This document shows positions 1 through 64,000 of a stretch of DNA of 64,000 bases, piece by piece. The translations under genes were made by a program, and so were the position numbers. Where the stretch lies: positions 32,001 through 96,000 of the forward strand of contig CAWFAK010000012.1 in NCBI GenBank assembly GCA_963813715.1, read 5' to 3'. The notes beneath the pieces were generated by a model. That model did no database searches. It had not been told where the DNA came from and was given only the letters and a program-made list of their open reading frames with translations. Positions within the stretch are counted from its first letter, which is position 1, and the number at the start of each line of letters is the position of its first letter. The stretch comes from an uncultured Planctomycetaceae bacterium (GTDB taxonomy: Bacteria > Planctomycetota > Planctomycetia > Planctomycetales > Planctomycetaceae).

Positions 1-837
1 CTGACCGGCGGCGTTGGTCGCCTTTCGCGGCAGCTCGACCGGCGAGAGAGCGTATTCAGCCAGCGCGTCCATCAGCTCCGGAACGCCGACGCCAGATTTG
101 AAGCTGGTGAAAAACACGGGGATCAGCGTTCCGGCCGCGACGGCTTTTGACAGCCCGCTGGAAATCTCCTGCGGCGTGAGCTGCTCCCCTTCGAGGTAGC
201 GCTCCATTAGCGACTCGTCCGCCTCGACGATGGCGTCCATCATCGGCTGGTTCCATTCCTTCGGATCGGCGACGGCGCCGGCCGGCACGCTGGCGGGAAC
301 GTTGAGCGTGCTGACCACGGCGCTAAAGCCCGAGCCCAGGCCGACGGGCAGATTCATCGGCACGCAGGCGGTGCCGAAGGTTTCCTGGAGCGAGTCGAGA
401 ATCCGCTCGAAGTTGAGGTTATCGAGATCGCACTTGTTCACGACGACCATCCGGCCGAGCCCCTCTTGCCCGGCCAGATTGAACGTCCGCCGCGTGTTGA
501 CTTCGATGCCCGCCGAGGCACTGAGGACCACGACCGCCGTCTCGACGGCCCGCAGCGCGCCGATCGCCTGGCCGATGAAGTCGGGATAGCCGGGCGTGTC
601 GATGACGTTGATGTATTTCCCGGCGTGGGAGAAATGGACGACCGTCGATGTGATCGAATGCTTGTGGTGCTTGGCCTCTTCATCGGTGTCGAGCAGGCTC
701 GAGCCGTCATCGACTGACCCGGCCCGCGTGGCAGCCCCCGATTTGAACAACAGCAGGTCGGCCAGCGTCGTCTTTCCGACAGCCCCGTGACCGATCAATG
801 CCACGTTGCGGATGTCCGCGGCTTGGTGTTTGGCCAT
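1..837 (-). CDS. fusA: Elongation factor G-like GTPase (EF-G paralog), 5' part; runs off the window edge
   Basis: Manual translation from ATG at 837: MAKHQAADIRNVALIGHGAVGKTTL...INVIDTPGYPDF...VVNKCD, giving G1, G3 and G4 motifs. The divergent G1 suggests an EF-G2-type paralog. Not in the ORF track because there is no stop in the window. Confidence 0.85.
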   Translation of the reverse strand, partial: MAKHQAADIRNVALIGHGAVGKTTLADLLLFKSGAATRAGSVDDGSSLLDTDEEAKHHKHSITSTVVHFSHAGKYINVIDTPGYPDFIGQAIGALRAVETAVVVLSASAGIEVNTRRTFNLAGQEGLGRMVVVNKCDLDNLNFERILDSLQETFGTACVPMNLPVGLGSGFSAVVSTLNVPASVPAGAVADPKEWNQPMMDAIVEADESLMERYLEGEQLTPQEISSGLSKAVAAGTLIPVFFTSFKSGVGVPELMDALAEYALSPVELPRKATNAAGQ

Positions 838-1308
838 AAGCGCTTGATTCCTGGCTGATGTGAGGTCCACGACGGACAAAAAATAAAGACTCTGCGAAGG
901 GACAGAGCCGCAATCTTAACAGTGCCCCAACAGCCACTCAAAGCGTGCGCTTTCCGGAAAGTTTTGAATTTCAGCGGCCCCCAGCGGGCGCCGTCGCAGC
1001 CTGTCGCGCTGCCCCGCGCGGGGAGAACGCAATTTGCAGATCTTGCGCGTGTGTGGCGGAGGTCGACAAAGGTTGAGGAGATTCGACGAAATGAGTTCAG
1101 ACAACAGCGAACTCCGGCCACGCGACTGCGAGCAAGAACCCGCAGACAAAAAGACGTAGACCGAAACACGAAGACAAAAAGGTACCGCTTACTGCGTGCG
1201 CGGCTCTTAAGAGTCTGAACCGGCGCTTAAAAACCCCCAGGGGGCGGGGTACAATGCAGGGTTGACGATCCTGCCTGCCCATTCGCCCTCGAGAGGGGTC
1301 CCGCCCGC

Positions 1309-4308
1309 ATGGTCCGTTTCGCGCTTTTCCGGTCCATTTGCCTGTTTTCCCCCGTCTGCTGCCTTTGCGGCGTCGCGTCAGTCTCCGTTGCCCACGCCGC
1401 TGGTAATTCGGCTGCCCCGAAGTCGATTCGGGCAGGGGCTGCGGTCTCCGTCTCCTTTGATGACGCCGATCGCCTCGGGGCCGTCGCCGTGAAGGGCGTG
1501 GCCGAACCGTTTTCGGCGAAGCTCGTCGGCAACCCGAGCCGCGTGCCGAGCCCGTTTTGGAACCAGGCCGGGCACAGCGCCCTGCGGTTCGACGCGGCCA
1601 AACGGCAGTCGGTGCGGTTAATCGACATCCCCTATACCAGCCGCCCCGACGCCGTCACGCTCAGCTTCTTCTTTCTCAGCTTGCACCCGCAGACGGACGC
1701 CGCGCCCCACGGGATTTTGGCCAAGCGATCGCTGGGGCCGCGCGGCACGAACTACGGCATCAACTACGTCCCCGCCAGCGACATCTTCCAGCTGTACGTC
1801 AACGACGGCAGCGGCTTTCGCGTCGCCAGCTACAGCGCCCAGAAAGTTTTGGGCACGCGACGGCTCGTGCACCTGACGGCCACGCTCGAAGTCGACGACC
1901 AGTCGGCCACCGGCAACGATCCCGACCTCGCCGACGTGCGAGCCCGGCTGTTCGTCAACGGCGAGCCGGCCCTGCCGAAGTCCGTCGTCGGTCCCGGGCG
2001 CATCCACAATCGGGACGTCTGGTTCAGCCAGGTGAACACGGCCGGCCTGCTCACCGACGCTCCGCTGACGTTGGGCTGCAGCACGCCCGAGATGGAGTAC
2101 ACGAGCGGCGTGATCGACGAGTTCCTGCTCTTCACGCGGGCGCTGTCCGCTTCGGAAGTCAGCCAACTCTTCCTGGAAATGGCCGGGCCGCACGGCCCCG
2201 AATTGGCCCGCCGCGAGCTGCAGCCGGTCAGGCCGATCGCCGAGCCGCCGGCAATCGCATCGCTCTCGCAGTTCGGTCTGCAGATCGGCCAAACGACGCG
2301 GCTGAGCATCAACGGCGCTCGGCTCGCCGGCAAGCCGCGGATCGATCTGCCGATTCCCGGCGTCAAGCAGACGCTCGTCAAAGGCTCGACCCCGAGTCAC
2401 TTGATGGTCGACATCACCGTGCCGGCCGACGCGCCGCCGGGAATCTATCCGCTCACCGTCTTTACGGCGGGGGGCGTGAGCAACCCGATGGGCATTGCGC
2501 TCGACGGGCTGGCCCAATGGCTGGTCGGCGACAGCACCGAGGATCGGCCCACGTCGCTGCCGGCCGCCTTTTCCGGGCTGATCAGCGGCCCCGGCCAGAG
2601 CCGCGTTTTCTTCCGCGGGCACGCCCACGATCGGCTGGTGGCCGAGGTCGAGGCGCGGCGGATCGGCTCGCGGCTCGACCCCGTGCTGGAACTGAAAACC
2701 GTCTCCGGCTCGACGATCGCCATCGAGTGGGGCAAGGCCTTCTTGCGGGGCGACGCGCGGGCCGAGTTGACGCTGCCGGCCGACGGCAGTTACGTGGTCG
2801 AGCTGCACGACCTGGCGTACAACGCACCGGCCGACAGCCCGTTTCGGTTGCTGCTGGGCGACTTCCGCTCGGTCGACTCGTACTATCCGCCGGTGATCCC
2901 CCGCGGGGCCGATTGGCCGGTCGAGCTGGTGGGCGCAGGCATTCCGCCGGGAACGATGGCCGACGCGAACCTCAAGCACGACGCGGCGGGACTGGCCAAG
3001 CTGCTGCCGCTGCCGCGCGAGCTGCACGCCTCGGGCCCGCTGCCGCCGTTGGGCATCAGCGACGGCATCGAAGTCTTGGAAGTGCCGCAACCGACCGAGC
3101 AACTACAAATGATCGACGCGCGGTTTGCCGACAAACGGCACGAGTCGGTGGCGGTCAACGGCCGGCTGGTGAAAGAAGGCGAGATCGACCGCTATCTGCT
3201 GGCAGTCACCCCCGGCATGCCGCTCACGCTCGCGCTCGACGGCCGCTCGCTCAACTCGCCGGTCGAGGGAGAAATTTCGATCTACGCGCATCCGGACGGG
3301 CGACAGCTCGGCGGCGACGGCGGCACGCCGGGAGCGGCCGCCAAGGGCTTCCAGTTCGCGGTGCCGGCCGACGTCTCTTCGATCGAAGTGGCCGTTCGCG
3401 ATCTGACCGGTCGCGGCGGACGTCACTTCGTCTATCGGCTCCGCATTTCACCGGCGACCGCGCCCGACTTTTCACTGGCCCTGTTGACGACGCAGGTCAA
3501 CATTCCGCAGAACGGCCGCACCATGGTCCGCCTGCAAGTCGACCGCCGCGGCTACGCCGGACCGATCAAGCTCCGCGCGGAAGGGACGGGAGCGGCCGGA
3601 GGCGCGGTCACCATCGCGCCGGCAGAGCTGCCAGCCGACGGCCAAAACCGCACGCTGTTCGTCACGTTCACCTCGAAGGAATCGCAGACCGACGCGGCCG
3701 TGCGGGGACTGCGAATCGTCGGCGAATCGGTCGGGATCAGTCCGGCGATCCGTCGGGCTGCCGTGATCCAAGTTCCCAACCAGGCCGAGCTGTCCGGCTT
3801 CCTCGACCGGGTTCCGGTTGGCGCGCTGGCAGCCTCGCCGCTGGCGGTCGATCTGGCCGCGTTGCCCCGCGAAGTTTACAAGGGCACCCAGGTCGTCTGG
3901 CCCATCGTGCTGACGGCCGCCAGCAAGAAGGCGGTGGGCATCGACCCGGACGCCTGGGTGCGGCTGTCCCTGGTGTCGACGGAAACGGGCCGCCCGGTCG
4001 CGCCCAACAAGCCGCGGTTGAAGCCGCTCGTCGCCGCCCTGCCCGACCAGGCCATGCCGCTGGCCTCGGCCAAAGGCACGCTGAGAGTCGCCGTCCCGGC
4101 TGACGTCGTCGAGCCGACGATCGAATTCGTCGTCAAAGCCGACGTGGTGCGCCACCCGTACGCCGCCGGCGTCCTGGCCACGACCTACTCCGAGCCGTTC
4201 CAGGTCGCGGTGAAAGACAAGCCGGCCCCCGCCCCGCCCGCGGCCAAACCCGCTACTGCCAAAGCCGCGGAAACCAAACCGGCTGCGGCGAAGAAGAAGG
4301 CGGGTTAA
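1309..4308 (+). CDS. Secreted protein with N-terminal LamG/concanavalin-like domain and PPC-like (pre-peptidase C-terminal) repeats
   Basis: 999-aa ORF with a signal-like N-terminus, a LamG-type ending (GVIDEFLLFTRALSASEV) and planctomycete PPC-like repeats (EVEARRIGSRLDPVLEL, LPADGSYVVELHDLAY, GEIDRY, YRLRI). Confidence 0.7.
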   Translation: MVRFALFRSICLFSPVCCLCGVASVSVAHAAGNSAAPKSIRAGAAVSVSFDDADRLGAVAVKGVAEPFSAKLVGNPSRVPSPFWNQAGHSALRFDAAKRQSVRLIDIPYTSRPDAVTLSFFFLSLHPQTDAAPHGILAKRSLGPRGTNYGINYVPASDIFQLYVNDGSGFRVASYSAQKVLGTRRLVHLTATLEVDDQSATGNDPDLADVRARLFVNGEPALPKSVVGPGRIHNRDVWFSQVNTAGLLTDAPLTLGCSTPEMEYTSGVIDEFLLFTRALSASEVSQLFLEMAGPHGPELARRELQPVRPIAEPPAIASLSQFGLQIGQTTRLSINGARLAGKPRIDLPIPGVKQTLVKGSTPSHLMVDITVPADAPPGIYPLTVFTAGGVSNPMGIALDGLAQWLVGDSTEDRPTSLPAAFSGLISGPGQSRVFFRGHAHDRLVAEVEARRIGSRLDPVLELKTVSGSTIAIEWGKAFLRGDARAELTLPADGSYVVELHDLAYNAPADSPFRLLLGDFRSVDSYYPPVIPRGADWPVELVGAGIPPGTMADANLKHDAAGLAKLLPLPRELHASGPLPPLGISDGIEVLEVPQPTEQLQMIDARFADKRHESVAVNGRLVKEGEIDRYLLAVTPGMPLTLALDGRSLNSPVEGEISIYAHPDGRQLGGDGGTPGAAAKGFQFAVPADVSSIEVAVRDLTGRGGRHFVYRLRISPATAPDFSLALLTTQVNIPQNGRTMVRLQVDRRGYAGPIKLRAEGTGAAGGAVTIAPAELPADGQNRTLFVTFTSKESQTDAAVRGLRIVGESVGISPAIRRAAVIQVPNQAELSGFLDRVPVGALAASPLAVDLAALPREVYKGTQVVWPIVLTAASKKAVGIDPDAWVRLSLVSTETGRPVAPNKPRLKPLVAALPDQAMPLASAKGTLRVAVPADVVEPTIEFVVKADVVRHPYAAGVLATTYSEPFQVAVKDKPAPAPPAAKPATAKAAETKPAAAKKKAG

Positions 4309-4570
4309 CGGTCGGCCGCGCGGTCGGCATCATCATTCTGCGCGACATCTTCGTCGCCTTCGACATCTGCTGCGACCGGGCGCCGGTCGGCGCAGACGCT
4401 TCCAACCTCTGAAGCCGCGTGCGGTCTCGCCGTTCCGGCCTTCTTTGCGGGGCACATCAAGCAACCGCAATGCGGAGGTGCTTGGGAACCGAAGAAAGAA
4501 GAGTCGGGTTGCCGTTGGCAGCCCTGCGTTCGCTGATTCCCCAGCCCGCGAAATTCCCGGAGCGAGACCG

Positions 4571-5608
4571 ATGAGGCGTCTGACCCCCGCCGGGGTGAGC
4601 ACGATGATGGTGGTCGTCGTCGGCCTGTTGGTGACGGCCTACTTCGCCAAGTTGATGCGGGCGGAAGACTCCCGCGGCCCAGGCTCTCCCTCGGCTTCAA
4701 CTGTCGAGTTCCGCACCGTGCCCACAGCGGCCGGTCCGCTCGAGCCGGGAACGGTGATCACGAGCGCCCACCTTTCGACGGCCCGCGTCCGCGTCGACGG
4801 CCTCGCGCCCGACGTTCTGCTGCAGGAGCAGAGTGTGCTGGGCCGTACCGTGAAGCAACGGATCGCGGCCGGGTCGTCCCTGCGTGCGAGCCAGCTTTAC
4901 CCGCCGGGCGAAGGTCCGCAGCCAGTCGTCGCGCGGGGCATGCGGGCCGTTTCGATCCCCGTGCCGCGGGGCCTCGCCACGATGAACGGGCTGGTCAAAG
5001 CGGGCCAATACGTCGACGTCTACCTGACGCCGCGGGCCGACGCCGGCGGCGATTCGCGCTTCCGCAACGGCCTGACGCTGACCCTGTTTCGCGGCGTGCG
5101 GTTGCTGTCGGTGGCGCCCGACGCCACGGCGGACGAGGCATCGAGCGCGGTGACGCTCGAGCTGACGCCCGAGCAGGCGACCGTGCTGATCCTGGCCCGC
5201 GAAAAAGGGAGCCTCGCCCTCAGCTACAACCCGGAAGGAAAAGGCGAGAGCGGCGTCGCGCTCAAGAATCGCGATCGGGCCACGCTCGACGAAATCCTGG
5301 GGGTGACTCCGTCCGCCGTCCCGAACCCCCCGGAAGCGTCCGCCACCGGCCATCCGCAACCGACGGCCACCATCACCACCGAAGTCTTCAAAGGGACCGC
5401 CCGCTCGACGCGGCAGTTCGACGTCACCACCAAAGTCGACGCGACCCCCGCGACCGCGACGCCGACCAACACGTGGAGCAACGCGCCCCTCTGGACGCGA
5501 AAAACGCCCGCGCCACGGATGCCAAATCGAAAAGTGCCGAATCCAGACCGGTCGAATCGAGATCCGGAACGCATGGTCATCCTCCCCGATCACGCGAGCA
5601 TCAACTAA
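4571..5608 (+). CDS. cpaB: Flp pilus assembly protein CpaB/RcpC
   Basis: N-terminal TM helix, SAF-like segment (LEPGTVIT...VLGRTVK) and RcpC motif (GMRAVSIPV...GLVKAGQYVDV...VTLELTPEQA). Precedes cpaF. Confidence 0.8.
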   Translation: MRRLTPAGVSTMMVVVVGLLVTAYFAKLMRAEDSRGPGSPSASTVEFRTVPTAAGPLEPGTVITSAHLSTARVRVDGLAPDVLLQEQSVLGRTVKQRIAAGSSLRASQLYPPGEGPQPVVARGMRAVSIPVPRGLATMNGLVKAGQYVDVYLTPRADAGGDSRFRNGLTLTLFRGVRLLSVAPDATADEASSAVTLELTPEQATVLILAREKGSLALSYNPEGKGESGVALKNRDRATLDEILGVTPSAVPNPPEASATGHPQPTATITTEVFKGTARSTRQFDVTTKVDATPATATPTNTWSNAPLWTRKTPAPRMPNRKVPNPDRSNRDPERMVILPDHASIN

Positions 5609-5642
5609 TCCGCCATTTTGTTCTCGAAGGCCACTCACACCC

Positions 5643-7001
5643 ATGATCGGTTTTGGTCCGCGCGTGCGAATCGACGACCCCAAATCGTTCCAGAAACTCA
5701 AAACAGTGCTCGAGCGCCGCGTCGTTGAGGCAATCGACCTGTCCCGCGTGCCGGCAATGGCCGAGGGCGCGCTCCGCGAGCAGGTTAAAGCCCTCGCCAC
5801 GCACGTGTGCGCGTCCGAATCGCTCGGCCTGCCCGACGAGCTCCGCGAGCCGATGGTCCGCGAGATCCTCGACGAAATCTACGGCTACGGCCCGCTGGCG
5901 GGGCTGATGAATGACCCGTCGGTGAGCGACATCCTGGTGAATGGGCCGGACGACGTCAGCGTCGAGCGCGACGGCGTGCTCGAAGAAACCGACGTCCGTT
6001 TCGCCGACGAAGCCCATCTGCTGCAACTGATCGAGCGGCTCGTGCGGCGGGCCGGTCGGCGGATTAGCGAGCGCTCGCCCGTCGTCGAAGCGCGGCTTCC
6101 CGACGGCAGCCTGCTCAACGCCATCATCATGCCGCTGGCGTTCCGCGGTCCCATGCTGTCGCTGCGCCGCTCGGCGCGAAGTGCCTGCGGCTCGAGGACC
6201 TGTTGCGGCGCGGCTACGCTCGCGCCCGAAATGGCCGACTTCCTCGCCGCGGCGGTCGGCGGCCGGCTCAGCGTGCTGATTTCCGGCGGCGCCGGGGCGG
6301 GCAAGACGACCCTGTTGGGCAGCCTGGCGCGGCTGATTCCGGAACGCGAACGGATTGTCACGATCGAAGAGACGGCTGAGCTGAATCTGGAGCGGTCGGG
6401 CGTCGTTTCGCTCGAGACGCGCCCGGCCGGTGCAAACAGCGGCAACGGCGCGACTTCGCGAGTCCCCGTCACGCTCCGGGAAATTCTGCGGAGCGGACTG
6501 CGGATGCAGCCCGACCGGCTGATCATCGGCGAAGCGCGGGGCAGCGAAGTCGTCGACCTCCTGCACGCGATGAGCACCGGGCACGCCGGCTCGATGATCA
6601 CGGTGAACGCGATCGGCACGCGGGACGCGCTCGAACGCATTGAGCTGATGACGGTCGGCACGGGCTTCCAGCCCCTGCTCACCGGCTTGCAGCACCAAAT
6701 TGCCGCCGCCTTCCAGATCCTGGTGCACGTCAACCGCCTTCCCACCGGTGAGCGGAAAGTCGTGCGAATCGCCGAGCTGTGCGGCTACTTCGACGGCAGC
6801 TACGTGCTCGAAGACATTTTCGTTTACCGCGCGGCGGGGACCGACGACGCCGGCCACGCGCTGGGCACGTTCTACGCCACGGGTTACGAGCCGGTGTGCG
6901 TGCCGCAACTGGCCTCGCTCGGCCACGCGTTTGACGGCGAGCTCTTCGCCCCCCGCGAGTTGAGCGCCGCCGGCCCGACGCGCGTTCCCGTTCACAACTA
7001 G
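5643..7001 (+). CDS. cpaF: CpaF/TadA pilus assembly ATPase
   Basis: GYGPL...DPSVSDILVNG, Walker A GGAGAGKTT, TIEETAEL, LRMQPDRLIIGEARG. A short compensating double frameshift is likely near 6170-6220, where the alternative frame reads KCLRLEDLLRRG. Confidence 0.9.
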   Translation: MIGFGPRVRIDDPKSFQKLKTVLERRVVEAIDLSRVPAMAEGALREQVKALATHVCASESLGLPDELREPMVREILDEIYGYGPLAGLMNDPSVSDILVNGPDDVSVERDGVLEETDVRFADEAHLLQLIERLVRRAGRRISERSPVVEARLPDGSLLNAIIMPLAFRGPMLSLRRSARSACGSRTCCGAATLAPEMADFLAAAVGGRLSVLISGGAGAGKTTLLGSLARLIPERERIVTIEETAELNLERSGVVSLETRPAGANSGNGATSRVPVTLREILRSGLRMQPDRLIIGEARGSEVVDLLHAMSTGHAGSMITVNAIGTRDALERIELMTVGTGFQPLLTGLQHQIAAAFQILVHVNRLPTGERKVVRIAELCGYFDGSYVLEDIFVYRAAGTDDAGHALGTFYATGYEPVCVPQLASLGHAFDGELFAPRELSAAGPTRVPVHN

Positions 7002-7011
7002 AAACAATTCT

Positions 7012-7040
7012 GGGTGGCACTGGCGGCTCGCCCGCCAGTG
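7012..7040 (+). repeat. REP-like palindrome (GGGTGG followed by a CACTGGCGG/CCGCCAGTG hairpin)
   Basis: gggtgg-cactggcgg-ctcgc-ccgccagtg in the cpaF-tadB gap. Same GTGG-plus-hairpin layout as the element at 58463/59869. Confidence 0.5.
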
Positions 7041-7079
7041 TCTTGGCACGTGCGACATCACGAAGGTTCCTGAAGCGTC

Positions 7080-7965
7080 ATGACGTCGAGTAGCACCGTC
7101 TCCGAGCTTCGCATCGAGCCGCAGCCGGAATTCGCCCAAATCCTGCGGGACGAGCCATTCGCTGCGCCGAGCAATCCCGCGCAGCGCACGGCCAAGTCGA
7201 TAGCGGCGAACGGATCAATCGGGCCTTTGACCGCTTGCTCGTACAGTCCGGAACGCGTCTGTCGGGCGGCGTCGTGCTTCGGCTCTGTCTGCTGACGGCG
7301 GTCGCGGCCGGCGGTGCGGTCTTCGTCGTCTCGGAGAACCTCCTGGCAACGGCGGTGGCAACTAGTGTTGGGGCGATCGTCCCGGTGGCGGCGCTAGCGA
7401 TTCGCCGGGCGCGGCGGCGGTCCCGCCTGGCTGAGCAATTTGCCACGCTTGGCGAACAGATTCTCCGCGCCACGCGTGTCGGAAGTCGATTGGAACCGAG
7501 CCTGGAACAGGTCGCCACTCGCATCGAGGCGCCGCTGGGCGACGAGTTGCGCTTGGCATTGCGGCGCCGGCAACTGGGCATGGCGCTCGCCGAGGCGCTC
7601 GCTGAACTGCCGGGCGCACGGGGCTGTCCGAGGCACAGGTCTTGGTGACCGCGCTGCGGCTTGCCGAGCGGCGGGGCGGAGACCTCGCCCCCGCCTTGGA
7701 GACATTCGCCGAGTCGCTCCGCAATCGGGCCCGGCAAGCCCGCGGCCAGCGGGACGAGACGATTGCCGACTGGGCCTCGGGCGTGCTGGTCTTCTTGTTG
7801 CAAGCGCTCGTGGTCTGGCTCTTCGTGATGGCCGATCCGCAACAACTCGCACGCCTGGCCGATTCGCGCTCGAGCCTCGCGCTGACGGCAGCCGCTGGGG
7901 CCATCCTGATCGCTGGCTGGTACTGCGTCCTGCGTCTGTCGGCCAACCGCCGGAGCGCGACATGA
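7080..7965 (+). CDS. tadB: TadB-like type II secretion system F family membrane protein (frameshifted)
   Basis: Pieces 7080-7295, 7235-7648 and 7642-7965 join into a T2SSF protein (EQFATLGEQILRATRVG...LGDEL...GGDLAPALETFAESLR). Confidence 0.7.
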
Positions 7966-8693
7966 TTCGACCCGTCGAGCCACCCGACGCACCACTGTCG
8001 CCGCCCGCGCGCCTCGGCCGCGCGGTCTGGAGCCCGTCGGACACGCTCGAACGGCTGTCCGATCAGCCGAATGAAAAGCTGAAATTGGCAGCGGTCGGCC
8101 GCGAAGATTCGACGCTCGCCCACGTCACCCACTGCCTGGCCGAGGCCCTGCCGGAGACCGACGCGCGGATCACCCGAATCCAAGCCACGCTGCGACGAGC
8201 CGGGCAGTACGAACCGCTCGCCTATCAGAAATTGGCCGCAGTTCGTTACGTCGGCATGCTGGCGTCGCTTGTCGTGTTTGGCACACTGACAATCATCGCC
8301 TCGCCAGCAGCAGAGCCTTGGTGCGTGGCGGGCCTGTCACTTGGCATGCTGACCAGTTGGCGGCTACCGCTCTGGCGACTCCAGTGGCGGGCAGCGCGAC
8401 GGATCGACGCGATCGAACGGGCCCTTCCCGACTTCACCGATCTGATAGCGGTCTGCCTGGGCCAAGGCTTGTCCGTGCAGTCCACGCTCGAAACGGCCGG
8501 TCGCGAGCTATCGCCGATTCATCCCGAACTCGCCGACGAACTGGTCATCGTCTGCCGCCAGGCCGAACTCGGCTCAGTCGAGTCGGCTCTCGAAGACTTT
8601 GAGACGCGGATCGATCTGCCGGAAATCCGCGCGCTCGTCACGCGTCTCATGGCCGCCGACTTGGACACTACGGAAAGCACGAAGCACAACTGA
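7962..8693 (+). CDS. tadC: TadC-like type II secretion system F family protein (appears C-terminally short)
   Basis: ATGA overlap with tadB; IERALPDFTDLIAVCLGQGLSV...ELADEL...ALEDFETRIDLPEIRALV. Confidence 0.7.
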   Translation: MIRPVEPPDAPLSPPARLGRAVWSPSDTLERLSDQPNEKLKLAAVGREDSTLAHVTHCLAEALPETDARITRIQATLRRAGQYEPLAYQKLAAVRYVGMLASLVVFGTLTIIASPAAEPWCVAGLSLGMLTSWRLPLWRLQWRAARRIDAIERALPDFTDLIAVCLGQGLSVQSTLETAGRELSPIHPELADELVIVCRQAELGSVESALEDFETRIDLPEIRALVTRLMAADLDTTESTKHN

Positions 8694-8699
8694 CGAAAC

Positions 8700-8785
8700 A
8701 GACCCGAAGCACGAACAAAAACTCATTCGGGCTTCGGTCATTTGAACATTCTTTCGTCATTCGGGCTCGAGTCATTCGAGCCCTG
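8700..8785. repeat. Low-complexity intergenic repeat (TCATTCG units) between convergent genes
   Basis: Repeated ctcattcggg / gtcatttg / gtcattcggg / gtcattcgag. Confidence 0.45.
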
Positions 8786-8786
8786 G

Positions 8787-10409
8787 TCACTCGTGCGGCT
8801 TCCCATCCCGCAGCATCTCAGTCGCCGCGTTCTTGCCGCAGGCGCCGATCACGCCGCCGCCCGGGTGGGCCGCGCTGCCGCACAAGTACAGTCCCGCGAG
8901 CGGCGTGCGGTAATCGCTGTAGCCGGCCACCGGTCGCAAGTTGAAAAGTTGGTGCAGCGGCATGGCTCCCTGGAAGATGTTGCCGCCGGTGAGGCCGAAG
9001 ATCCGCTCGAGGTCGAGCGGGCTCAGCACTTGGCGATGGACGATCGAGGCGGGAACGTTGGGCGCGTGCCGGGCGATTTCGGCGATGCAGCGGTCGGCGA
9101 ATTCTTCCTTGATTTCGTCCCACGTCCCCGAGGCCAGCTTGTAGGGCGCGTATTGCACGAAGAGCGAGAGGATATGGTGGCCGGGGGGCGCGATGGTGCG
9201 ATCGACCGACGTCGGAATGGTCATCTCGACGATTGGCCGCTGCGAAGGCTGGCCGTACTTGGCGTCGTCGTAGGCCCGTTCGAGGTGCTCGAGCGTGCAG
9301 CCGATGTGGATCGTCCCCCGATGCTGCGGGCCGACCTCGCCGTTGCCGGGCAGGCAGGTGAAGTTTGGCAGCTCGCGGACGGCCAGATTGATCTTCATGC
9401 TGGCGCTCGAGTAGTCGATCCGCTTCACGGCCTCCAAAAATGGGGCCGGCAGCAGGGCCGGATCGAGGAGCCGCTCGAACGTGAGGTGCGCGTCGACATT
9501 CGAGGCGACGCGGCGGGCCGTGAAATGTCGACCGTCGAGCAGCCCGACGCCGACCGCTTTCCCCGCCTCGACATCGATCTTCGCGACCGGCGCATCGGTG
9601 AGAATCTCGACGCCGCGCTGCCGAGCGGCGGCGGCCAGTGCGTTCGAGAGCGCGCCCATCCCCCCTTCGACGTAGCCCCACACGCCGCGGGCTCCCCCGG
9701 AGGAGCCCATCACATGATGCAAGAGCACGTAGGAGGTGCCCGGCGCGGAGATCGGTTGGAACGTGCCGATGATGGCGTCGGTGGCGAGCGTCGCTTTGAG
9801 TGCGTCCGACTCGAACCAGCGGTCGAGGATCGTGCGGCCCGAGCCGACCAACAGCTCGATCGCTTCCGGCAAGCGGTCACCCAACTGTTTGAATGCGCGA
9901 TAAACGCCCAGCGCCTGCCGAGCGTCGCGAATTCGCTTGCCCAGGCCGATCGACCGCCACGCCGCGGGCAACGGCAGCAAATCCGGCGGCGTGGCGCTGA
10001 GCACGGGCTCCAAACAGTCGGCCACGCGGGTCAGCAGCTCTTCGTAGCGTGGATAGGCCTCGGCATCCCGAGGGGAGAACTTGCCGATCTCCCGGCGATT
10101 GAGTTCGGGATCGCTGCCCATCATCAAGTAGCGACCGTCGTCCAGCGGTGTGAACGACGAGGGCGACCGCTTGAGGACGCGATAGCCGTGCCGCGCGAGT
10201 TCCAGGTCGCGTTCGATCTCCGGCAACAAGAGCGAGACGACGTACGACGCGGTCGAGACTTTGTAGCCGGGCCACGGCTCCTCGGTCACGCACGCACCGC
10301 CGACGACGGATCGCCGCTCGAGGACCAGCACCTTCCAGCCGGCCTGCGCGAGATAATTGGCGCACACAAGGCCGTTGTGCCCGGCTCCGATCACGATGCA
10401 GTCGTACAT
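8787..10409 (-). CDS. Phytoene dehydrogenase-like NAD(P)/FAD-dependent oxidoreductase
   Basis: YDCIVIGAGHNGLVCANYLA...LERRSVVGGAC and C-terminal GLYLCGSAAHPGGGV. Confidence 0.85.
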   Translation of the reverse strand: MYDCIVIGAGHNGLVCANYLAQAGWKVLVLERRSVVGGACVTEEPWPGYKVSTASYVVSLLLPEIERDLELARHGYRVLKRSPSSFTPLDDGRYLMMGSDPELNRREIGKFSPRDAEAYPRYEELLTRVADCLEPVLSATPPDLLPLPAAWRSIGLGKRIRDARQALGVYRAFKQLGDRLPEAIELLVGSGRTILDRWFESDALKATLATDAIIGTFQPISAPGTSYVLLHHVMGSSGGARGVWGYVEGGMGALSNALAAAARQRGVEILTDAPVAKIDVEAGKAVGVGLLDGRHFTARRVASNVDAHLTFERLLDPALLPAPFLEAVKRIDYSSASMKINLAVRELPNFTCLPGNGEVGPQHRGTIHIGCTLEHLERAYDDAKYGQPSQRPIVEMTIPTSVDRTIAPPGHHILSLFVQYAPYKLASGTWDEIKEEFADRCIAEIARHAPNVPASIVHRQVLSPLDLERIFGLTGGNIFQGAMPLHQLFNLRPVAGYSDYRTPLAGLYLCGSAAHPGGGVIGACGKNAATEMLRDGKPHE

Positions 10410-10541
10410 GAGGAACAGTTTCTCCGCGGCCCGATGACGGAGTTTAGCGGGAGGGCGAGGCTTCTGCCGAGTCTTTTCAGAGAGGAAAAGAGATTCGGCT
10501 CAAGCGGGGGCCGTGTCCCAGATGCCGAGCGACGTGTCGCG

Positions 10542-11867
10542 TCAGACCGTCGGCAGCGTCCAGGGGCTGCGATAGGCCCGCGAGAGCAGCAGGTCGGCAT
10601 CGCGATCGCCCGTCACCGTCCGCGTGGCCGGGTCGAAGGCGACCTCGCGACCGACGCGATAGGCGATGTTGCCCAGGTGACACAGGGCGCTCGAGATATG
10701 GCCCGTTTCGATGTCGGCTACGGGCTGCGAGCGGCTCTTGATGCAGTCGACGAAGTTCCGCAGGTGGGCGATCGGCTGCTCGCTGGTGTCGGACGCGATC
10801 GTCTCGCTCTGGTCGTAGACCTTCCAGCCGCCGCGGTCGACGACGAGCGTGCCCGCGTCGCCGTAGAAGGCGGCCGCCGCGCTGCGCCCCTCGACGCCGT
10901 GCGTGCTCCAGAGCCGGTGCTCCCAGACGATGGTCGCGCCGGGATAGGCGTACTGGACCATCAGCGTGTCGGGCGTTTCCTGGTCGTCGTTGAAGTGGAA
11001 GCGGCCGCCGACCGCCGAGACGCGGGTGGGCAGTTCGACGCCCAGTCCCCAGCGGGCCACGTCGAGCATGTGGCAACCCCAGTTCCCCAACTCGCCCGTG
11101 CCGTAATCCCAGAACCAGTGCCAGTTGTAATGAAAGCGATTGGCGTTAAACGCCCGCAGCGGAGCCGGGCCGAGCCACATCTCGTAGTTCACGCCTTCGG
11201 GCGCCGCGGCGTCCCGCTTGCTGCCGATCGGCTTGCGGCGGTGGACGGTCCAGGCCTTGGCCAGGTGCACGGCGCCGAGCCGGCCACTCTTCACAAAGTC
11301 GACGGCGCTTTGAAAGTGCTTGCCACTGCGCTGCTGCAAGCCAGACTGCACGACGCGATTGTGCCGCCGCGCCGCGGCGACCATCTCTTCACCCTCGCGG
11401 ACGTTGTGCGAGACGGGCTTTTCGACGTAGACGTCTTTGCCGGCGTCGCACGCCAAGAGCGTCATCGGCGCGTGCCAGTGGTCGGGCGTGGCGATCACCA
11501 CGGCGTCGATCGTGCGGTCGTCGAGCAGGCGGCGGAAGTCGGATTCCCAACGCGGCACTCGGCCGGTGACGTCTGCCACGGCACGAACGGCAGCCGGCCG
11601 CAGGCTTTCGTCGACGTCGCAGAGGGCGACCACTTCGACATCCGACAGCGAGGCGAGTCCGGCCGACAGCACCTTGCCTTGGTTGCGGACGCCAATCGTC
11701 GCGACGCGGACCCGTTCGGACGGCGCACGATCGGCAGGGGCCGCCTTGAGCGCCGCGGCGCCGGCCAGGCCGACCATGCCCACCGCCACTCCGGCGGCAT
11801 TCTTGGCGCTCGACCCCAAAAACTGCCGGCGGCTGACTTCGTGCTTCAAGAACTGGTCAACGTTCAT
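10542..11867 (-). CDS. Gfo/Idh/MocA oxidoreductase with Tat signal
   Basis: SRRQFL twin-arginine motif, IATPDHWH, DVYVEKP, GNWGCHMLD. Confidence 0.9.
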   Translation of the reverse strand: MNVDQFLKHEVSRRQFLGSSAKNAAGVAVGMVGLAGAAALKAAPADRAPSERVRVATIGVRNQGKVLSAGLASLSDVEVVALCDVDESLRPAAVRAVADVTGRVPRWESDFRRLLDDRTIDAVVIATPDHWHAPMTLLACDAGKDVYVEKPVSHNVREGEEMVAAARRHNRVVQSGLQQRSGKHFQSAVDFVKSGRLGAVHLAKAWTVHRRKPIGSKRDAAAPEGVNYEMWLGPAPLRAFNANRFHYNWHWFWDYGTGELGNWGCHMLDVARWGLGVELPTRVSAVGGRFHFNDDQETPDTLMVQYAYPGATIVWEHRLWSTHGVEGRSAAAAFYGDAGTLVVDRGGWKVYDQSETIASDTSEQPIAHLRNFVDCIKSRSQPVADIETGHISSALCHLGNIAYRVGREVAFDPATRTVTGDRDADLLLSRAYRSPWTLPTV

Positions 11868-12208
11868 GCGACTTCCGCACGCGTGAAAGAGAACCTCTCC
11901 GCCCTCATTCTACCCCGAACGCCGGGAACAAGAAACGTCGCAGTTTGTTGACTTCGCCCGAATTGCCGGGGAAATTGTGCGTGCGACGGGCGTTTCGGCG
12001 ACAAGGACTAAACAGTCTTCGCGGCGCAAATCACTGAGCCGAGGGCGTGAGTCCTCGGAGAGCCAGCGGCAAAGCGACCTCGTAGACGTTTGTTTTGACA
12101 GATTCGGCCAGCTCACACTGACTGCTCGGGGTCACTGCCGCTCGTCAGATGACGAACCGGGCGAAACACGAGATCAAATCATCCCCGACGAGTTGCACGC
12201 GCAAACAA

Positions 12209-12511
12209 ATGGACCTGCGACCTTACATCCGCGGAACGTTGTGGACCGGCGGCCTGCTGGCGATCGGGCTGGCGGTGTCGGGTGCCTTGTGGCTGATCTT
12301 GGGCGCGGCCGGCGACCTGGGCGGCAGCCAAGGAGCCAAAGGAGTCGCATTCGTCGCGCTCGTGGGGCTGGCGCTGGACGTGCTGACCTTGAACGTGCTC
12401 TTGGCGCTCGCTGAATTGACGAGACCGGACGCCGGTCGACCCTCTCAGCCCTCTGGGGATCGGACTGGCAAACCGGCTCCGCCGGGCGACCAGGGCTCGA
12501 GCATCGCGTAG
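12209..12511 (+). CDS. Small two-TM membrane protein
   Basis: Two hydrophobic helices and host-like codon usage; start uncertain (12149 or 12209). Confidence 0.55.
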   Translation: MDLRPYIRGTLWTGGLLAIGLAVSGALWLILGAAGDLGGSQGAKGVAFVALVGLALDVLTLNVLLALAELTRPDAGRPSQPSGDRTGKPAPPGDQGSSIA

Positions 12512-13271
12512 CCCGGGTCGGCCGCGGCAATCAGGCGCGGCGGTTCGTCATTCGGGTACAGCAGCAATCGCCCGGCAAGCGTTGGAGCGGCGATCAGCCC
12601 CAACACCGCGTCGGCCATCTGATCGAGCGAAATCAGAGTCTTGGGCACGCCTGCGCTTGCCGTTCGGCGGGCGAAACCGAAGCCACGTACGTTGCCACCT
12701 CGTGGCTGGCAATCCAGCCCGGAATCACGCAGTTGACGCGGATGTTTTCTTTCTCCCCCAGCCAGCCGAGTGTGGTCGTCAGCCGTATCACGCCGGCTTT
12801 GGCGATGTCGTAGCCGGGCCAGGGCGAGTGCTTAGAGCCGGGTCCCAGAGCCGAGGTCGATCCGATGTTGACGATCGCGCCGCCGCCGCGTCGCTGCATG
12901 GCGTCGATCGCCAGCAGCGTGGCTCGCATCGTCCCGACGAGCGTGGCCTCGACCGTTTCGACCCATCCCTCGAGCGGACCGGCGTGAGGACCCGGGCCCG
13001 CATTGTTGATCAAAATATCGACGCCGCCAAAGTGATCGAGCGCAAGCCCGAAAAGTCGGCTCAGATCCGTATCGATGCCGATGTCACAGCGATTCGACAC
13101 CGCCTGCCCGCCGTCGGCCTCGACCAGTCGCACCGTCTCGCGTGCACCGACTTCGTCGCGATCCGAGACGACAACCCGACAGCCTTCCCGGGCCAACCGC
13201 CTCGCCATCACGCGGCCGCAACCGAGACCTCCCGCCCCCGTGACGATGGCAACCTTGTCGTGGAAATCCAT
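12445..13271 (-). CDS. SDR family oxidoreductase (frameshift near 12645)
   Basis: KVAIVTGAGGLGCG, NNAG and the catalytic YDIAK motif. The C-terminus continues in ORF 12445-12648. Confidence 0.85.
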
Positions 13272-13326
13272 CGCGGGCCTTCCTATGGGTGGCACCCGAA
13301 ATCCGGCATTGTGCCGCCGGGAACCC

Positions 13327-16257
13327 CTAGTCCCAAGCCAGCGGCGCTTTCCAGGCGTGCCGCAGATCGGCCAGCGCGGCATCGATGAGCGTGCCGTGAG
13401 CCGAGTCGGTCACGATCAATTGTTGGGCCGCGGTCACCTGGCCCAGCCGAGCCAGCGGCAAATCGCCGAAGAGCGATTCAAACTCCTGCTGGTGGGCGGG
13501 CGGCACTTCGATCAGGAACCGCGTGTTGCTTTCGGAGAAGAGCAGCACGGCCGGATCTTCGAGGCCGCTGGCCGATCGCAACGGGGCCAGTTCCAACTCC
13601 AGCCCCAGGCCGCCGGCAAAGGCCATCTCAGCCGCGGCGACGGCCAGGCCGCCTTCGCTCAGGTCGTGGCAGCTCCGCACGAGGCCGCCGGCGATGGCCC
13701 GGTGCACGGCCGTGAAAATCTTCAGGGCCCGCTGCAAGTCGACTCGCGGCACATCTCCGCCCTCGAGCTTGTTGACCTGGGCGAAGTGGCTGCCGCCCAG
13801 CTCGTTGCTGCGTGCGGCCGACGAGATAGATCGCGTTGCCGGCCTCCTTGGCGTCCATCGTCACCGCGTGGCTCACGTCGTCGATCTGGCCGAGCGCGCT
13901 GATCAAAAGCGACGGCGGAATCGCCACCGTCTGCCGCCGGCCGGCCGCATCGACGTACGAAAACTCGTTATTGAGGCTGTCCTTGCCGCTGATGAACGGC
14001 GTCGACCAGGCGACGGCCACGTCTCGGCACGCGAGCGCCGCCCGCACCAGGCTGCCCAAAACTTCCGGCCGCTCGGTGTTGCCCCAACAGAAATTGTCGA
14101 GGATGGCGATCCGCGACGGGTCGGCCCCGACGGCCACGCAATTCCGCATCGCCTCGTCGATCGCCGAGGCCGCCATCCAATAGGGATCGAGGTCGCCGTA
14201 GCGCGGATTCATGCCGCAGGCGATGACGACGCCGCGGAGCGAACGCAGGTCGGGCCGCACGATGGCCGCGTCGGACGGGCCGTCGCTATGCACGCCGACC
14301 AAGGGCTTGATCACGCTGCCCGACTGCACTTCGTGATCGTACTGCCGAATCACCCACTCTTTGCTGCAGACGTTGAGCGAGCCCAGGATCGCCGTGAGAT
14401 CGTCGTCGAAGCGGGGCTTCTTCGGCACCGTCAGCGGCCGCGCGGCGGGAGGGGCGTAAGTCGCCTCGCGGATGACGGGCGGGCGACCGTCATGGAGAAA
14501 GGCCATCGACAGGTCGGCCACCAGCCGATCGTGGTAGTTGAGCACGAGCCGACCGGTCTCGGTGAAGCGGCCGAGCACCGTCGCCTCGACCCCTTCGGCC
14601 CGGCACAACGCGTCGAACGCGTCCCAGTTGTCCGGCCGCACGGCGACGACCATCCGCTCCTGTGCCTCGGAGATCCAAATCTCGGTATACGACAGGCCGC
14701 TGTACTTGAGCGGAGCCCGGTCGAGCCAGACTTCGGCCCCCGTTTCGGCCCCCATCTCGCCGACCGCGCTGCTGAAGCCGCCCGCCCCGCAATCGGTGAC
14801 GGCCGTATATAAGCCGCGGTCGCGGGCTTCGAGCAGCACGTCGGCCAGCATCTTTTCGGTGACCGCGTTGCCGATCTGGACTGCGCCGCCGCTCGTCGTT
14901 TCGCTTTCGTGCGTCAGCTCGCCGGACGAAAAGGTCGGCGCCATGAATGCCGTCGCGACCGGTCCGCCCGCCGACGGCCACGATCAGGTCGCCGGGCTGC
15001 ATCCGCTTTTCGACCTTATCGGCCGGAATGATCGCCACGTTTCCGCAAAAGACGAGCGGGTTGCCGAGGTACCGCGGATCGAAATAGATCGCGCCGTTCA
15101 CCGTCGGGATCCCCATGCGGTTGCCGTAATCGCGGACGCCCGCCACCACGCCCTTCGCGACCGTCCGCGGATGCAGGATGCCCGGCGGCAGCGATTCGTA
15201 CGGCGTATCGGGGGGCGCGAAGCAGAAGACGTCGGTGTTGCAGACGGGCCGCGCGCCGAGCCCCGTGCCGAGCGGATCGCGAATCACGCCGCCCAAGCCC
15301 GTGTTCGCGCCGCCGTACGGCTCGAGGGCCGACGGATGGTTGTGCGTCTCGACCTTGAAGCAGACGCAGTTCTTGTCGTCGAACTTGACGACGCCCGCGT
15401 TGTCTTTGAAGACGCTGACGCACCAATCGTCTTTGCCGAGCCGTTCGCGAATGGTGCGCGTGGCGGCGAAAATCGTTTCCTTGAGCAGGTTGTCAAACCG
15501 CAGCTCGCGGGTTTCGTCCCGATAGTGCACGCGACCGCCGAGCGTCTTGTGCGAGCAGTGTTCGCTCCAGGTCTGGGCGATCGTCTCCAGCTCGACGTCG
15601 GTGGGGTCTCGCTTTTCGCCGGCGAAGTGGTCGCGGATCGTCTGCATCTCGCGGAGGCTCAAGTAGAGCTGCCCCCGGCGGCTGAGCTCGGTCAGCTCCG
15701 CATCGCCCATCGCCCGCAGCGGCACGGTCCCCAGCTCGAATTGGTACGCGCTGCCCAGCGAGAGTTTTTCCAGATGCAGCGGGCCCCAGACGACGTGCTC
15801 GATCGCGTCGTTCGCCAGCGCCCGGTCGGCCAGCTTGTGCAGATCGGACTCGGCCGCGTCGGCGTTGACCCAATACTTGCGGCAGGTGGCCACCTCGTCG
15901 ACAGGCAGGCCCAGGTCGATCAGCGCGGCTCTTCGTGCTTTGCCCCACGTTGTCGGTGACGCCCGGCTTGAAGAGGACGTTGATCGCCCGCGTGCGCTCC
16001 GAGCCCGCCGTCGCACGCTGCTGGCCGTTGGCGGCGACCGGTTGGACGTCCCACGTTTCGACGACCGAATCGACCAGGAGCCGCACGGCCACCCGCTCGA
16101 CGGCCGCTTGAGACTCCGACGTCTGGATCAGGAACGAGCGGGCTGATTGCAGATCGCGGATCGAAGCGGCCTGAAAGTTCTGTGCCTCCTGCAGCACGCG
16201 CTCGGCTTCTCGGTCCGGCTGGTCCTCCGTCGGTCGAATGACGACTTCCCAGAGCAT
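13327..16257 (-). CDS. purL: Phosphoribosylformylglycinamidine synthase PurL with N-terminal PurS-like region (3 frameshifts)
   Basis: [62 protein letters not shown] and CHDLSEGG across four ORF pieces; breaks near 15935, 14940 and 13810. Confidence 0.92.
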
Positions 16258-16261
16258 GGCG

Positions 16262-17203
16262 TCAGTGTGTTCCTTTCGACGTGTCGCCGTCTGACGTGCC
16301 TCGCGGCCCACCCGCGCTTTCACGCAGCCCGTTGGCACGAACCGTGCCCAATCCGTCACGGTTTTGTTTGGCGGTTTGCAAGAGAGCCCGCAGCCGCATT
16401 TTGTCATGCGATTCCAGCGCCGCAAGCAGGTCGCCCAAACGCGCGGAAACCGTCCGCAGTCCGGCCGCCACCTCGTCGGCGTTGGCCAGCAGGATGGCCG
16501 ACCATAACTCTGGATCGCCGGCCGCGATTCGCGTCGTGTCCTGAAAGCCGCCGGCCGTCAGTCCGCGATTTTCGACGTCGAGCGAAGCGGCCAGGGCCGC
16601 GGCCACGGCGTGCGGCACGTGGCTGGTCTGCGCGAGCGCCCGGTCGTGCGCCTCCGGAGACATCTCGACGACCGACATCCCCAACGCCTGCCAGAACTCG
16701 CCCACTCGCGCGACCTGCGCGCGTGAGGCCGACGGCGGAGGCGTGACGACGCACACGCGGTCCACGAACAACTCGGCGTCGGCATGCGCACAGCCTTGCT
16801 TCTCCGATCCGGCAATCGGATGCGAGCCGATAAACGTCACGCCGGCGGGCAAATCGTCGAGCGATCGGCAGATGGGCTGCTTCACGCTGCCGGCATCGGT
16901 GATCAAAGTCCCCGGCCGGGCCGCTTTGGCCAATGCCCGCACGTCGTCGACAATGCGATCGACGGGTGTGCAAACGACGACGAAGTCGCAAGCCGCGGCC
17001 GCCTGGGCCGGTTCGGACTCGACCCGGTCGACCAGCTTTCGTCCCAGGGCCGTCTCGAGATTCTTTCCCGGCCGCCCGCAGCCGACGATTTGACCGTGAA
17101 ATTTGCGGCTCTTCAGCGCGGCGGCCAGCGAACAGCCAATCATCCCGCAGCCGACGATACCGATCGTCTGAAACGGCAACGTTTCGGCGTTCGCATGGGT
17201 CAT
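16262..17203 (-). CDS. tyrA: Prephenate/arogenate dehydrogenase
   Basis: IGIVGCGMIG, DAGSVK, HPIAGSE, HDRALAQTSHVPH, DTTRIA. Confidence 0.9.
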   Translation of the reverse strand: MTHANAETLPFQTIGIVGCGMIGCSLAAALKSRKFHGQIVGCGRPGKNLETALGRKLVDRVESEPAQAAAACDFVVVCTPVDRIVDDVRALAKAARPGTLITDAGSVKQPICRSLDDLPAGVTFIGSHPIAGSEKQGCAHADAELFVDRVCVVTPPPSASRAQVARVGEFWQALGMSVVEMSPEAHDRALAQTSHVPHAVAAALAASLDVENRGLTAGGFQDTTRIAAGDPELWSAILLANADEVAAGLRTVSARLGDLLAALESHDKMRLRALLQTAKQNRDGLGTVRANGLRESAGGPRGTSDGDTSKGTH

Positions 17204-17323
17204 GGCGCCCGCATTTTAGTGGAAGGCGGGACGTTCTGCGACTGGGTCTGATTGTAAGGCAGTGGGGTGTGACCAGCTCGCGAACGAGCGCAGGCACACC
17301 ATCCAATGGCAAACTTGGCAGCG

Positions 17324-17876
17324 CTACTTAGCAGCCCGCCTGTATGAGGAAACTGCTGTCTCGACTTTCCTCCACCCTTGCTTCGAATCGAAGACGAAGG
17401 ACGATTGCTCAACGTCGAAACCTCCGTCGACTTCCTCAACAATTGCGACGGTGGCTGTTTCCGATTTCACATTTCTCGTCCGAATCTTCGTCAAGACCAC
17501 GTCCAAGGTTCCCCCCGAATCTTTCAAGGTCTTTTGGGATTCTCTGTTATTCGCAGGTCGCATCAGCACGATTGACGCCGTGCAATGTGTGACGATGGAT
17601 GGCCCCTGATGTTCACTACTGAGAGCGGCGAGGTAGATTCCCTTTTCGATCGAGGTCATTAGAGTTCCAGCGGTTCCGCATCGCTTTCTCAATGCGACGT
17701 CGCTTGAGCTCGCGATTTCAAGTGCCTTCGAGAAGAGGACCGTCACTGCTTCGTGCAGGGCCGGCTTGCCCGACTCTCGTCTCCCATTGGCGTCATCCGC
17801 GATATCAGATCCGTGCATTCGCGGGTGAGGCGAGAGCGGACATCGACACGACCAATGTGGCAACACGCCATCTCAT
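17324..17876 (-). CDS. Hypothetical, possibly secreted protein (frameshifted)
   Basis: ATG at 17876 reads MRWRVATLVVSMSALASPANA (signal-peptide-like), then must shift into the 17324-17866 frame. Atypical, lower-GC codon usage. Confidence 0.4.
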
Positions 17877-18040
17877 GCTCTGCATCGATCTGCTCCACGG
17901 ACAACGTCAACCTTGGTCGGGCCAATTCGGCTCGGATTCTACCTAGTGAACGCGAAACCGCTGAATAGCCTGGCGGATGATGGACCTGGTCGGAGTTAGT
18001 TTTGCTCGTTCCAAGCACGGCTCAGACCGAGGTAAGAGTC

Positions 18041-18630
18041 TTAGTCTTCCTGCGATTGAGCCCGATCGATCGTCTCGCACACCAACTCGCGGAACGACGG
18101 ATATCTCAGCCAGGTTTCGCCGATCCGATCGTGGCACAGAACCGACTCGTGCTCGACCTGAATGATCGGGCAATCGTCTCGCTTGCGAGCTCTGAGGTCG
18201 AAGCACATCGGGTCGTATCCACCGCCGCTGACTTCGACCGAACGGAATTAATCCGGCCGGCAGCAAAGTGTTGATCAGGACTGCATCGCGGAGGATCGCG
18301 CTCGCCAGTCCGTCCAACGTCGGCTCCCGGCGGATTGCCCAGGAGCATCGCGGTCTCGAGATGCACATCCAGCCAGCGATAGCTCAGCACGAGTTGCTCG
18401 TACAACGCGGGGAAGGGCCCGGGGACCTTCTGGTAAAGGGCTTCGAGCTGATCGCGACCGGTTCGGATCGCCGCCGGACGCCAGCGGTCCCAATCCGCTC
18501 GGCGTCGTTCGGGACTCGCGAGTTCCGGCGGTGCACGGCTCGCTCGGCAGGCACGTCAGATCGTCGAGCTGCTGCGAACGTGGCGACGAAGCGGGCGAGC
18601 AAGGTCGTCGTCGCGGGTGTCGTTTTCCAT
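18041..18630 (-). CDS. Hypothetical protein, possibly SMI1/KNR4(SUKH)-like (several frameshifts)
   Basis: Stitched frames read MENDTRDDD..LARFVATF...LEALYQKVPGPFPALYEQLVLSYRW...LLPAGLIPFGRS..GGYDPMCFD...DCPIIQVEHESVLC...SFRELV...QED*. The family guess rests on motif layout only. Confidence 0.4.
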
Positions 18631-19127
18631 CGTCTCCCAATCGTTCCTCATGCCGGCCGGCTGCGACAAGCTCTTGAGACACGGCCCGCGGATGTCCCGG
18701 TAGAGTTTCCAGATCGCCGGATCGTTGCGGATTTCATCAAACCGCGTCCCCGCGAACGTGGCACCCGAGTTTCCGGACGCCCTTACCAAAACCGGTGGGC
18801 ATAGCACTCGCACTCTCATCCATTGGTCTTCGGGCTCGCCAGGTCGACCAGGATAGGCGATCAAAACGAGTTCTCCCCACGTCGCTCGGTGGATGCATCG
18901 GGGTGCACCATGCGGATGGTCCGCCCAAGCCGGCGTAAAACTGATCTTGGACGGTTGGCCATTTGTGGCAGAATGGAATTTGGCCGTCGTATCGGCGGGG
19001 GTGGGACTGGCGCCGGGTCCGGACACTTTCCTGGAAAGCCGATCCTCGGACAAAGCAACCTGGGGGCGAGCTTGGCGGCTCGACTCGTCTGGGCTCGGCG
19101 GCCTGAGACTCAGATCGCCGGAGGTCC

Positions 19128-19427
19128 GGTCCGGTCTAATCTTCACAATTCGGAATTAGACCGGGGTTAAGAGTTGATGCGGATGAGGCTTAGGACGAAG
19201 TCTGAATCCGGTCCGGACACGTTCGCTTGAACACCGGAACAAGGAGACCGCTGGTCGGGATCTGGGGCGAACCTTACGGCCCCGATCCAGCCGCTCACGC
19301 TTTGGCCCAGGCAGGAACGGATCGAGTGCGGACAGGTCCGGTCTAATCTTCACAATTCGCATTTAGACCGGAGTTAAGGTATTGGGGCAATGCGGGTTAA
19401 GGAGAAGTCTGAATCCGGTCCGGACAC
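19128..19427. repeat. Two ~93-bp direct-repeat units, period 207 bp, each with an internal hairpin
   Basis: GGTCCGGTCTAATCTTCACAATTCG at 19128 and 19335; GAAGTCTGAATCCGGTCCGGACAC at 19197 and 19404. Confidence 0.85.
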
Positions 19428-19812
19428 ATTCGGAGTGAAGGGAGACCGGCGGTCGCGAGACAATCGCTTTGTCAACAAAAGCACTGCTTATTGGTCCGCC
19501 AATGGCTATCTGACAGTCATGGGTGCGATCCCCCGCGGCTAGGCGTGGGCATGTTTTCCGGTGCGAATCGCGCATGCAACATCGCCGTGTCAAGATGCAC
19601 CTCCAACCACCGATAGTTCAACACCAGCCGCTCGTCCGGCAGGCCGGTGCTTTTCCGGGTTGGCTCCGGTAAGCTCATGCTCATCGACGACCGGGCGCGG
19701 GATTCGTTTGCGACTCGTCTTCGGCAACCCCCGCTCGTGATCGTGTCTCTGCTCGGTCGTGTCTCTGGTGCCGTCGCTTTCCCACGCTCCCCTCAGACAG
19801 GAATGTGCGCCC

Positions 19813-21171
19813 ATGACAAGTCTGATCTCGAAAAGTCTGACTCGCAGGCTGGCTTTTGGTTCGCTTGTGCTTGCGTTGGCGTGTGCCGTTCGCGCCGGTG
19901 AATTGCCCCAGGCCACGCCGGAATCGCAGCATGTTTCGCCGGCCAAGCTGGCGGTGGCCGAAAAGGCCGTCCAAGACCTGATCGACAAGAAAGAGTACGC
20001 GGGAGCCATCACGCTGGTCGCCCGCAACGGGAAGATCGTCGAGTGGAAAACCTACGGCCTGGCCGACGTCGCCCGCAACAAGCCGATGCAGAAGGACACG
20101 ATTGTCCGCATCTATTCGATGAGTAAGCCGATCACGACCGTGGCGGCGATGATCCTGCACGAGGAAGGCAAGTTTCAGCTCGACGATCCCGTTTCCAAAT
20201 TCATTCCGGAGCTCAAGGGGCTGCGGGTCTACGCCGGGCCAGATAAAACCGAGCCCGTCCGCCGCGAGATCACGATCCGCGACCTGCTGCGGCACACTTC
20301 GGGCTTCACTTACGGCCTCTTCGGCGACAGCCAGGTCGACAAGATGTATCTCACCAAGGGTGTCTTCGATCCCCGCACGAGCCTGCAGCAATTTGTCTCG
20401 CGGCTGGCCGCGCTGCCGCTCAAGTATCAGCCGGGGACGAAATTCAACTACAGCGTGTCGACCGACGTGTTGGGCCGGGTGATCGAAGTCGTCTCGGGGC
20501 AGACGCTCGACGCGTTCTTCGCGGAGAAGATCTTCAAGCCGCTCGACATGGTCGACACGGGGTTTTACGTTCCCGCCGAGAAGGTGGCCCGCTTCGCCGT
20601 CAACTACGGGCCTGACCGCACGCATGCCGAACCGCTGAAGGTTGTCGACGATCCGTCCAAGAACAGCACGTATCTCAAGTCGCCGGCGTTTCTCTCGGGC
20701 GGCGGCGGACTGGTTTCGACGGCCCGCGATTACGCCCGCTTCTGCCAGATGATGCTCAACGGCGGCGAGCTCGAAGGGACGCGGCTGCTCAAGGCGACGA
20801 CGGTCGCGGAGATGACCAAGAATCAGCTCCCCGCCGAGGCGCTGCCGATGACGATGCCCTCGCCGACCGCCGCGTCGGATAAGAGCCTGGGCTTCGGTCT
20901 CGGGTTTGGCGTGCGCACGAGCGCCAGTGCGTCGGATCCGAGCGTAATTCCGGGCGAGTACTTCTGGGGCGGCTACGCCAGCACGGGTTTCATGATTTGC
21001 CCGCGCGACCAGACGGTCATCATCTCGCTGGCCCAGTTCCTGCCGATGAAGGTCACGCTGTCCGACGTCTTTAAGCGGGACGTCGACGCGGCGATCGAAA
21101 CGACCGGAGCGCACGGCCAAGAGGCACCCGCGGGCTTTTGCGCGGCCCCGCGAGTCGGCGTCGCTCAGTAA
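19813..21171 (+). CDS. Serine hydrolase, beta-lactamase class C-like family
   Basis: Signal peptide, SMSK (SxxK), LLRHTSG, FNYS, GGGGLVSTARDY, WGG. Confidence 0.9.
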   Translation: MTSLISKSLTRRLAFGSLVLALACAVRAGELPQATPESQHVSPAKLAVAEKAVQDLIDKKEYAGAITLVARNGKIVEWKTYGLADVARNKPMQKDTIVRIYSMSKPITTVAAMILHEEGKFQLDDPVSKFIPELKGLRVYAGPDKTEPVRREITIRDLLRHTSGFTYGLFGDSQVDKMYLTKGVFDPRTSLQQFVSRLAALPLKYQPGTKFNYSVSTDVLGRVIEVVSGQTLDAFFAEKIFKPLDMVDTGFYVPAEKVARFAVNYGPDRTHAEPLKVVDDPSKNSTYLKSPAFLSGGGGLVSTARDYARFCQMMLNGGELEGTRLLKATTVAEMTKNQLPAEALPMTMPSPTAASDKSLGFGLGFGVRTSASASDPSVIPGEYFWGGYASTGFMICPRDQTVIISLAQFLPMKVTLSDVFKRDVDAAIETTGAHGQEAPAGFCAAPRVGVAQ

Positions 21172-21229
21172 CGAACGGATGATTGGCCCGCCGCCGGAGG
21201 AGCGCGGCGGATCGACCAAGCGACAAAAG

Positions 21230-21269
21230 AAACGGCCGACCGGCACTCGAAGGAGCCGGTCGGCCGTTT
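21230..21269. terminator. Bidirectional intrinsic terminator
   Basis: aaacggccgaccggc-N10-gccggtcggccgttt between convergent genes. Confidence 0.8.
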
Positions 21270-21308
21270 TGCGTTCATGAGGCCCGCGAGACTGCGCGGG
21301 AGCCCCGA

Positions 21309-21941
21309 CTAGTCGATCCCGGCGCCGAAGTTGTCCTCCGCGGACGCCGGGCGGGCATCGGGCCGGGCCATCGCGTTGACGCGAGCGGACGCCGGCACGT
21401 TTTGGTGCGGCGGTCCGGGCTGCACGGCGGCCGGTTCGATGCGGTGCGACGCGTCGGGCGTGCGGACCAGCCGCGGCGTTTCGAACTCGACTTCTTCGTA
21501 CGGCTCGCGAAGCGTGGCGAAGTGATCTTCGCCGTAGTCGTCGTAGCTGCAGGAATAGCCCGGTTCCTTGGAGCGGACGAGTTCGTCCTCGTATGCTTCG
21601 AGCACTTTGCGCTGGATCAGCTCGCGGCAATCGGAGTTGATCGGGTGGGCAATGTCGGCATAGAGCTTGGCCCGCCCGTCGTTGTCCTTGATCGCGCGAT
21701 CTTCGTCGAGTTTGGCGCCGCACTGGTTGCAGTGCAGGGCCCGCAAGTGGTTCTTGCAGTGGCAGCGCGGGCAGCGATCCGTGAGCTTACGGCTGGGCAT
21801 CGCCACGAATGAGCCCTTGGCGCCCTGAATGATTTTGAGATCGCGGATCACGAAGCAGGAATCGAACGTGATCGAGCAGAAGGCTTGCAGCCGCTCGTGA
21901 GGGTCGTCCATCAACTTGATGCGTACTTCAGAAATCTCCAC
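21309..21941 (-). CDS. spoVG: SpoVG family protein with Cys4 zinc-ribbon insertion
   Basis: [10 protein letters not shown]...FVIRDLKII...FVAMPSRK...YADIAHPIN, with CPRC...CNQC inserted. Confidence 0.9.
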
Positions 21942-21969
21942 GGCCGTCCTCCTTCTCGGTGGCGGTTTC

Positions 21970-22911
21970 TTACGGCCGGCTTTGGGAGACCCACACGCGT
22001 CCGACGCGTGCCCCCCTGAGACGGCCAGCGAGTGACCGCGCTTGACGGGCCGATTTGCACAGCCCGAAATACGCGGTCCCGCTGCCGCTCAACTGGTGCC
22101 CCAGCACCGGCAGGCTCGAAAACACAGACTGGAGTCGATACACCTCCGGGTTCAATCGTTCGGCTGGCGCTTGAAGCGCGTTATGCAACAGTCGGCCCGC
22201 GAGACCGATTTGCCCACAGCGGAGGGCCGCGGACAAATGGTGAACGCTCTGTTTTTCAGCCGGGACTTGAGCGTGCTTGTAGACCAGCGCCGTGGATAGG
22301 CCCGTCCGGGGACGGACAATCACGAAGTGCAGTCCGAGCGGCACATCCAGAGGCTCGATGATCTCGCCGCGCCCGTGACAAACGGCAGCCGACGTCCCGT
22401 CGACAAAGAAGGCCACATCGCTTCCAAGGTGCGATGCCAGCCGCTGAAGCTCGGAAACTCCGAGCCCCAGGTTCCAAAATCGATTCAAGGCCATCAGCGT
22501 CGCGGCTGCATCGCTCGACCCTCCAGCCAAGCCGGCAGCAGAGGGGATGCGCTTCACTAACGCGATGCGGACCCCTCGTTCGACGCCTGCATGCTCGCGC
22601 AGCAACCGGGCCGCTTTAACTACGAGGTTTTCGGACCCGAGCGGGATTCCCTCCCCACCCTCGTCCGTGCTCGTTGGGCCTGCCCCTGGCGGAGCCGACC
22701 CGCGTTTTCCGGACCCTAGTCCCGAGCACTGCAAACGAATTTCGTTTGAGTCCTCCTCCGTGAATATCAGGGTGTCGATCAGATCCACGGCGACCATGAG
22801 TGTCTCCAACTCGTGGTAGCCGTCCAGCCGTTTTCCGAGCAATTCCAGAAACAGGTTGAGCTTCGCCGGCGTATGCACCACCAGCGACGGGCCGACCCGC
22901 CGAAATCGCAT
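21970..22911 (-). CDS. ispE: 4-diphosphocytidyl-2-C-methyl-D-erythritol kinase
   Basis: PAKLNLFL...[34 protein letters not shown]. Confidence 0.95.
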
Positions 22912-23114
22912 CGGCTGAAGTCCTCCCGCAAAACGGCCCGACCGATCTCCCGAATCGCCAATCGCGGGCGACCTCAGTCGCGTCGCGAACAGATCAACGG
23001 ATATTCAACCGCTTGGCAGGGCACAAGTCTTTCGGCCGCTGCGAGCGGATTTTGGGACACTAGGGTTGGAGAATACTACCGACGATTCTCCCAACCGTCA
23101 AGACGCGTCTCGGG

Positions 23115-23144
23115 TTGCACTCTGTTTGTATACACATGTATACT
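23115..23144 (+). promoter_or_regulatory. Sigma70-like promoter overlapped by a GTATAC-N4-GTATAC dyad (candidate operator)
   Basis: TTGCAC (23115-20), 18 nt, TATACT (23139-44); dyad at 23128-23143. Confidence 0.55.
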
Positions 23145-23207
23145 TAGTGGGCGGTCGCCATTTCACATTTTTCATGGGACTGAACGCCCCTCGCGGCAAC
23201 TGCACCG

Positions 23208-24309
23208 ATGCTCGAAGGCTCCCAGCGTCCTCCCCAAAACGGTCCTCCACAAAAAGGTCGCTCGGCCGCCGGCGATCCGCCGAACCGGTTTCTCGCCGTG
23301 CATCGCGCGGCCGACCCCGATGCGGAACTCGACCCGGAGGATGATCCGTCGCAGCAGCGCGTGGCGACGCAATTCCTGCCCGATCGCTCCGAGTCGATCG
23401 TCACCGAAAACGACAGCCCGGACGTCCCCTTTCGCTACAGCGTCAATCCGTATCGCGGCTGCGAGCACGGTTGCAGCTATTGCTACGCACGGCCCAGCCA
23501 CGAATATCTCGGGCTGGGGGCTGGCCTCGATTTCGAGTCGAAGATTTTCGTCAAGGAGCGGGCGCCGGAACTCCTTGCCCGCTGGCTCGCGCGTGACAGT
23601 TGGCAGCCGGAAATGATCTGCTTTTCCGGCATCACCGACTGCTATCAGCCGGCCGAGCGGAATTACGCAGCTCACGCGCGGTTGCCTGCAGGTGGCGGCC
23701 GAGGCGCGACAGCCGATCGGCATCATCACCAAGAATCGGCTCGTGACCCGCGACCTGGACGTGCTCGCGCCTATGGCTGAGCGGGCGCTGGTTCACGTGT
23801 CGATCAGCATCACCACGCTCGACGAGCAATTGGCACGGCGGATGGAGCCGCGCACGAGCCGTCCGACCGCGAGGCTCGAGGCGATTCGCGAGCTGTCACG
23901 GGCCGGCGTGCCCACGCGGGTGATGATCGCCCCGGTCATTCCCGGCCTCAACGACAGCGAGATTCCGCAAATCCTCAAAGCGGCTCGGGAGGCGGGCGCC
24001 GGCGCGGCCGGCCACGTGCTCTTGCGGCTTTCCGGCTCGGTGCGCCCGGTCTTCCTTGAATGGCTGGCGCGGAGCGAACCGACGCGCGCGGCGCGCGTCG
24101 AAGGGGCCATTCGCCAGACGCGGGGCGGCCAGCTCAACGACACGCAATTCGGACGACGCATGCGCGGCACCGGAACTCGCGCCGAGCAAATCGACCAAAC
24201 GTTCGCGACCTTCGCCAAGCGATATGGCCTCGACGGGCCGCTCTCGTCCTTCGATTTCTCGCAATTTCGACCGCCCCAAATTCCGGGCGGACAACTGCGA
24301 CTCTTTTAA
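23208..24309 (+). CDS. PA0069/Rv2578c-family (SplB-like) radical SAM protein (frameshift near 23670)
   Basis: SVNPYRGCEHGCSYCYAR, TDCYQPAER, IITK, EPRT, APVIPGLND; C-terminal QLRLF. Confidence 0.9.
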
Positions 24310-24408
24310 GGATCGCTTGCGAGAGACGCGGGGCCAGGTCGGAGGACGCGCGCAAAAAAACGTCGCGAGGGGATCTCGAAATCCCGCCAATCATTGTAAT
24401 TCGCAGAC

Positions 24409-24444
24409 AAAAGCAGGCTGTCAACAAGCGAGTTGACAGCCTGC
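24409..24444 (-). terminator. Intrinsic terminator for the lipoprotein gene
   Basis: 13-bp stem GCAGGCTGTCAAC/GTTGACAGCCTGC followed by TTTT on the minus strand. Confidence 0.75.
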
Positions 24445-24580
24445 CCGATTCTGAATACGCGATCAAAACATCAAGCAGAGTAATGGCCGACGGATCGCCG
24501 AAGGCCCTTTGCATCGACTCGAGCGAGCACTGGATTGCTAATCCGGTGTGTCGGGAAACTGGCGGCGAAGATTCGATCGT

Positions 24581-24970
24581 TTATTTGGCCTTGAGCTTTT
24601 CAAGTTCCTCTTTGTTGAGCGCGTCAAGCTCGTCCTTCGACGGAACCTTCGCCAGGGCTTCTTTCGCCGCCGCCGCGACGTCGGGATCCGGATCGTTGAC
24701 AAACCGTTCATAGGCCGTCTTCAGCCCATAAATGCGCGCCGGGGACTCCTCTTCGGCGCTTTTCCTGATGTATTTGGCCCGTTCAGGCGGAGTAAGGCCG
24801 GCCAGAAAATTCCCGTACGATGTATTCGAGCCCATGCCCATCAGGCTCTGGTAATACTGGCTGTCCTTGAAGGTGTCTGATTCGACATTGGGGGGAGCAA
24901 TTCCGGACTTGCCGCACCCGGCGGCAAAGAGCACGCCAAACAAAAGTGCGAGGTAACTGGCATTCCTCAC
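24581..24970 (-). CDS. Small lipoprotein downstream of the DUF1559 gene
   Basis: Lipobox LFAAGC and a HEAT-like segment DPDPDVAAAAKEALAKV. Confidence 0.7.
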   Translation of the reverse strand: MRNASYLALLFGVLFAAGCGKSGIAPPNVESDTFKDSQYYQSLMGMGSNTSYGNFLAGLTPPERAKYIRKSAEEESPARIYGLKTAYERFVNDPDPDVAAAAKEALAKVPSKDELDALNKEELEKLKAK

Positions 24971-25076
24971 GTCAATTGATCCTTCGCTTTAATTCCCAAG
25001 AGCGCAAGTGACGCGGCCAGTCGACACGGTGACCTGCTGGACCAGGGGCGACGCATCACCTGCGCGAAGAAAACGC

Positions 25077-25117
25077 AAAAAAGGGCAGGCTGCCAACACG
25101 ATCGTTGGCAGCCCGCC
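25077..25117 (-). terminator. Intrinsic terminator after the DUF1559 gene
   Basis: GGCAGGCTGCCAAC/GTTGGCAGCCCGCC hairpin with a T6 tract on the minus strand. Confidence 0.7.
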
Positions 25118-25152
25118 AATCTTACGAGAACTTAAACCGCAAAGCAGAACGC

Positions 25153-26469
25153 TTACGGTTCGCCGACAGAGCCGCTCACCGTTTCGCCACCCTGCATGGT
25201 GGAGAGGCCGGTGTAGATCGACATGTCGATGCTGTCGTTGATGAACTGCACCGAGCCATCGCACAACAGGAAGAGGCCCCCGTTCGGATGGTCGCTACGG
25301 AAGTTCGAGATACTGCCGATCTCGGGATTCGTAGCCGCCAACGGCGCCGGGTTGGGCTGGCCATTGCTGGCATTCCCCACACCGGTCAGCGACAGGCTGA
25401 TCGGCGGGCCGCCGGCTCCCGAAGCCCACGTGCTCAAGCACGTGTTAAAGGCACTGGTCACAAAGGCGGGACCGGTGCCGCCCGCAGGACCGCCCAAATC
25501 CGCAAAGGTGTCGGTGACCGGGTTCTTGTTGAGTTGCTCCATCGTGCAGCCGCCGTTGCCGGCCGTCAGCACAAATTGGGCAGCGATGGAGTTGTTCGTG
25601 CTGTTCACGAACTGGTCGTTGACGAGGACCTGAACCCAAACGGGCTGGGGCGCACCCGCCGCAGACGCTGGGACGCCGAGCGCCAAGACCGCGGCCGGTA
25701 CCGGGGACGGCCAGGTGGGGGGAGTGAGGCAGTAGCGGCCACGACAAATCGTGAACTTCGGCGTCAGGATCAAGGGAGACATCGCGGCTTCGCCGATGGC
25801 GAACGTGCTGCTCGTGCCGTCCGTGATGTCACGGATGCGAGTGTTCCCGTTGATGTTGAACACGCCGAGTTCCCGGGCCGGAATCTTTGAGGTCGCCCAG
25901 CAATATTGGTCGCAGACGCCGTGGCAGAGGGCGTAGTTGATCGGGACGTCATAAAGTCCCTGCGACGCCACCCCCAGTCCGGGGAACTGATCGGGGAAGG
26001 TGTCGGACGGGCAGCGGTACAGCCCACTGGCGCCGGCCGCTTGCAGCGCGGATCGCGTCAGCCCAATCCCGTTCGTGGCAGCCGTGACCGTTTGGCTATT
26101 GCACGCGCGATTCCACTGATAGGCGCGGGCAAAGGCGGTCTGCTCGTCGTACGGCGTCATCAGGACGAAGGCATTGGCCATCGCATGACCGTAGACGTTG
26201 CCCGGAAACGGGGCGCCTTGGGACGCCCAAGTGTTGCCATACACGGACGCGCCCATGGGGAACATGCGGCAGACGTCGTGGTAGTTGTGCATGGCAATGC
26301 CGAACTGCTTCAGGTTGTTGCGGCATTGGCTGCGGCGGGCGGCCTCGCGAGCCGCTTGGACGGCCGGAAGCAGCAGGGCGATGAGCGTCGCGATAATCGC
26401 GATCACCACCAACAGCTCGATCAGAGTGAAGCCAGCGCGCCGATCGCGCTTCGGCTCAAGTCGTAACAT
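25153..26469 (-). CDS. DUF1559 prepilin-type N-terminal cleavage/methylation protein with H-X9-DG motif
   Basis: [14 protein letters not shown]...[47 protein letters not shown]. Confidence 0.95.
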
Positions 26470-26853
26470 CGTAGACTCCTTGAAACTGGAACGGCCGGAA
26501 AAAGAACTAGAACACCAAAAGGCAAAACACTGACGTAAAACATTGAGGTGAAAGCACTTAAGACACGGCTAAGGAACTACTGAATTTGTTTACACTGCAG
26601 AAGGGATTTACAGCGCACAGGTGAACCTAAACCTTCAGATTGAACTAAGCAAATAGGGGGCTACCTGAAAGAGGCATCGGGGAATCCCCGATGCCAGTCA
26701 GCAAAACCTGAAGAAAGGCTGCGAATTTGCTGAAAACTGAACCGGCCCTGCCGCGCTCTTGAGCAGCATGGAGAAAAATTAAGGCGGAAAACTGAAGGCC
26801 CACTCAGCCAAATTGGCCTTTTCGGACGCGCCGCACGGCGGAACGACCCGGGG

Positions 26854-27022
26854 CCGCGGAGTTGGGCTCCCGCCAAACGCTTGCCGACCTCCCACACGGG
26901 GCCGGGAAAGGGGTGGCAAGCGGCCATCACCTGGTCGAAGGCGCTGACCAGATTTGTCGACGTCGGCCTCGTTGATCACCAAGTACGGTAAGAGCTTGAT
27001 GACGTCGAGATAATGCCCAGCG
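26854..27022 (-). pseudogene. Displaced duplicate of the 3' end of the hpnO-like gene
   Basis: Near-identical to 28775-28943; encodes ...AGHYLDVIKLLPYLVINE...MAACHPFPGPVWEVGKRLAGAQLRG with a 1-nt indel. Confidence 0.85.
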
Positions 27023-27165
27023 TCGGTCCGCCGCCGAGCTTGAGAGCCGGACCGCCTTGCCGAGATGACGGCGCAAATGCGGATTCCGCGGCCGAAAACG
27101 GCACGAACGTCCCCGTCATGGGAAGTATCCTGCATCACGATCGGCCGCTCGCGGAAGCCATCGTT

Positions 27166-27259
27166 TGAATCGCTCCGCCTCAGTGCTGATTCGCTCCACC
27201 TCGGTGCTGAATCGCTCCGCCGCGGGTTAATCACTCCGCCTCAGAGCGGCTTCGCTCCA
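27166..27259 (+). repeat. Array of about five degenerate ~21-bp direct repeats (TGAATCGCTCCGCCTCAGTGC)
   Basis: Units start at 27166, 27187, 27208, 27227 and 27248, ending about 30 bp before the decarboxylase ATG. Confidence 0.8.
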
Positions 27260-27287
27260 ACGCCTTCTTCGCAAGGACATTCGTGAG

Positions 27288-28702
27288 ATGACTTACTCCC
27301 CCACTCTGCGTCGAGCGCTCGATCATGCAACCCGATTCTTGGATGACCTCGAATGCAGGCCGGTCGCCACGACCGTCGGACTCGACGAGCTGCGAACACG
27401 GCTGGAGGGCGCGTTGTCCGAAAGAGGTATGGATCCGGTCGATGTGATTGATGAACTCGTGGCCAACACGGAGGGTGGTCTTCTGGGTTCCACTGGCGGT
27501 CGCTTCTTTGCCTGGGTCATCGGTGGTGCGCTCGAGTCGGCTCTGGCCGTCGACTGGCTCACCTCAGCCTGGAATCAGAACGCCGTTCTGTTCTCGACGG
27601 GTCCGGCGGCCGCTGTTGTCGAAGAAGTTGTCGGCGCGTGGCTCAAGGAGTTGCTCGGACTGCCGACTGACGCATCGTTCGCGCTCACGACCGGATGCCA
27701 GTTGGCGCACTTCACGTGCCTGGCCGCGGCACGCTACGCCGTCCTGCGCGATTTGGACTGGAACGTCAACGAGCGCGGGCTATTCGATGCTCCCACGCTG
27801 CGAATACTGGCGAGCGACCAACGTCATGCCTCGGTCGATCGGGCTGTTCGCTATTTGGGGCTCGGCACCGAGAACATCATCGGAGTGCCCACGAACGCGG
27901 CCGGCCAGATCGATGTCGCCCTCTTCCAGGCGGCACTCGCGGACGAAACGGGCCCCAAGATCGTGGTGCTCAATGCGGCGGATTTGAACATTGCCGCAAT
28001 CGACGACTTCAACGAGCTGATTCCTCTGGCGCACCAATACGGCGCCTGGGTGCACATCGACGGTGCCTTCGGACTCATGGCCCGTGCGAGCCGGTCCAAG
28101 CGACCGCTCACCCGCGGGATCGAACTGGCTCAAAGCTGGGCGACGGATGGTCACAAATGGTTGAATGTCCCGTTCGACTGTGGTTTTGCGTTTGTGCAAG
28201 ATCGGGACGCGCACCGGGCCAGCATGACAGTCAGCGCCAACTACATCACGACGGATAAACAAGCCCGCGACGAGATTGACTGGAACCCGGAATGGTCGCG
28301 CCGCAGCCGCGGATTCACGGTCTATGCCGCGATCAAAGAGCTGGGGCGCGCCGGCTTGGAACAGCTCATCGACCGCTCCTGCGCCACGCTCGGGCGATCG
28401 TCGACGGCATCGGCCAGCTTCCCGGCACGGAGGTCTTGTGGAATTCTCAGCTCAATCAGGGACTCGTGCGGTTTATCGACGCGCGGCCCGGCGCTGGCGA
28501 GACGGATCACGACGCCCGCACCGACACCGTGATCGCGGCCGTCAACGCCACCGGCGAGGCGTTTTTCAGCGGCACGACTTGGCGCGGCAAGCGAGCGATG
28601 CGAGTCAGCGTCGTCAACTGGCGAACGTCGGAATCAGACGTGCAGCGGGCCATCAACGCGGTGGCCTCCGTGCTGACGCGCGGAAAAGATCTACGGTCCT
28701 AA
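27288..28702 (+). CDS. Group II PLP-dependent amino-acid decarboxylase (frameshift near 28385)
   Basis: GRFFAWVIGG, WVHIDGAFG, SWATDGHKWLNVPFDCG, PEWSRR; the C-terminus GTTWRGKRAMRVSVVNWRT is in the next frame. Confidence 0.9.
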
Positions 28703-28772
28703 GGCAACTCGTTGCGCACGGCTTTGGAGACCGATAGACCCGGTTCTTGTAACCGCGCCCGGGCTCAGGCCC

Positions 28773-30149
28773 CTAGCCCCTCAGCTGGGCTCCCGCCAAG
28801 CGCTTGCCGACCTCCCAGACGGGGCCGGGAAAGCGGTGGCAAGCGGCCATCACCTGATCGAAGGCGCCGACCAGATAGTCGACGTCGTCCTCGTTGATCA
28901 CCAGGGACGGTAAGAGCTTGATGACGTCCAGATGATGCCCGGCAACCTGGGCGAGCACGCGATGCTCGGTCAGCAGCGGAATCAGCATCGCCTGGCAAAA
29001 CAGGCTCGCATCGAGCGAGTGCAACAGGTTCCAGCCCATCTTGAGGGTCAGGCTGGTCGGCTGCTTAAACTCGATTCCGAGCATCAGCCCGCGGCCCCGC
29101 ACTTCGGAGAACATCTCGTACTGGCTGCCGACTGCGCGGAGCTTTTCGGCCAGCCGATTGCCCATCGCGGCCGAGTTCTCGACCAGCTTTTCTTCCTTCA
29201 GCACCGTCAGCGTGGCCAGTCCCGCCGCCATTGCCAGATCATTTTCGGTGAAGGTGGACGAATGGACAAAGCAGCGGTCCAGCCGCGAAAAGACCTTTTC
29301 GTGGATCCAGCGTTTGCTCAGCACGGCCCCCACGGGCATGTAACCGCCGGAGAGGGCCTTGGCGACGATCAGAATGTCCGGCTCGACGCCCCAGTGCTCG
29401 CACGCGAACATCTTGCCCGTGCGGCCCAGGCCCGTTTGCACCTCGTCGGCAATGAAGATCGCCTTGTGCTTGCGACAGAGCGCAGCCGCTTCGGGCAGGT
29501 AGCCGTCGCTGGGGACGAAAACGCCCTTCCCCTGAATCGGCTCGACGATGAAGCCGGCCACGTCGCCCCGGGCCAATTCCCGCTCGAGCGCGGCCAGATC
29601 GTTGAACGGGACGGCCGTCACCGGCTCGAGCATCGGCCCGAAGCCCTCTTTGAATTCGTCGTTGCCGTTAACCGACAGCGATCCCAGGCTCAGTCCGTGA
29701 AAGGACCGCTTGCAGTGGATGATCCGTGACTTGCCCGTCGCCGCGCGGGCGTATTTGATCGACGTTTCGACTCCTTCGGTCCCGCTGTTGGTGAAGAAGA
29801 CCATGTCGAGCTGGCCCGGCGCGAGCTGGATCAGCTCGCGGGCCAACAGCCCCGACAGCGAAGCGACGCCCATCGCGACGAGGTTGGGCAGGTCGAGATC
29901 CATCGCCTGCTTGAGCGATTCGCGGATCGCCGGGTGATTGCGGCCGCAGGCGAACGTGCCGAAGCCGGACAGGCAATCGACGTAGCGGTTGCCGGCCTCG
30001 TCGAACAGGTACGCGCCCTTCCCCCGCACGTACTGCTTGTTGTAGCCGATAACCTTGAGCGCCTTGCATAGGGCCGGATTGATCCGCTCTTCGGAGAGCA
30101 GCGCCAAATGGCCGCGCTCGTCGGTGAGCAACGCTTTCAGGTCCAGCAT
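28773..30149 (-). CDS. hpnO: Class III aminotransferase, HpnO-like (aminobacteriohopanetriol synthesis)
   Basis: DCLSGFGTFACGRNHP, FIVEPIQGKG, DEVQTGLGRTG, AKALSGG. The C-terminal LFCQ...HRVLAQVAGH...IKLLP...PGPVW pattern is as I recall for HpnO. Confidence 0.7.
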   Translation of the reverse strand: MLDLKALLTDERGHLALLSEERINPALCKALKVIGYNKQYVRGKGAYLFDEAGNRYVDCLSGFGTFACGRNHPAIRESLKQAMDLDLPNLVAMGVASLSGLLARELIQLAPGQLDMVFFTNSGTEGVETSIKYARAATGKSRIIHCKRSFHGLSLGSLSVNGNDEFKEGFGPMLEPVTAVPFNDLAALERELARGDVAGFIVEPIQGKGVFVPSDGYLPEAAALCRKHKAIFIADEVQTGLGRTGKMFACEHWGVEPDILIVAKALSGGYMPVGAVLSKRWIHEKVFSRLDRCFVHSSTFTENDLAMAAGLATLTVLKEEKLVENSAAMGNRLAEKLRAVGSQYEMFSEVRGRGLMLGIEFKQPTSLTLKMGWNLLHSLDASLFCQAMLIPLLTEHRVLAQVAGHHLDVIKLLPSLVINEDDVDYLVGAFDQVMAACHRFPGPVWEVGKRLAGAQLRG

Positions 30150-30433
30150 GCTGAATCTCGCGGCATCCAGTCCGCTGACACTCGCGCCCGGATCCGTGCG
30201 CGGCAGCGAGCCTGCACACTGTAAATACCGCGGAAATCACCGAGGGAATTACCGGGGACGAGCCGATCCTCTGGTCCCTGTGGTGAGAGCCACGACCGGG
30301 CCGCCGCCGCGCGACGAGAGTCGCCCGACCACGGCCCGTCCCAGGGACTTCGGCCGAAGAATACTTTGATTCCGCTCAGAGGGGCAAGTGCGTTTTGTGT
30401 CCGGCCCCGTTTCCGGCGGTCAATCGCAGGCCG

Positions 30434-31921
30434 TCACACCTTGTTCGGGGCGGGAACTTCGAAGCCCCGATTGTTGGCGTCCTTGAGCAACGCGTTGGCT
30501 TCGGTCGCGAATTCGCCGACGCAGCGCTCGGTCTGGGGATCGAACGTGAGCCAGGGCCCGACCACGTATTCGGCCTTGTCCTCGGGCACTCCCACGCCGT
30601 CCCGCATGATGGCGTGCAGCTTCATGAAGTGCTCGTGAGCGTCGGCATTATCGCCGAAACGGCCTGCTTTGGCGTTGAACGGAACCTTCTTGCCCAGGCG
30701 GTAGGAGTTGTTCATCAGGTGGCCCATCAGGCTGCCGTAGTGGGCCTCGACCGCGTTGCCGTTGGCCATCTCGGGCTTGCCCGCGCGACAGGCGGCGATG
30801 AAGGCCGCCCAGTTGCCGCCGGGAGTCACTTTGCCGGGAGGAACCGAGATCTTTTCGCCGGTCTTTTTCCCCTTCGCGAAATACATCAACTCCTTTTCGT
30901 CCTTCTTCTTCTTGTTCGTCGCGACGGGAACGATCTTGCCGCCGTCCTCGAAGTAATACTCGTTCTCGACCTGGTGTTCGTAGCCCTCATAGTCGACGTT
31001 GCGGACGTTGAAAAACACTTCCTGGCCGTTGGGGAATTGAGCGATGCCGAACATGGTGTTCGGAGTCTCTCCCTGGTCGTTCCACTTGAATCGTCCGCCA
31101 ATGGCCATCGCGCGGACGGGAGACGTCTGATCCTTGTCGAGGGCCCAGCGGGCGATATCGAGCTGGTGGGTCCCCTGGTTGTTCATGTCGCCGTTGCCCG
31201 TCTTCCAGAACCAGTGCCAGTTGTAGGGGACGAGATTGGCGTGATACTGGCTGACTTCGGCCGGGCCTTTCCACAAGTTCCAGTCGAGGTACGCGGGCGG
31301 ATTCGTGGGCGACTTGAAGCCGATGCCGAACCGCGGCTTGCAGCAGTAGCCGTAGGAGATCTTGAGCCGGCCGAACTTCCCTTCGTGAATGGCTTCGTGC
31401 AGGCCGGCAATTTTCGCGTTGCTGCGGCTCTGCGTGCCGTGCTGCACCACCACGCCGTACTTCTTCTGTGCCTCGAGGGCCGAGCGCCCCTCGCCGATGT
31501 CGTGGCTCATCGGCTTTTCGACGTAAACGTGTTTCCCCGCCTGGCAGCCCCAAATCGTGATCAGCGAGTGCCAGTGATTGGGCGTGGCAACCGAAATCGC
31601 GTCGAGCGAGCGATCTTCGAGAGCATGGCGCACGTCGGCCAGTCCCTTGGGTTGCGAGCGGCCTTTCGACTGTTTCGCGACAGCCTTGAGCGTCCGCGAC
31701 AGCACGTTGTGCTCGGGATCGATCAGGTAGACGATCTCGACGTTCGGCTGCTCCAGCCAACCCTTGATATGCGCTTTGCCGCGGCCGTTAAGGCCGGCGA
31801 CCGCGATTCGCAAACGGTCGTTGGCTCCGATGATCTTCCCCGAGGCACGAGTCCCCGTAATCAAGAGCGATGCGCCGGCAGCGGCAGTGCCTTGCAGGAA
31901 ATTTCGTCGTGAAAGAACCAT
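30434..31921 (-). CDS. Gfo/Idh/MocA oxidoreductase with Tat signal
   Basis: SRRNFL, VATPNHWH, HVYVEKP, NQGTHQLD. Confidence 0.9.
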   Translation of the reverse strand: MVLSRRNFLQGTAAAGASLLITGTRASGKIIGANDRLRIAVAGLNGRGKAHIKGWLEQPNVEIVYLIDPEHNVLSRTLKAVAKQSKGRSQPKGLADVRHALEDRSLDAISVATPNHWHSLITIWGCQAGKHVYVEKPMSHDIGEGRSALEAQKKYGVVVQHGTQSRSNAKIAGLHEAIHEGKFGRLKISYGYCCKPRFGIGFKSPTNPPAYLDWNLWKGPAEVSQYHANLVPYNWHWFWKTGNGDMNNQGTHQLDIARWALDKDQTSPVRAMAIGGRFKWNDQGETPNTMFGIAQFPNGQEVFFNVRNVDYEGYEHQVENEYYFEDGGKIVPVATNKKKKDEKELMYFAKGKKTGEKISVPPGKVTPGGNWAAFIAACRAGKPEMANGNAVEAHYGSLMGHLMNNSYRLGKKVPFNAKAGRFGDNADAHEHFMKLHAIMRDGVGVPEDKAEYVVGPWLTFDPQTERCVGEFATEANALLKDANNRGFEVPAPNKV

Positions 31922-32124
31922 GGGGAACTCCAAAAGCGCAGGGAGAGTGAACGGGCGGGACGGACTGCGGACAAAGGCGGCGGAGGATCGAATCGGCATC
32001 AATCCCCGGGAAATTCATCCTAACACGGCGGCCGGACGAATTCGACTGGACGGCGACCCTGCCCCGGTTCGAACGCGAAGCACCGCGCCGGTTTTGAGGT
32101 TTTTCAGTCGGGCGGAGGCTGCTC

Positions 32125-32445
32125 TCAGCCGGGCGAGTTTGTCGTCTCGGTCGACCCGGCGTCCGGTTGCGGGATCGGTTCGGCCGGAGCGTGTCGCTCA
32201 TGCGGATGGCCCGCCACCGTCGACGGGGTCCACGACGGCGGGTCACTGGCCGGAAAAGTCTCCATCCCGGCTTCGTCGACGAGAAAGTCCTCGAAAGGCG
32301 CGTTCGGTGCGGCTTCCGCCTGTGTGTCTTCGTCCGGAGAGGGGGAGGCATCCTCATCGCGCACGAGTTGTTCGGAGAGTTTACGTTCATCGGAGAGGGT
32401 GACCTCGGTCGCCTGCTCCGCATGGTCTTGTTTGCTTTCGAGCAT
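32125..32445 (-). CDS. Small acidic protein with FPASDPP motif
   Basis: VDEAGMETFPASDPPSW, a motif that recurs in small bacterial hypothetical proteins. Confidence 0.65.
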   Translation of the reverse strand: MLESKQDHAEQATEVTLSDERKLSEQLVRDEDASPSPDEDTQAEAAPNAPFEDFLVDEAGMETFPASDPPSWTPSTVAGHPHERHAPAEPIPQPDAGSTETTNSPG

Positions 32446-32993
32446 CGGCTTATGCCTCTCTTAGAAATCTCGAGATCGCCGCGTGCCGCGCTGCAGTCCT
32501 TAACCCGTGCCGCGCTCTGCACCTGTGGAGACGTGCGGCGCCGCACCTCTGGGCACATCCATTGTTCCGCCCACTAAGCTCTCTACTCTGCACGTTTGGG
32601 GCCTTTAGCTTGCGCGATTTTGCAGATTGGCTCAACGCGATGGTCAGATGATGACCACCTATCGAGTAACGCCACGTCGGCCGCCGCGCGGCGATCTGCC
32701 CTTTTTCTGGAACTGCTGGATGCCGCTAATCTTCCGACCCCTTCCGATCTTACCTCGCCGCTGACACCAACTCCCGACGCTCGCCGCGCTCGGTGCGTAG
32801 TGCACCCTTGATTCACCCATGGCCGGTTGATTCCGGATGCCGCGCTCAAGCAACTGTATCGATCCAGTCCGAGTTGGTTGCAGCGCGTCTCCGCGCCTCT
32901 CTTTCCGCTACGGGCGGGTCGCGTCTATCGCCAGACCGCGGCGGGGATCCAGGCGACCGAGTTCTCCCGGCCGATGGGCGGCAGCTTCGCCGC

Positions 32994-34082
32994 CTACTCG
33001 CCGTCCGCCGCCGCTGATTTCATGTATTCGCGCAAGAGACACGTGGCGTAACTGCCGCAGGGCAACTCGAAGTCGAGTCGCAAGTCCCTCTCGCTTGCTT
33101 GCACGACCAGGTTGGTCGGCCAAACAAGCAGTGGTCGGCGCGTGCCGCTGGTGAGTTGTGAATATCGTGTGAAGTCGGCCGCCGTGAGTCCCCAATCATC
33201 CAGCACCCCTTGCTCGAGTTCGGCCGCGTCGCCCTGCGGGTGCGCATCTTGGGCCCGAAGATCGGTCCCGTGATCACCGTTTCGCGAGCGTCGAAGCGGC
33301 GCTGTTCGACGGCCCGATCTTCCACCACAAACGGCCCGCCGCTCGCTGCCACTTGCATCACATCGCCGGCCAGCACCGTGTGCAAGCGGCCGCTGGTGAG
33401 CCGTGCGGCGAGCACCGCGTTGAACAGGGCCGACTGCACGGAAGACAGCGCCATCCGCAGCAAGAATCGCCGTTTGGCAGGCGGAATCGAACGGGGCGAC
33501 GCACGTCCACTGATCAGATCGAGGCCCAGTTGCAGCGTTTGCTCCGCGTGGCCGAACCGCTGCTCCCCGAAGTAATTCGGAAATCCTAAACGGCCAACGA
33601 CCTCGGCGATGTATTTCGCGCTCGGCCGCGCCGTCGACCACGTCGCGCAGCAAAAGCGAAAAGCGATTGCCGCGCAAGTGTCCCGTGCGGAGCTTGTTGC
33701 CATGCCGCGCGCTCTTTAAAACACTCACGCGATCGCTCGCAATCTGGGCAACGTTCGCCTCGCAGCGGGCAGGAACGGAAATCCACTGGCGGGTGACTGC
33801 GCGGCGATCTTTCACTCCGGCCATGCCGATGTCGGCCGAACGCACGTCCAGCCGACGGGCCAGGTGTCGCAGCAGCTCGTCGGCCGACAGATCCCGTTTT
33901 TCCAGCCACAGAAACAGGTGTTCGCCCGCTCCGCTCGGCTCGTAAGCGGCGATTTCCTCGACCACAAAATCGTCCGGCTCGCGCTTGAGCGTGCCACCCA
34001 CGCCGGGCAACTCCGGGGTCAAATAGGGAAGAGAGGCGAAGGCGGCGGTCCGTGTTTTGCGGTCGTGCGGGCGCATGTCCAT
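32994..34082 (-). CDS. truD: tRNA pseudouridine(13) synthase TruD (frameshifts near 33625 and 33235)
   Basis: PDDFVVEE, AGVKDRRAVTRQW, GHLRGNRF, GFPNYFGEQRFG, FELPCGSYAT. Confidence 0.92.
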   Translation of the reverse strand: MDMRPHDRKTRTAAFASLPYLTPELPGVGGTLKREPDDFVVEEIAAYEPSGAGEHLFLWLEKRDLSADELLRHLARRLDVRSADIGMAGVKDRRAVTRQWISVPARCEANVAQIASDRVSVLKSARHGNKLRTGHLRGNRFSLLLRDVVDGAAEREIHRRGRWPFRISELLRGAAVRPRGANAATGPRSDQWTCVAPFDSACQTAILAADGAVFRAVGPVQRGARRTAHQRPLAHGAGRRCDASGSERRAVCGGRSGRRTAPLRRSRNGDHGTDLRAQDAHPQGDAAELEQGVLDDWGLTAADFTRYSQLTSGTRRPLLVWPTNLVVQASERDLRLDFELPCGSYATCLLREYMKSAAADGE

Positions 34083-34251
34083 GTAACATTCCAGCAGCCG
34101 GTCGTTCGATTCTCCGGCAAAGCGGTTGTTTTATCTTCCGGCAAAGCCGGTCGTCTTATAATGTGCTGACCCGCGCGGCTCATCCCCACGACGGCCGACG
34201 GGCCTTGCCTGTCGCCCGGGCACGCGGCGTCTGCTCTCTCAAGGTACGAAA

Positions 34252-34821
34252 ATGAACACCCACCCGTGGCACGACATCCCCTTGCCGAGTGACATCGTCG
34301 AGTGGTTTCCCGTCTACGTCGAGATCCCGCGGGGCTCGAACGTCAAATACGAGCTCGACAAGGCGACCGGCCTGTTGATGGTCAGCCGCGTGCTGTTTAG
34401 CGCGGTCTACTATCCAGCCAACTACGGCTTCATTCCGCAGACCTATTGCGAGGACGGCGACCCGCTCGACGTGCTGGTGCTCGGGCAGGAACCGGTCATC
34501 CCGCAGGCCGTGATGCGGGCGCGAGCCATCGGCGTGATGCCCATGCGTGACGAAAAGGGGCAGGACGACAAAATCATCGCCGTCCACATCGACGACCCCG
34601 AGTATCGCAGCTATCGCGACATCGAGGAACTGCCCGACTATCGCACGCTGCAACTACAGCGGTTCTTTCTCGACTACAAGGTGCTCGAAGGCAAGGAAGT
34701 CGTCATCGACAAGCCGCTCGGGGCCGAAGACGCGCTCAAGATCATCCACCAGGCGATCAGCGACTACGACCGAAAACGCCGCCAACTGATCGCCAAGACG
34801 CGCAGCCCGTTTGACAATTGA
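34252..34821 (+). CDS. ppa: Inorganic pyrophosphatase
   Basis: [33 protein letters not shown]. Confidence 0.95.
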
Positions 34822-34972
34822 TGTCAGATCGTTGACGTCGGAGCTGAGTTGGCCGCTGACGTTGGAGGTCGGACCTCTGGCGTCTGATCGCTGACGTCGC
34901 TGGCGAGACTCGCGCCCTGCCGGTTACAGTGCCGCCTACTTCTTTCCGCGGCAACGGGGCCCGAGTTGAGTT

Positions 34973-36530
34973 ATGAGCGTCCGCACGGCCGGGCTGGTCA
35001 CGGTTACGCTGTTCTACGCGATTTTTTTCGCCCTCGGGACCTACGTCGGCCGGCGCACGAAGAAGAACCAAACGACCGACGGGTTGCTCCTGGCCGGCCG
35101 CCGGTTGCCCCTCGTGCTGGGCGTGCTGACGATGACCGCCACCTGGCTCGACGGCGGCTACATCAACGGCACGGCCGAAAATGTCTACGCCAACGGCATC
35201 GTCGCCACGCAGGCCCCCTGGGGTTACGCGCTGTCGCTGATTTTGGGCGGGCTGTTCTTCGCCGCTCCCATGCGGCGGCACGGCTTCACCACGATGGTCG
35301 ACCTGTTCGACCGCCGCTACGGCAAAGAGGCGGCCGCCGTGCTCTTCGTGCCGGCAGTGCTCGGTGAAATCTTCTGGAGCGCGATGATTCTGGCCGCGCT
35401 CGGCATGACCTTCAGCACGATTCTCGAGATCAAGCAAACGCCGGCCGTCTCTGCTCTCGACGGCCATCGCCGTCGCCTACACGGTTCGCGGCGGACTGTG
35501 GGCGGTCGCCTGGACCGACGCACTGCAGTTCTTCTTCATGGCCGGCGGGCTCTGCCTGTCGATTCCTTTTCTGCTCGATCACGTCGGCGGACTATCCCAC
35601 GTCTGGACCGCGTACCACGACCAGCTTGGCACCAACGCGTCGCTCGTGCCTCCGGCCGCGGCGTTCCAATTTGCGAATTGGCGCGAGTCGTGGGGCTGGG
35701 GGTGGCTCGACACGGCGCTCCTCTTGATCTTCGGCGGCATTCCCTGGCACGTTTATTTTCAGCGAGTGCTGGCCTGCAAGACCGAGCGGACGGCCGTCGC
35801 CTTCTCCGTCTGCGCGGGCTTTTTGTGCCTGGCCATGTCGCTGCCGCCGGCCCTGATCGGCGCGATCGGCCGCACGATCGACTGGTCGCAGGCGCCGGTC
35901 GGTCCGCCCGAGAGCGCGGCCATGATCTTGCCCTATTTGCTGCGGAACCTGACGCCGCCGCTCGTGGCGGCCGTCGGCTTGGGGGCGATCGCAGCGGCCG
36001 TCATGTCATCGATCGATTCATCCTTTCTCTCGGCCTCGTCGATGTTCGTCTGGAACGTGTATCGACCGATCTTTCGCCCGGCCGCCGGACACGCGGAGAT
36101 TCGCCTGATGGTGCGCTTGGCCATTCTCGTGGCCGGCGGCGCGGCGGCCTCTCTGGCGCTCGCCACGACCAGCATTTATTCGCTGTGGGTGCTCTGCTCG
36201 GATCTGATTTACGTAATCCTGTTTCCGCAATTGGTCTGCGCGCTCTTCGTGCGCTGGACTAATGCGGCCGGCGCGATGGCCGGTGCGTGCACCGGGTTGG
36301 CACTGCGTGTGGCCGCAGGCGAGCCGACGCTGGGCATCCCCGCGCTCCTGCCGTTGCCGATCGACAGCCAGCACGGGTTCTACGTCTTCCCCTATCGCAC
36401 GGCAGCCATGCTGGCCGGATGGCTGGTGCTCTTGGTCGTCTCCCGTTTGACGCAAACAGCTTTCCCGCCGCGGAGTCTGGCCGTACCATCGTCGGACGGT
36501 CCCCTTCCCCAGTCAGACTCGCCCGCATGA
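34973..36530 (+). CDS. Sodium:solute symporter, high-affinity choline transporter (SLC5A7/CHT1)-like (frameshift near 35455)
   Basis: MTATWLDGGYINGTAE, QAPWGYALSLILGGLFFA, GGIPWHVYFQRVL, AAVMSSIDSSFLSASSMF, SDLIYVILFPQL. Confidence 0.8.
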
Positions 36531-37261
36531 GCGATCCCGCACCACAGATCTATTCGCCTCGGGAAAAACTGTTCGCCTACGCCGTCCACGCCTACACGGC
36601 GATGGGGCTGTTGTGCGCCGCGCTGATTGCCGCCGACATCCTGCAGCAGAACTATCGCCGGGCCTTCCTCTGGATGATCGTGGCCGTGCTGATCGATGCC
36701 ACCGACGGCACATTCGCCCGCAAGTTCCGCGTGAAGGACGTCGTGCCGCACATCGATGGCCGCAAGCTCGACGACATCGTCGACTACGTCAATTACACGT
36801 TCCTGCCGCTCATGATGATCGCCGGCGCCAATTGGCTCCCCGCGCCCGGCTGGCTGTGGATCAGCGTGCCGCTGGTCGCCAGCGTGTTCGCCTTCGTCAA
36901 TACCGGAGCCAAAGAGGAGACGAACGGCTTCTTCCTGGGCTTCCCCTCCTATTGGAACGTGTTCGCGTTTTACACGGCGGTCTGGTTTTCGGAATTCGGC
37001 CGCGGCCTCGTGCTGGCGATCGCGCTTGTGCTCAGCGGACTGAGCGTGCTGCCGCTGCGGTTCGTTTATCCGAACCGCGCGCCGCGATGGCGGATGCTGT
37101 TCATCGCCGGCGGGCTCGTCTGGCTGGCCATCATCGGCGTCATTCTCTGGTACTACCCACAACAACCGGTGCCCGCCGCGCTCCTCTGGATCTCGGCCGT
37201 CTATCCGGTGCTCTACGTCGTCGCGTCGCTGTATCTCGACCGGCGGCTGCGCGAGACCTGA
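36527..37261 (+). CDS. pcs: Phosphatidylcholine synthase (CDP-alcohol phosphatidyltransferase)
   Basis: AVHAYTAMG, IDATDGTFARK...PHIDGRKLDDIVDYVNYTFLP, FLGFPSYWNV; ATGA overlap with the transporter. Confidence 0.85.
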   Translation: MSDPAPQIYSPREKLFAYAVHAYTAMGLLCAALIAADILQQNYRRAFLWMIVAVLIDATDGTFARKFRVKDVVPHIDGRKLDDIVDYVNYTFLPLMMIAGANWLPAPGWLWISVPLVASVFAFVNTGAKEETNGFFLGFPSYWNVFAFYTAVWFSEFGRGLVLAIALVLSGLSVLPLRFVYPNRAPRWRMLFIAGGLVWLAIIGVILWYYPQQPVPAALLWISAVYPVLYVVASLYLDRRLRET

Positions 37262-37310
37262 ACTGCGATTCGACTCGAGGCCGCGAATGACTGGTCGGGG
37301 TAGTCCGCGA

Positions 37311-37811
37311 TCAATCCGTCCGCCACATTCGAATGAATTGGGCAACGTCCTCCTCGGAAAGCGCGACATGCGATTTCGTCATCGCATTCAGGATGACGGT
37401 GATTTCGGGTGAAATGACGCCGGCGAGACGACGGCCGATCATCGACAACAGGTGGAAACCGATACTTCTGTTGGCTGCGTTCACGTAGGCACCGACGAAC
37501 TCGCCCGCGGCTTCCTCCGTGCTGAAAATTGGGAAGCAAATCTGGTGGCCGGCTGGGAAAAAGAAAGGCGTCGCAGCTTCGCCGTTCTGCTTCATTTGAG
37601 CAAATTGGGCGGCATCCCTCTCTATGCGTGCCAACAGTTCGGCCTTCGAAAGGTTCGTGGCATCGAGGCCGATAGGATCCGGTGTCGATAACACGTGGAC
37701 CCCGGTCCGTCCCAGCAAGTCCAAAAACGCCGTTCGATCGCGGCCCCGTGCCAGTCGGACCAGCCGATCACCGCGCCCGAAAAGATTTGTGAGCCGTTGT
37801 CGCAGGGCCAA
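37311..37811 (-). CDS. Hypothetical protein, possibly SseB-like
   Basis: TTG start after a GAGGG RBS; FPIFSTEEAA...VILN pattern. Confidence 0.4.
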   Translation of the reverse strand: MALRQRLTNLFGRGDRLVRLARGRDRTAFLDLLGRTGVHVLSTPDPIGLDATNLSKAELLARIERDAAQFAQMKQNGEAATPFFFPAGHQICFPIFSTEEAAGEFVGAYVNAANRSIGFHLLSMIGRRLAGVISPEITVILNAMTKSHVALSEEDVAQFIRMWRTD

Positions 37812-37997
37812 TTGTTCCCTCGATCGAAAAGTAGCGAATGCGGAGTCGTTTCGGCTTAAGCCGTCATCGGCCGGGCGCAGACGCCGGGCCGGCACGATTG
37901 CGTCCTCGTGCGAAATGCTGGCTTTGCGGCGTTTCATTAACTGCTCGTCCTTTGCTTGTTATCGGCCCAACACTCCTTCCGGTCAGCGCGAACGCAC

Positions 37998-38531
37998 TCA
38001 GGGCAAAAAACCCCGCTCGCGGAGTTCCTGGATGTTGTCCGACGCGCTCTTCCACACCCGCTCGGCCGCGTAACGCAAGAGGGCGATGCCGGCCAGTTCC
38101 GGGGGAGCCGTCAGGATGGCCGTGTGATCTTCTTCTTCGTTATCGAGCTCTTTGTTGAGGCGATTGACCACTTCCTCGACGCTGTCGCTTTGCACCTGCT
38201 TGGGGCCGCTGGCGTTCGTCAGCTTCAGGTGCGAGAAGCCGGCTGTCCGAGCCAGCAGGAACTGGGCCACCTCCGCGTTGCTGTCGCTGTCGAAGAAATT
38301 CTGGAATTCCGGGCTGGCGCTCTGAGGCGTGATGATCGTCGGCCGCGCGATCCGCACCTCACCGCGGGTCAGCGAGACGGTCTCTCCCGGCCGCGGCGCG
38401 CTCAACACCAGAAAGTAGGGCAGCAGCGATTCGCCGAACGTAAACAGCGAATAGTGCACGTTCCGCCGAATCGAAACGGCCTCCCAGGCTGCGCGAAACC
38501 GCTGCTCCTGCTCGAATTCGTTGAACCACAT
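37998..38531 (-). CDS. Hypothetical protein
   Basis: MWFNEFEQEQRFRAAWEAV...LFTFGESLLPY...ELRERGFLP; good coding codon bias. Confidence 0.7.
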   Translation of the reverse strand: MWFNEFEQEQRFRAAWEAVSIRRNVHYSLFTFGESLLPYFLVLSAPRPGETVSLTRGEVRIARPTIITPQSASPEFQNFFDSDSNAEVAQFLLARTAGFSHLKLTNASGPKQVQSDSVEEVVNRLNKELDNEEEDHTAILTAPPELAGIALLRYAAERVWKSASDNIQELRERGFLP

Positions 38532-38674
38532 GACGTTGGAATTATAGCCGCCCGAGCCAGACACCACATCCGGATGCCCGAGTCGGATGCCACAGCCTGC
38601 CGACACACTCGGCCAGCCCACGTCGACTGCCAACGTGCGCCGACGCCTGCCGGCCGATCGTTTACGATCAAGGC

Positions 38675-39631
38675 ATGGAACAGTCACTCGATCGCCGCGA
38701 GCCGCAGGTCTTCCTCAACGGCCGGATGGTCCCCGCGTCGCAGGCTCACCTCACCGTGTACGACGCCGGCGTGGTGCTTGGTGCGACCGTCACCGAGCTG
38801 GTGCGGACCTTTCGCCATGAGCCGTTTCGGCTCGACGACCATCTGCGGCGGCTGGCCCAATCGCTGCACTTCGTCGGCTTCGACATCGGCCTGTCGATGG
38901 AAGAGCTGGGCCGCACTGTGCGGAGTCTGGTCGCGAACAACGTCGCGCTGCTGACTCCTGAGGACGAGCTGGGCCTCGTGATCTTCGTGACCGCGGGCGA
39001 GTATCCGACGTACGCGGGCGGAGCGGCGGGCAGCGTGCGAACGACGCCGACGGTCTGCGCCCACACGTTTCCGCTGCCGTTCGAGTTGTGGGCGGCCAAA
39101 GTGCAATCGGGCGTGCACCTCGTCACACCGTCGATCCGCCACGTGCCGCCGCAGTGCTACGACCCGAAAATGAAGTGCCGCAGCCGCATGCACTATTACC
39201 TGGCCGATCAGCAGGCGCGACTCGTCGATCGGGACGCCTCGGCACTCCTACTCGACCTGGACGGCAACGTCACCGAAACGGGGGCCGCGAATTTCCTGAT
39301 GGTCGAGGACGGGACGATCGTCTCGCCGTCGCTCCGCAACACGCTGCCGGGCGTGAGCCGCGCGACCGTCATCGAGCTGGCGGCCAAGCTCGGCATCCCG
39401 TTCGCCGTCCGCGACTTCCAAGTCTTCGACGCAGTGAACGCCGACGAAGCTTTTTTGGCGAGCACGCCCTACTGCCTGATGAGCGTGACCAGGATCAACG
39501 GCACGCAAATCGGCACGGGGAAGCCGGGCCTGATCTATCAGCGGCTGGCGCAGGCGTGGAGCGAGCGCGTCGGCCTCGACATCGTGCGGCAAGTCGTCGA
39601 CGGGGCGAAGCGGCGAACGGCGAAGTCGTAG
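38675..39631 (+). CDS. Class IV aminotransferase (IlvE/PabC-like)
   Basis: VFLNG...FRLDDHLRRL, ETGAANF, LPGVSR, ADEAFLAST. Confidence 0.88.
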   Translation: MEQSLDRREPQVFLNGRMVPASQAHLTVYDAGVVLGATVTELVRTFRHEPFRLDDHLRRLAQSLHFVGFDIGLSMEELGRTVRSLVANNVALLTPEDELGLVIFVTAGEYPTYAGGAAGSVRTTPTVCAHTFPLPFELWAAKVQSGVHLVTPSIRHVPPQCYDPKMKCRSRMHYYLADQQARLVDRDASALLLDLDGNVTETGAANFLMVEDGTIVSPSLRNTLPGVSRATVIELAAKLGIPFAVRDFQVFDAVNADEAFLASTPYCLMSVTRINGTQIGTGKPGLIYQRLAQAWSERVGLDIVRQVVDGAKRRTAKS

Positions 39632-39682
39632 ACAAGCCGCTGAGATTGACGGGGAATTGGACGAGCCCCGCCGCGTGGCGGC

Positions 39683-42600
39683 TCAGCGGTACGTTCGAAC
39701 GGGGCGGAAACCATAGGTGACGGCGCGATAACCCGGCACGTCGGTGCTCCGGTTGGGGGAACGGATGATCGATGATCGGCTCAAGAACGCCCCGCCGCGC
39801 AAGATGCGGCCATCTTCGGCTTTCACGGGCTGCGTCGACGGTGCGTCGTCGAAAATCTTGTTCGGATCGTCCGGATATTCGCGGAAGACGTCGTAACACC
39901 TTTCCGCCGCGTTCCCCAACATGTCGAATAACCCAAAATCATTCGGCTTCAGCGCGCACGTGGGCCACGCGCGAGTCTCGCTGTTGGTGACGAACCACGC
40001 ATATTCCGGTAGAAGCCGCTCGGATGATCCGTAGTAGCGGCTCGTCAACGTTCTCGCTCGACACGCAAACTCCCACTCGGCTTCGGTCGGAAGCCGATAG
40101 CCCGTCAATTCCCAAAACTTATCCTTGGCCTTCATGCCCGGACCGTAAACTCCGCCTTTGGGGTCGTAGCACCATTGGTCCCTGGGGATTTTCTCCTCTT
40201 GGCTTAGCCAATCGCAGTAATGGACCGCCTCATACCATGACGGCATTGTCTGCGGTGAATCTTCGGTTCGAACGAACTTTTGCAGCTTCGAGAAGCTTGC
40301 CTGATCGTGCTTGACGACATTCAGGAACCGGTGAAATTGGGCCACGCTGATTTCTTGAGCACAGATCGCATACCTCCGTCCAATGTGTCGACGGTGCCGA
40401 GTTTCTTGGGCTGCCCGACCCGCCTCGGACTCGGCCGATCCCATCCAGAACCAGCCCTCCCGCGCATCGACGATGACAAACGTCTGCTTCTGATTGTTGA
40501 CGTACCATTGGCGAACGCTGCTGGCATTTCCGTGATTCAATTGCGTGTCGTCACCCTTGAGCTTCTCAAGCACGGCTTCCACGCGGTTCGCTTGCCCCCA
40601 TTTTCGCAGCAGCCACTCGACCGCGCCGTGCATCCCCGCGTCCGGGTCGTTCTCGTACACGACCACGAGCTTCTCGATCAGCGGTTGCCGCTCGGCGGGA
40701 GACAGCTGCGTGTCCGTAAACTGCCCCAAGGTCAGCGCCAAGGCCCGACGAATCGTCACGTCGGTCTCCGAATCGAATCTTTGGAGGATGGCCTGAGGGT
40801 CGCCCCCGAGCGGGCCGAACCAATGAATGACGTAACTGCGAACTCGGGGGTCGGGACTGAACTTGAGCAGCGACCAGACACTTTCCGAGGCCCCCAGCCG
40901 GAATCAGCAACACGCCGGAATTGGCCTGTCGCTTTGCCAGGAATTCCTTCTGATCCTCGGTCGCTGTTTCCGGTAATTGTTTGCCGATTTCTGCTTGAGC
41001 CAGCCGGACCGCTTCGTCCTTGTGTGGAGCGAGCGCGTGGAAAATCAACGGGAACTGAAAGTCCTCGGAGTCGACCAGCAAGTTGAACAACTCTTCCGGC
41101 TGGTTGGCGGCATAATCCGCCAGGGTTTCCGTGGCGAAGCTACGTGCCTGTTCCTTTCGCTTCGAATCCCGATAGATCAAGGCAAGCGGCTTGATCAACT
41201 GCGCGTGGGCGGGTCGGAGAGCTTCTCGCCAGGCCACGAGCGCCGAGGCTTCCAAGGTCACCAAGTGATCCGCCACGATCGTGTTGATTTGGCCCCATTG
41301 CGGGTCGTCGGGCTGGTAGCTGGCCAAGGCACAGGCGGCCTGAAATCGCTGTGCCGTCTCTCGATGCTTGTCGAGCGCCACATCCCATAGCGGCCCAGCG
41401 ACGCTGCCCCGGTGTGGCGACAGCGCGTCTCGCACGACGGCAAACCGGCTCGGCGACACTCGCAGCAAATCGTCCCGCAGTGGGGCAAGCTTGCTTTGAT
41501 CCACCGGAAGCAGTGCCAGATCCAAATGCAGCTTTTGATTGGAGCCCGGTTTTGCGTCGCCATCTTCGCGTCGGAGGAGCGGGTCAGCCCAGCGGCGGTA
41601 GCCGTGCAGCTCGCGAATAATGCCGGGCACTTCGGCACTGTCGGCGGCGAGGAGCCGTTTCACGAGGGCGGCCGCGTAATCAGCGTGACGGCTCTCCTCA
41701 ATCTGTCGGGAGACCGTCACGCCGAAGATCGCCAGAGCGATTAACGCGGCGGCCGCGATCCCGACTGCGCAGGCCATGAAACCGCCCCGCGTTGCTCATC
41801 ATCCTGCGCTCGTGGGGAGTCCATTTCCTTTGATCGGTCAGCAATCGAATGTTGAGAAACTCCCAGAACGACGGCAGATGACGGCTCTCTCGCTTCTCCT
41901 TCCAATGAGCCGCGCGGTCGGCCAGTCGCAGCTCGGCCCGTCCCCGCCGAGTCTCCCTTTGTTTGCGGGTCAACCACTCCCGCAAGGAGGGAACCAGGTA
42001 ATCGTGCGTAAGCTGGTAATACTTGTGCCCGGAGTCGACCTTTGGGTGCGGCAAATCCGAAGCGATGCCTTCCGGGTCGGTCGGCGTGATCAGCCGGACT
42101 TCGTTGTCCAAGATTCGAATCAGATCCTCGAAGTCCTTCGGGCGATCTGCATATCCCGAGGCGTCCAGGAGCTCCTGGCGGGACTGCATCTTCCCCTTGA
42201 TGTCCGATCCTTGCTCGGGGAGCAGCGTTTTGAGGACCGCACGGGCCGCTTTCTGATGGAGGCGGTGACTTGGGTTCGCGCTGGGAGCGCTGAACGTTTC
42301 TTCCAAAAAGGTGACGCCGACGCCTTCCGTGCCGCCGACCCCTTTCAGAGTGGCGAGCGTCCAGGGCTTGCCCTTGACCATGTCGGCAAACAGGGCGAGC
42401 CGCACCGAAATCACCCGGCCATCTTGAGCCAGGCCGGTCACGGCTTGATCCAGGAACTCCTCCTGGTCTTTAGACAAATTGTCCGGCAGAGCCCCGAACG
42501 CCCGGCCGAAATCCGTCAAAACTTTCCGGGCATGCCGCAGATCGAACAGGTCGACCAAAGCGATGTTCTGGTCCGGAATAAGATCGACTTCCAGCGCGGC

Positions 42601-44044
42601 CAAGAACCGGCTCACGGCAAGCCAGAAGTCGTCCCGAACCATGACGATCGCCTGGACTGCGCCGGCCGTCGCACTGCCGAAGCGCTCGGACCAGTTCTGT
42701 GTTTTCGTCCTGTCGCTTCGCATGCAGCCACTGCTCAAACTGGTCGAGAACGACAAGCACCTTCTGATTGTTCTCTAATCCCTGCCCTTGTCGCAGTGCG
42801 GCAACGGTGCCCGTCAAATCCAGGTTGTCTGGAAGTTGAGGACACCGCTCTCGAAGACCTCGGAGCAGGCGAGTCTCCGTCCCTTCGGCGGTCGCCTCGA
42901 CATAAACCGAACGGACGCGATCGGCCAGCCTGGGCAAGAGCCCGGCCTTCATCAACGAGGATTTGCCGCAACCGCTGGGGCCATAGATCAGCCCGACCGT
43001 GAACGCGAGTTCGTTCTCCGACTCAATGCGGTGCTTCCAGAATTGAAGGCTCTCGGGTAAGCCGTCCTTGTCGCGAGGGCCGGGCAGCAATTCGAGAAAA
43101 AAATCGGCATCTTTGGCATCGAACGACCGGAGGCCCTTGGGGACGATGGCGAGCCGACGGGCAGGCGCTGGGACGACTTTCGGTCTGGGGGACGGCGGCT
43201 GCCGTTTGGGAGCGAGCAACCGGCCGACGCCGTCCGGCCGTTCAACTTCGGTATACCACTCCAGGATTTCCGCGAGTTGCGACAACGCCCGTTCCGCATC
43301 ACCCGACGTGACCGCTTGGGTTCGATTGGCGGTTACTGCCGTCGAGAGCAGCGCATCCAGTTCGAACTTGTCGGGGAGATACCACTCGTGGAGCAAACGC
43401 TCGACGATTTTCTCGAGAGATCGAGTGCCGGCCGGTTCGCCGATCCGCCGTTCGTAGATTTCGCGAGCGATTCGTTCCAACACTTTGCGGGCGCGGTTGA
43501 GGCTCCAGTCAGGATCTCTGTCCGCAACGTCTCGCGCCCTTTGCAGGCCGTCCCAAAGTTCTTGCTGATCCTTGATGAGATCTTTGAGGCTGTGGATCAG
43601 CCGGTCGACGTAGACATTGAACTCGGGACCCAGTCGGACCTCTGCGGCATTCCGATAGGCAAGCTCCTGCATTCCGCTGGGCAGGGCCGCACCAGTCGGC
43701 ATGGAAGCGCCGTCCACGAGGACCGGAATGACCGGAACCCCGAGCGACAAGGCGGCTTCGATCTCGATGCGGACGTAATCGTCCGGATCCTCTAAGCGCC
43801 GCGCACCCTGCTTCGGTCCCTCCGTGTACGCAGCGTCGAGCCAACGAGCTCCGATCACCGCCAACAGAGCATCCGATTGCTCGACAGCGCCGCTCAATCG
43901 ATTGCGAAAGTCAACGCCCGGCGGAATGGAATCGATGTCGTAGAAGACCGACCCCGACTCGAACTGGTTCTGCAAACGGCCCTGCAGGCGCTTGGTGACT
44001 TCGGCGCTGTCCTGACGGCGGTAAGAGATGAAGACCTTGGGCAT
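39683..44044 (-). CDS. TIR domain - STAND-like P-loop NTPase - TM - helical repeats - FGE/SUMF1 domain protein (frameshifts near 42665, 41780, 40905)
   Basis: VFISYRRQDS...YVRIEIEAAL (TIR); PKGLRSF, GPSGCGKSS and VLDQFEQW (NTPase); YQLTHDYLV; YRLPTEAEWEFACRA, PNDFGLFDMLGN and GFRPVR (FGE-sulfatase). Confidence 0.85.
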
Positions 44045-44148
44045 CGCAGAGTTTCAACTCGGTCTGCGACGGGCCCCTGAAAACGTACGGCTCAGAGCTC
44101 GCCGCGCGGGATCCCGCAACGTTTAGCCAAGAGTGATCAGGCTGCCGC

Positions 44149-45325
44149 CTATTTTGGCAAATCGAGCGGCGCGTAGTAGGGCTTCTTCGACTTCGTGACC
44201 TTGGTCAGCCAGTTGCGATTCTGGGCCTTTTTGTCGGTGATCGCCCAGTCCTGCCGGTGGATGTTCCAGTTGTCCGGGTCGAGCGCCTCGGCCTCGGCAA
44301 AGTATTGCTTCGCCTTTTTCAGATCCTTCTGATTCGAGAAATACACGCCCAGCTCGAACAGCGACTGGGCCCGTCCTTCGTCGAGCGTCCGCGGGTGGAC
44401 ATGCTTGGCCATTTCGGCCGCGGACCAGATGAACTTGCTCTTGGCACCGTTTGTCACCCAGTCCTCGACGGCCGGCGCGTAATCGTCGGTGCCGAACTTG
44501 ATCATGCCCAGGTTGTGCTTCTTGGCGTACGTCCCCTCGTTGAGCCGCACGATGTGCCCTTCCTCGTCGATCCACGCGGCGGACGGGACGTTCACGAAGT
44601 TGTAAAGCGCGCTGATCGTGTGACTCGGATCGACGATCGTGACGAAGCTGACGTGCGCCGAATCGAACGTCGGGCCCGCCGCCGCCTCGCCGCCGCTGTC
44701 TTCGGCGACCGAAATGATCTCGAACCCGCGGTCCTTCAGCCGTTGGTAGATCGGCTCCCAATTCTTGACGTCGAATCGGCAGCCGCACCAGCTCGCCCAA
44801 GTCATCAGCACCACTTTCTTGCCGCGAAAATCGGACAAGCGAATCAGCTTGCCTTTGCGGTCCGGCAGCTCGAAATTGGGTGCCACGGCCGACTTCAAGA
44901 AAGGCGTGCGCGTCTCGGGAATCGGGCCGAAGCTCCAGGTGCCGCTTTCGCGATCGACGGCGAACGGCTGCTGGATCTTTTGGGCCAGTCCCGTCGACGT
45001 TGATCCATTCCTGGCCGTCCTTCTTCTGCAGCAGGGCGGCGTCTCCCTTTTCCGTCAGCTTGATGCACACGTCGCCCACGCAGAGCACGCCCGGCGGCTT
45101 GAGCGCCAGGCCGTTGATCCGCTGGAGGTCGGCCGCTGTTACCCACAAGTCGCCCCCCTCAATCTTCGGCTGCTCGATTTTGATCGTCGCGCCGTTGGAG
45201 AGCACGGTGGCCGCCGGATGCGAGGCGGGCGCCGCCGGTTCGCTCAGCAGTCGGCCGCCGCTGGCGACGAGAGCGAATCCCGCGAGAACGGCCGCAATCA
45301 CAAGCGATGAGTGGACGCGAACCAT
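44149..45325 (-). CDS. Secreted redoxin/TlpA-like thiol oxidoreductase with C-terminal TPR-like helix (frameshift near 44990)
   Basis: Signal peptide; APNFELPD...LSDFRGKKVVLMTWASWCGC. Confidence 0.8.
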
Positions 45326-45430
45326 GTCGAGCCTCGTTTGAGGAGAGGGTGCCGAGCTTCGGGCAGAATGCCCCGTTCGATGTTACCGTGCCATGTTACT
45401 CGCAGAAGGCACAGTCGACCACGCGGGGCA

Positions 45431-46813
45431 CTATTTGGCGGCCTGAACCGCGTGGACGCCCCGGTCCACGCCCGTGGCGATGATCTCTTCGATATCGGGC
45501 GCCCAGCGTTCGGCCGGCATGCCGTAGACCAGCATCGACGTGTTGCCTTCGTAGCCCCCTTCCTTGAGCACGCGGACCGAGGGGATGTAGGCCATCACGT
45601 CGTTGGCGTAGGCGCTGACCCACGTTTCGGGGCCGTAGCGCTCCTTGAAGCGCAGATCGAAGTCGACGACGACCTCGCCCCCGAGCGCAATCCACAATTG
45701 CTTGCGCCCCAGCCACCACACTTCGATCGGATAGGGGTATGTCCGTGGCAGCGCGCGGCCGGCATCCAGCTCTTTGAGCAGCCGCGTCCCCCACCGCGAC
45801 ACGTAGCCCGCGCGGTCGCGGGCACGGGCCTCGAGCTCCGCTCGCGTCGGCTCGGCGCCCAAGTGCAACGTCACCGTTTCGTAGTGCTCCTCGAGTTTGG
45901 GAGGCAGCGAGTCCAGCTTGCCGGCGAGCACAGCCTCAACCGCCGTGGTCATCATGCCGCCGTATTTTTTCGCCAGCTCGACGGTCCGCCGCGGAATGGG
46001 ATTCTGATCGGCCCCGCAGCCCATGAAAAACAGAGCCGTCGCGCCGGGGTGCGCCGCCTCCAGATTGCTCTCGGCAAAGCCGGCGTAGTCGCCGTTCCAC
46101 TGTTGAATGCTCAGCGTCGTGTTGTGACAGGCGTAACCGAAGACAACCGCCAGCAGTTGTCCGCCTGCCCGACGAACGGCCAGCACGGGAACCGAGTGAT
46201 CCGAGGGCCCGCGGAGTGAATGGCTGGCCTTGAGCGCGGGAACGTCCGGCTCGCGATTGTTGCGGCGATTGACGGCGAAATCGGTCTCGCCCTGACCGAC
46301 GGCCACGCTCGCCGGCACGAGCTGCGTCAGCGCCTCGCCGACGGTCCGCACCATCGTCGACTCCAACTCGCTCGAATAGGCCTCGATCTTTTTCTTTTCG
46401 GCATCGTCGAGCGGATAGGCATCGTAGAGGGCGCCGCGGAGCACCGGGCCGCAATGTGTGTGCGACGCATTCAGCATCACCGCCTCGCGTGGCAGCCCGA
46501 ATTTTTCCTTGAGCGCCTGCGTTACGTGCTCGGAGATCGAACGGGGGATGCCCAACAGATCGCTGCTGACCAGCACGGCTCGACGCCCGTCGGCGTCCTC
46601 GAGTGCCAACACCCGCACGTAAAGCTCGTGCAGCGTGCCGGAGGCCGGACTGGTGCGCGCCGCATAGCCGGCCATCCACAACGGCTCTTTCGGCGTGATG
46701 ACGGCCTTGGCCGTCCCGGCCTTCCACAGCGCGTCGGCGGCCTGCGCAGGACTTACGGGCAGAACGGTCACCCAGAGGATGCTGAAGGTGAACAGGACGC
46801 GGCGGGCGGTCAT
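45431..46813 (-). CDS. Neutral/alkaline ceramidase N-terminal domain protein (secreted)
   Basis: WKAGTAKAVITP...MAGYAAR, ASHTHCGP, YACHNT, GCGADQNP, GGYEG. Confidence 0.8.
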   Translation of the reverse strand: MTARRVLFTFSILWVTVLPVSPAQAADALWKAGTAKAVITPKEPLWMAGYAARTSPASGTLHELYVRVLALEDADGRRAVLVSSDLLGIPRSISEHVTQALKEKFGLPREAVMLNASHTHCGPVLRGALYDAYPLDDAEKKKIEAYSSELESTMVRTVGEALTQLVPASVAVGQGETDFAVNRRNNREPDVPALKASHSLRGPSDHSVPVLAVRRAGGQLLAVVFGYACHNTTLSIQQWNGDYAGFAESNLEAAHPGATALFFMGCGADQNPIPRRTVELAKKYGGMMTTAVEAVLAGKLDSLPPKLEEHYETVTLHLGAEPTRAELEARARDRAGYVSRWGTRLLKELDAGRALPRTYPYPIEVWWLGRKQLWIALGGEVVVDFDLRFKERYGPETWVSAYANDVMAYIPSVRVLKEGGYEGNTSMLVYGMPAERWAPDIEEIIATGVDRGVHAVQAAK

Positions 46814-46823
46814 CAGGGTTCTT

Positions 46824-48321
46824 TCAGACGAGCACGTCGCGGATGACAGTTCCTTCGACGTCGGTGAGTCGGCGGTCGATGCCGTTGTGGCGGACGGTGA
46901 GGCGTTCGTGGTCGATGCCCAGCAGGTGCAGCATGGTGGCGTGGACGTCGTGGCAAGTGGTCGGGTGGTCGCGGTCGGCCGGCTTGTAGCCCCATTCGTC
47001 GCTGGGGCCGAACGTGGTACCGCCGCGAATGCCGCCGCCGGCGAGCCAGTTGGTGAACACGAACGGATTGTGGTCGCCGCCCGCTGCCACCCTGGGCGCA
47101 GGGCATGCGGCCGAACTCGGTCGTCCAGTGGATCAGCGTGTCGTCGAGCAGGCCGCGCTGCTTGAGGTCGAGAATCAGGGCCGCCGTGGCGCGGGCCATG
47201 CCCAGCGCCAGCGGCCGATGGTCGCGGGCGATGTCTTCGTGCGAGTCCCAGTTCCGCCGCGGGAAGCCGTTGTCGTTGCCCGACCAGATCTGCACGAAGC
47301 GCACGCCCCGCTCCAAGAGCCGGCGGGCGATCAGGCACTTGCGGCCGAAGTGGTCCGTCTCTTCGCGATCGTTGATTTCCGATGGGAACGCGGCCGGCCG
47401 TGATCGAGTCCGTACATCTTGAGGACGTGCTCCGGTTCGCTCGACAGGTCGAGCGCCTCGGGCGCGCTCAACTGCATGCGGGCGGCCAGCTCATAACTGC
47501 GGATGCGGGCTTCCAGTCGCGAATCGCCGGGCCGCGATGCCGCGTGCTCGCGGTTGAGTTCGCTCAGCAGTTCGATCGAGCGGCGGCGCGAGCGCTGCCG
47601 CCGTCGTGGCCCGGCGGCGCGTGCAGGTCGGCGATCGGATTGCCTGCGCCGGGACGCAGGATCGTTCCCTGGTGCTCGGCGGGGAGAAAGCCGGCGCTCC
47701 AGTTTTTCGGGCCGTTGGAGGCGAAGCCCCGATGGTCGGGCAGCACGACGAACGTCGGCAGGTTTTCGTTCGCCGAGCCGAGGGCAAAGCTGACCCACGC
47801 AGCCTGCGCCGGGAAAGCCGGGCCGATCGAAGCCGGTGGCCTGCAGATAAGTGCCCTGGCTGTGCACGCCCGTTTTGCCGACGAGGTTATGGACGAAGGC
47901 CATCTCGTCGACGCACGCGCCGAGCGGCGCGACGATTTCGTTCAGCATCTTGCCGCACTGCGCCGTAGGGCCGCCATTTCCAGGGCGAGCAAAACGTGGC
48001 GCCGAGCCCGTCCTGAAACAGCTCGACGTGCTCGCCCGCGTCCCACTTCTCGCCATCGCGCTGATGCAAGAGCGGCTTGTAGTCGAACGTGTCGAGATGA
48101 CTGGCCCCGCCCGCCATGAAGAGCTGGACCACCCGCTTGGCCTTGGCCGGATGATGCAATCGCTCGAGCGCGCCGCCGCTCCGCGGTTGGCTGCCTGCCG
48201 CCAGCAGGCCGTCCCCGTTGAGCAGATGCGCGAGCGCGATTCCGCCCAAGCCACCGCCGAGTTCCCATAAGAACTGGCGGCGGCCGAGTGGCGTCGGGGT
48301 TTCGCGTTGCATGGTTGGCAT
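46824..48321 (-). CDS. DUF1501 domain protein (Tat-like RRQFL; several frameshifts)
   Basis: [68 protein letters not shown]. Confidence 0.88.
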
Positions 48322-48333
48322 TTCGGGGGAGAG

Positions 48334-50782
48334 CTAATCGACGTACACAAACTCGTTCAGGTTAAACAGGAGCCGGCACGCTTCGGCCAAGCCGAATTCG
48401 CGGGCGAACCCGGTTAAGCGCCGCGATTCCGACGCGCTCGGCCCGCGTTGCAGCGTCGCGCGCACGGCCGCGGCAATCTGGCCTTCCAAGTCGGGCGACT
48501 CGGTGCGCACCCGGTCGGCCAAGTGCTCGGCCATGCGAATCATGAACCGGTCGTTCAACAGCGCGAGCGCTTGCAGTGCGGTGATCGATTCGTCCCGCTT
48601 CTCCACAATCTGCGACGGGTCGGCACAGTCGAGCGCCTCCAAAAACGGATCGGGCTGCGAACGGACGAGGAACCGATAGACGCAGCGGCGATGCGTGCGG
48701 CGATCATCCGGATCGGACTTGTCGTACTCGTAGTGCGGCGAGTGTTCGGGCTTCTCGATGAGAAACGTTTGAAACGACGGGCCGAACATCCGTCCCTCGA
48801 GCCGGCCGCTCGCCGCCAGCACGCTATCGCGGAGCGATTCGGCATCAAGTCGCGTGCGATTCATCCGCCACAGCCGAGCATTGCCCGCGTCGACCAGCTC
48901 GCCGCGCGGGGACGACGTTGACGCCTGCCGATAAGCCGCGCTTGTCACGATCAGGCGATGCAGGCGTTTGAGCGATTGGCCGCCGTCGCGAAAATCGGCC
49001 GCCAGCCAATCGAGCAGCTGCGGATGCGAGGGCTGCTGCCCCATGCGGCCGAAGTCGCTGGGACTGTCGACGATGCCGCGGCCAAAGTGATAGAGCCAGA
49101 CGCGATTGACGATCGACCGCCACGTGAGCGGATTGCGACGATCGACGATCCAGCGGGCCAGCGCGATCCGCCGTTCCTGTTCGCCGGCGCCGGCCGGCAA
49201 TTCGATTCGCCAAGGAACGTCTTTGACGATCGGCGGCGTCCCCGGGCCGACGAGCTTGGCTGGCCGGCGGACGTCGCCCCGCTCCAGCACGTGAATCACG
49301 CGGGGCCGACCGCCGTTGGCGCCGGTGCCGCGAAACGCGCCGCTTCCCTCAAAAACCGTGCCGCAGTAGACCACCCTCTGCGCAGGCAGCGTCGCCAGCG
49401 CAGCCATGAGCCGGCTCCGCTCGGCCACGACTCCGGCCGCCGCCGTCGCGACGGTCGAACCATGTGACGGCAGCGGTTCGAGTTGCGCAAGCGGTCGGCC
49501 AATTGGCGGCGACGCCGAGCCACGGACGGGTCGACATCGTACGAGCGGTCGGCCCGGTCGATGGCGGCAAAGACGGCCTGCAGGCTGTAGTAATGCTCCT
49601 GCGTGAGCGGATCGAATTTGTGATCGTGGCACCGCGCGCATTGCACGGTCAGGCTGCAAAATGTGTTGAAGGTGGTGGTCACAATGTCGTCGCGGTCGAG
49701 GTTCCGCGCGATCTGGCCGTCGATCTTCGTCTCCGGCACCTCCGCATGCCCGATGAAGTCCCAAGGCCCGGCCGCCAGAAAGCCGGTGGCCTCGATGCCG
49801 TCTCGCGAGTCGGGCTCGAGCGCGTCGCCGGCCAGTTGCTCGGCGACGAACTGATCGTAGGGCCGGTCTGCGTTGAACGCGCGAATCAGGTAATCGCGAT
49901 AGGGCCAGGCGTGCGGCCGCGGCTTGTCCTTGTCGTAACCGTGCGTCTCGCCGTAGTGCACGACGTCGAGCCAGTGACGGGCCCAGCGCTCGCCAAAATG
50001 TGGCGAAGCGAGCAAGCGATCGACGAGCTTTTCGTAAGCCCGCGGATCGCGGTCGGCGACGAACGCTTCCACCTCCGCGACGCTGGGCGGCAAGCCGAGC
50101 AGGTCGAAGGACAGCCGGCGGATCAGCGTGCGGCGATCGGCCTCGGGCGCGGCGCCAGTCCGGCCGACTGTAGTCCGTCGAGAATGAACGCATCGATCGG
50201 CGTGCGAACCCAGCCCGTGTTCTTGTCGGGGGGGCTAAACGACAAACTGGGAATCGACGAACGGGGAATCGGCGGTTTGGAAAGCGGCCGCAGCGACCAC
50301 CAATCGAGCGGGTCATCTTTGAGGACAACGTTGGCCGGCCACTCAGCCCCCGCGGCGATCCAATAGCGGAGCGCCTGCACTTCAGCGGCCAAGAGCGGCT
50401 TGCCGTTCTTGGGCATCTCCGGCTTGTCGCCCGAAACGACTTCGATCAGCCGGCTCTCCTGCGGCTTGCCGGGAACGACGATCGGCGAGCCATCCGCACC
50501 GGCCGCCAAGCCTTTGGCGGAGCTGAGATCGAGTCGCCCCTTCGCTTTGGCCCCCTGATGGCAGCGGAGGCAGTGCTGTTTGAGGATGGGGGCGACGCGA
50601 TCGCGGAACGCGTGCGGCTCGCCGGCTTCTGCCGCTGACCACGCGCAGAGCGCGGCCGTCAGCAGCAAGGCGAAAAGCGTCAGCAGACATCGCGTCGGCA
50701 AGCGCGACTCCCGGCAGGACTGTCGCACGCGGGCCACTCGGGGAGTTTTTCCCGGGTCGCACAGGCGCGGGGGGATCCCCAT
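48334..50782 (-). CDS. Planctomycete cytochrome C / DUF1549 / DUF1553 (PSD1) protein (frameshifted)
   Basis: [61 protein letters not shown]; start approximate. Confidence 0.88.
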
Positions 50783-50783
50783 C

Positions 50784-51821
50784 TTAATCCGCGTCGGGAC
50801 TTCCGGCCACGACCGCCTTCGAGCCGGGCTGTTCGGCCGGGGTGCCGTCCGGGGACGCCGGCCCATTCGCGGCCGCCTGACGACGAACGCGACGCTCGAA
50901 CAGCAGGTAAAGCGGCGCGGCAACCAGCAGGGGCAACCAGTTGTAGAGCACGCGAAAGACCACGCATGCCGCGAGGAAGGCCGGCTGCTGCTCCTTCGGC
51001 GCGGTCGCCACGATCACCGCTTCAAAAACTCCCGCACCGCCCGGCGCGTGAGTCAGCACGCCGGCGACGATCGCCAGCAGGTAAACGCCCAGAATCTCGG
51101 GGTATCCCACTTGCAGGCGGGCAGGAAAGAGCACCCAAAAGCAGGCCGCCGCCACCAAAAAGTCGAGGGCAGCCACGCCGAGTTGCGCGCCCGACATCCA
51201 AAACCCAGGAAACCGCCACTCCCGGCCCCAGAAATGGATGGGACGCTTCCAGAGGGCCGAAACGAGCAAGTAGGCCACGGCCATGCCGATCAGCATCCAG
51301 GCCAGCGAATTGGTGTTCTCGACCGGGATGTTGAGCTCCGGGGCGATGTCCCTCGGCGACAGCAGAAAGACGACGCCCGCCAGCCCGAAGACGCCAAACC
51401 AAAAGGTGATGCCCAAGATCATCACCAGTTGCACGATCTCGGCCGGCTTCAGTCCCCACAACGAATAAAAGCGGTAGCGGACCGACCCGCCCCCCAACAG
51501 CGAGCCGAAGTTGTAGCTCATCGCAAAGCCGACAAATGAGGCGAAGGCAATCCTCCGTAAAGGGAGCGGATGGCCGGTCGACCTGACGGCGATGTAGTCG
51601 TACCCCATCAGGACGATGTAGTTGATCACCGTCAGCCCGATGCAGAAACCCATCCGCCAGGGATGAATTTGCACGAGGGCCTTGCGGTACTGCTCGAGCG
51701 AGTGTTGCCGCAGCTCGCGAAACAGGATCACGCCCGCGAGGACCACGATGATCAACACGAGGATCGGCGCGAGTTTATGGATCCAGTCGGCGACGCTTGC
51801 GCCTCGTCGTTCCTCAGACAT
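50784..51821 (-). CDS. Lysylphosphatidylglycerol synthase TM / YbhN-family flippase-like membrane protein
   Basis: GYDY, GGGSVRYRFYS, HAPGGAGVFEA, FRVLYNWLP; multiple TM helices. Confidence 0.82.
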   Translation of the reverse strand: MSEERRGASVADWIHKLAPILVLIIVVLAGVILFRELRQHSLEQYRKALVQIHPWRMGFCIGLTVINYIVLMGYDYIAVRSTGHPLPLRRIAFASFVGFAMSYNFGSLLGGGSVRYRFYSLWGLKPAEIVQLVMILGITFWFGVFGLAGVVFLLSPRDIAPELNIPVENTNSLAWMLIGMAVAYLLVSALWKRPIHFWGREWRFPGFWMSGAQLGVAALDFLVAAACFWVLFPARLQVGYPEILGVYLLAIVAGVLTHAPGGAGVFEAVIVATAPKEQQPAFLAACVVFRVLYNWLPLLVAAPLYLLFERRVRRQAAANGPASPDGTPAEQPGSKAVVAGSPDAD

Positions 51822-51854
51822 CGTCCCCTCGCGCCCGTGAAATTGCCTCCCCGG

Positions 51855-51883
51855 ACGCTATTAACTCCGTGGGGCAGTGTCAA
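51855..51883 (-). promoter_or_regulatory. Candidate sigma70 promoter for the YbhN-like gene
   Basis: Minus strand TTGACA-17 nt-TAGCGT. Confidence 0.45.
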
Positions 51884-51991
51884 ACGGGCGACTGTCAAAT
51901 CGGGGCGAGGTCAATAGCTCCAGGCAGGGTCAAATCTCGGGCAAGGGGCGCGGTGTCATCCTAAGCCAGGCAATCGCGGTCGCGAAATAGG

Positions 51992-53001
51992 TCACTCCCT
52001 GCGGGCCAGTTGGTCCTCCGTTCGCGGCGGGCAAGGCGCCGTGCGCGCGGCCACGCTCTCGCCGGGCAGGCATCCGCTTTGCGCGGTGAGCACGTGGGTG
52101 TGGAAGCCGGCCGACACGCTTTGACGAAACAGCCGCTGCGACGGCCGAGGAACCGGGAGCTCCGATGGCTCCGCGTTCTGCGTCAGGTCAGTCGCAGCGG
52201 CCGTGTTCGAGGTTTCCGGCGGCCGGCGCTCGAAGCGCGTGCCCTTGTCGTCGGGGGGCGGTTGCCGTTTGGGAATGGTGGTCGGGGCGACGCCTGGAAT
52301 TGGATCGCCAAGCGGCCCCGCCGGCGGATAGCCGGGTCGGTTGATCGCACCGGGCGGGAGGGCGGGATTGGTCTCGAAAGTGGGGCAGCAGCCGTCTCCA
52401 CCGGGGGCGGGCGCTCCGAGACAGCTTGCCCCGCAGCTGCCGCCGCCCGCGCCGCAACCGGCTGGTCCACACGACGGGCCACAAGATGGGCCGCAAGACG
52501 GACCGTACGACGGACCACAAGCCATACCACACGGCGGCCCGCCGCATGGACTGCCACAGAATGGACTGCCACAGACAGGACTGCCGCAAAACGCGCGCCG
52601 CCGCACGGTCCGCCGCAACTGCCTCCGCACGGCATGCCGCAAGGGGCGCCACAGGGCGGCGAACAGCAGCGTCCACAGACGGGGCCACAACCTCCGCAAC
52701 TCCCACACCCGCCGCCGCACGGCGATCCACAACACGAGCCGCAGGGCGGACAACAGCGTCCGCCGCCGAACAAGCTGAGACCGAAGGGCGCACGGGGACA
52801 ACCACAGCCCGCCGAGCATCCAAAGCCGTAGCCCCCCGACGGGCAGCAGCAATTGGGTGCCGGCGAGCCGAATCCGAACGAACCAAATCCGGGCGAGCCG
52901 CAGCCGGGCGAACAACCGCCGCCCCCGCAGCCCGAGCCGCAACATTGTGCAAGGGCCGTCGCTGAACCAAACAACAGCGCGCCAACCGCCGCCGTCAGCA
53001 T
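51992..53001 (-). CDS. Secreted Cys/Gly/Pro-rich low-complexity protein (frameshift near 52595)
   Basis: Signal-like MLTAAVGALLFGSATALA, then about 40 Cys in CG/CGSP/CGPS repeats, then a Pro-rich tail; start uncertain. Confidence 0.7.
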
Positions 53002-53697
53002 GAAGACGCGGCGCGGCCACGTGTGAATCGGCGCAATCGGCGCGCCGAAGACAGTTGAATCAAGAGTCGCGGGGACCGGGGACGACCACCAGACCGAGGC
53101 CGCCAGTGGACGCGACGTCCCCTCCCCGGAATAACGAGCGGCCGGACAATGCGGCCGTCGCGCCGTACTCGGAACGGGTACTGGAACGAGGACAGGAACG
53201 CGGACGATAGCGAACCGGCTCCCGCCCGGCAGCGAGTTGCCGCCACCGCGGGAAGCGGACGGAGGGATCAGCCAGTTTCGCAGGCGGCGGGGACTTGGCG
53301 CCCGTCCGAGCTGGCGTACCCCGAATGAGAACCTGCGCGCAGCAGCACGCGCTGCTTCAATCAACCCTGACATGGCAGACACCTCCGGCGAAGCGCCGAT
53401 CGAGTGGAACCAGCGGCCCCGCAGGGAGTGCTGTCACACGGACACGCCGCGGCAAGCTGTCCTTCCGCTTTGCAATCAGCATGCCGGGGCCGCAGTTGTC
53501 ATGTCGGCGCCGCCCCCGCGTGCGGCCGACCTTCGCCCAACTCGCCGAAGCCGCGCGATTTCGCAAAGTTCGACGCGAAAGCACAGCGCGGACACCTGAA
53601 GTGCCCCACAGGACCGGACAAACGCCTGCCGTCCGATTGCACTTTTTGCATTGCGCAGACGGAAGAATCGGCACTCAGCCGTAACGCCAAGGCTCGC

Positions 53698-54162
53698 TCA
53701 GGCGGTGACGAAGCTCATGTGCAGCTCCGCATGGCGGAGGCACATTTGGGTGCACTCGTCGACGGTCATCGGACCGAGAAACGGATGCGCGGCTCGTTTT
53801 TGCTCGTTCTTCAGTCGCTCGGTCGAGCGACGCAGGTGCTCGAGCGCCGCCGTCGCATCCATCGCGTCCGGCACCAGTACAGCCGCGGCCCTCGGGCTCA
53901 GCTTGAAGCCGGGGGTCAGCCCCTTGACGAGCAATCGCTTCTTGAGAAAGAACCGACCGACGGTCCGGATCGGCAACGGGGCCTGAAACCCAAAGCCATC
54001 GATCATTTTGTCCTGCGCGATGGCGAGGTGCTCGAGAATCTGCCCGAGCGACCAGGTGCCCGTCGTGGCCGAGTTCGCGCTCACCGCCCGGGCGGCGTCG
54101 GCGACGACTTCGTCGAGGGTTCTGTATCGAATGCGTCGGCGAGTCGGCGTGGCACTGGCCAT
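53698..54162 (-). CDS. DUF1569 / DinB-like protein
   Basis: WSLGQILEHLA...HPFLGPMT...RHAELHMSF. Confidence 0.8.
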   Translation of the reverse strand: MASATPTRRRIRYRTLDEVVADAARAVSANSATTGTWSLGQILEHLAIAQDKMIDGFGFQAPLPIRTVGRFFLKKRLLVKGLTPGFKLSPRAAAVLVPDAMDATAALEHLRRSTERLKNEQKRAAHPFLGPMTVDECTQMCLRHAELHMSFVTA

Positions 54163-54458
54163 AAAAATCGCTCCAGGCAGAGGTGCGGTCTGAGGTGCAG
54201 ACCCGCCAGTCAGTATACGGACGCTTCCCGCGGCGAAGCAAAGTCCCAACGGAAACAACGCCCCAACGGAAACGGCAGCGGGACGGCGACAGCACCGCGC
54301 CCGAACGCCGAACCGGCGAGGATGAAACTCCCGAGATAGAGGCCCGCGGGGCGGCTCTGCTAAGATTCCGGGTGACCCGGGCCTGTGGCTTTGGTACAAC
54401 GACACTCTGACTTGAATCCGCGTCGATGATGTGGCACTGGCCTCGCAAGGACCGTTCG

Positions 54459-54842
54459 ATGGGTCGGCTGGAGCAGACTCAGTTCCACAAGGTCTTCCTG
54501 ACCGAACTCGAAGGGCACACCCTCGTCGTGGCGCCTCGGGGAGACGCGGTCGGCTTTCGCGATTCGGACGTGGCCGGCGAACTCAGTAACCTGCTCTCGC
54601 TCATCGGCACGCCGGGCATCGTCAATCTGGTCGTCGACCTGAGCAGCTCCGAGTATTTCGGCTCGACGATGATCGGCGCGATCAATGAGCTGGGCACCCG
54701 GTTCCGCGAGATCGGCGGGAAGACCGCCTTGTGCGAAGTCTCGCCGCAAATGTCCGACGTGCTCGAGATCATGCACCTGGGCGACGTGTGGATGAAGTTC
54801 GACACGCGCAAAATCGCCCTGCGCTACATGAGCAAGTTTTGA
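54459..54842 (+). CDS. STAS-domain anti-sigma factor antagonist
   Basis: [19 protein letters not shown]...GGKTALC...VLEIMHL. Confidence 0.8.
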
Positions 54843-56365
54843 GCGCCGACGTCCTGCTTGCCGCGCTCAACGCCCGCTATGCGCACGCGGCCTTCGGCCT
54901 CCGCTACCTGCTGGCCAACATGGGCGAGCTGACGCCGCGGACCGAGCTGGTGGAGTTCGTCGCAAACTCGCCGAGCGAACAAATTCTCCAGTCGCTGCTC
55001 GCCCGCAATCCCCGCATTCTGGGGCTGGGTGTTTACATCTGGAATGTGGAGGCAGCCACGCGGCTCGTCCGGGAATTGAAGCGGGTGCGGCCCGAGCTGG
55101 TCATCGTCCTCGGCGGACCGGAAGTCAGTTATGAAACCGACGACCAGGAGATCGTGCGGCTGGCCGACTACACGGTCTGCGGAGAAGCCGATCTCGCCTT
55201 CGCCGCGCTCTGCCGGCAAATCCTGGCCGGCGACGCGCCCGAGCGCCGCGTGATCGCAGCCGAGATACCCGTCCTCGACCGGCTGGCGCTGCCCTATCAC
55301 CTTTACACGGACGAAGACATCGCCCGGCGGGTGATTTATGTCGAGGCGTCGCGGGGCTGCCCCTATTCGTGCGAGTTCTGCCTGTCGGCGCTGGAGATTC
55401 CCGTCCGCCAGTTCGCGCTCGATCCCTTCCTGGCGGCTCTCGGCGAGCTGTTCGCGCGCGGCACGCGTCAGTTCAAGTTCGTCGATCGCACGTTCAATCT
55501 AAATCTGCGGACCAGCCGGGCGATTCTCGATTTCTTTTACGAGCGGTACGAACCGGGGCTGTTTTTGCACTTCGAGATGATCCCCGATCGCTTCCCCGAG
55601 GCGCTTCGCGACGCGATCCGTCGTTTTCCGCCCGGGGCGCTGCAATTCGAGGTCGGCGTGCAGTCTTTCAACGAAGAGACGGCCGAGCTGATCAGCCGCC
55701 GGCAGGACAATCGCAGGCTCGAGGAAAATCTGCGGTTTCTCCGCGCGGAGACCGGCGTCCACGTCCACGCCGACCTGATCGTCGGCCTGCCGGGCGAGTC
55801 GCTGGAGAGTTTTGGCGCCGGGTTCGATCGGCTACTCGCCCTCGGCCCGCAAGAAATTCAGGTCGGTATGTTGAAGCGGCTGCGCGGCACTCCCATCATC
55901 CGGCACGACGTCGAGTGGGCCATGCGCTACAGCCCGCGACCCCCCTACGAGATTCTCTCCAACCGACTGATCGACGAGCCCACGATGGCGCGCTTAGCCC
56001 GCTTCGCGCGGTTTTGGGACCTCGTCGCCAACAGCGGCAACTTCATCGAGTCGGCGCCGCGACTGTGGCGCGACGGTTCGCCCTTCGCCAGCTTCATCGC
56101 GTTTTCCGACTGGCTCTATGCGCGACTGGGCCGCACGTGGGCAATTCCGCTGGTCGAGCTGGCTGAAAGCGTCTTCGTTTATCTGGTCGATGTGCTCGGC
56201 CACGACGCGCAAGCGACGGCCGAGACGATCTGGCGGGACTACCAGCGCGGCAACCGCCCCGACCGCCCCGCCTTCTTGAGCCCGTACGTCGAGCCGCCGT
56301 CCCGTCGCGCACTGCTCGGCCAACCGTCCCGCGCCCGCCGCCAGGCACGCCACCAACTTTCGTAG
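54839..56365 (+). CDS. B12-binding radical SAM protein (DUF4080-type)
   Basis: [42 protein letters not shown] overlaps the upstream stop. Confidence 0.88.
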
Positions 56366-56627
56366 CCGACTCACCGTTGGGGCGAGGCACGGACAAATCG
56401 GCGCAGGTTCTCAAGGAAATGCACCGGGCGACGAATAGCTCTCCAGGCGAAGCTGCGCCTGCATGACTGCTCCGCCCCAACTCCCGAACTCCCTGAGACC
56501 TTGGATGGTTAAGCCATCCGTTTGAACGGGCGCACCGAGCGAATTCCGCTCTTCTCGCGCAACTGTCGCGCGCTTAGGATCCGGCGAAGACGACACGCCC
56601 GCTGCGATTTTGAGGAGACTGCCGACC

Positions 56628-58442
56628 ATGTCCACTCCCGTGGCTCAGACAGAATCGATCCCGCAGCCCATGATTCCGGTCGCCAAGCCGCGGCCGCGGC
56701 TCCGCGTTTGGCCGGCCGTGGTCATCGCCGTTGCCTATTGGGTCGCGATCGCGACGATCGTGAAACTCGACATGGTGATCTCGCAGACCTTCTTCTCGAC
56801 AGTGATCACCAGCTTCGTCACCGGACTGGCGTTCATAGTCTGGCTTTACTCCCGCCGCGCGCTACCCGGCAAGGATCGGTTGATTCTGTTGGCCGCGCTG
56901 ATCGTTGCCACGGCACTCGTCATCGTGTTGGGCGATCCGTCGGTCGGTCCGATGGGACTGATCTTTGCCGGACCGGGAATTCTCTGCACCGCCGCCGCGG
57001 TCTGGCTGTTGATCGCCCGCAAGTGGTCGACAACCGTCATCCGCAACGGGCTGTTGGTGCTGCTGGCGTTGGTCTGGGGTCAATTTCTGGCGGTTCGTAT
57101 CAACGGCGTCGACGGACGTCAGTCCGCGTCGATTAGCCCGCGTTGGCAAAAGACGGCCGAAGACCTCTATCTGGCCGAACGCGCATCGACGTCGACCGCG
57201 GCGACGCCGGCGAACGCCGAGCCTGCTGATACACACCCGCTAACGCTGGCCTCGGGAGATTGGCCCGATTTCCGCGGCGAAAACCGGCAAGGCGAGCTCC
57301 ACGGCGTCAAAATCCCCACGGATTGGAAGGCCGCGCCGCCGAAGCTGTTGTGGAAGCAACGCATCGGCCCCGCCTGGTCGTCGTTCGTGGTGTTGGGCAA
57401 TCGGCTGTTCACGCAGGAGCAGCGCGGCAAAGATGAAGCCGTCGTCTGCCTCGACGCAGCCACCGGCAAGGAGCTGTGGGCCCACCTCAACGACGGACGC
57501 TTCTCCGACGGTCAGGCCGGCGCGGGCCCGCGGTCGAGCCCCGTCTTTGCCGACGGCCGAATTTACACAATGGGCGCCACGGGCGTCGTCAATTGCCTCG
57601 ACGCAGCGACGGGCAAGCAAATCTGGTCCAAGGACGCGGCGAAAGAGGCCGGAGCCAAAGCTCCGATGTGGGGCTTTTCCAGCTCGCCGCTCGTGACCGG
57701 CGGCATGGTCATCGTCTATGCGGGCGGACCGGGAGATAAAGGCCTCCTCGCGTATCGGACGAAAGATGGCCAACTCGCCTGGTCCGCGGCGACCGGTCCG
57801 ATCAGTTACAGCTCGGCCCAGCTCGTGAAGTTCGGCACCGAAACGCAAGTCCTCTTCCTCAGCGACAACGGCTTGATCGCCATCGATCCGGCCACCGGCA
57901 AGCAGCGGTGGAGTTACGATGCGCCTGCTCCCCAGATGTGGCGCGTCGCTCAGCCGCGACAGATCGACGGCTCGGCCATTCTCTTCGGCTCCGAGGATCT
58001 GGGTCTGGTGCGGCTCGACCTGACGCCGCACAGCGACGGCACCTGGACGACGAACGTCGCCTGGAAGTCTCAGGCCCTGCGCCCGGCGTACAACGACTTC
58101 GTCTACCAGGACGGATTCGTCTACGGCCTCGACAAGGGCCTCTTGTGCTGCGTCGACGCCAAAACGGGCGAACGGCGCTGGAAGCAGGGCCGCTACGGCT
58201 TCGGCCAGATCCTGTTGCTGGCCGATCAGAAGCTCTTGTTTGTGATTTCCGAGTACGGCAAAGGCGTGCTGGTGGTGGCCACGCCCGAGCACTTTCAGGA
58301 AGTCGGGGGCTTCGAAGCGATCAGCGGCAAAACCTGGAATCATCCGGTCATCGCCCACGGCCGCCTCTACGCCCGCAACAGCGAAGAAATCGCCTGCTAC
58401 CAGCTCGCGCCGCCCGAGACGCACACGGCACAGGCGCGCTAG
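56628..58442 (+). CDS. Membrane-anchored PQQ-like beta-propeller protein
   Basis: Several N-terminal TM helices; DWPDFRG, CLDAATGKELW repeats, TWNHPVIAHGRLYARN. Confidence 0.88.
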   Translation: MSTPVAQTESIPQPMIPVAKPRPRLRVWPAVVIAVAYWVAIATIVKLDMVISQTFFSTVITSFVTGLAFIVWLYSRRALPGKDRLILLAALIVATALVIVLGDPSVGPMGLIFAGPGILCTAAAVWLLIARKWSTTVIRNGLLVLLALVWGQFLAVRINGVDGRQSASISPRWQKTAEDLYLAERASTSTAATPANAEPADTHPLTLASGDWPDFRGENRQGELHGVKIPTDWKAAPPKLLWKQRIGPAWSSFVVLGNRLFTQEQRGKDEAVVCLDAATGKELWAHLNDGRFSDGQAGAGPRSSPVFADGRIYTMGATGVVNCLDAATGKQIWSKDAAKEAGAKAPMWGFSSSPLVTGGMVIVYAGGPGDKGLLAYRTKDGQLAWSAATGPISYSSAQLVKFGTETQVLFLSDNGLIAIDPATGKQRWSYDAPAPQMWRVAQPRQIDGSAILFGSEDLGLVRLDLTPHSDGTWTTNVAWKSQALRPAYNDFVYQDGFVYGLDKGLLCCVDAKTGERRWKQGRYGFGQILLLADQKLLFVISEYGKGVLVVATPEHFQEVGGFEAISGKTWNHPVIAHGRLYARNSEEIACYQLAPPETHTAQAR

Positions 58443-58570
58443 GGACAGGCTCACTCCTCGGAGGGTGAAGCTATGAGGAGCGGTAAGAGGTAGGCCGAGC
58501 CGGTTGGTGGTTGTGCTTGAACGTGGTAAACGGAGTTTGTTGCCAACCGTTTCCACAAAAGGACACCGCC

Positions 58571-59591
58571 ATGAAATTTGCCGGCTGCGACCTACACAAG
58601 CAGACTATCACGATTTGCGTCGTCGACCAATTGCGGCGGGTCTTGGAGCGTCGGACCGTGCGTTGTGGCGAAGAGCGGAGCATCCTCGCATTTTTCGAGA
58701 GGCTCGGGGAGTTCGAGGCTGTCGTGGAAGCGACCGCCAGCTACGAATGGTTCGTGCGATTGATCGAGCCCGTGGCCCATCGCGTGTTGTTGGCTCACCC
58801 CAAGAAGCTGCGTGTGATTGCCGAGAGCACGCGTAAAAGCGATCGGCTCGACGCGCAAATCCTCGCGGAGTTCCTGGCCTTGGAGATGATTCCGACGTCT
58901 TACCGCGCGACTCCGCGGCAGCATGAGCATCGACGACTGGTGCGTCAGCGGGGCGGCGTTCAACGGCGATTGACCTCCGTCAAGAACCGTCTGCGCCGCA
59001 TTCTCTGCGACTACAACGCGGATCGTCCCAGTCTGTTCACCGTGGACGGGTTGGCGTATCTCGCCCAAGTGCCTCTCTTGGGAGCGGATCGGTTCGCCGT
59101 GGATCAAATGGTCGAAGAGTTGCACTTCGGGAGGCGTCAGCTGCTGGCCGTCAACGCCCGGCTGAAGGAGTTCGCCGAGGCGGCGCCGCTTTGCGAGCAG
59201 GAAAGCGCGGACGCTGTTGCGGACGATCCCCGGAGTGGGCTTCGTGACCACCGAAGTTGTGCTGGCCGAGCTGGCAGACATTGATCGCTTCGGTTCGCAA
59301 AAGCGGGTCGTCGCTTACGCAGGGCTCTCACCGGGTCAACGCGAGAGTGCGGGCAAGAGTCGGGAGCTGCACCTGGAGAAGAACGGTTCGACGCTGCTGC
59401 GCTCGACGCTGGTCGAAGCCGCCTGGCGGCTGGTTCAGCACTCGTTACGTTGGCGTCGGATTTATGAACGATTGAAGTTGCGCGTGCGTGCCAAGAAGGC
59501 GATCGTCGCCGTGGCCCGCCGGTTGTTGTGCCTGATGACAGCGATCTTGAAGACGGGCCAACCCTACTCGCTCAGCCAGCAACCGACTTAA
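58571..59591 (+). CDS. IS110-family DEDD transposase/recombinase (frameshift near 59205)
   Basis: MKFAGCDLHK, VVEATAS, RKSDRLDA (RuvC-like DEDD); TIPGVG, YAGLSPGQRESAGK and KKAIVAVARRL (C-terminal domain). Confidence 0.93.
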
Positions 59592-59639
59592 ATCCCTGAC
59601 CTTGGCAGGAGAGCACAAAACAAAACATCGATCGAAAGC

Positions 59640-59835
59640 GCTGCGACGACCCACAGACGACCCCGCCCCCGGCCATGAAGGCGTTCCCTCAAAAGAGCGA
59701 CCTTCGAAGGGTGAATGGGGCGTCTCTCGAAAGTCGGCTTCCTGGCGACATCGACGGACCTGTTCCAGACCGTTGGTGATCCCGAATAGATGGTTGAGCG
59801 TACCGCATCGCCCAGATCACCACTTCAAACGCAAA
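59640..59835 (+). ncRNA. Predicted bridge/seek RNA in the IS right end
   Basis: Stem-flanked internal loop carrying target-matching CCCCGGCCA and AGGGTG, followed by donor-matching ATAGATG and CTTCA; boundaries approximate. Confidence 0.7.
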
Positions 59836-59868
59836 AACCAACCCTTGACGCTACCCTTCTCATAGATG

Positions 59869-59983
59869 GCCGGGGCGCTCCGCGTAGCGGAAGCCCCGGA
59901 ACATCGCCGACATCATTTCGTTAGTCATGCCTCTTTGAAGTGCCAAGACGGGGGCTTCCGCGACGCGGAGCGCCCCGCCACCC
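59869..59983. repeat. REP/REPIN-like inverted pair whose left arm is split by the IS
   Basis: The reconstituted arm GGGTGGCCGGGGCGCTCCGCGTAGCGGAAGCCCC is near-complementary to 59951-59983 (GGGGCTTCCGCGACGCGGAGCGCCCCGCCACCC). Confidence 0.8.
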
Positions 59984-60069
59984 GTCGGGACCCGGGACTG
60001 GCCGAAGACCTCCGCGCAGGCTATAGAATCTCGCCCCGTTCGGGCTGATCGCAAGGGCCGGCTATCAAC

Positions 60070-60101
60070 AAAAAAGCCCGCGGACATTCCTCCGCGGGCT
60101 T
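60070..60101 (-). terminator. Intrinsic terminator
   Basis: AAGCCCGCGGA/TCCGCGGGCTT hairpin with a T tract on the minus strand. Confidence 0.8.
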
Positions 60102-60133
60102 GTGTGGTGCTCAGATTGCCACGGGGCAAACGC

Positions 60134-60796
60134 CTAGTCCTTCTTCGCGTTGTGGCTGATGGGAATCGTCACGCAGTACTTGCCGAACATGTTGATCACC
60201 AGCGTCGCCTTGTTGTCCTTGACGTCTTTGATCGTGAGCGCGAGATCGGCCTTGGGCGCGTCGGTGGCCTCTTCGAACGACGACTTCGACAACGGCTCGT
60301 TGCCGCCGCTATACACGTGCAGCTGCCAATCGTCTCCCTCGGCGTGCTTGACGCTGCAGACCAGGCAGGTAATGTCGCGTTCTTCGTCTTCGGTCTTGAA
60401 CTTCAGCTTGCGGAGCTGCTTGTCGGTCGCCGGCTTGCCGTCGACGAGCGGATTGAACTCGGGCGACATGAAGATATAGCACAGGCCGACGCCGCGGTCC
60501 TTCTCCGAGTCCTTGGTGTCGCGGTCTTCGCGAAAGCCTTTGAGCGGGACCAGGATGATGCCCTGGTGCGCGTTCGGATTGAGCAGTCCGACCGCCTTCT
60601 CCGCGTCGGGATCGACTTTGACGGGCAGGTCCTTATAGGTCTTGGTGAGTAGCTCGGTCAGCTTGGCTCCGAATTCCTTCGCGACGTCCGGCTCCATTTC
60701 CGCGAGCGGGCTGTCTTCCGCCCGGCACTTGGTGCCAGCCCACAACACGCACGCCGCCGCACACAGGAAGATCGGAATCAGCTTTCTGGCAAACAT
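60134..60796 (-). CDS. Secreted hypothetical protein (paralog 1)
   Basis: Signal peptide; aligns along its length with 61100-61813. Confidence 0.75.
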   Translation of the reverse strand: MFARKLIPIFLCAAACVLWAGTKCRAEDSPLAEMEPDVAKEFGAKLTELLTKTYKDLPVKVDPDAEKAVGLLNPNAHQGIILVPLKGFREDRDTKDSEKDRGVGLCYIFMSPEFNPLVDGKPATDKQLRKLKFKTEDEERDITCLVCSVKHAEGDDWQLHVYSGGNEPLSKSSFEEATDAPKADLALTIKDVKDNKATLVINMFGKYCVTIPISHNAKKD

Positions 60797-61048
60797 GCTC
60801 GTACCCTTTGGCCGCAAGGTGAGATTCGTTTGACTGCCGAGGCAAGAAATTTGACGACAGCGCCGGCGCCCGCAGTTCCTACCGCCGCCGGAGCAAATGG
60901 GTTTCAGGAAAACGGGCCGCTGGGCTGCGCGAAGTGCGCGGCTCGCGTTCCTGCCCCGCCGTGGCGGTCGTTCATTCTATGTCGCCCGCGCCGCCCTGAC
61001 CATGACGGGGCGCGCGGGGCCGCCACCGGTCCCAGGTTACAAAAGCGC

Positions 61049-61080
61049 AAAAAAAGCCCGCGGACCTGGGGCCCGCGGGC
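61049..61080 (-). terminator. Intrinsic terminator
   Basis: GCCCGCGG/CCGCGGGC hairpin with T7 on the minus strand. Confidence 0.75.
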
Positions 61081-61099
61081 GGAGAGCTGTCAGCACGAT

Positions 61100-61813
61100 C
61101 TACTTTTTGGAGTCGGCCTTGGTGTCTTTGGCGTCCTTCGTGTCCTTGGCGGCGTCTGTTCCCTTGTGGGCGATGGGGATCGAAGCTGAGTACTTGCCGA
61201 AGATGTTGAAGACCAGGGTGGCCGAGTCTTTCTTCGGATCTTCGATCGTCAGAGCCAGGTCGGGCTTGGGAGCGTTGCTCGCTTCGCCCCAGTTGGTCTT
61301 GATGATCGGATCTTTGTCTTTGCCCCAAACGTAGAGCTCCCAGTCATCGCCTTCGAGATGACGAATCGTGCACAACAGACAGGTGGCGACGCGCTCGGCG
61401 CCCCCTTGACCGTCGTCGAACTTGATCTGGAAGGCCTTCTTGCCGTCGACCGGTTTGCCGTCGATCAGCGGGTTGTAGGTCTGCGACATGCACAGGAAGC
61501 ACACGCCGACGCCCGGATCTTTTTCGACTTCCTTGTTCTCGCGGTCTTCTTTGAAGTTCTTGGCCGGGACCACGATGATCCCCTCGTTCGACTCGGCGTT
61601 GAACAGGCCGCTCGCCTTCTCGAAATTCACTTCGAACTTCGGCTTCGCGTCCTTGTTTTCCTTCGCGAACTGCGTGTGGATCATTTCGCCGAATCGCTTG
61701 GCGATTTCGGGATCCAATTCGGTCAGCGGCGTATCGGCCGCTTGCGCCTTTGCCGCGAACGACAGCATCGAAACCGCGAGGACAAAGACAGAGAACACTC
61801 GTGTCACGACCAT
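61100..61813 (-). CDS. Secreted hypothetical protein (paralog 2)
   Basis: Signal peptide; shares GII.VP.K.F.EDR, NPL.DGKP, EGDDW.L and N.FGKY with paralog 1. Confidence 0.75.
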   Translation of the reverse strand: MVVTRVFSVFVLAVSMLSFAAKAQAADTPLTELDPEIAKRFGEMIHTQFAKENKDAKPKFEVNFEKASGLFNAESNEGIIVVPAKNFKEDRENKEVEKDPGVGVCFLCMSQTYNPLIDGKPVDGKKAFQIKFDDGQGGAERVATCLLCTIRHLEGDDWELYVWGKDKDPIIKTNWGEASNAPKPDLALTIEDPKKDSATLVFNIFGKYSASIPIAHKGTDAAKDTKDAKDTKADSKK

Positions 61814-62181
61814 GAAACACCCCACAGACAATTGAGTAGGTTTCTTCCCGACGTCGGAAAGCTTGACAACCCAGCCAAAACGGGCCAGCCTTCGCGCCGG
61901 CCAACGCCTCGAATCACGCCAGAGCGTCGTCACCTTGTCTCGCAGATCCGCGGAGTGGTGGCGACGCCACGACGACGCCGTTCGCTTGGACCTCGGCGAT
62001 TGCCGGGCGGACGGTTCAAGTCATCTTAGGGGGTCGCCCTCCGCTTCGCCAACCAAAACGCTCCCCAGCCCCCAAAAACTCACACAGGATAGCTCACGCG
62101 GGCCGTGACCCATGAACAGAATTTGATCCGGGGGAACCGCCCAGCTTCGCGCGGACCGCGCTCCTGCCAAAAACTCAGCCT

Positions 62182-63194
62182 TCAGCCCGCGGCCACCGCC
62201 ACGAAGCGACCCGTCCGCTGGCTCTCGAACACGGCTTCGATCACCCGCATATTCGCCACCGCGTCCGTAATCTTGGGCAAGGCCGGCGTGCCGTTCCGCA
62301 CCGCCCGCGAAAACGCGTCTCCCTGCAGCCCGTACTGGTTGCACACCGGCAGCAGAATCTCCTCGACGGGTCCGCCCGGCTTGTTCCCCGCGTAGTGCCA
62401 AATGCGGGCCGGGCGGTCGGGCGGCGCGTTGAACGGGATCTCGATCTCGATTCGTCCCTCCGTCCCCAGCAGGTTCACCCGCTGATAGGGCGCCAGTTGC
62501 GTCGAGCAGGTGAACGTGGAGGTGCCGGTCTCGAAATCCAAGATCGCCGACGCCAGCCGGTCCGTCCCGAATCGCGGGTCGAACTCGACCCAGCCGGCCA
62601 CGCGCTTGGGCTCGCGCCGAAAAACAGCCGCGAGAGCGAGATCGGATAACAGCCGATATCCATCACCCCGCCGCCGCCAATGTCGGCCTGATTGCGAACG
62701 TTGGCCGGATCGTCGTTGTAATAGGAGAAGAAGTTTTGAAGCGTGCGGAGCGAACCGATGCCTCCGTCCCGCACGATCGCGCTCGCCCGCTGCCACTGCG
62801 GGTGGTGCGGATAGACAAAGGCCTCGACGACCGAGAGCGTCGGGTGTCGTTCCGCCGCGGCCACCAGTTGCTCCGCCTCGGCCGCGGAAAGAGCGATCGG
62901 CTTCTCGCAGAGCACGTGCTTGCCGGCCTCGAGCGCGCGGATCGACCAGGGAACGTGCAGATGGTTGGGGAGCGGATTGTAGATCGCCTCGATCTGCGGG
63001 TCGGCCACCAGCGCTGCGTAGGAGCCGTAGGCGCGGGGAATCCCCAACTTCGCAGCCGCTGCGTCCGCCCGCGACTGTTCCCGCGAGGCAATGGCCACAA
63101 TCTCGCAGAGCTCGGCCTGCTGCATCGCGGGAATGACTTTGTTCACCCCGATGGCCGCCGTGCTCAACACGCCCCAGCGAACTTTTTGCATCAC
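62182..63194 (-). CDS. Gfo/Idh/MocA oxidoreductase, cytoplasmic (frameshift near 62610)
   Basis: VRWGVLSTAAIG, YNPLPNHLH, HVLCEKP, GGGVMDIGCY. Confidence 0.88.
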
Positions 63195-63317
63195 GGCCTC
63201 TTGTCGTCTCTCGCCACGCGTTTCCGGGTTTTGGGTTCCGTTCTAGCCTTGAATCGCTGACACTGGCAAGTCGCCGTGTGACGGGGCCAGAGTTCACGTC
63301 AGCCGCGAAGGCGTGCC

Positions 63318-63821
63318 GTGTACGAAACACTCGAGACCGAGCGACTGAAACTCCGCAAGTTCGTCGAGGCCGACCTCGACGACTACGCGCGGATGTGCGC
63401 CGATCCCGAGATGATGCGGTACATCGGCACGGGCATGCTGCTTTCGCGCGCGGACGCGTGGCGCTCGCTGGCCATGCTCTTGGGTCATTGGCAGCTGCGG
63501 GGCTACGGCATGTGGGCCGTTGAAGAGAAGGCGACCGGCGCATTCATCGGCCGGCTCGGCCTGCACTATCCTGAAGGTTGGCCCGGGATCGAAGTCGGCT
63601 GGTTCCTCGATCGGGCGCGCTGGGGTCAAGGCCTGGCGACCGAGGGGGCGCGGGCGGCGATCGCCTTCGGCTTCGAGCGTCTCGGGCTCGAACGCATTTG
63701 CAGCGTGATCCATCCGCAAAACACGGCGTCGATCCGCGTGGCGGAAAAACTCGGGATGACCGCGGAACGCCCGGCCCAAATTCTCGGTGTCGACGTGGTG
63801 ATCTACTCGCGCCCTCGCTGA
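63318..63821 (+). CDS. GNAT N-acetyltransferase (RimJ/RimL type)
   Basis: LETERLKLR, EVGW...WGQGLATE, NTASIRVAEKLG. Confidence 0.9.
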   Translation: MYETLETERLKLRKFVEADLDDYARMCADPEMMRYIGTGMLLSRADAWRSLAMLLGHWQLRGYGMWAVEEKATGAFIGRLGLHYPEGWPGIEVGWFLDRARWGQGLATEGARAAIAFGFERLGLERICSVIHPQNTASIRVAEKLGMTAERPAQILGVDVVIYSRPR

Positions 63822-63857
63822 TCGGCTCGCACATTGAATCCCGCACCCGCCAATTCC

Positions 63858-64000
63858 GTGAATCGCAGCACGCCGCTGACCGAGTTGACCGATTCGCGCG
63901 AGTGGCTCGAGCCGAACGGGGTGGGAGGCTACGCATCGGGCACGGCCAGCGGGCTGCGGACGCGCCGCTATCACGGCCTGTTGCTGACGGCGACCACACC
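63858..64000 (+). CDS. Amylo-alpha-1,6-glucosidase / glycogen debranching enzyme, N-terminus (partial)
   Basis: [27 protein letters not shown]. Confidence 0.8.

Follow-up and report, generated by a model that had tools for sequence, protein, structure and literature searches.

A two-loop guide RNA predicted in the right end of an IS1111-type insertion sequence from an uncultured planctomycete

Introduction

The non-coding right end (59592-59866) of an IS1111-type insertion sequence from an uncultured Planctomycetaceae bacterium very probably encodes the folded guide RNA of an RNA-guided recombinase, with one loop directed at the target and a second loop directed at the donor. We assign this reading, which is built on sequence comparison, a probability of roughly 0.87. 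All positions refer to the window, that is, the whole stretch of 64,000 nucleotides that was analysed (GenBank assembly GCA_963813715.1, contig CAWFAK010000012.1, positions 32,001 to 96,000 of the forward strand). We directly observed the element, its genome copies and empty sites, the motifs in its right end, a conserved fold, and the covariation between the loops and the flanks.

According to Siddiquee et al. (2024, PMC11187229), elements of the IS1111 family make a seekRNA from the non-coding region downstream of the gene, and for 93% of IS1111 elements Durrant et al. (2024, PMC11208160) predicted a bridge RNA in the right end. The same two sources separate the IS1111 group from the IS110 group by this long downstream non-coding region and by subterminal inverted repeats (PMC11187229; PMC11208160). 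In IS1111 seekRNAs, the match to the top strand is described as lying 5′ of the match to the bottom strand, and this order is reversed in the IS110 type (PMC11187229). The abundant seekRNA species are reported to be short (82–96 nt) and to hold the two target matches only (Siddiquee et al., PMC11187229), and the table of a 2026 review lists 82-nt and 154-nt seekRNAs for ISEc11, which has a 339-aa transposase (PMC13604230).

An earlier note made from the sequence alone had proposed an RNA-guided IS1111-type recombinase with guides for its target and for its own junction. Comparison with homologues bears out this proposal for three of its four primary guides (CCCCGGCCA, AGGGUG and AUAGAUG), but not for the fourth, CTTCA. 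The placement of the reverse-complement target guide first, which the earlier note listed among the features of this element, is the published norm for IS1111 elements and no peculiarity (PMC11187229).

Results

Element, target site and genome copies

The insertion sequence, of IS1111 type, occupies 58468-59866 on the + strand (1,399 bp) and has TG on either side. We set these boundaries because the ends and flanks of eight copies agree: a DNA search of the whole genome recovered eight full-length copies of the 1,399-bp element with 97–100% identity, and the ends of the element are identical in all of them. The left copy of the TG core (58466-58467, + strand) is preceded by the left target flank GGAGGG (58460-65), and in all eight copies GGGTG stands directly 5′ of the left end. 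The sequence across the left junction is GGAGGG-TG-AAGCT (58460-72), and that across the right junction is CATAGA-TG-GCCGGGG (59861-75).

All eight copies are inserted between GGGTG and GCCGGGG at the foot of a REP-like hairpin. As defined by the genome copies and the empty sites, the right TG core copy and the REP-like target hairpin (GCCGGGGCGCTCCGCGTAGCGGAAGCCCCGG) occupy 59867-59900 on the + strand in the window. The right flank is readable in seven copies; four of these have TGGCCGGGG and the remaining three carry a one-base difference (TGGCTGGGG, TGGCCGAGG and TGGCCGGGC). The empty target GGAGGG[TG]GCCGGGG, which the earlier note had reconstructed, is a real sequence, as GGGTGGCCGGGG was found four times in the genome, each time as an empty site heading the same REP-like hairpin (GCCGGGGCGCTCCGC...GCGGAAGCCCCGG). 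Across the eight copies and four empty sites, insertion is site-specific and leaves no target duplication beyond the shared core.

The non-coding sequence 3′ of the gene is 275 nt long (59592-59866), compared with 103 nt 5′ of the gene (58468-58570). The right ends of the eight copies differ in three places: 5′ of the RNA core (59597-59634), in the apical loop that caps the target hairpin (59688-92), and at 59854. The last of these, 12 nt from the right end, is a 1-nt deletion in the eighth copy, whose right end an exact-word search had overlooked. The guides and stems of the predicted right-end RNA show no differences among the eight copies. The whole-genome DNA search returned the eight full elements and REP matches only, and found no orphan copies of the right-end RNA.

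Recombinase gene

The DEDD recombinase gene lies at 58571-59591 on the + strand; one extra A at 59202 breaks the window copy, and the product of intact sister copies has 339 aa. PF01548 (DEDD_Tnp_IS110, E = 6.6e-15), the N-terminal RuvC-like domain, and PF02371 (E = 4e-23), the C-terminal domain, are found in the frames 58571-59284 and 59217-59591. Residues 3-331 of the intact protein match NF033542 (‘IS110 family RNA-guided transposase’) with 217.8 bits at a cutoff of 140. The DEDD residues of an intact sister copy are D7, E53, D91 and D94. Its serine motif is GLSPGQRESAG with S259, in which the final motif residue is A instead of the G expected from GL-P----S(t)G; an occasional TA variant of the C-terminal serine motif is on record (PMC11187229). 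Matches in the PDB are the ISCro4 and IS621 recombinases, both distant (E ~1e-13), and the stretch holding D91 and D94 aligns with ISCro4. Plasmid-borne IS110-family transposases show at most 36% identity among the best 15 of 1,165 matching plasmid records.

Four of the eight copies have the extra A at 59202, one of them with a second indel as well, and the gene is intact in the other four. This common frameshift is the basis of the suggestion, taken up in the Discussion, that broken copies spread through the recombinase of intact ones. A frame-repaired transposase, which had been proposed for recombination experiments, is unneeded with four intact copies in the genome. A programmed frameshift at 59202 was also considered and ruled out, as the frame is open in 17 of the 19 matches from other genomes (47–75% identity) and four sister copies lack the extra A. 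L022 and L032 have one in-frame stop each among these 19 full-length or near-full-length matches.

Homologues, chance level and fold

A protein scan of genome contigs yielded seven loci. When 398 genomes of the same family were searched in six frames, 33 contained a match at E ≤ 1e-40, and loci L020-L049 came from this search. The comparison set comprises the window and the 19 loci L022-L040, which share 47–75% protein identity. Of these, L022, L026 and L030 are duplicates of L015, L016 and L014, and L028 was left out of the statistics as nearly identical to L027. The 17-18 homologous elements in related genomes have about ten distinct targets. Because the homologues are kin, permutation counts overstate their independence, and the guide-target argument therefore rests on about ten different pairs.

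To estimate the chance level of the motifs, the 275-nt right end was simulated 20,000 times with a first-order Markov model. The sequence CCCCGGCCA was present in 0.4% of the simulated right ends, ATAGATG in 0.36%, AGGGTG in 2.4%, and both target motifs together in 0.01%. Because CTTCA and GCTTC were found in 25% and 22% of the simulations, respectively, neither carries weight alone. The coordinates given for the motifs in the earlier note are all correct (CCCCGGCCA at 59667-75, AGGGTG at 59708-13, ATAGATG at 59786-92, CTTCA at 59823-27 and GCTTC at 59737-41).

The right end folds as two internal loops of similar build, the target loop at 59655-59725 and the donor loop at ~59726-59798. In the fold of 59640-59850, CCCCGGCCA and AGGGUG do sit on opposite strands of one internal loop as had been claimed, and the proposed closing stems (GACG-A-CCCC/GGGG-CGUC and GAAGGCG/CG-A-CCUUC) appear in the single-sequence fold and are kept across 19 homologues. 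The fold energy was unexceptional, with z = -0.68 for 277 nt and z = -1.72 for 59640-59850, and a search of Rfam over 58300-60200 at E up to 10 gave no relevant match, only chance microRNA and leader hits.

From an alignment of the target loop only, RNAalifold recovered just four pairs, as the variable hairpin misaligns, and we therefore counted pairs for the named structure. In the two target-loop stems, 81.5% of 302 cells were paired in 19 sequences, compared with 72.5 ± 1.2% after shuffling (0 of 500 shuffles reached the observed value). Both sides change in 10 of the 16 pairs, and sliding the partner by 1-3 columns reduced pairing to 35–53%. The combined structure, composed of the target outer stem, the donor outer stem, the donor inner stem and the apical stem, had 90.0% of 420 cells paired in 17 sequences, compared with 82.8 ± 0.8% after shuffling (0 of 500); here, both sides change in 12 of the 25 pairs, and slid controls gave 31–48.5%. 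Frequent G-U pairs (U-G at columns 146-210 in 14 of 17 sequences, G-U at columns 131-221 in 13 of 17) favour the + strand as the strand of the predicted RNA.

Target loop

On the + strand, the target loop opens with the 5′ strand of its outer stem (AGACG-A-CCCC, 59655-59664), which is followed by the right target guide CCCCCGGCCA (59666-59675). The last 9 nt of this guide are the reverse complement of TG+GCCGGGG, which makes it complementary to the top strand. The inner stem-loop (GAAGGCG ... CG-A-CCUUC, 59677-59705) separates it from the left target guide AGGGUG (59708-59713). This guide has the sequence of the left flank and the core, complementary to the bottom strand. The 3′ strand of the outer stem (GGGGCGUCU, 59717-59725), placed by the pairing counts in the alignment, closes the loop. 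The outer stem is paired in 98.7% of cells and changes on both sides in six of nine pairs, and helix 2, the inner stem, is paired in 76.3% of cells with changes on both sides in five of seven pairs. The apical loop of the target hairpin (59684-97) is variable, and 59688-92 within it is the sole site of the RNA core at which the genome copies differ.

Among the homologues, the 5′ strand of the outer stem is followed by 10 nt that form the reverse complement of the core and right flank at the element's own insertion site, to the extent given by the following match lengths. The guide and the right flank with its core read CCCCGGCCA and TGGCCGGGG in the window, CCCCAGCCA and TGGCTGGGG in L023, ACCGGGGCC and GGCCCCGGT in L025, TCGGGCTTA and TAAGCCCGA in L027, TCGGGCCTA and TAGGCCCGA in L029, GGCGTGCCA and TGGCACGCC in L030, and CCGGGGCCA and TGGCCCCGG in L035. 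The guides of L022, L033, L034 and L037 match their flanks save for one internal mismatch. The longest exact match is 9 nt in seven elements, 8 nt in one, 6 nt in two, 5 nt in six and 4 nt in two; the poor matches to the right flank are those of L032 and L038 (4 nt) and of L026, L039 and L040 (5 nt). Overall, the longest match averages 6.72 nt for cognate pairs and 3.79 nt for non-cognate pairs (n = 18; 0 of 20,000 permutations).

The left guide, located just 5′ of AAUGGGG, was compared as a suffix with the element's own left flank plus core in the 18 elements with a left end. The cognate match has a mean of 5.78 nt (range 2-10 nt), compared with 4.09 nt for non-cognate pairs, and none of 20,000 permutations reached the cognate mean. 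L039 and L040 have CG as the core at both of their junctions, and the left guide of these two elements ends in CCG. The covariation between the loop segments and each homologue's insertion site, which the earlier note had proposed to look for, is thus present, and about ten guide-target pairs agree.

Donor loop

The donor loop has the plan of the target loop, and in both the top-strand-complementary guide is on the 5′ strand. Its outer stem consists of a 5′ strand (CUCG-AA, 59726-59732) that pairs with 59793-98 and a 3′ strand (GUUGAG, 59793-59798) whose first base, G59793, is the same as the base that opens the right flank. Between these strands, all read on the + strand, lie the probable right donor guide GCUUC(C) (59737-59742), which reverse-complements the G of the core together with AAGC of the left end, the inner stem (UGG-GAC / G-UCCCG, 59743-59784), which is capped by a variable hairpin (59750-77), and the left donor guide AUAGAUG (59786-59792), which equals the right end ATAGA plus core. 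RNAalifold recovered the donor outer helix (59726-32/59793-98) and the inner helix with its variable apical hairpin from 11 close homologues. The outer helix is the weakest, with 85.3% of cells paired and only two pairs changing on both sides; the apical helix shows compensatory changes, and the base of the inner stem changes on both sides in L033-L038.

All 20 elements contain GAAUAGA with the core directly 3′ of it; 18 have UG as this core, and L039 and L040 have CG, in agreement with their junctions. From the universal presence and from the core switch that matches the junctions, we therefore take AUAGAUG (59786-92) as a real left donor guide, and the earlier assignment of ATAGATG to the left donor flank plus core held. 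In 15 of 18 elements, the base after the core of the donor guide equals the first base of the flank, also where that base has changed to C or to A. Some relatives differ in core between their junctions, with TG on the left and TA on the right.

For the right donor guide, we looked for the reverse complement of the core and left end at every offset from three anchors. Cognate matches exceeded non-cognate matches only at the 7-mer just 5′ of YUGG(C/U/A)GAC, which is GGCUUCC (59736-42) in the window. In this fixed register, cognate pairs agree at 4.44 of 7 positions and non-cognate pairs at 3.24 (n = 18; 0 of 20,000 permutations). The middle five positions agree in 14, 14, 16, 14 and 12 of the 18 elements, and the outer two in 4 and 6. 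The window matches at five of seven positions, with GCUUCC where a full match would end in CA, and L022, L024, L030 and L039 match at two to three of seven. The scan therefore supports GCTTC (59737-41), which had been offered as an alternative, as it covers the sole position with a cognate excess. CTTCA (59823-27), the first choice for this role, was rejected: with GAATAGA or the right end as anchor, the unbiased scan gave no cognate excess, L023 lacks CTTCA at the equivalent place although its left end is that of the window copy, and four of the five CTTCA bases belong to the inner inverted repeat.

Inverted repeats and junction promoter

The left subterminal inverted repeat (TATGAGGAGCGGTA, 58472-58485, + strand) begins 4 nt inside the left end, and the right subterminal inverted repeat (TACCCTTCTCATA, 59852-59864, + strand) faces this left arm (TATGAG(G)AG..GGTA). 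The two arms co-vary in the homologues as TATGAG/CTCATA, TATGAA/TTCATA and TATGGGG/CCCCATA. A second, inner inverted repeat has its right arm at 59824-59843 (+ strand) and pairs with 58502-21 over 20 nt with 80% complementarity; it also tracks between the ends of the homologues, with 10.4 of 14 positions for cognate ends and 9.4 for non-cognate ends (0 of 5,000 permutations).

A conserved -35-like TTGACG (59845-59850, + strand) is located 16 nt from the right end. TTGAC(G/A) is found at this distance in all homologues compared, and GTCAA is fixed in the reverse-complemented right ends of 17 elements. The hexamer is a possible candidate for one half of a circle-junction promoter, judged from its sequence; the -10 hexamer that would form across the circle junction, 17 nt downstream of TTGACG, would be GAAGCT, which is weak (2 of 6 positions match). 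A promoter scan called no sigma-70-like promoter in the linear element.

Public sequencing runs

Twenty public runs hold most of the sampled words of the element, and six of these are RNA libraries. We compared four runs, three metatranscriptomes and one DNA run, all as assembled contigs. Contigs spanning the element are present in the three metatranscriptome libraries; DNA carry-over could account for them, and such contigs hold no information on transcript ends, strand or level. One RNA run contains the element in a single 1,420-nt contig (58463-59883). The extra A at 59202 is absent from all four runs, and no circle-junction joint was seen in their assembled contigs.

Discussion

We propose that a + strand bridge RNA (or long seekRNA) of ~150 nt, from ~59655 to ~59800, would be derived from the 275-nt right end. 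In its target loop, CCCCCGGCCA would pair with the top strand of TG+GCCGGGG and AGGGUG with the bottom strand of GGG+TG. In its donor loop, GCUUC would pair with core G plus the left end AAGC, and AUAGAUG would pair with the bottom strand of ATAGA (right end) and TG. From what is established for the family, we infer that the RNA is made, is bound by the recombinase and directs recombination: the DEDD/serine recombinase together with the RNA would bring the excised circle junction (right end-TG-left end) to a REP-like site with GGGTG next to GCCGGGG, and strands would be exchanged at the TG core. The window copy, which lacks a recombinase of its own owing to the frameshift at 59202, could obtain the protein in trans from the four intact copies.

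A first alternative holds that only the first loop (59655-59725) is a functional RNA, a short seekRNA, and that the ends are read by the protein via the subterminal repeats, with the donor loop kept, for example, for binding of the recombinase to DNA at the right end, as a transcript end or as the region of the junction promoter. The abundant species described so far are indeed of 82–96 nt with two target matches only (PMC11187229), and two sets of inverted repeats would be available for reading by a protein. The donor ends vary little among the homologues, which makes covariation in the donor loop thin, the donor outer helix shows little covariation, and the right donor guide is imperfect (five of seven positions in the window, two to three in L022, L024, L030 and L039). 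Against this, the core in AAUAGA-UG becomes CG exactly where the junction core is CG (L039 and L040), and the 7-mer 5′ of YUGGCGAC tracks the left end in a manner reached by 0 of 20,000 permutations. The donor loop moreover shares the plan of stem, loop and stem-hairpin with the target loop and shows compensatory changes in its inner and apical helices, and long seekRNAs of ~150 nt are on record (PMC13604230). We consider a role for the first loop alone unlikely.

That the matches act as DNA without any RNA, as a target relic or mimic such as a site for recombinase binding or DNA-strand pairing, would agree with the lack of a promoter call in the scan of the linear element, and the RNA is a predicted one. 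However, the target matches lie on opposite strands of one loop, the stems are kept by compensatory changes, and their G-U pairs work only in + strand RNA. The family has been found experimentally to be RNA-guided (PMC11187229; PMC11208160), and the NCBIfam protein family carries the name ‘RNA-guided transposase’, all of which leaves a purely DNA-level role very improbable. The slightest chance falls to the idea that the matches are accidental similarities in a GC-rich 3′ untranslated region. It can draw on the frequency of CTTCA and GCTTC, each in 22–25% of the simulated right ends, and on the weak fold z-scores, but both target motifs occurred together in only 0.01% of simulations and about ten guide-target pairs agree across the homologues. 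Because right and left guides co-vary with the flanks at a level reached by 0 of 20,000 permutations, we regard accidental similarity as already refuted.

A broader picture of a planctomycete IS1111-type clade can be sketched only tentatively and may well prove wrong. Such a clade would combine mirrored loops, with the right guide 5′ and the left guide 3′, a handshake-like extra base in the left donor guide that tracks the first base of the target, a second core position that is free to differ between donor and target, and frameshifted copies that spread via the recombinase of intact copies.

The right end described here would be a well-resolved natural bridge or seek RNA from a phylum without mention in the literature that we found. 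Our search for bridge RNA, seekRNA, IS1111 and IS110 gave no mention of planctomycetes among the matches listed, and the element may already be described, for instance in ISfinder. With its roughly ten natural guide-target pairs, this group of close relatives represents a retargeting experiment carried out by evolution, and the pairs define the programmable loop positions of the clade (9-10 nt right, 5-10 nt left) together with the donor guide sites. This information could serve those in search of a compact TG-core recombinase. The understanding of the mechanism is unchanged: it was described in 2024, and the element is clearly a natural example and no new kind of system.

A further point of comparison is IS621, in which the core is CT, compared with TG here, and the order of the guides within each loop is the reverse of the order here. 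For the target loop, the reversed order is also given for the IS110 type in PMC11187229. In common with the IS621 bridge RNA as described in PMC11208160, the predicted RNA has target and donor internal loops with one guide per DNA strand and includes the 2-nt core, and the two systems share a REP target and the same two recombinase domains (PMC11208160; 8WT6 and related structures). Unlike IS621, which has its RNA in the left end, the element has it in the right end, and the protein match is mostly confined to the C-terminal domain (E ~1e-13).

ISPpu9 and ISPpu10 of Pseudomonas putida are likewise described as multicopy IS110-family elements located in repetitive extragenic palindromes, and in ISPpu9 the transposase gene is followed by a gene for a small RNA (PMC12288879; bioRxiv 10.64898/2026.03.19.712850). 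They differ from the present element in their host phylum and in that the DNA search of the genome studied here found no orphan RNA copies.

The closest likeness in organisation is to ISEc11, ISKpn4, ISPa11 and ISPst6, as they are presented in PMC11187229. Unlike these, the present element belongs to a planctomycete host family, has a REP-like hairpin as its target and is known from sequence alone. In common with them, it has a 339-aa DEDD recombinase, a downstream non-coding region, subterminal repeats and site-specific insertion, and a top-strand-complementary segment 5′ of a bottom-strand-complementary one within a single stem-loop (PMC11187229). The predicted full RNA of ~150 nt also resembles the long seekRNAs that have been reported, such as the 154-nt species of ISEc11 (PMC13604230).

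Target hairpins and the second core base

The target of the IS1111-type element is a REP-like hairpin at window positions 59869-59900, adjoining the right end. About 50 nt downstream (59941-59980), we found a second, inverted copy of this hairpin, so that the intergenic region carries a pair of REP-like repeats. A search of the genome with a strict pattern gives only 13 REP-like heads, four of which are occupied by the element.

Three homologous elements from related genomes (L027, L028 and L029) have TG as the core at the left junction and TA at the right junction, with UA as the last two bases of the right target guide. Among the empty REP sites in those genomes (L050-L079), many read GGGTAAGCCC, and the variants GGGTGA, GGGTGG and GGGTAG are likewise common. 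It therefore seems that the donor supplies the second core base at the left junction and the target supplies it at the right junction, and a match at the second core position would thus not be needed.

Subterminal repeats and deviating homologues

The left end and the right end share a second, inner inverted repeat of 20 nt that is 80% complementary (58502-58521 with 59824-59843) and that tracks between the ends of the homologues (10.4 versus 9.4 of 14). The pentamer CTTCA (59823-59827), which the earlier note had favoured as the right donor guide, overlaps this repeat with four of its five bases. In L039, a relative with a CG core, the position of the right donor guide is taken by CCCCCAU, a reverse-complement match to the left subterminal repeat (TATGGGGG) and not to the left end's terminal 4 nt. 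Another homologue, L032, has neither its left end nor codons 1-36, and its guide matches the right flank poorly (4 nt); what lies upstream resembles a piece of a different gene, which may be reverse-transcriptase-like.

The motif TTGAC(G/A) at 59845-59850 is kept in all homologues at a fixed distance of 16 nt from the right end and is a candidate -35 element of a circle-junction promoter. The -10 element that a circle junction would form is weak, reading GAAGCT in the window element and GAAACT in most relatives.

Recombinase frameshift among the genome copies

An extra A at 59202 breaks the recombinase gene in four of the eight genome copies (the window copy, L003, L004 and L006), and L006 carries a further indel at 59064. 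The extra A was absent from the contigs of all four public runs compared. Either the broken copies spread in trans via intact ones, or part of the indels are assembly errors.

Bases following the left guides

The left target guide is followed by AA, and these two bases agree with the start of the left end in 18/18 and 14/18 elements, respectively, without informative changes. We also examined the base 3′ of the core in the left donor guide, both at 59793 and at the same position in 17 homologues. In 15 of the 18 elements it is identical to the base that opens the right target flank, and the matching changes include C in L024 and A in L027. The base at this position may contact the post-insertion junction in a handshake-like manner, through one base.
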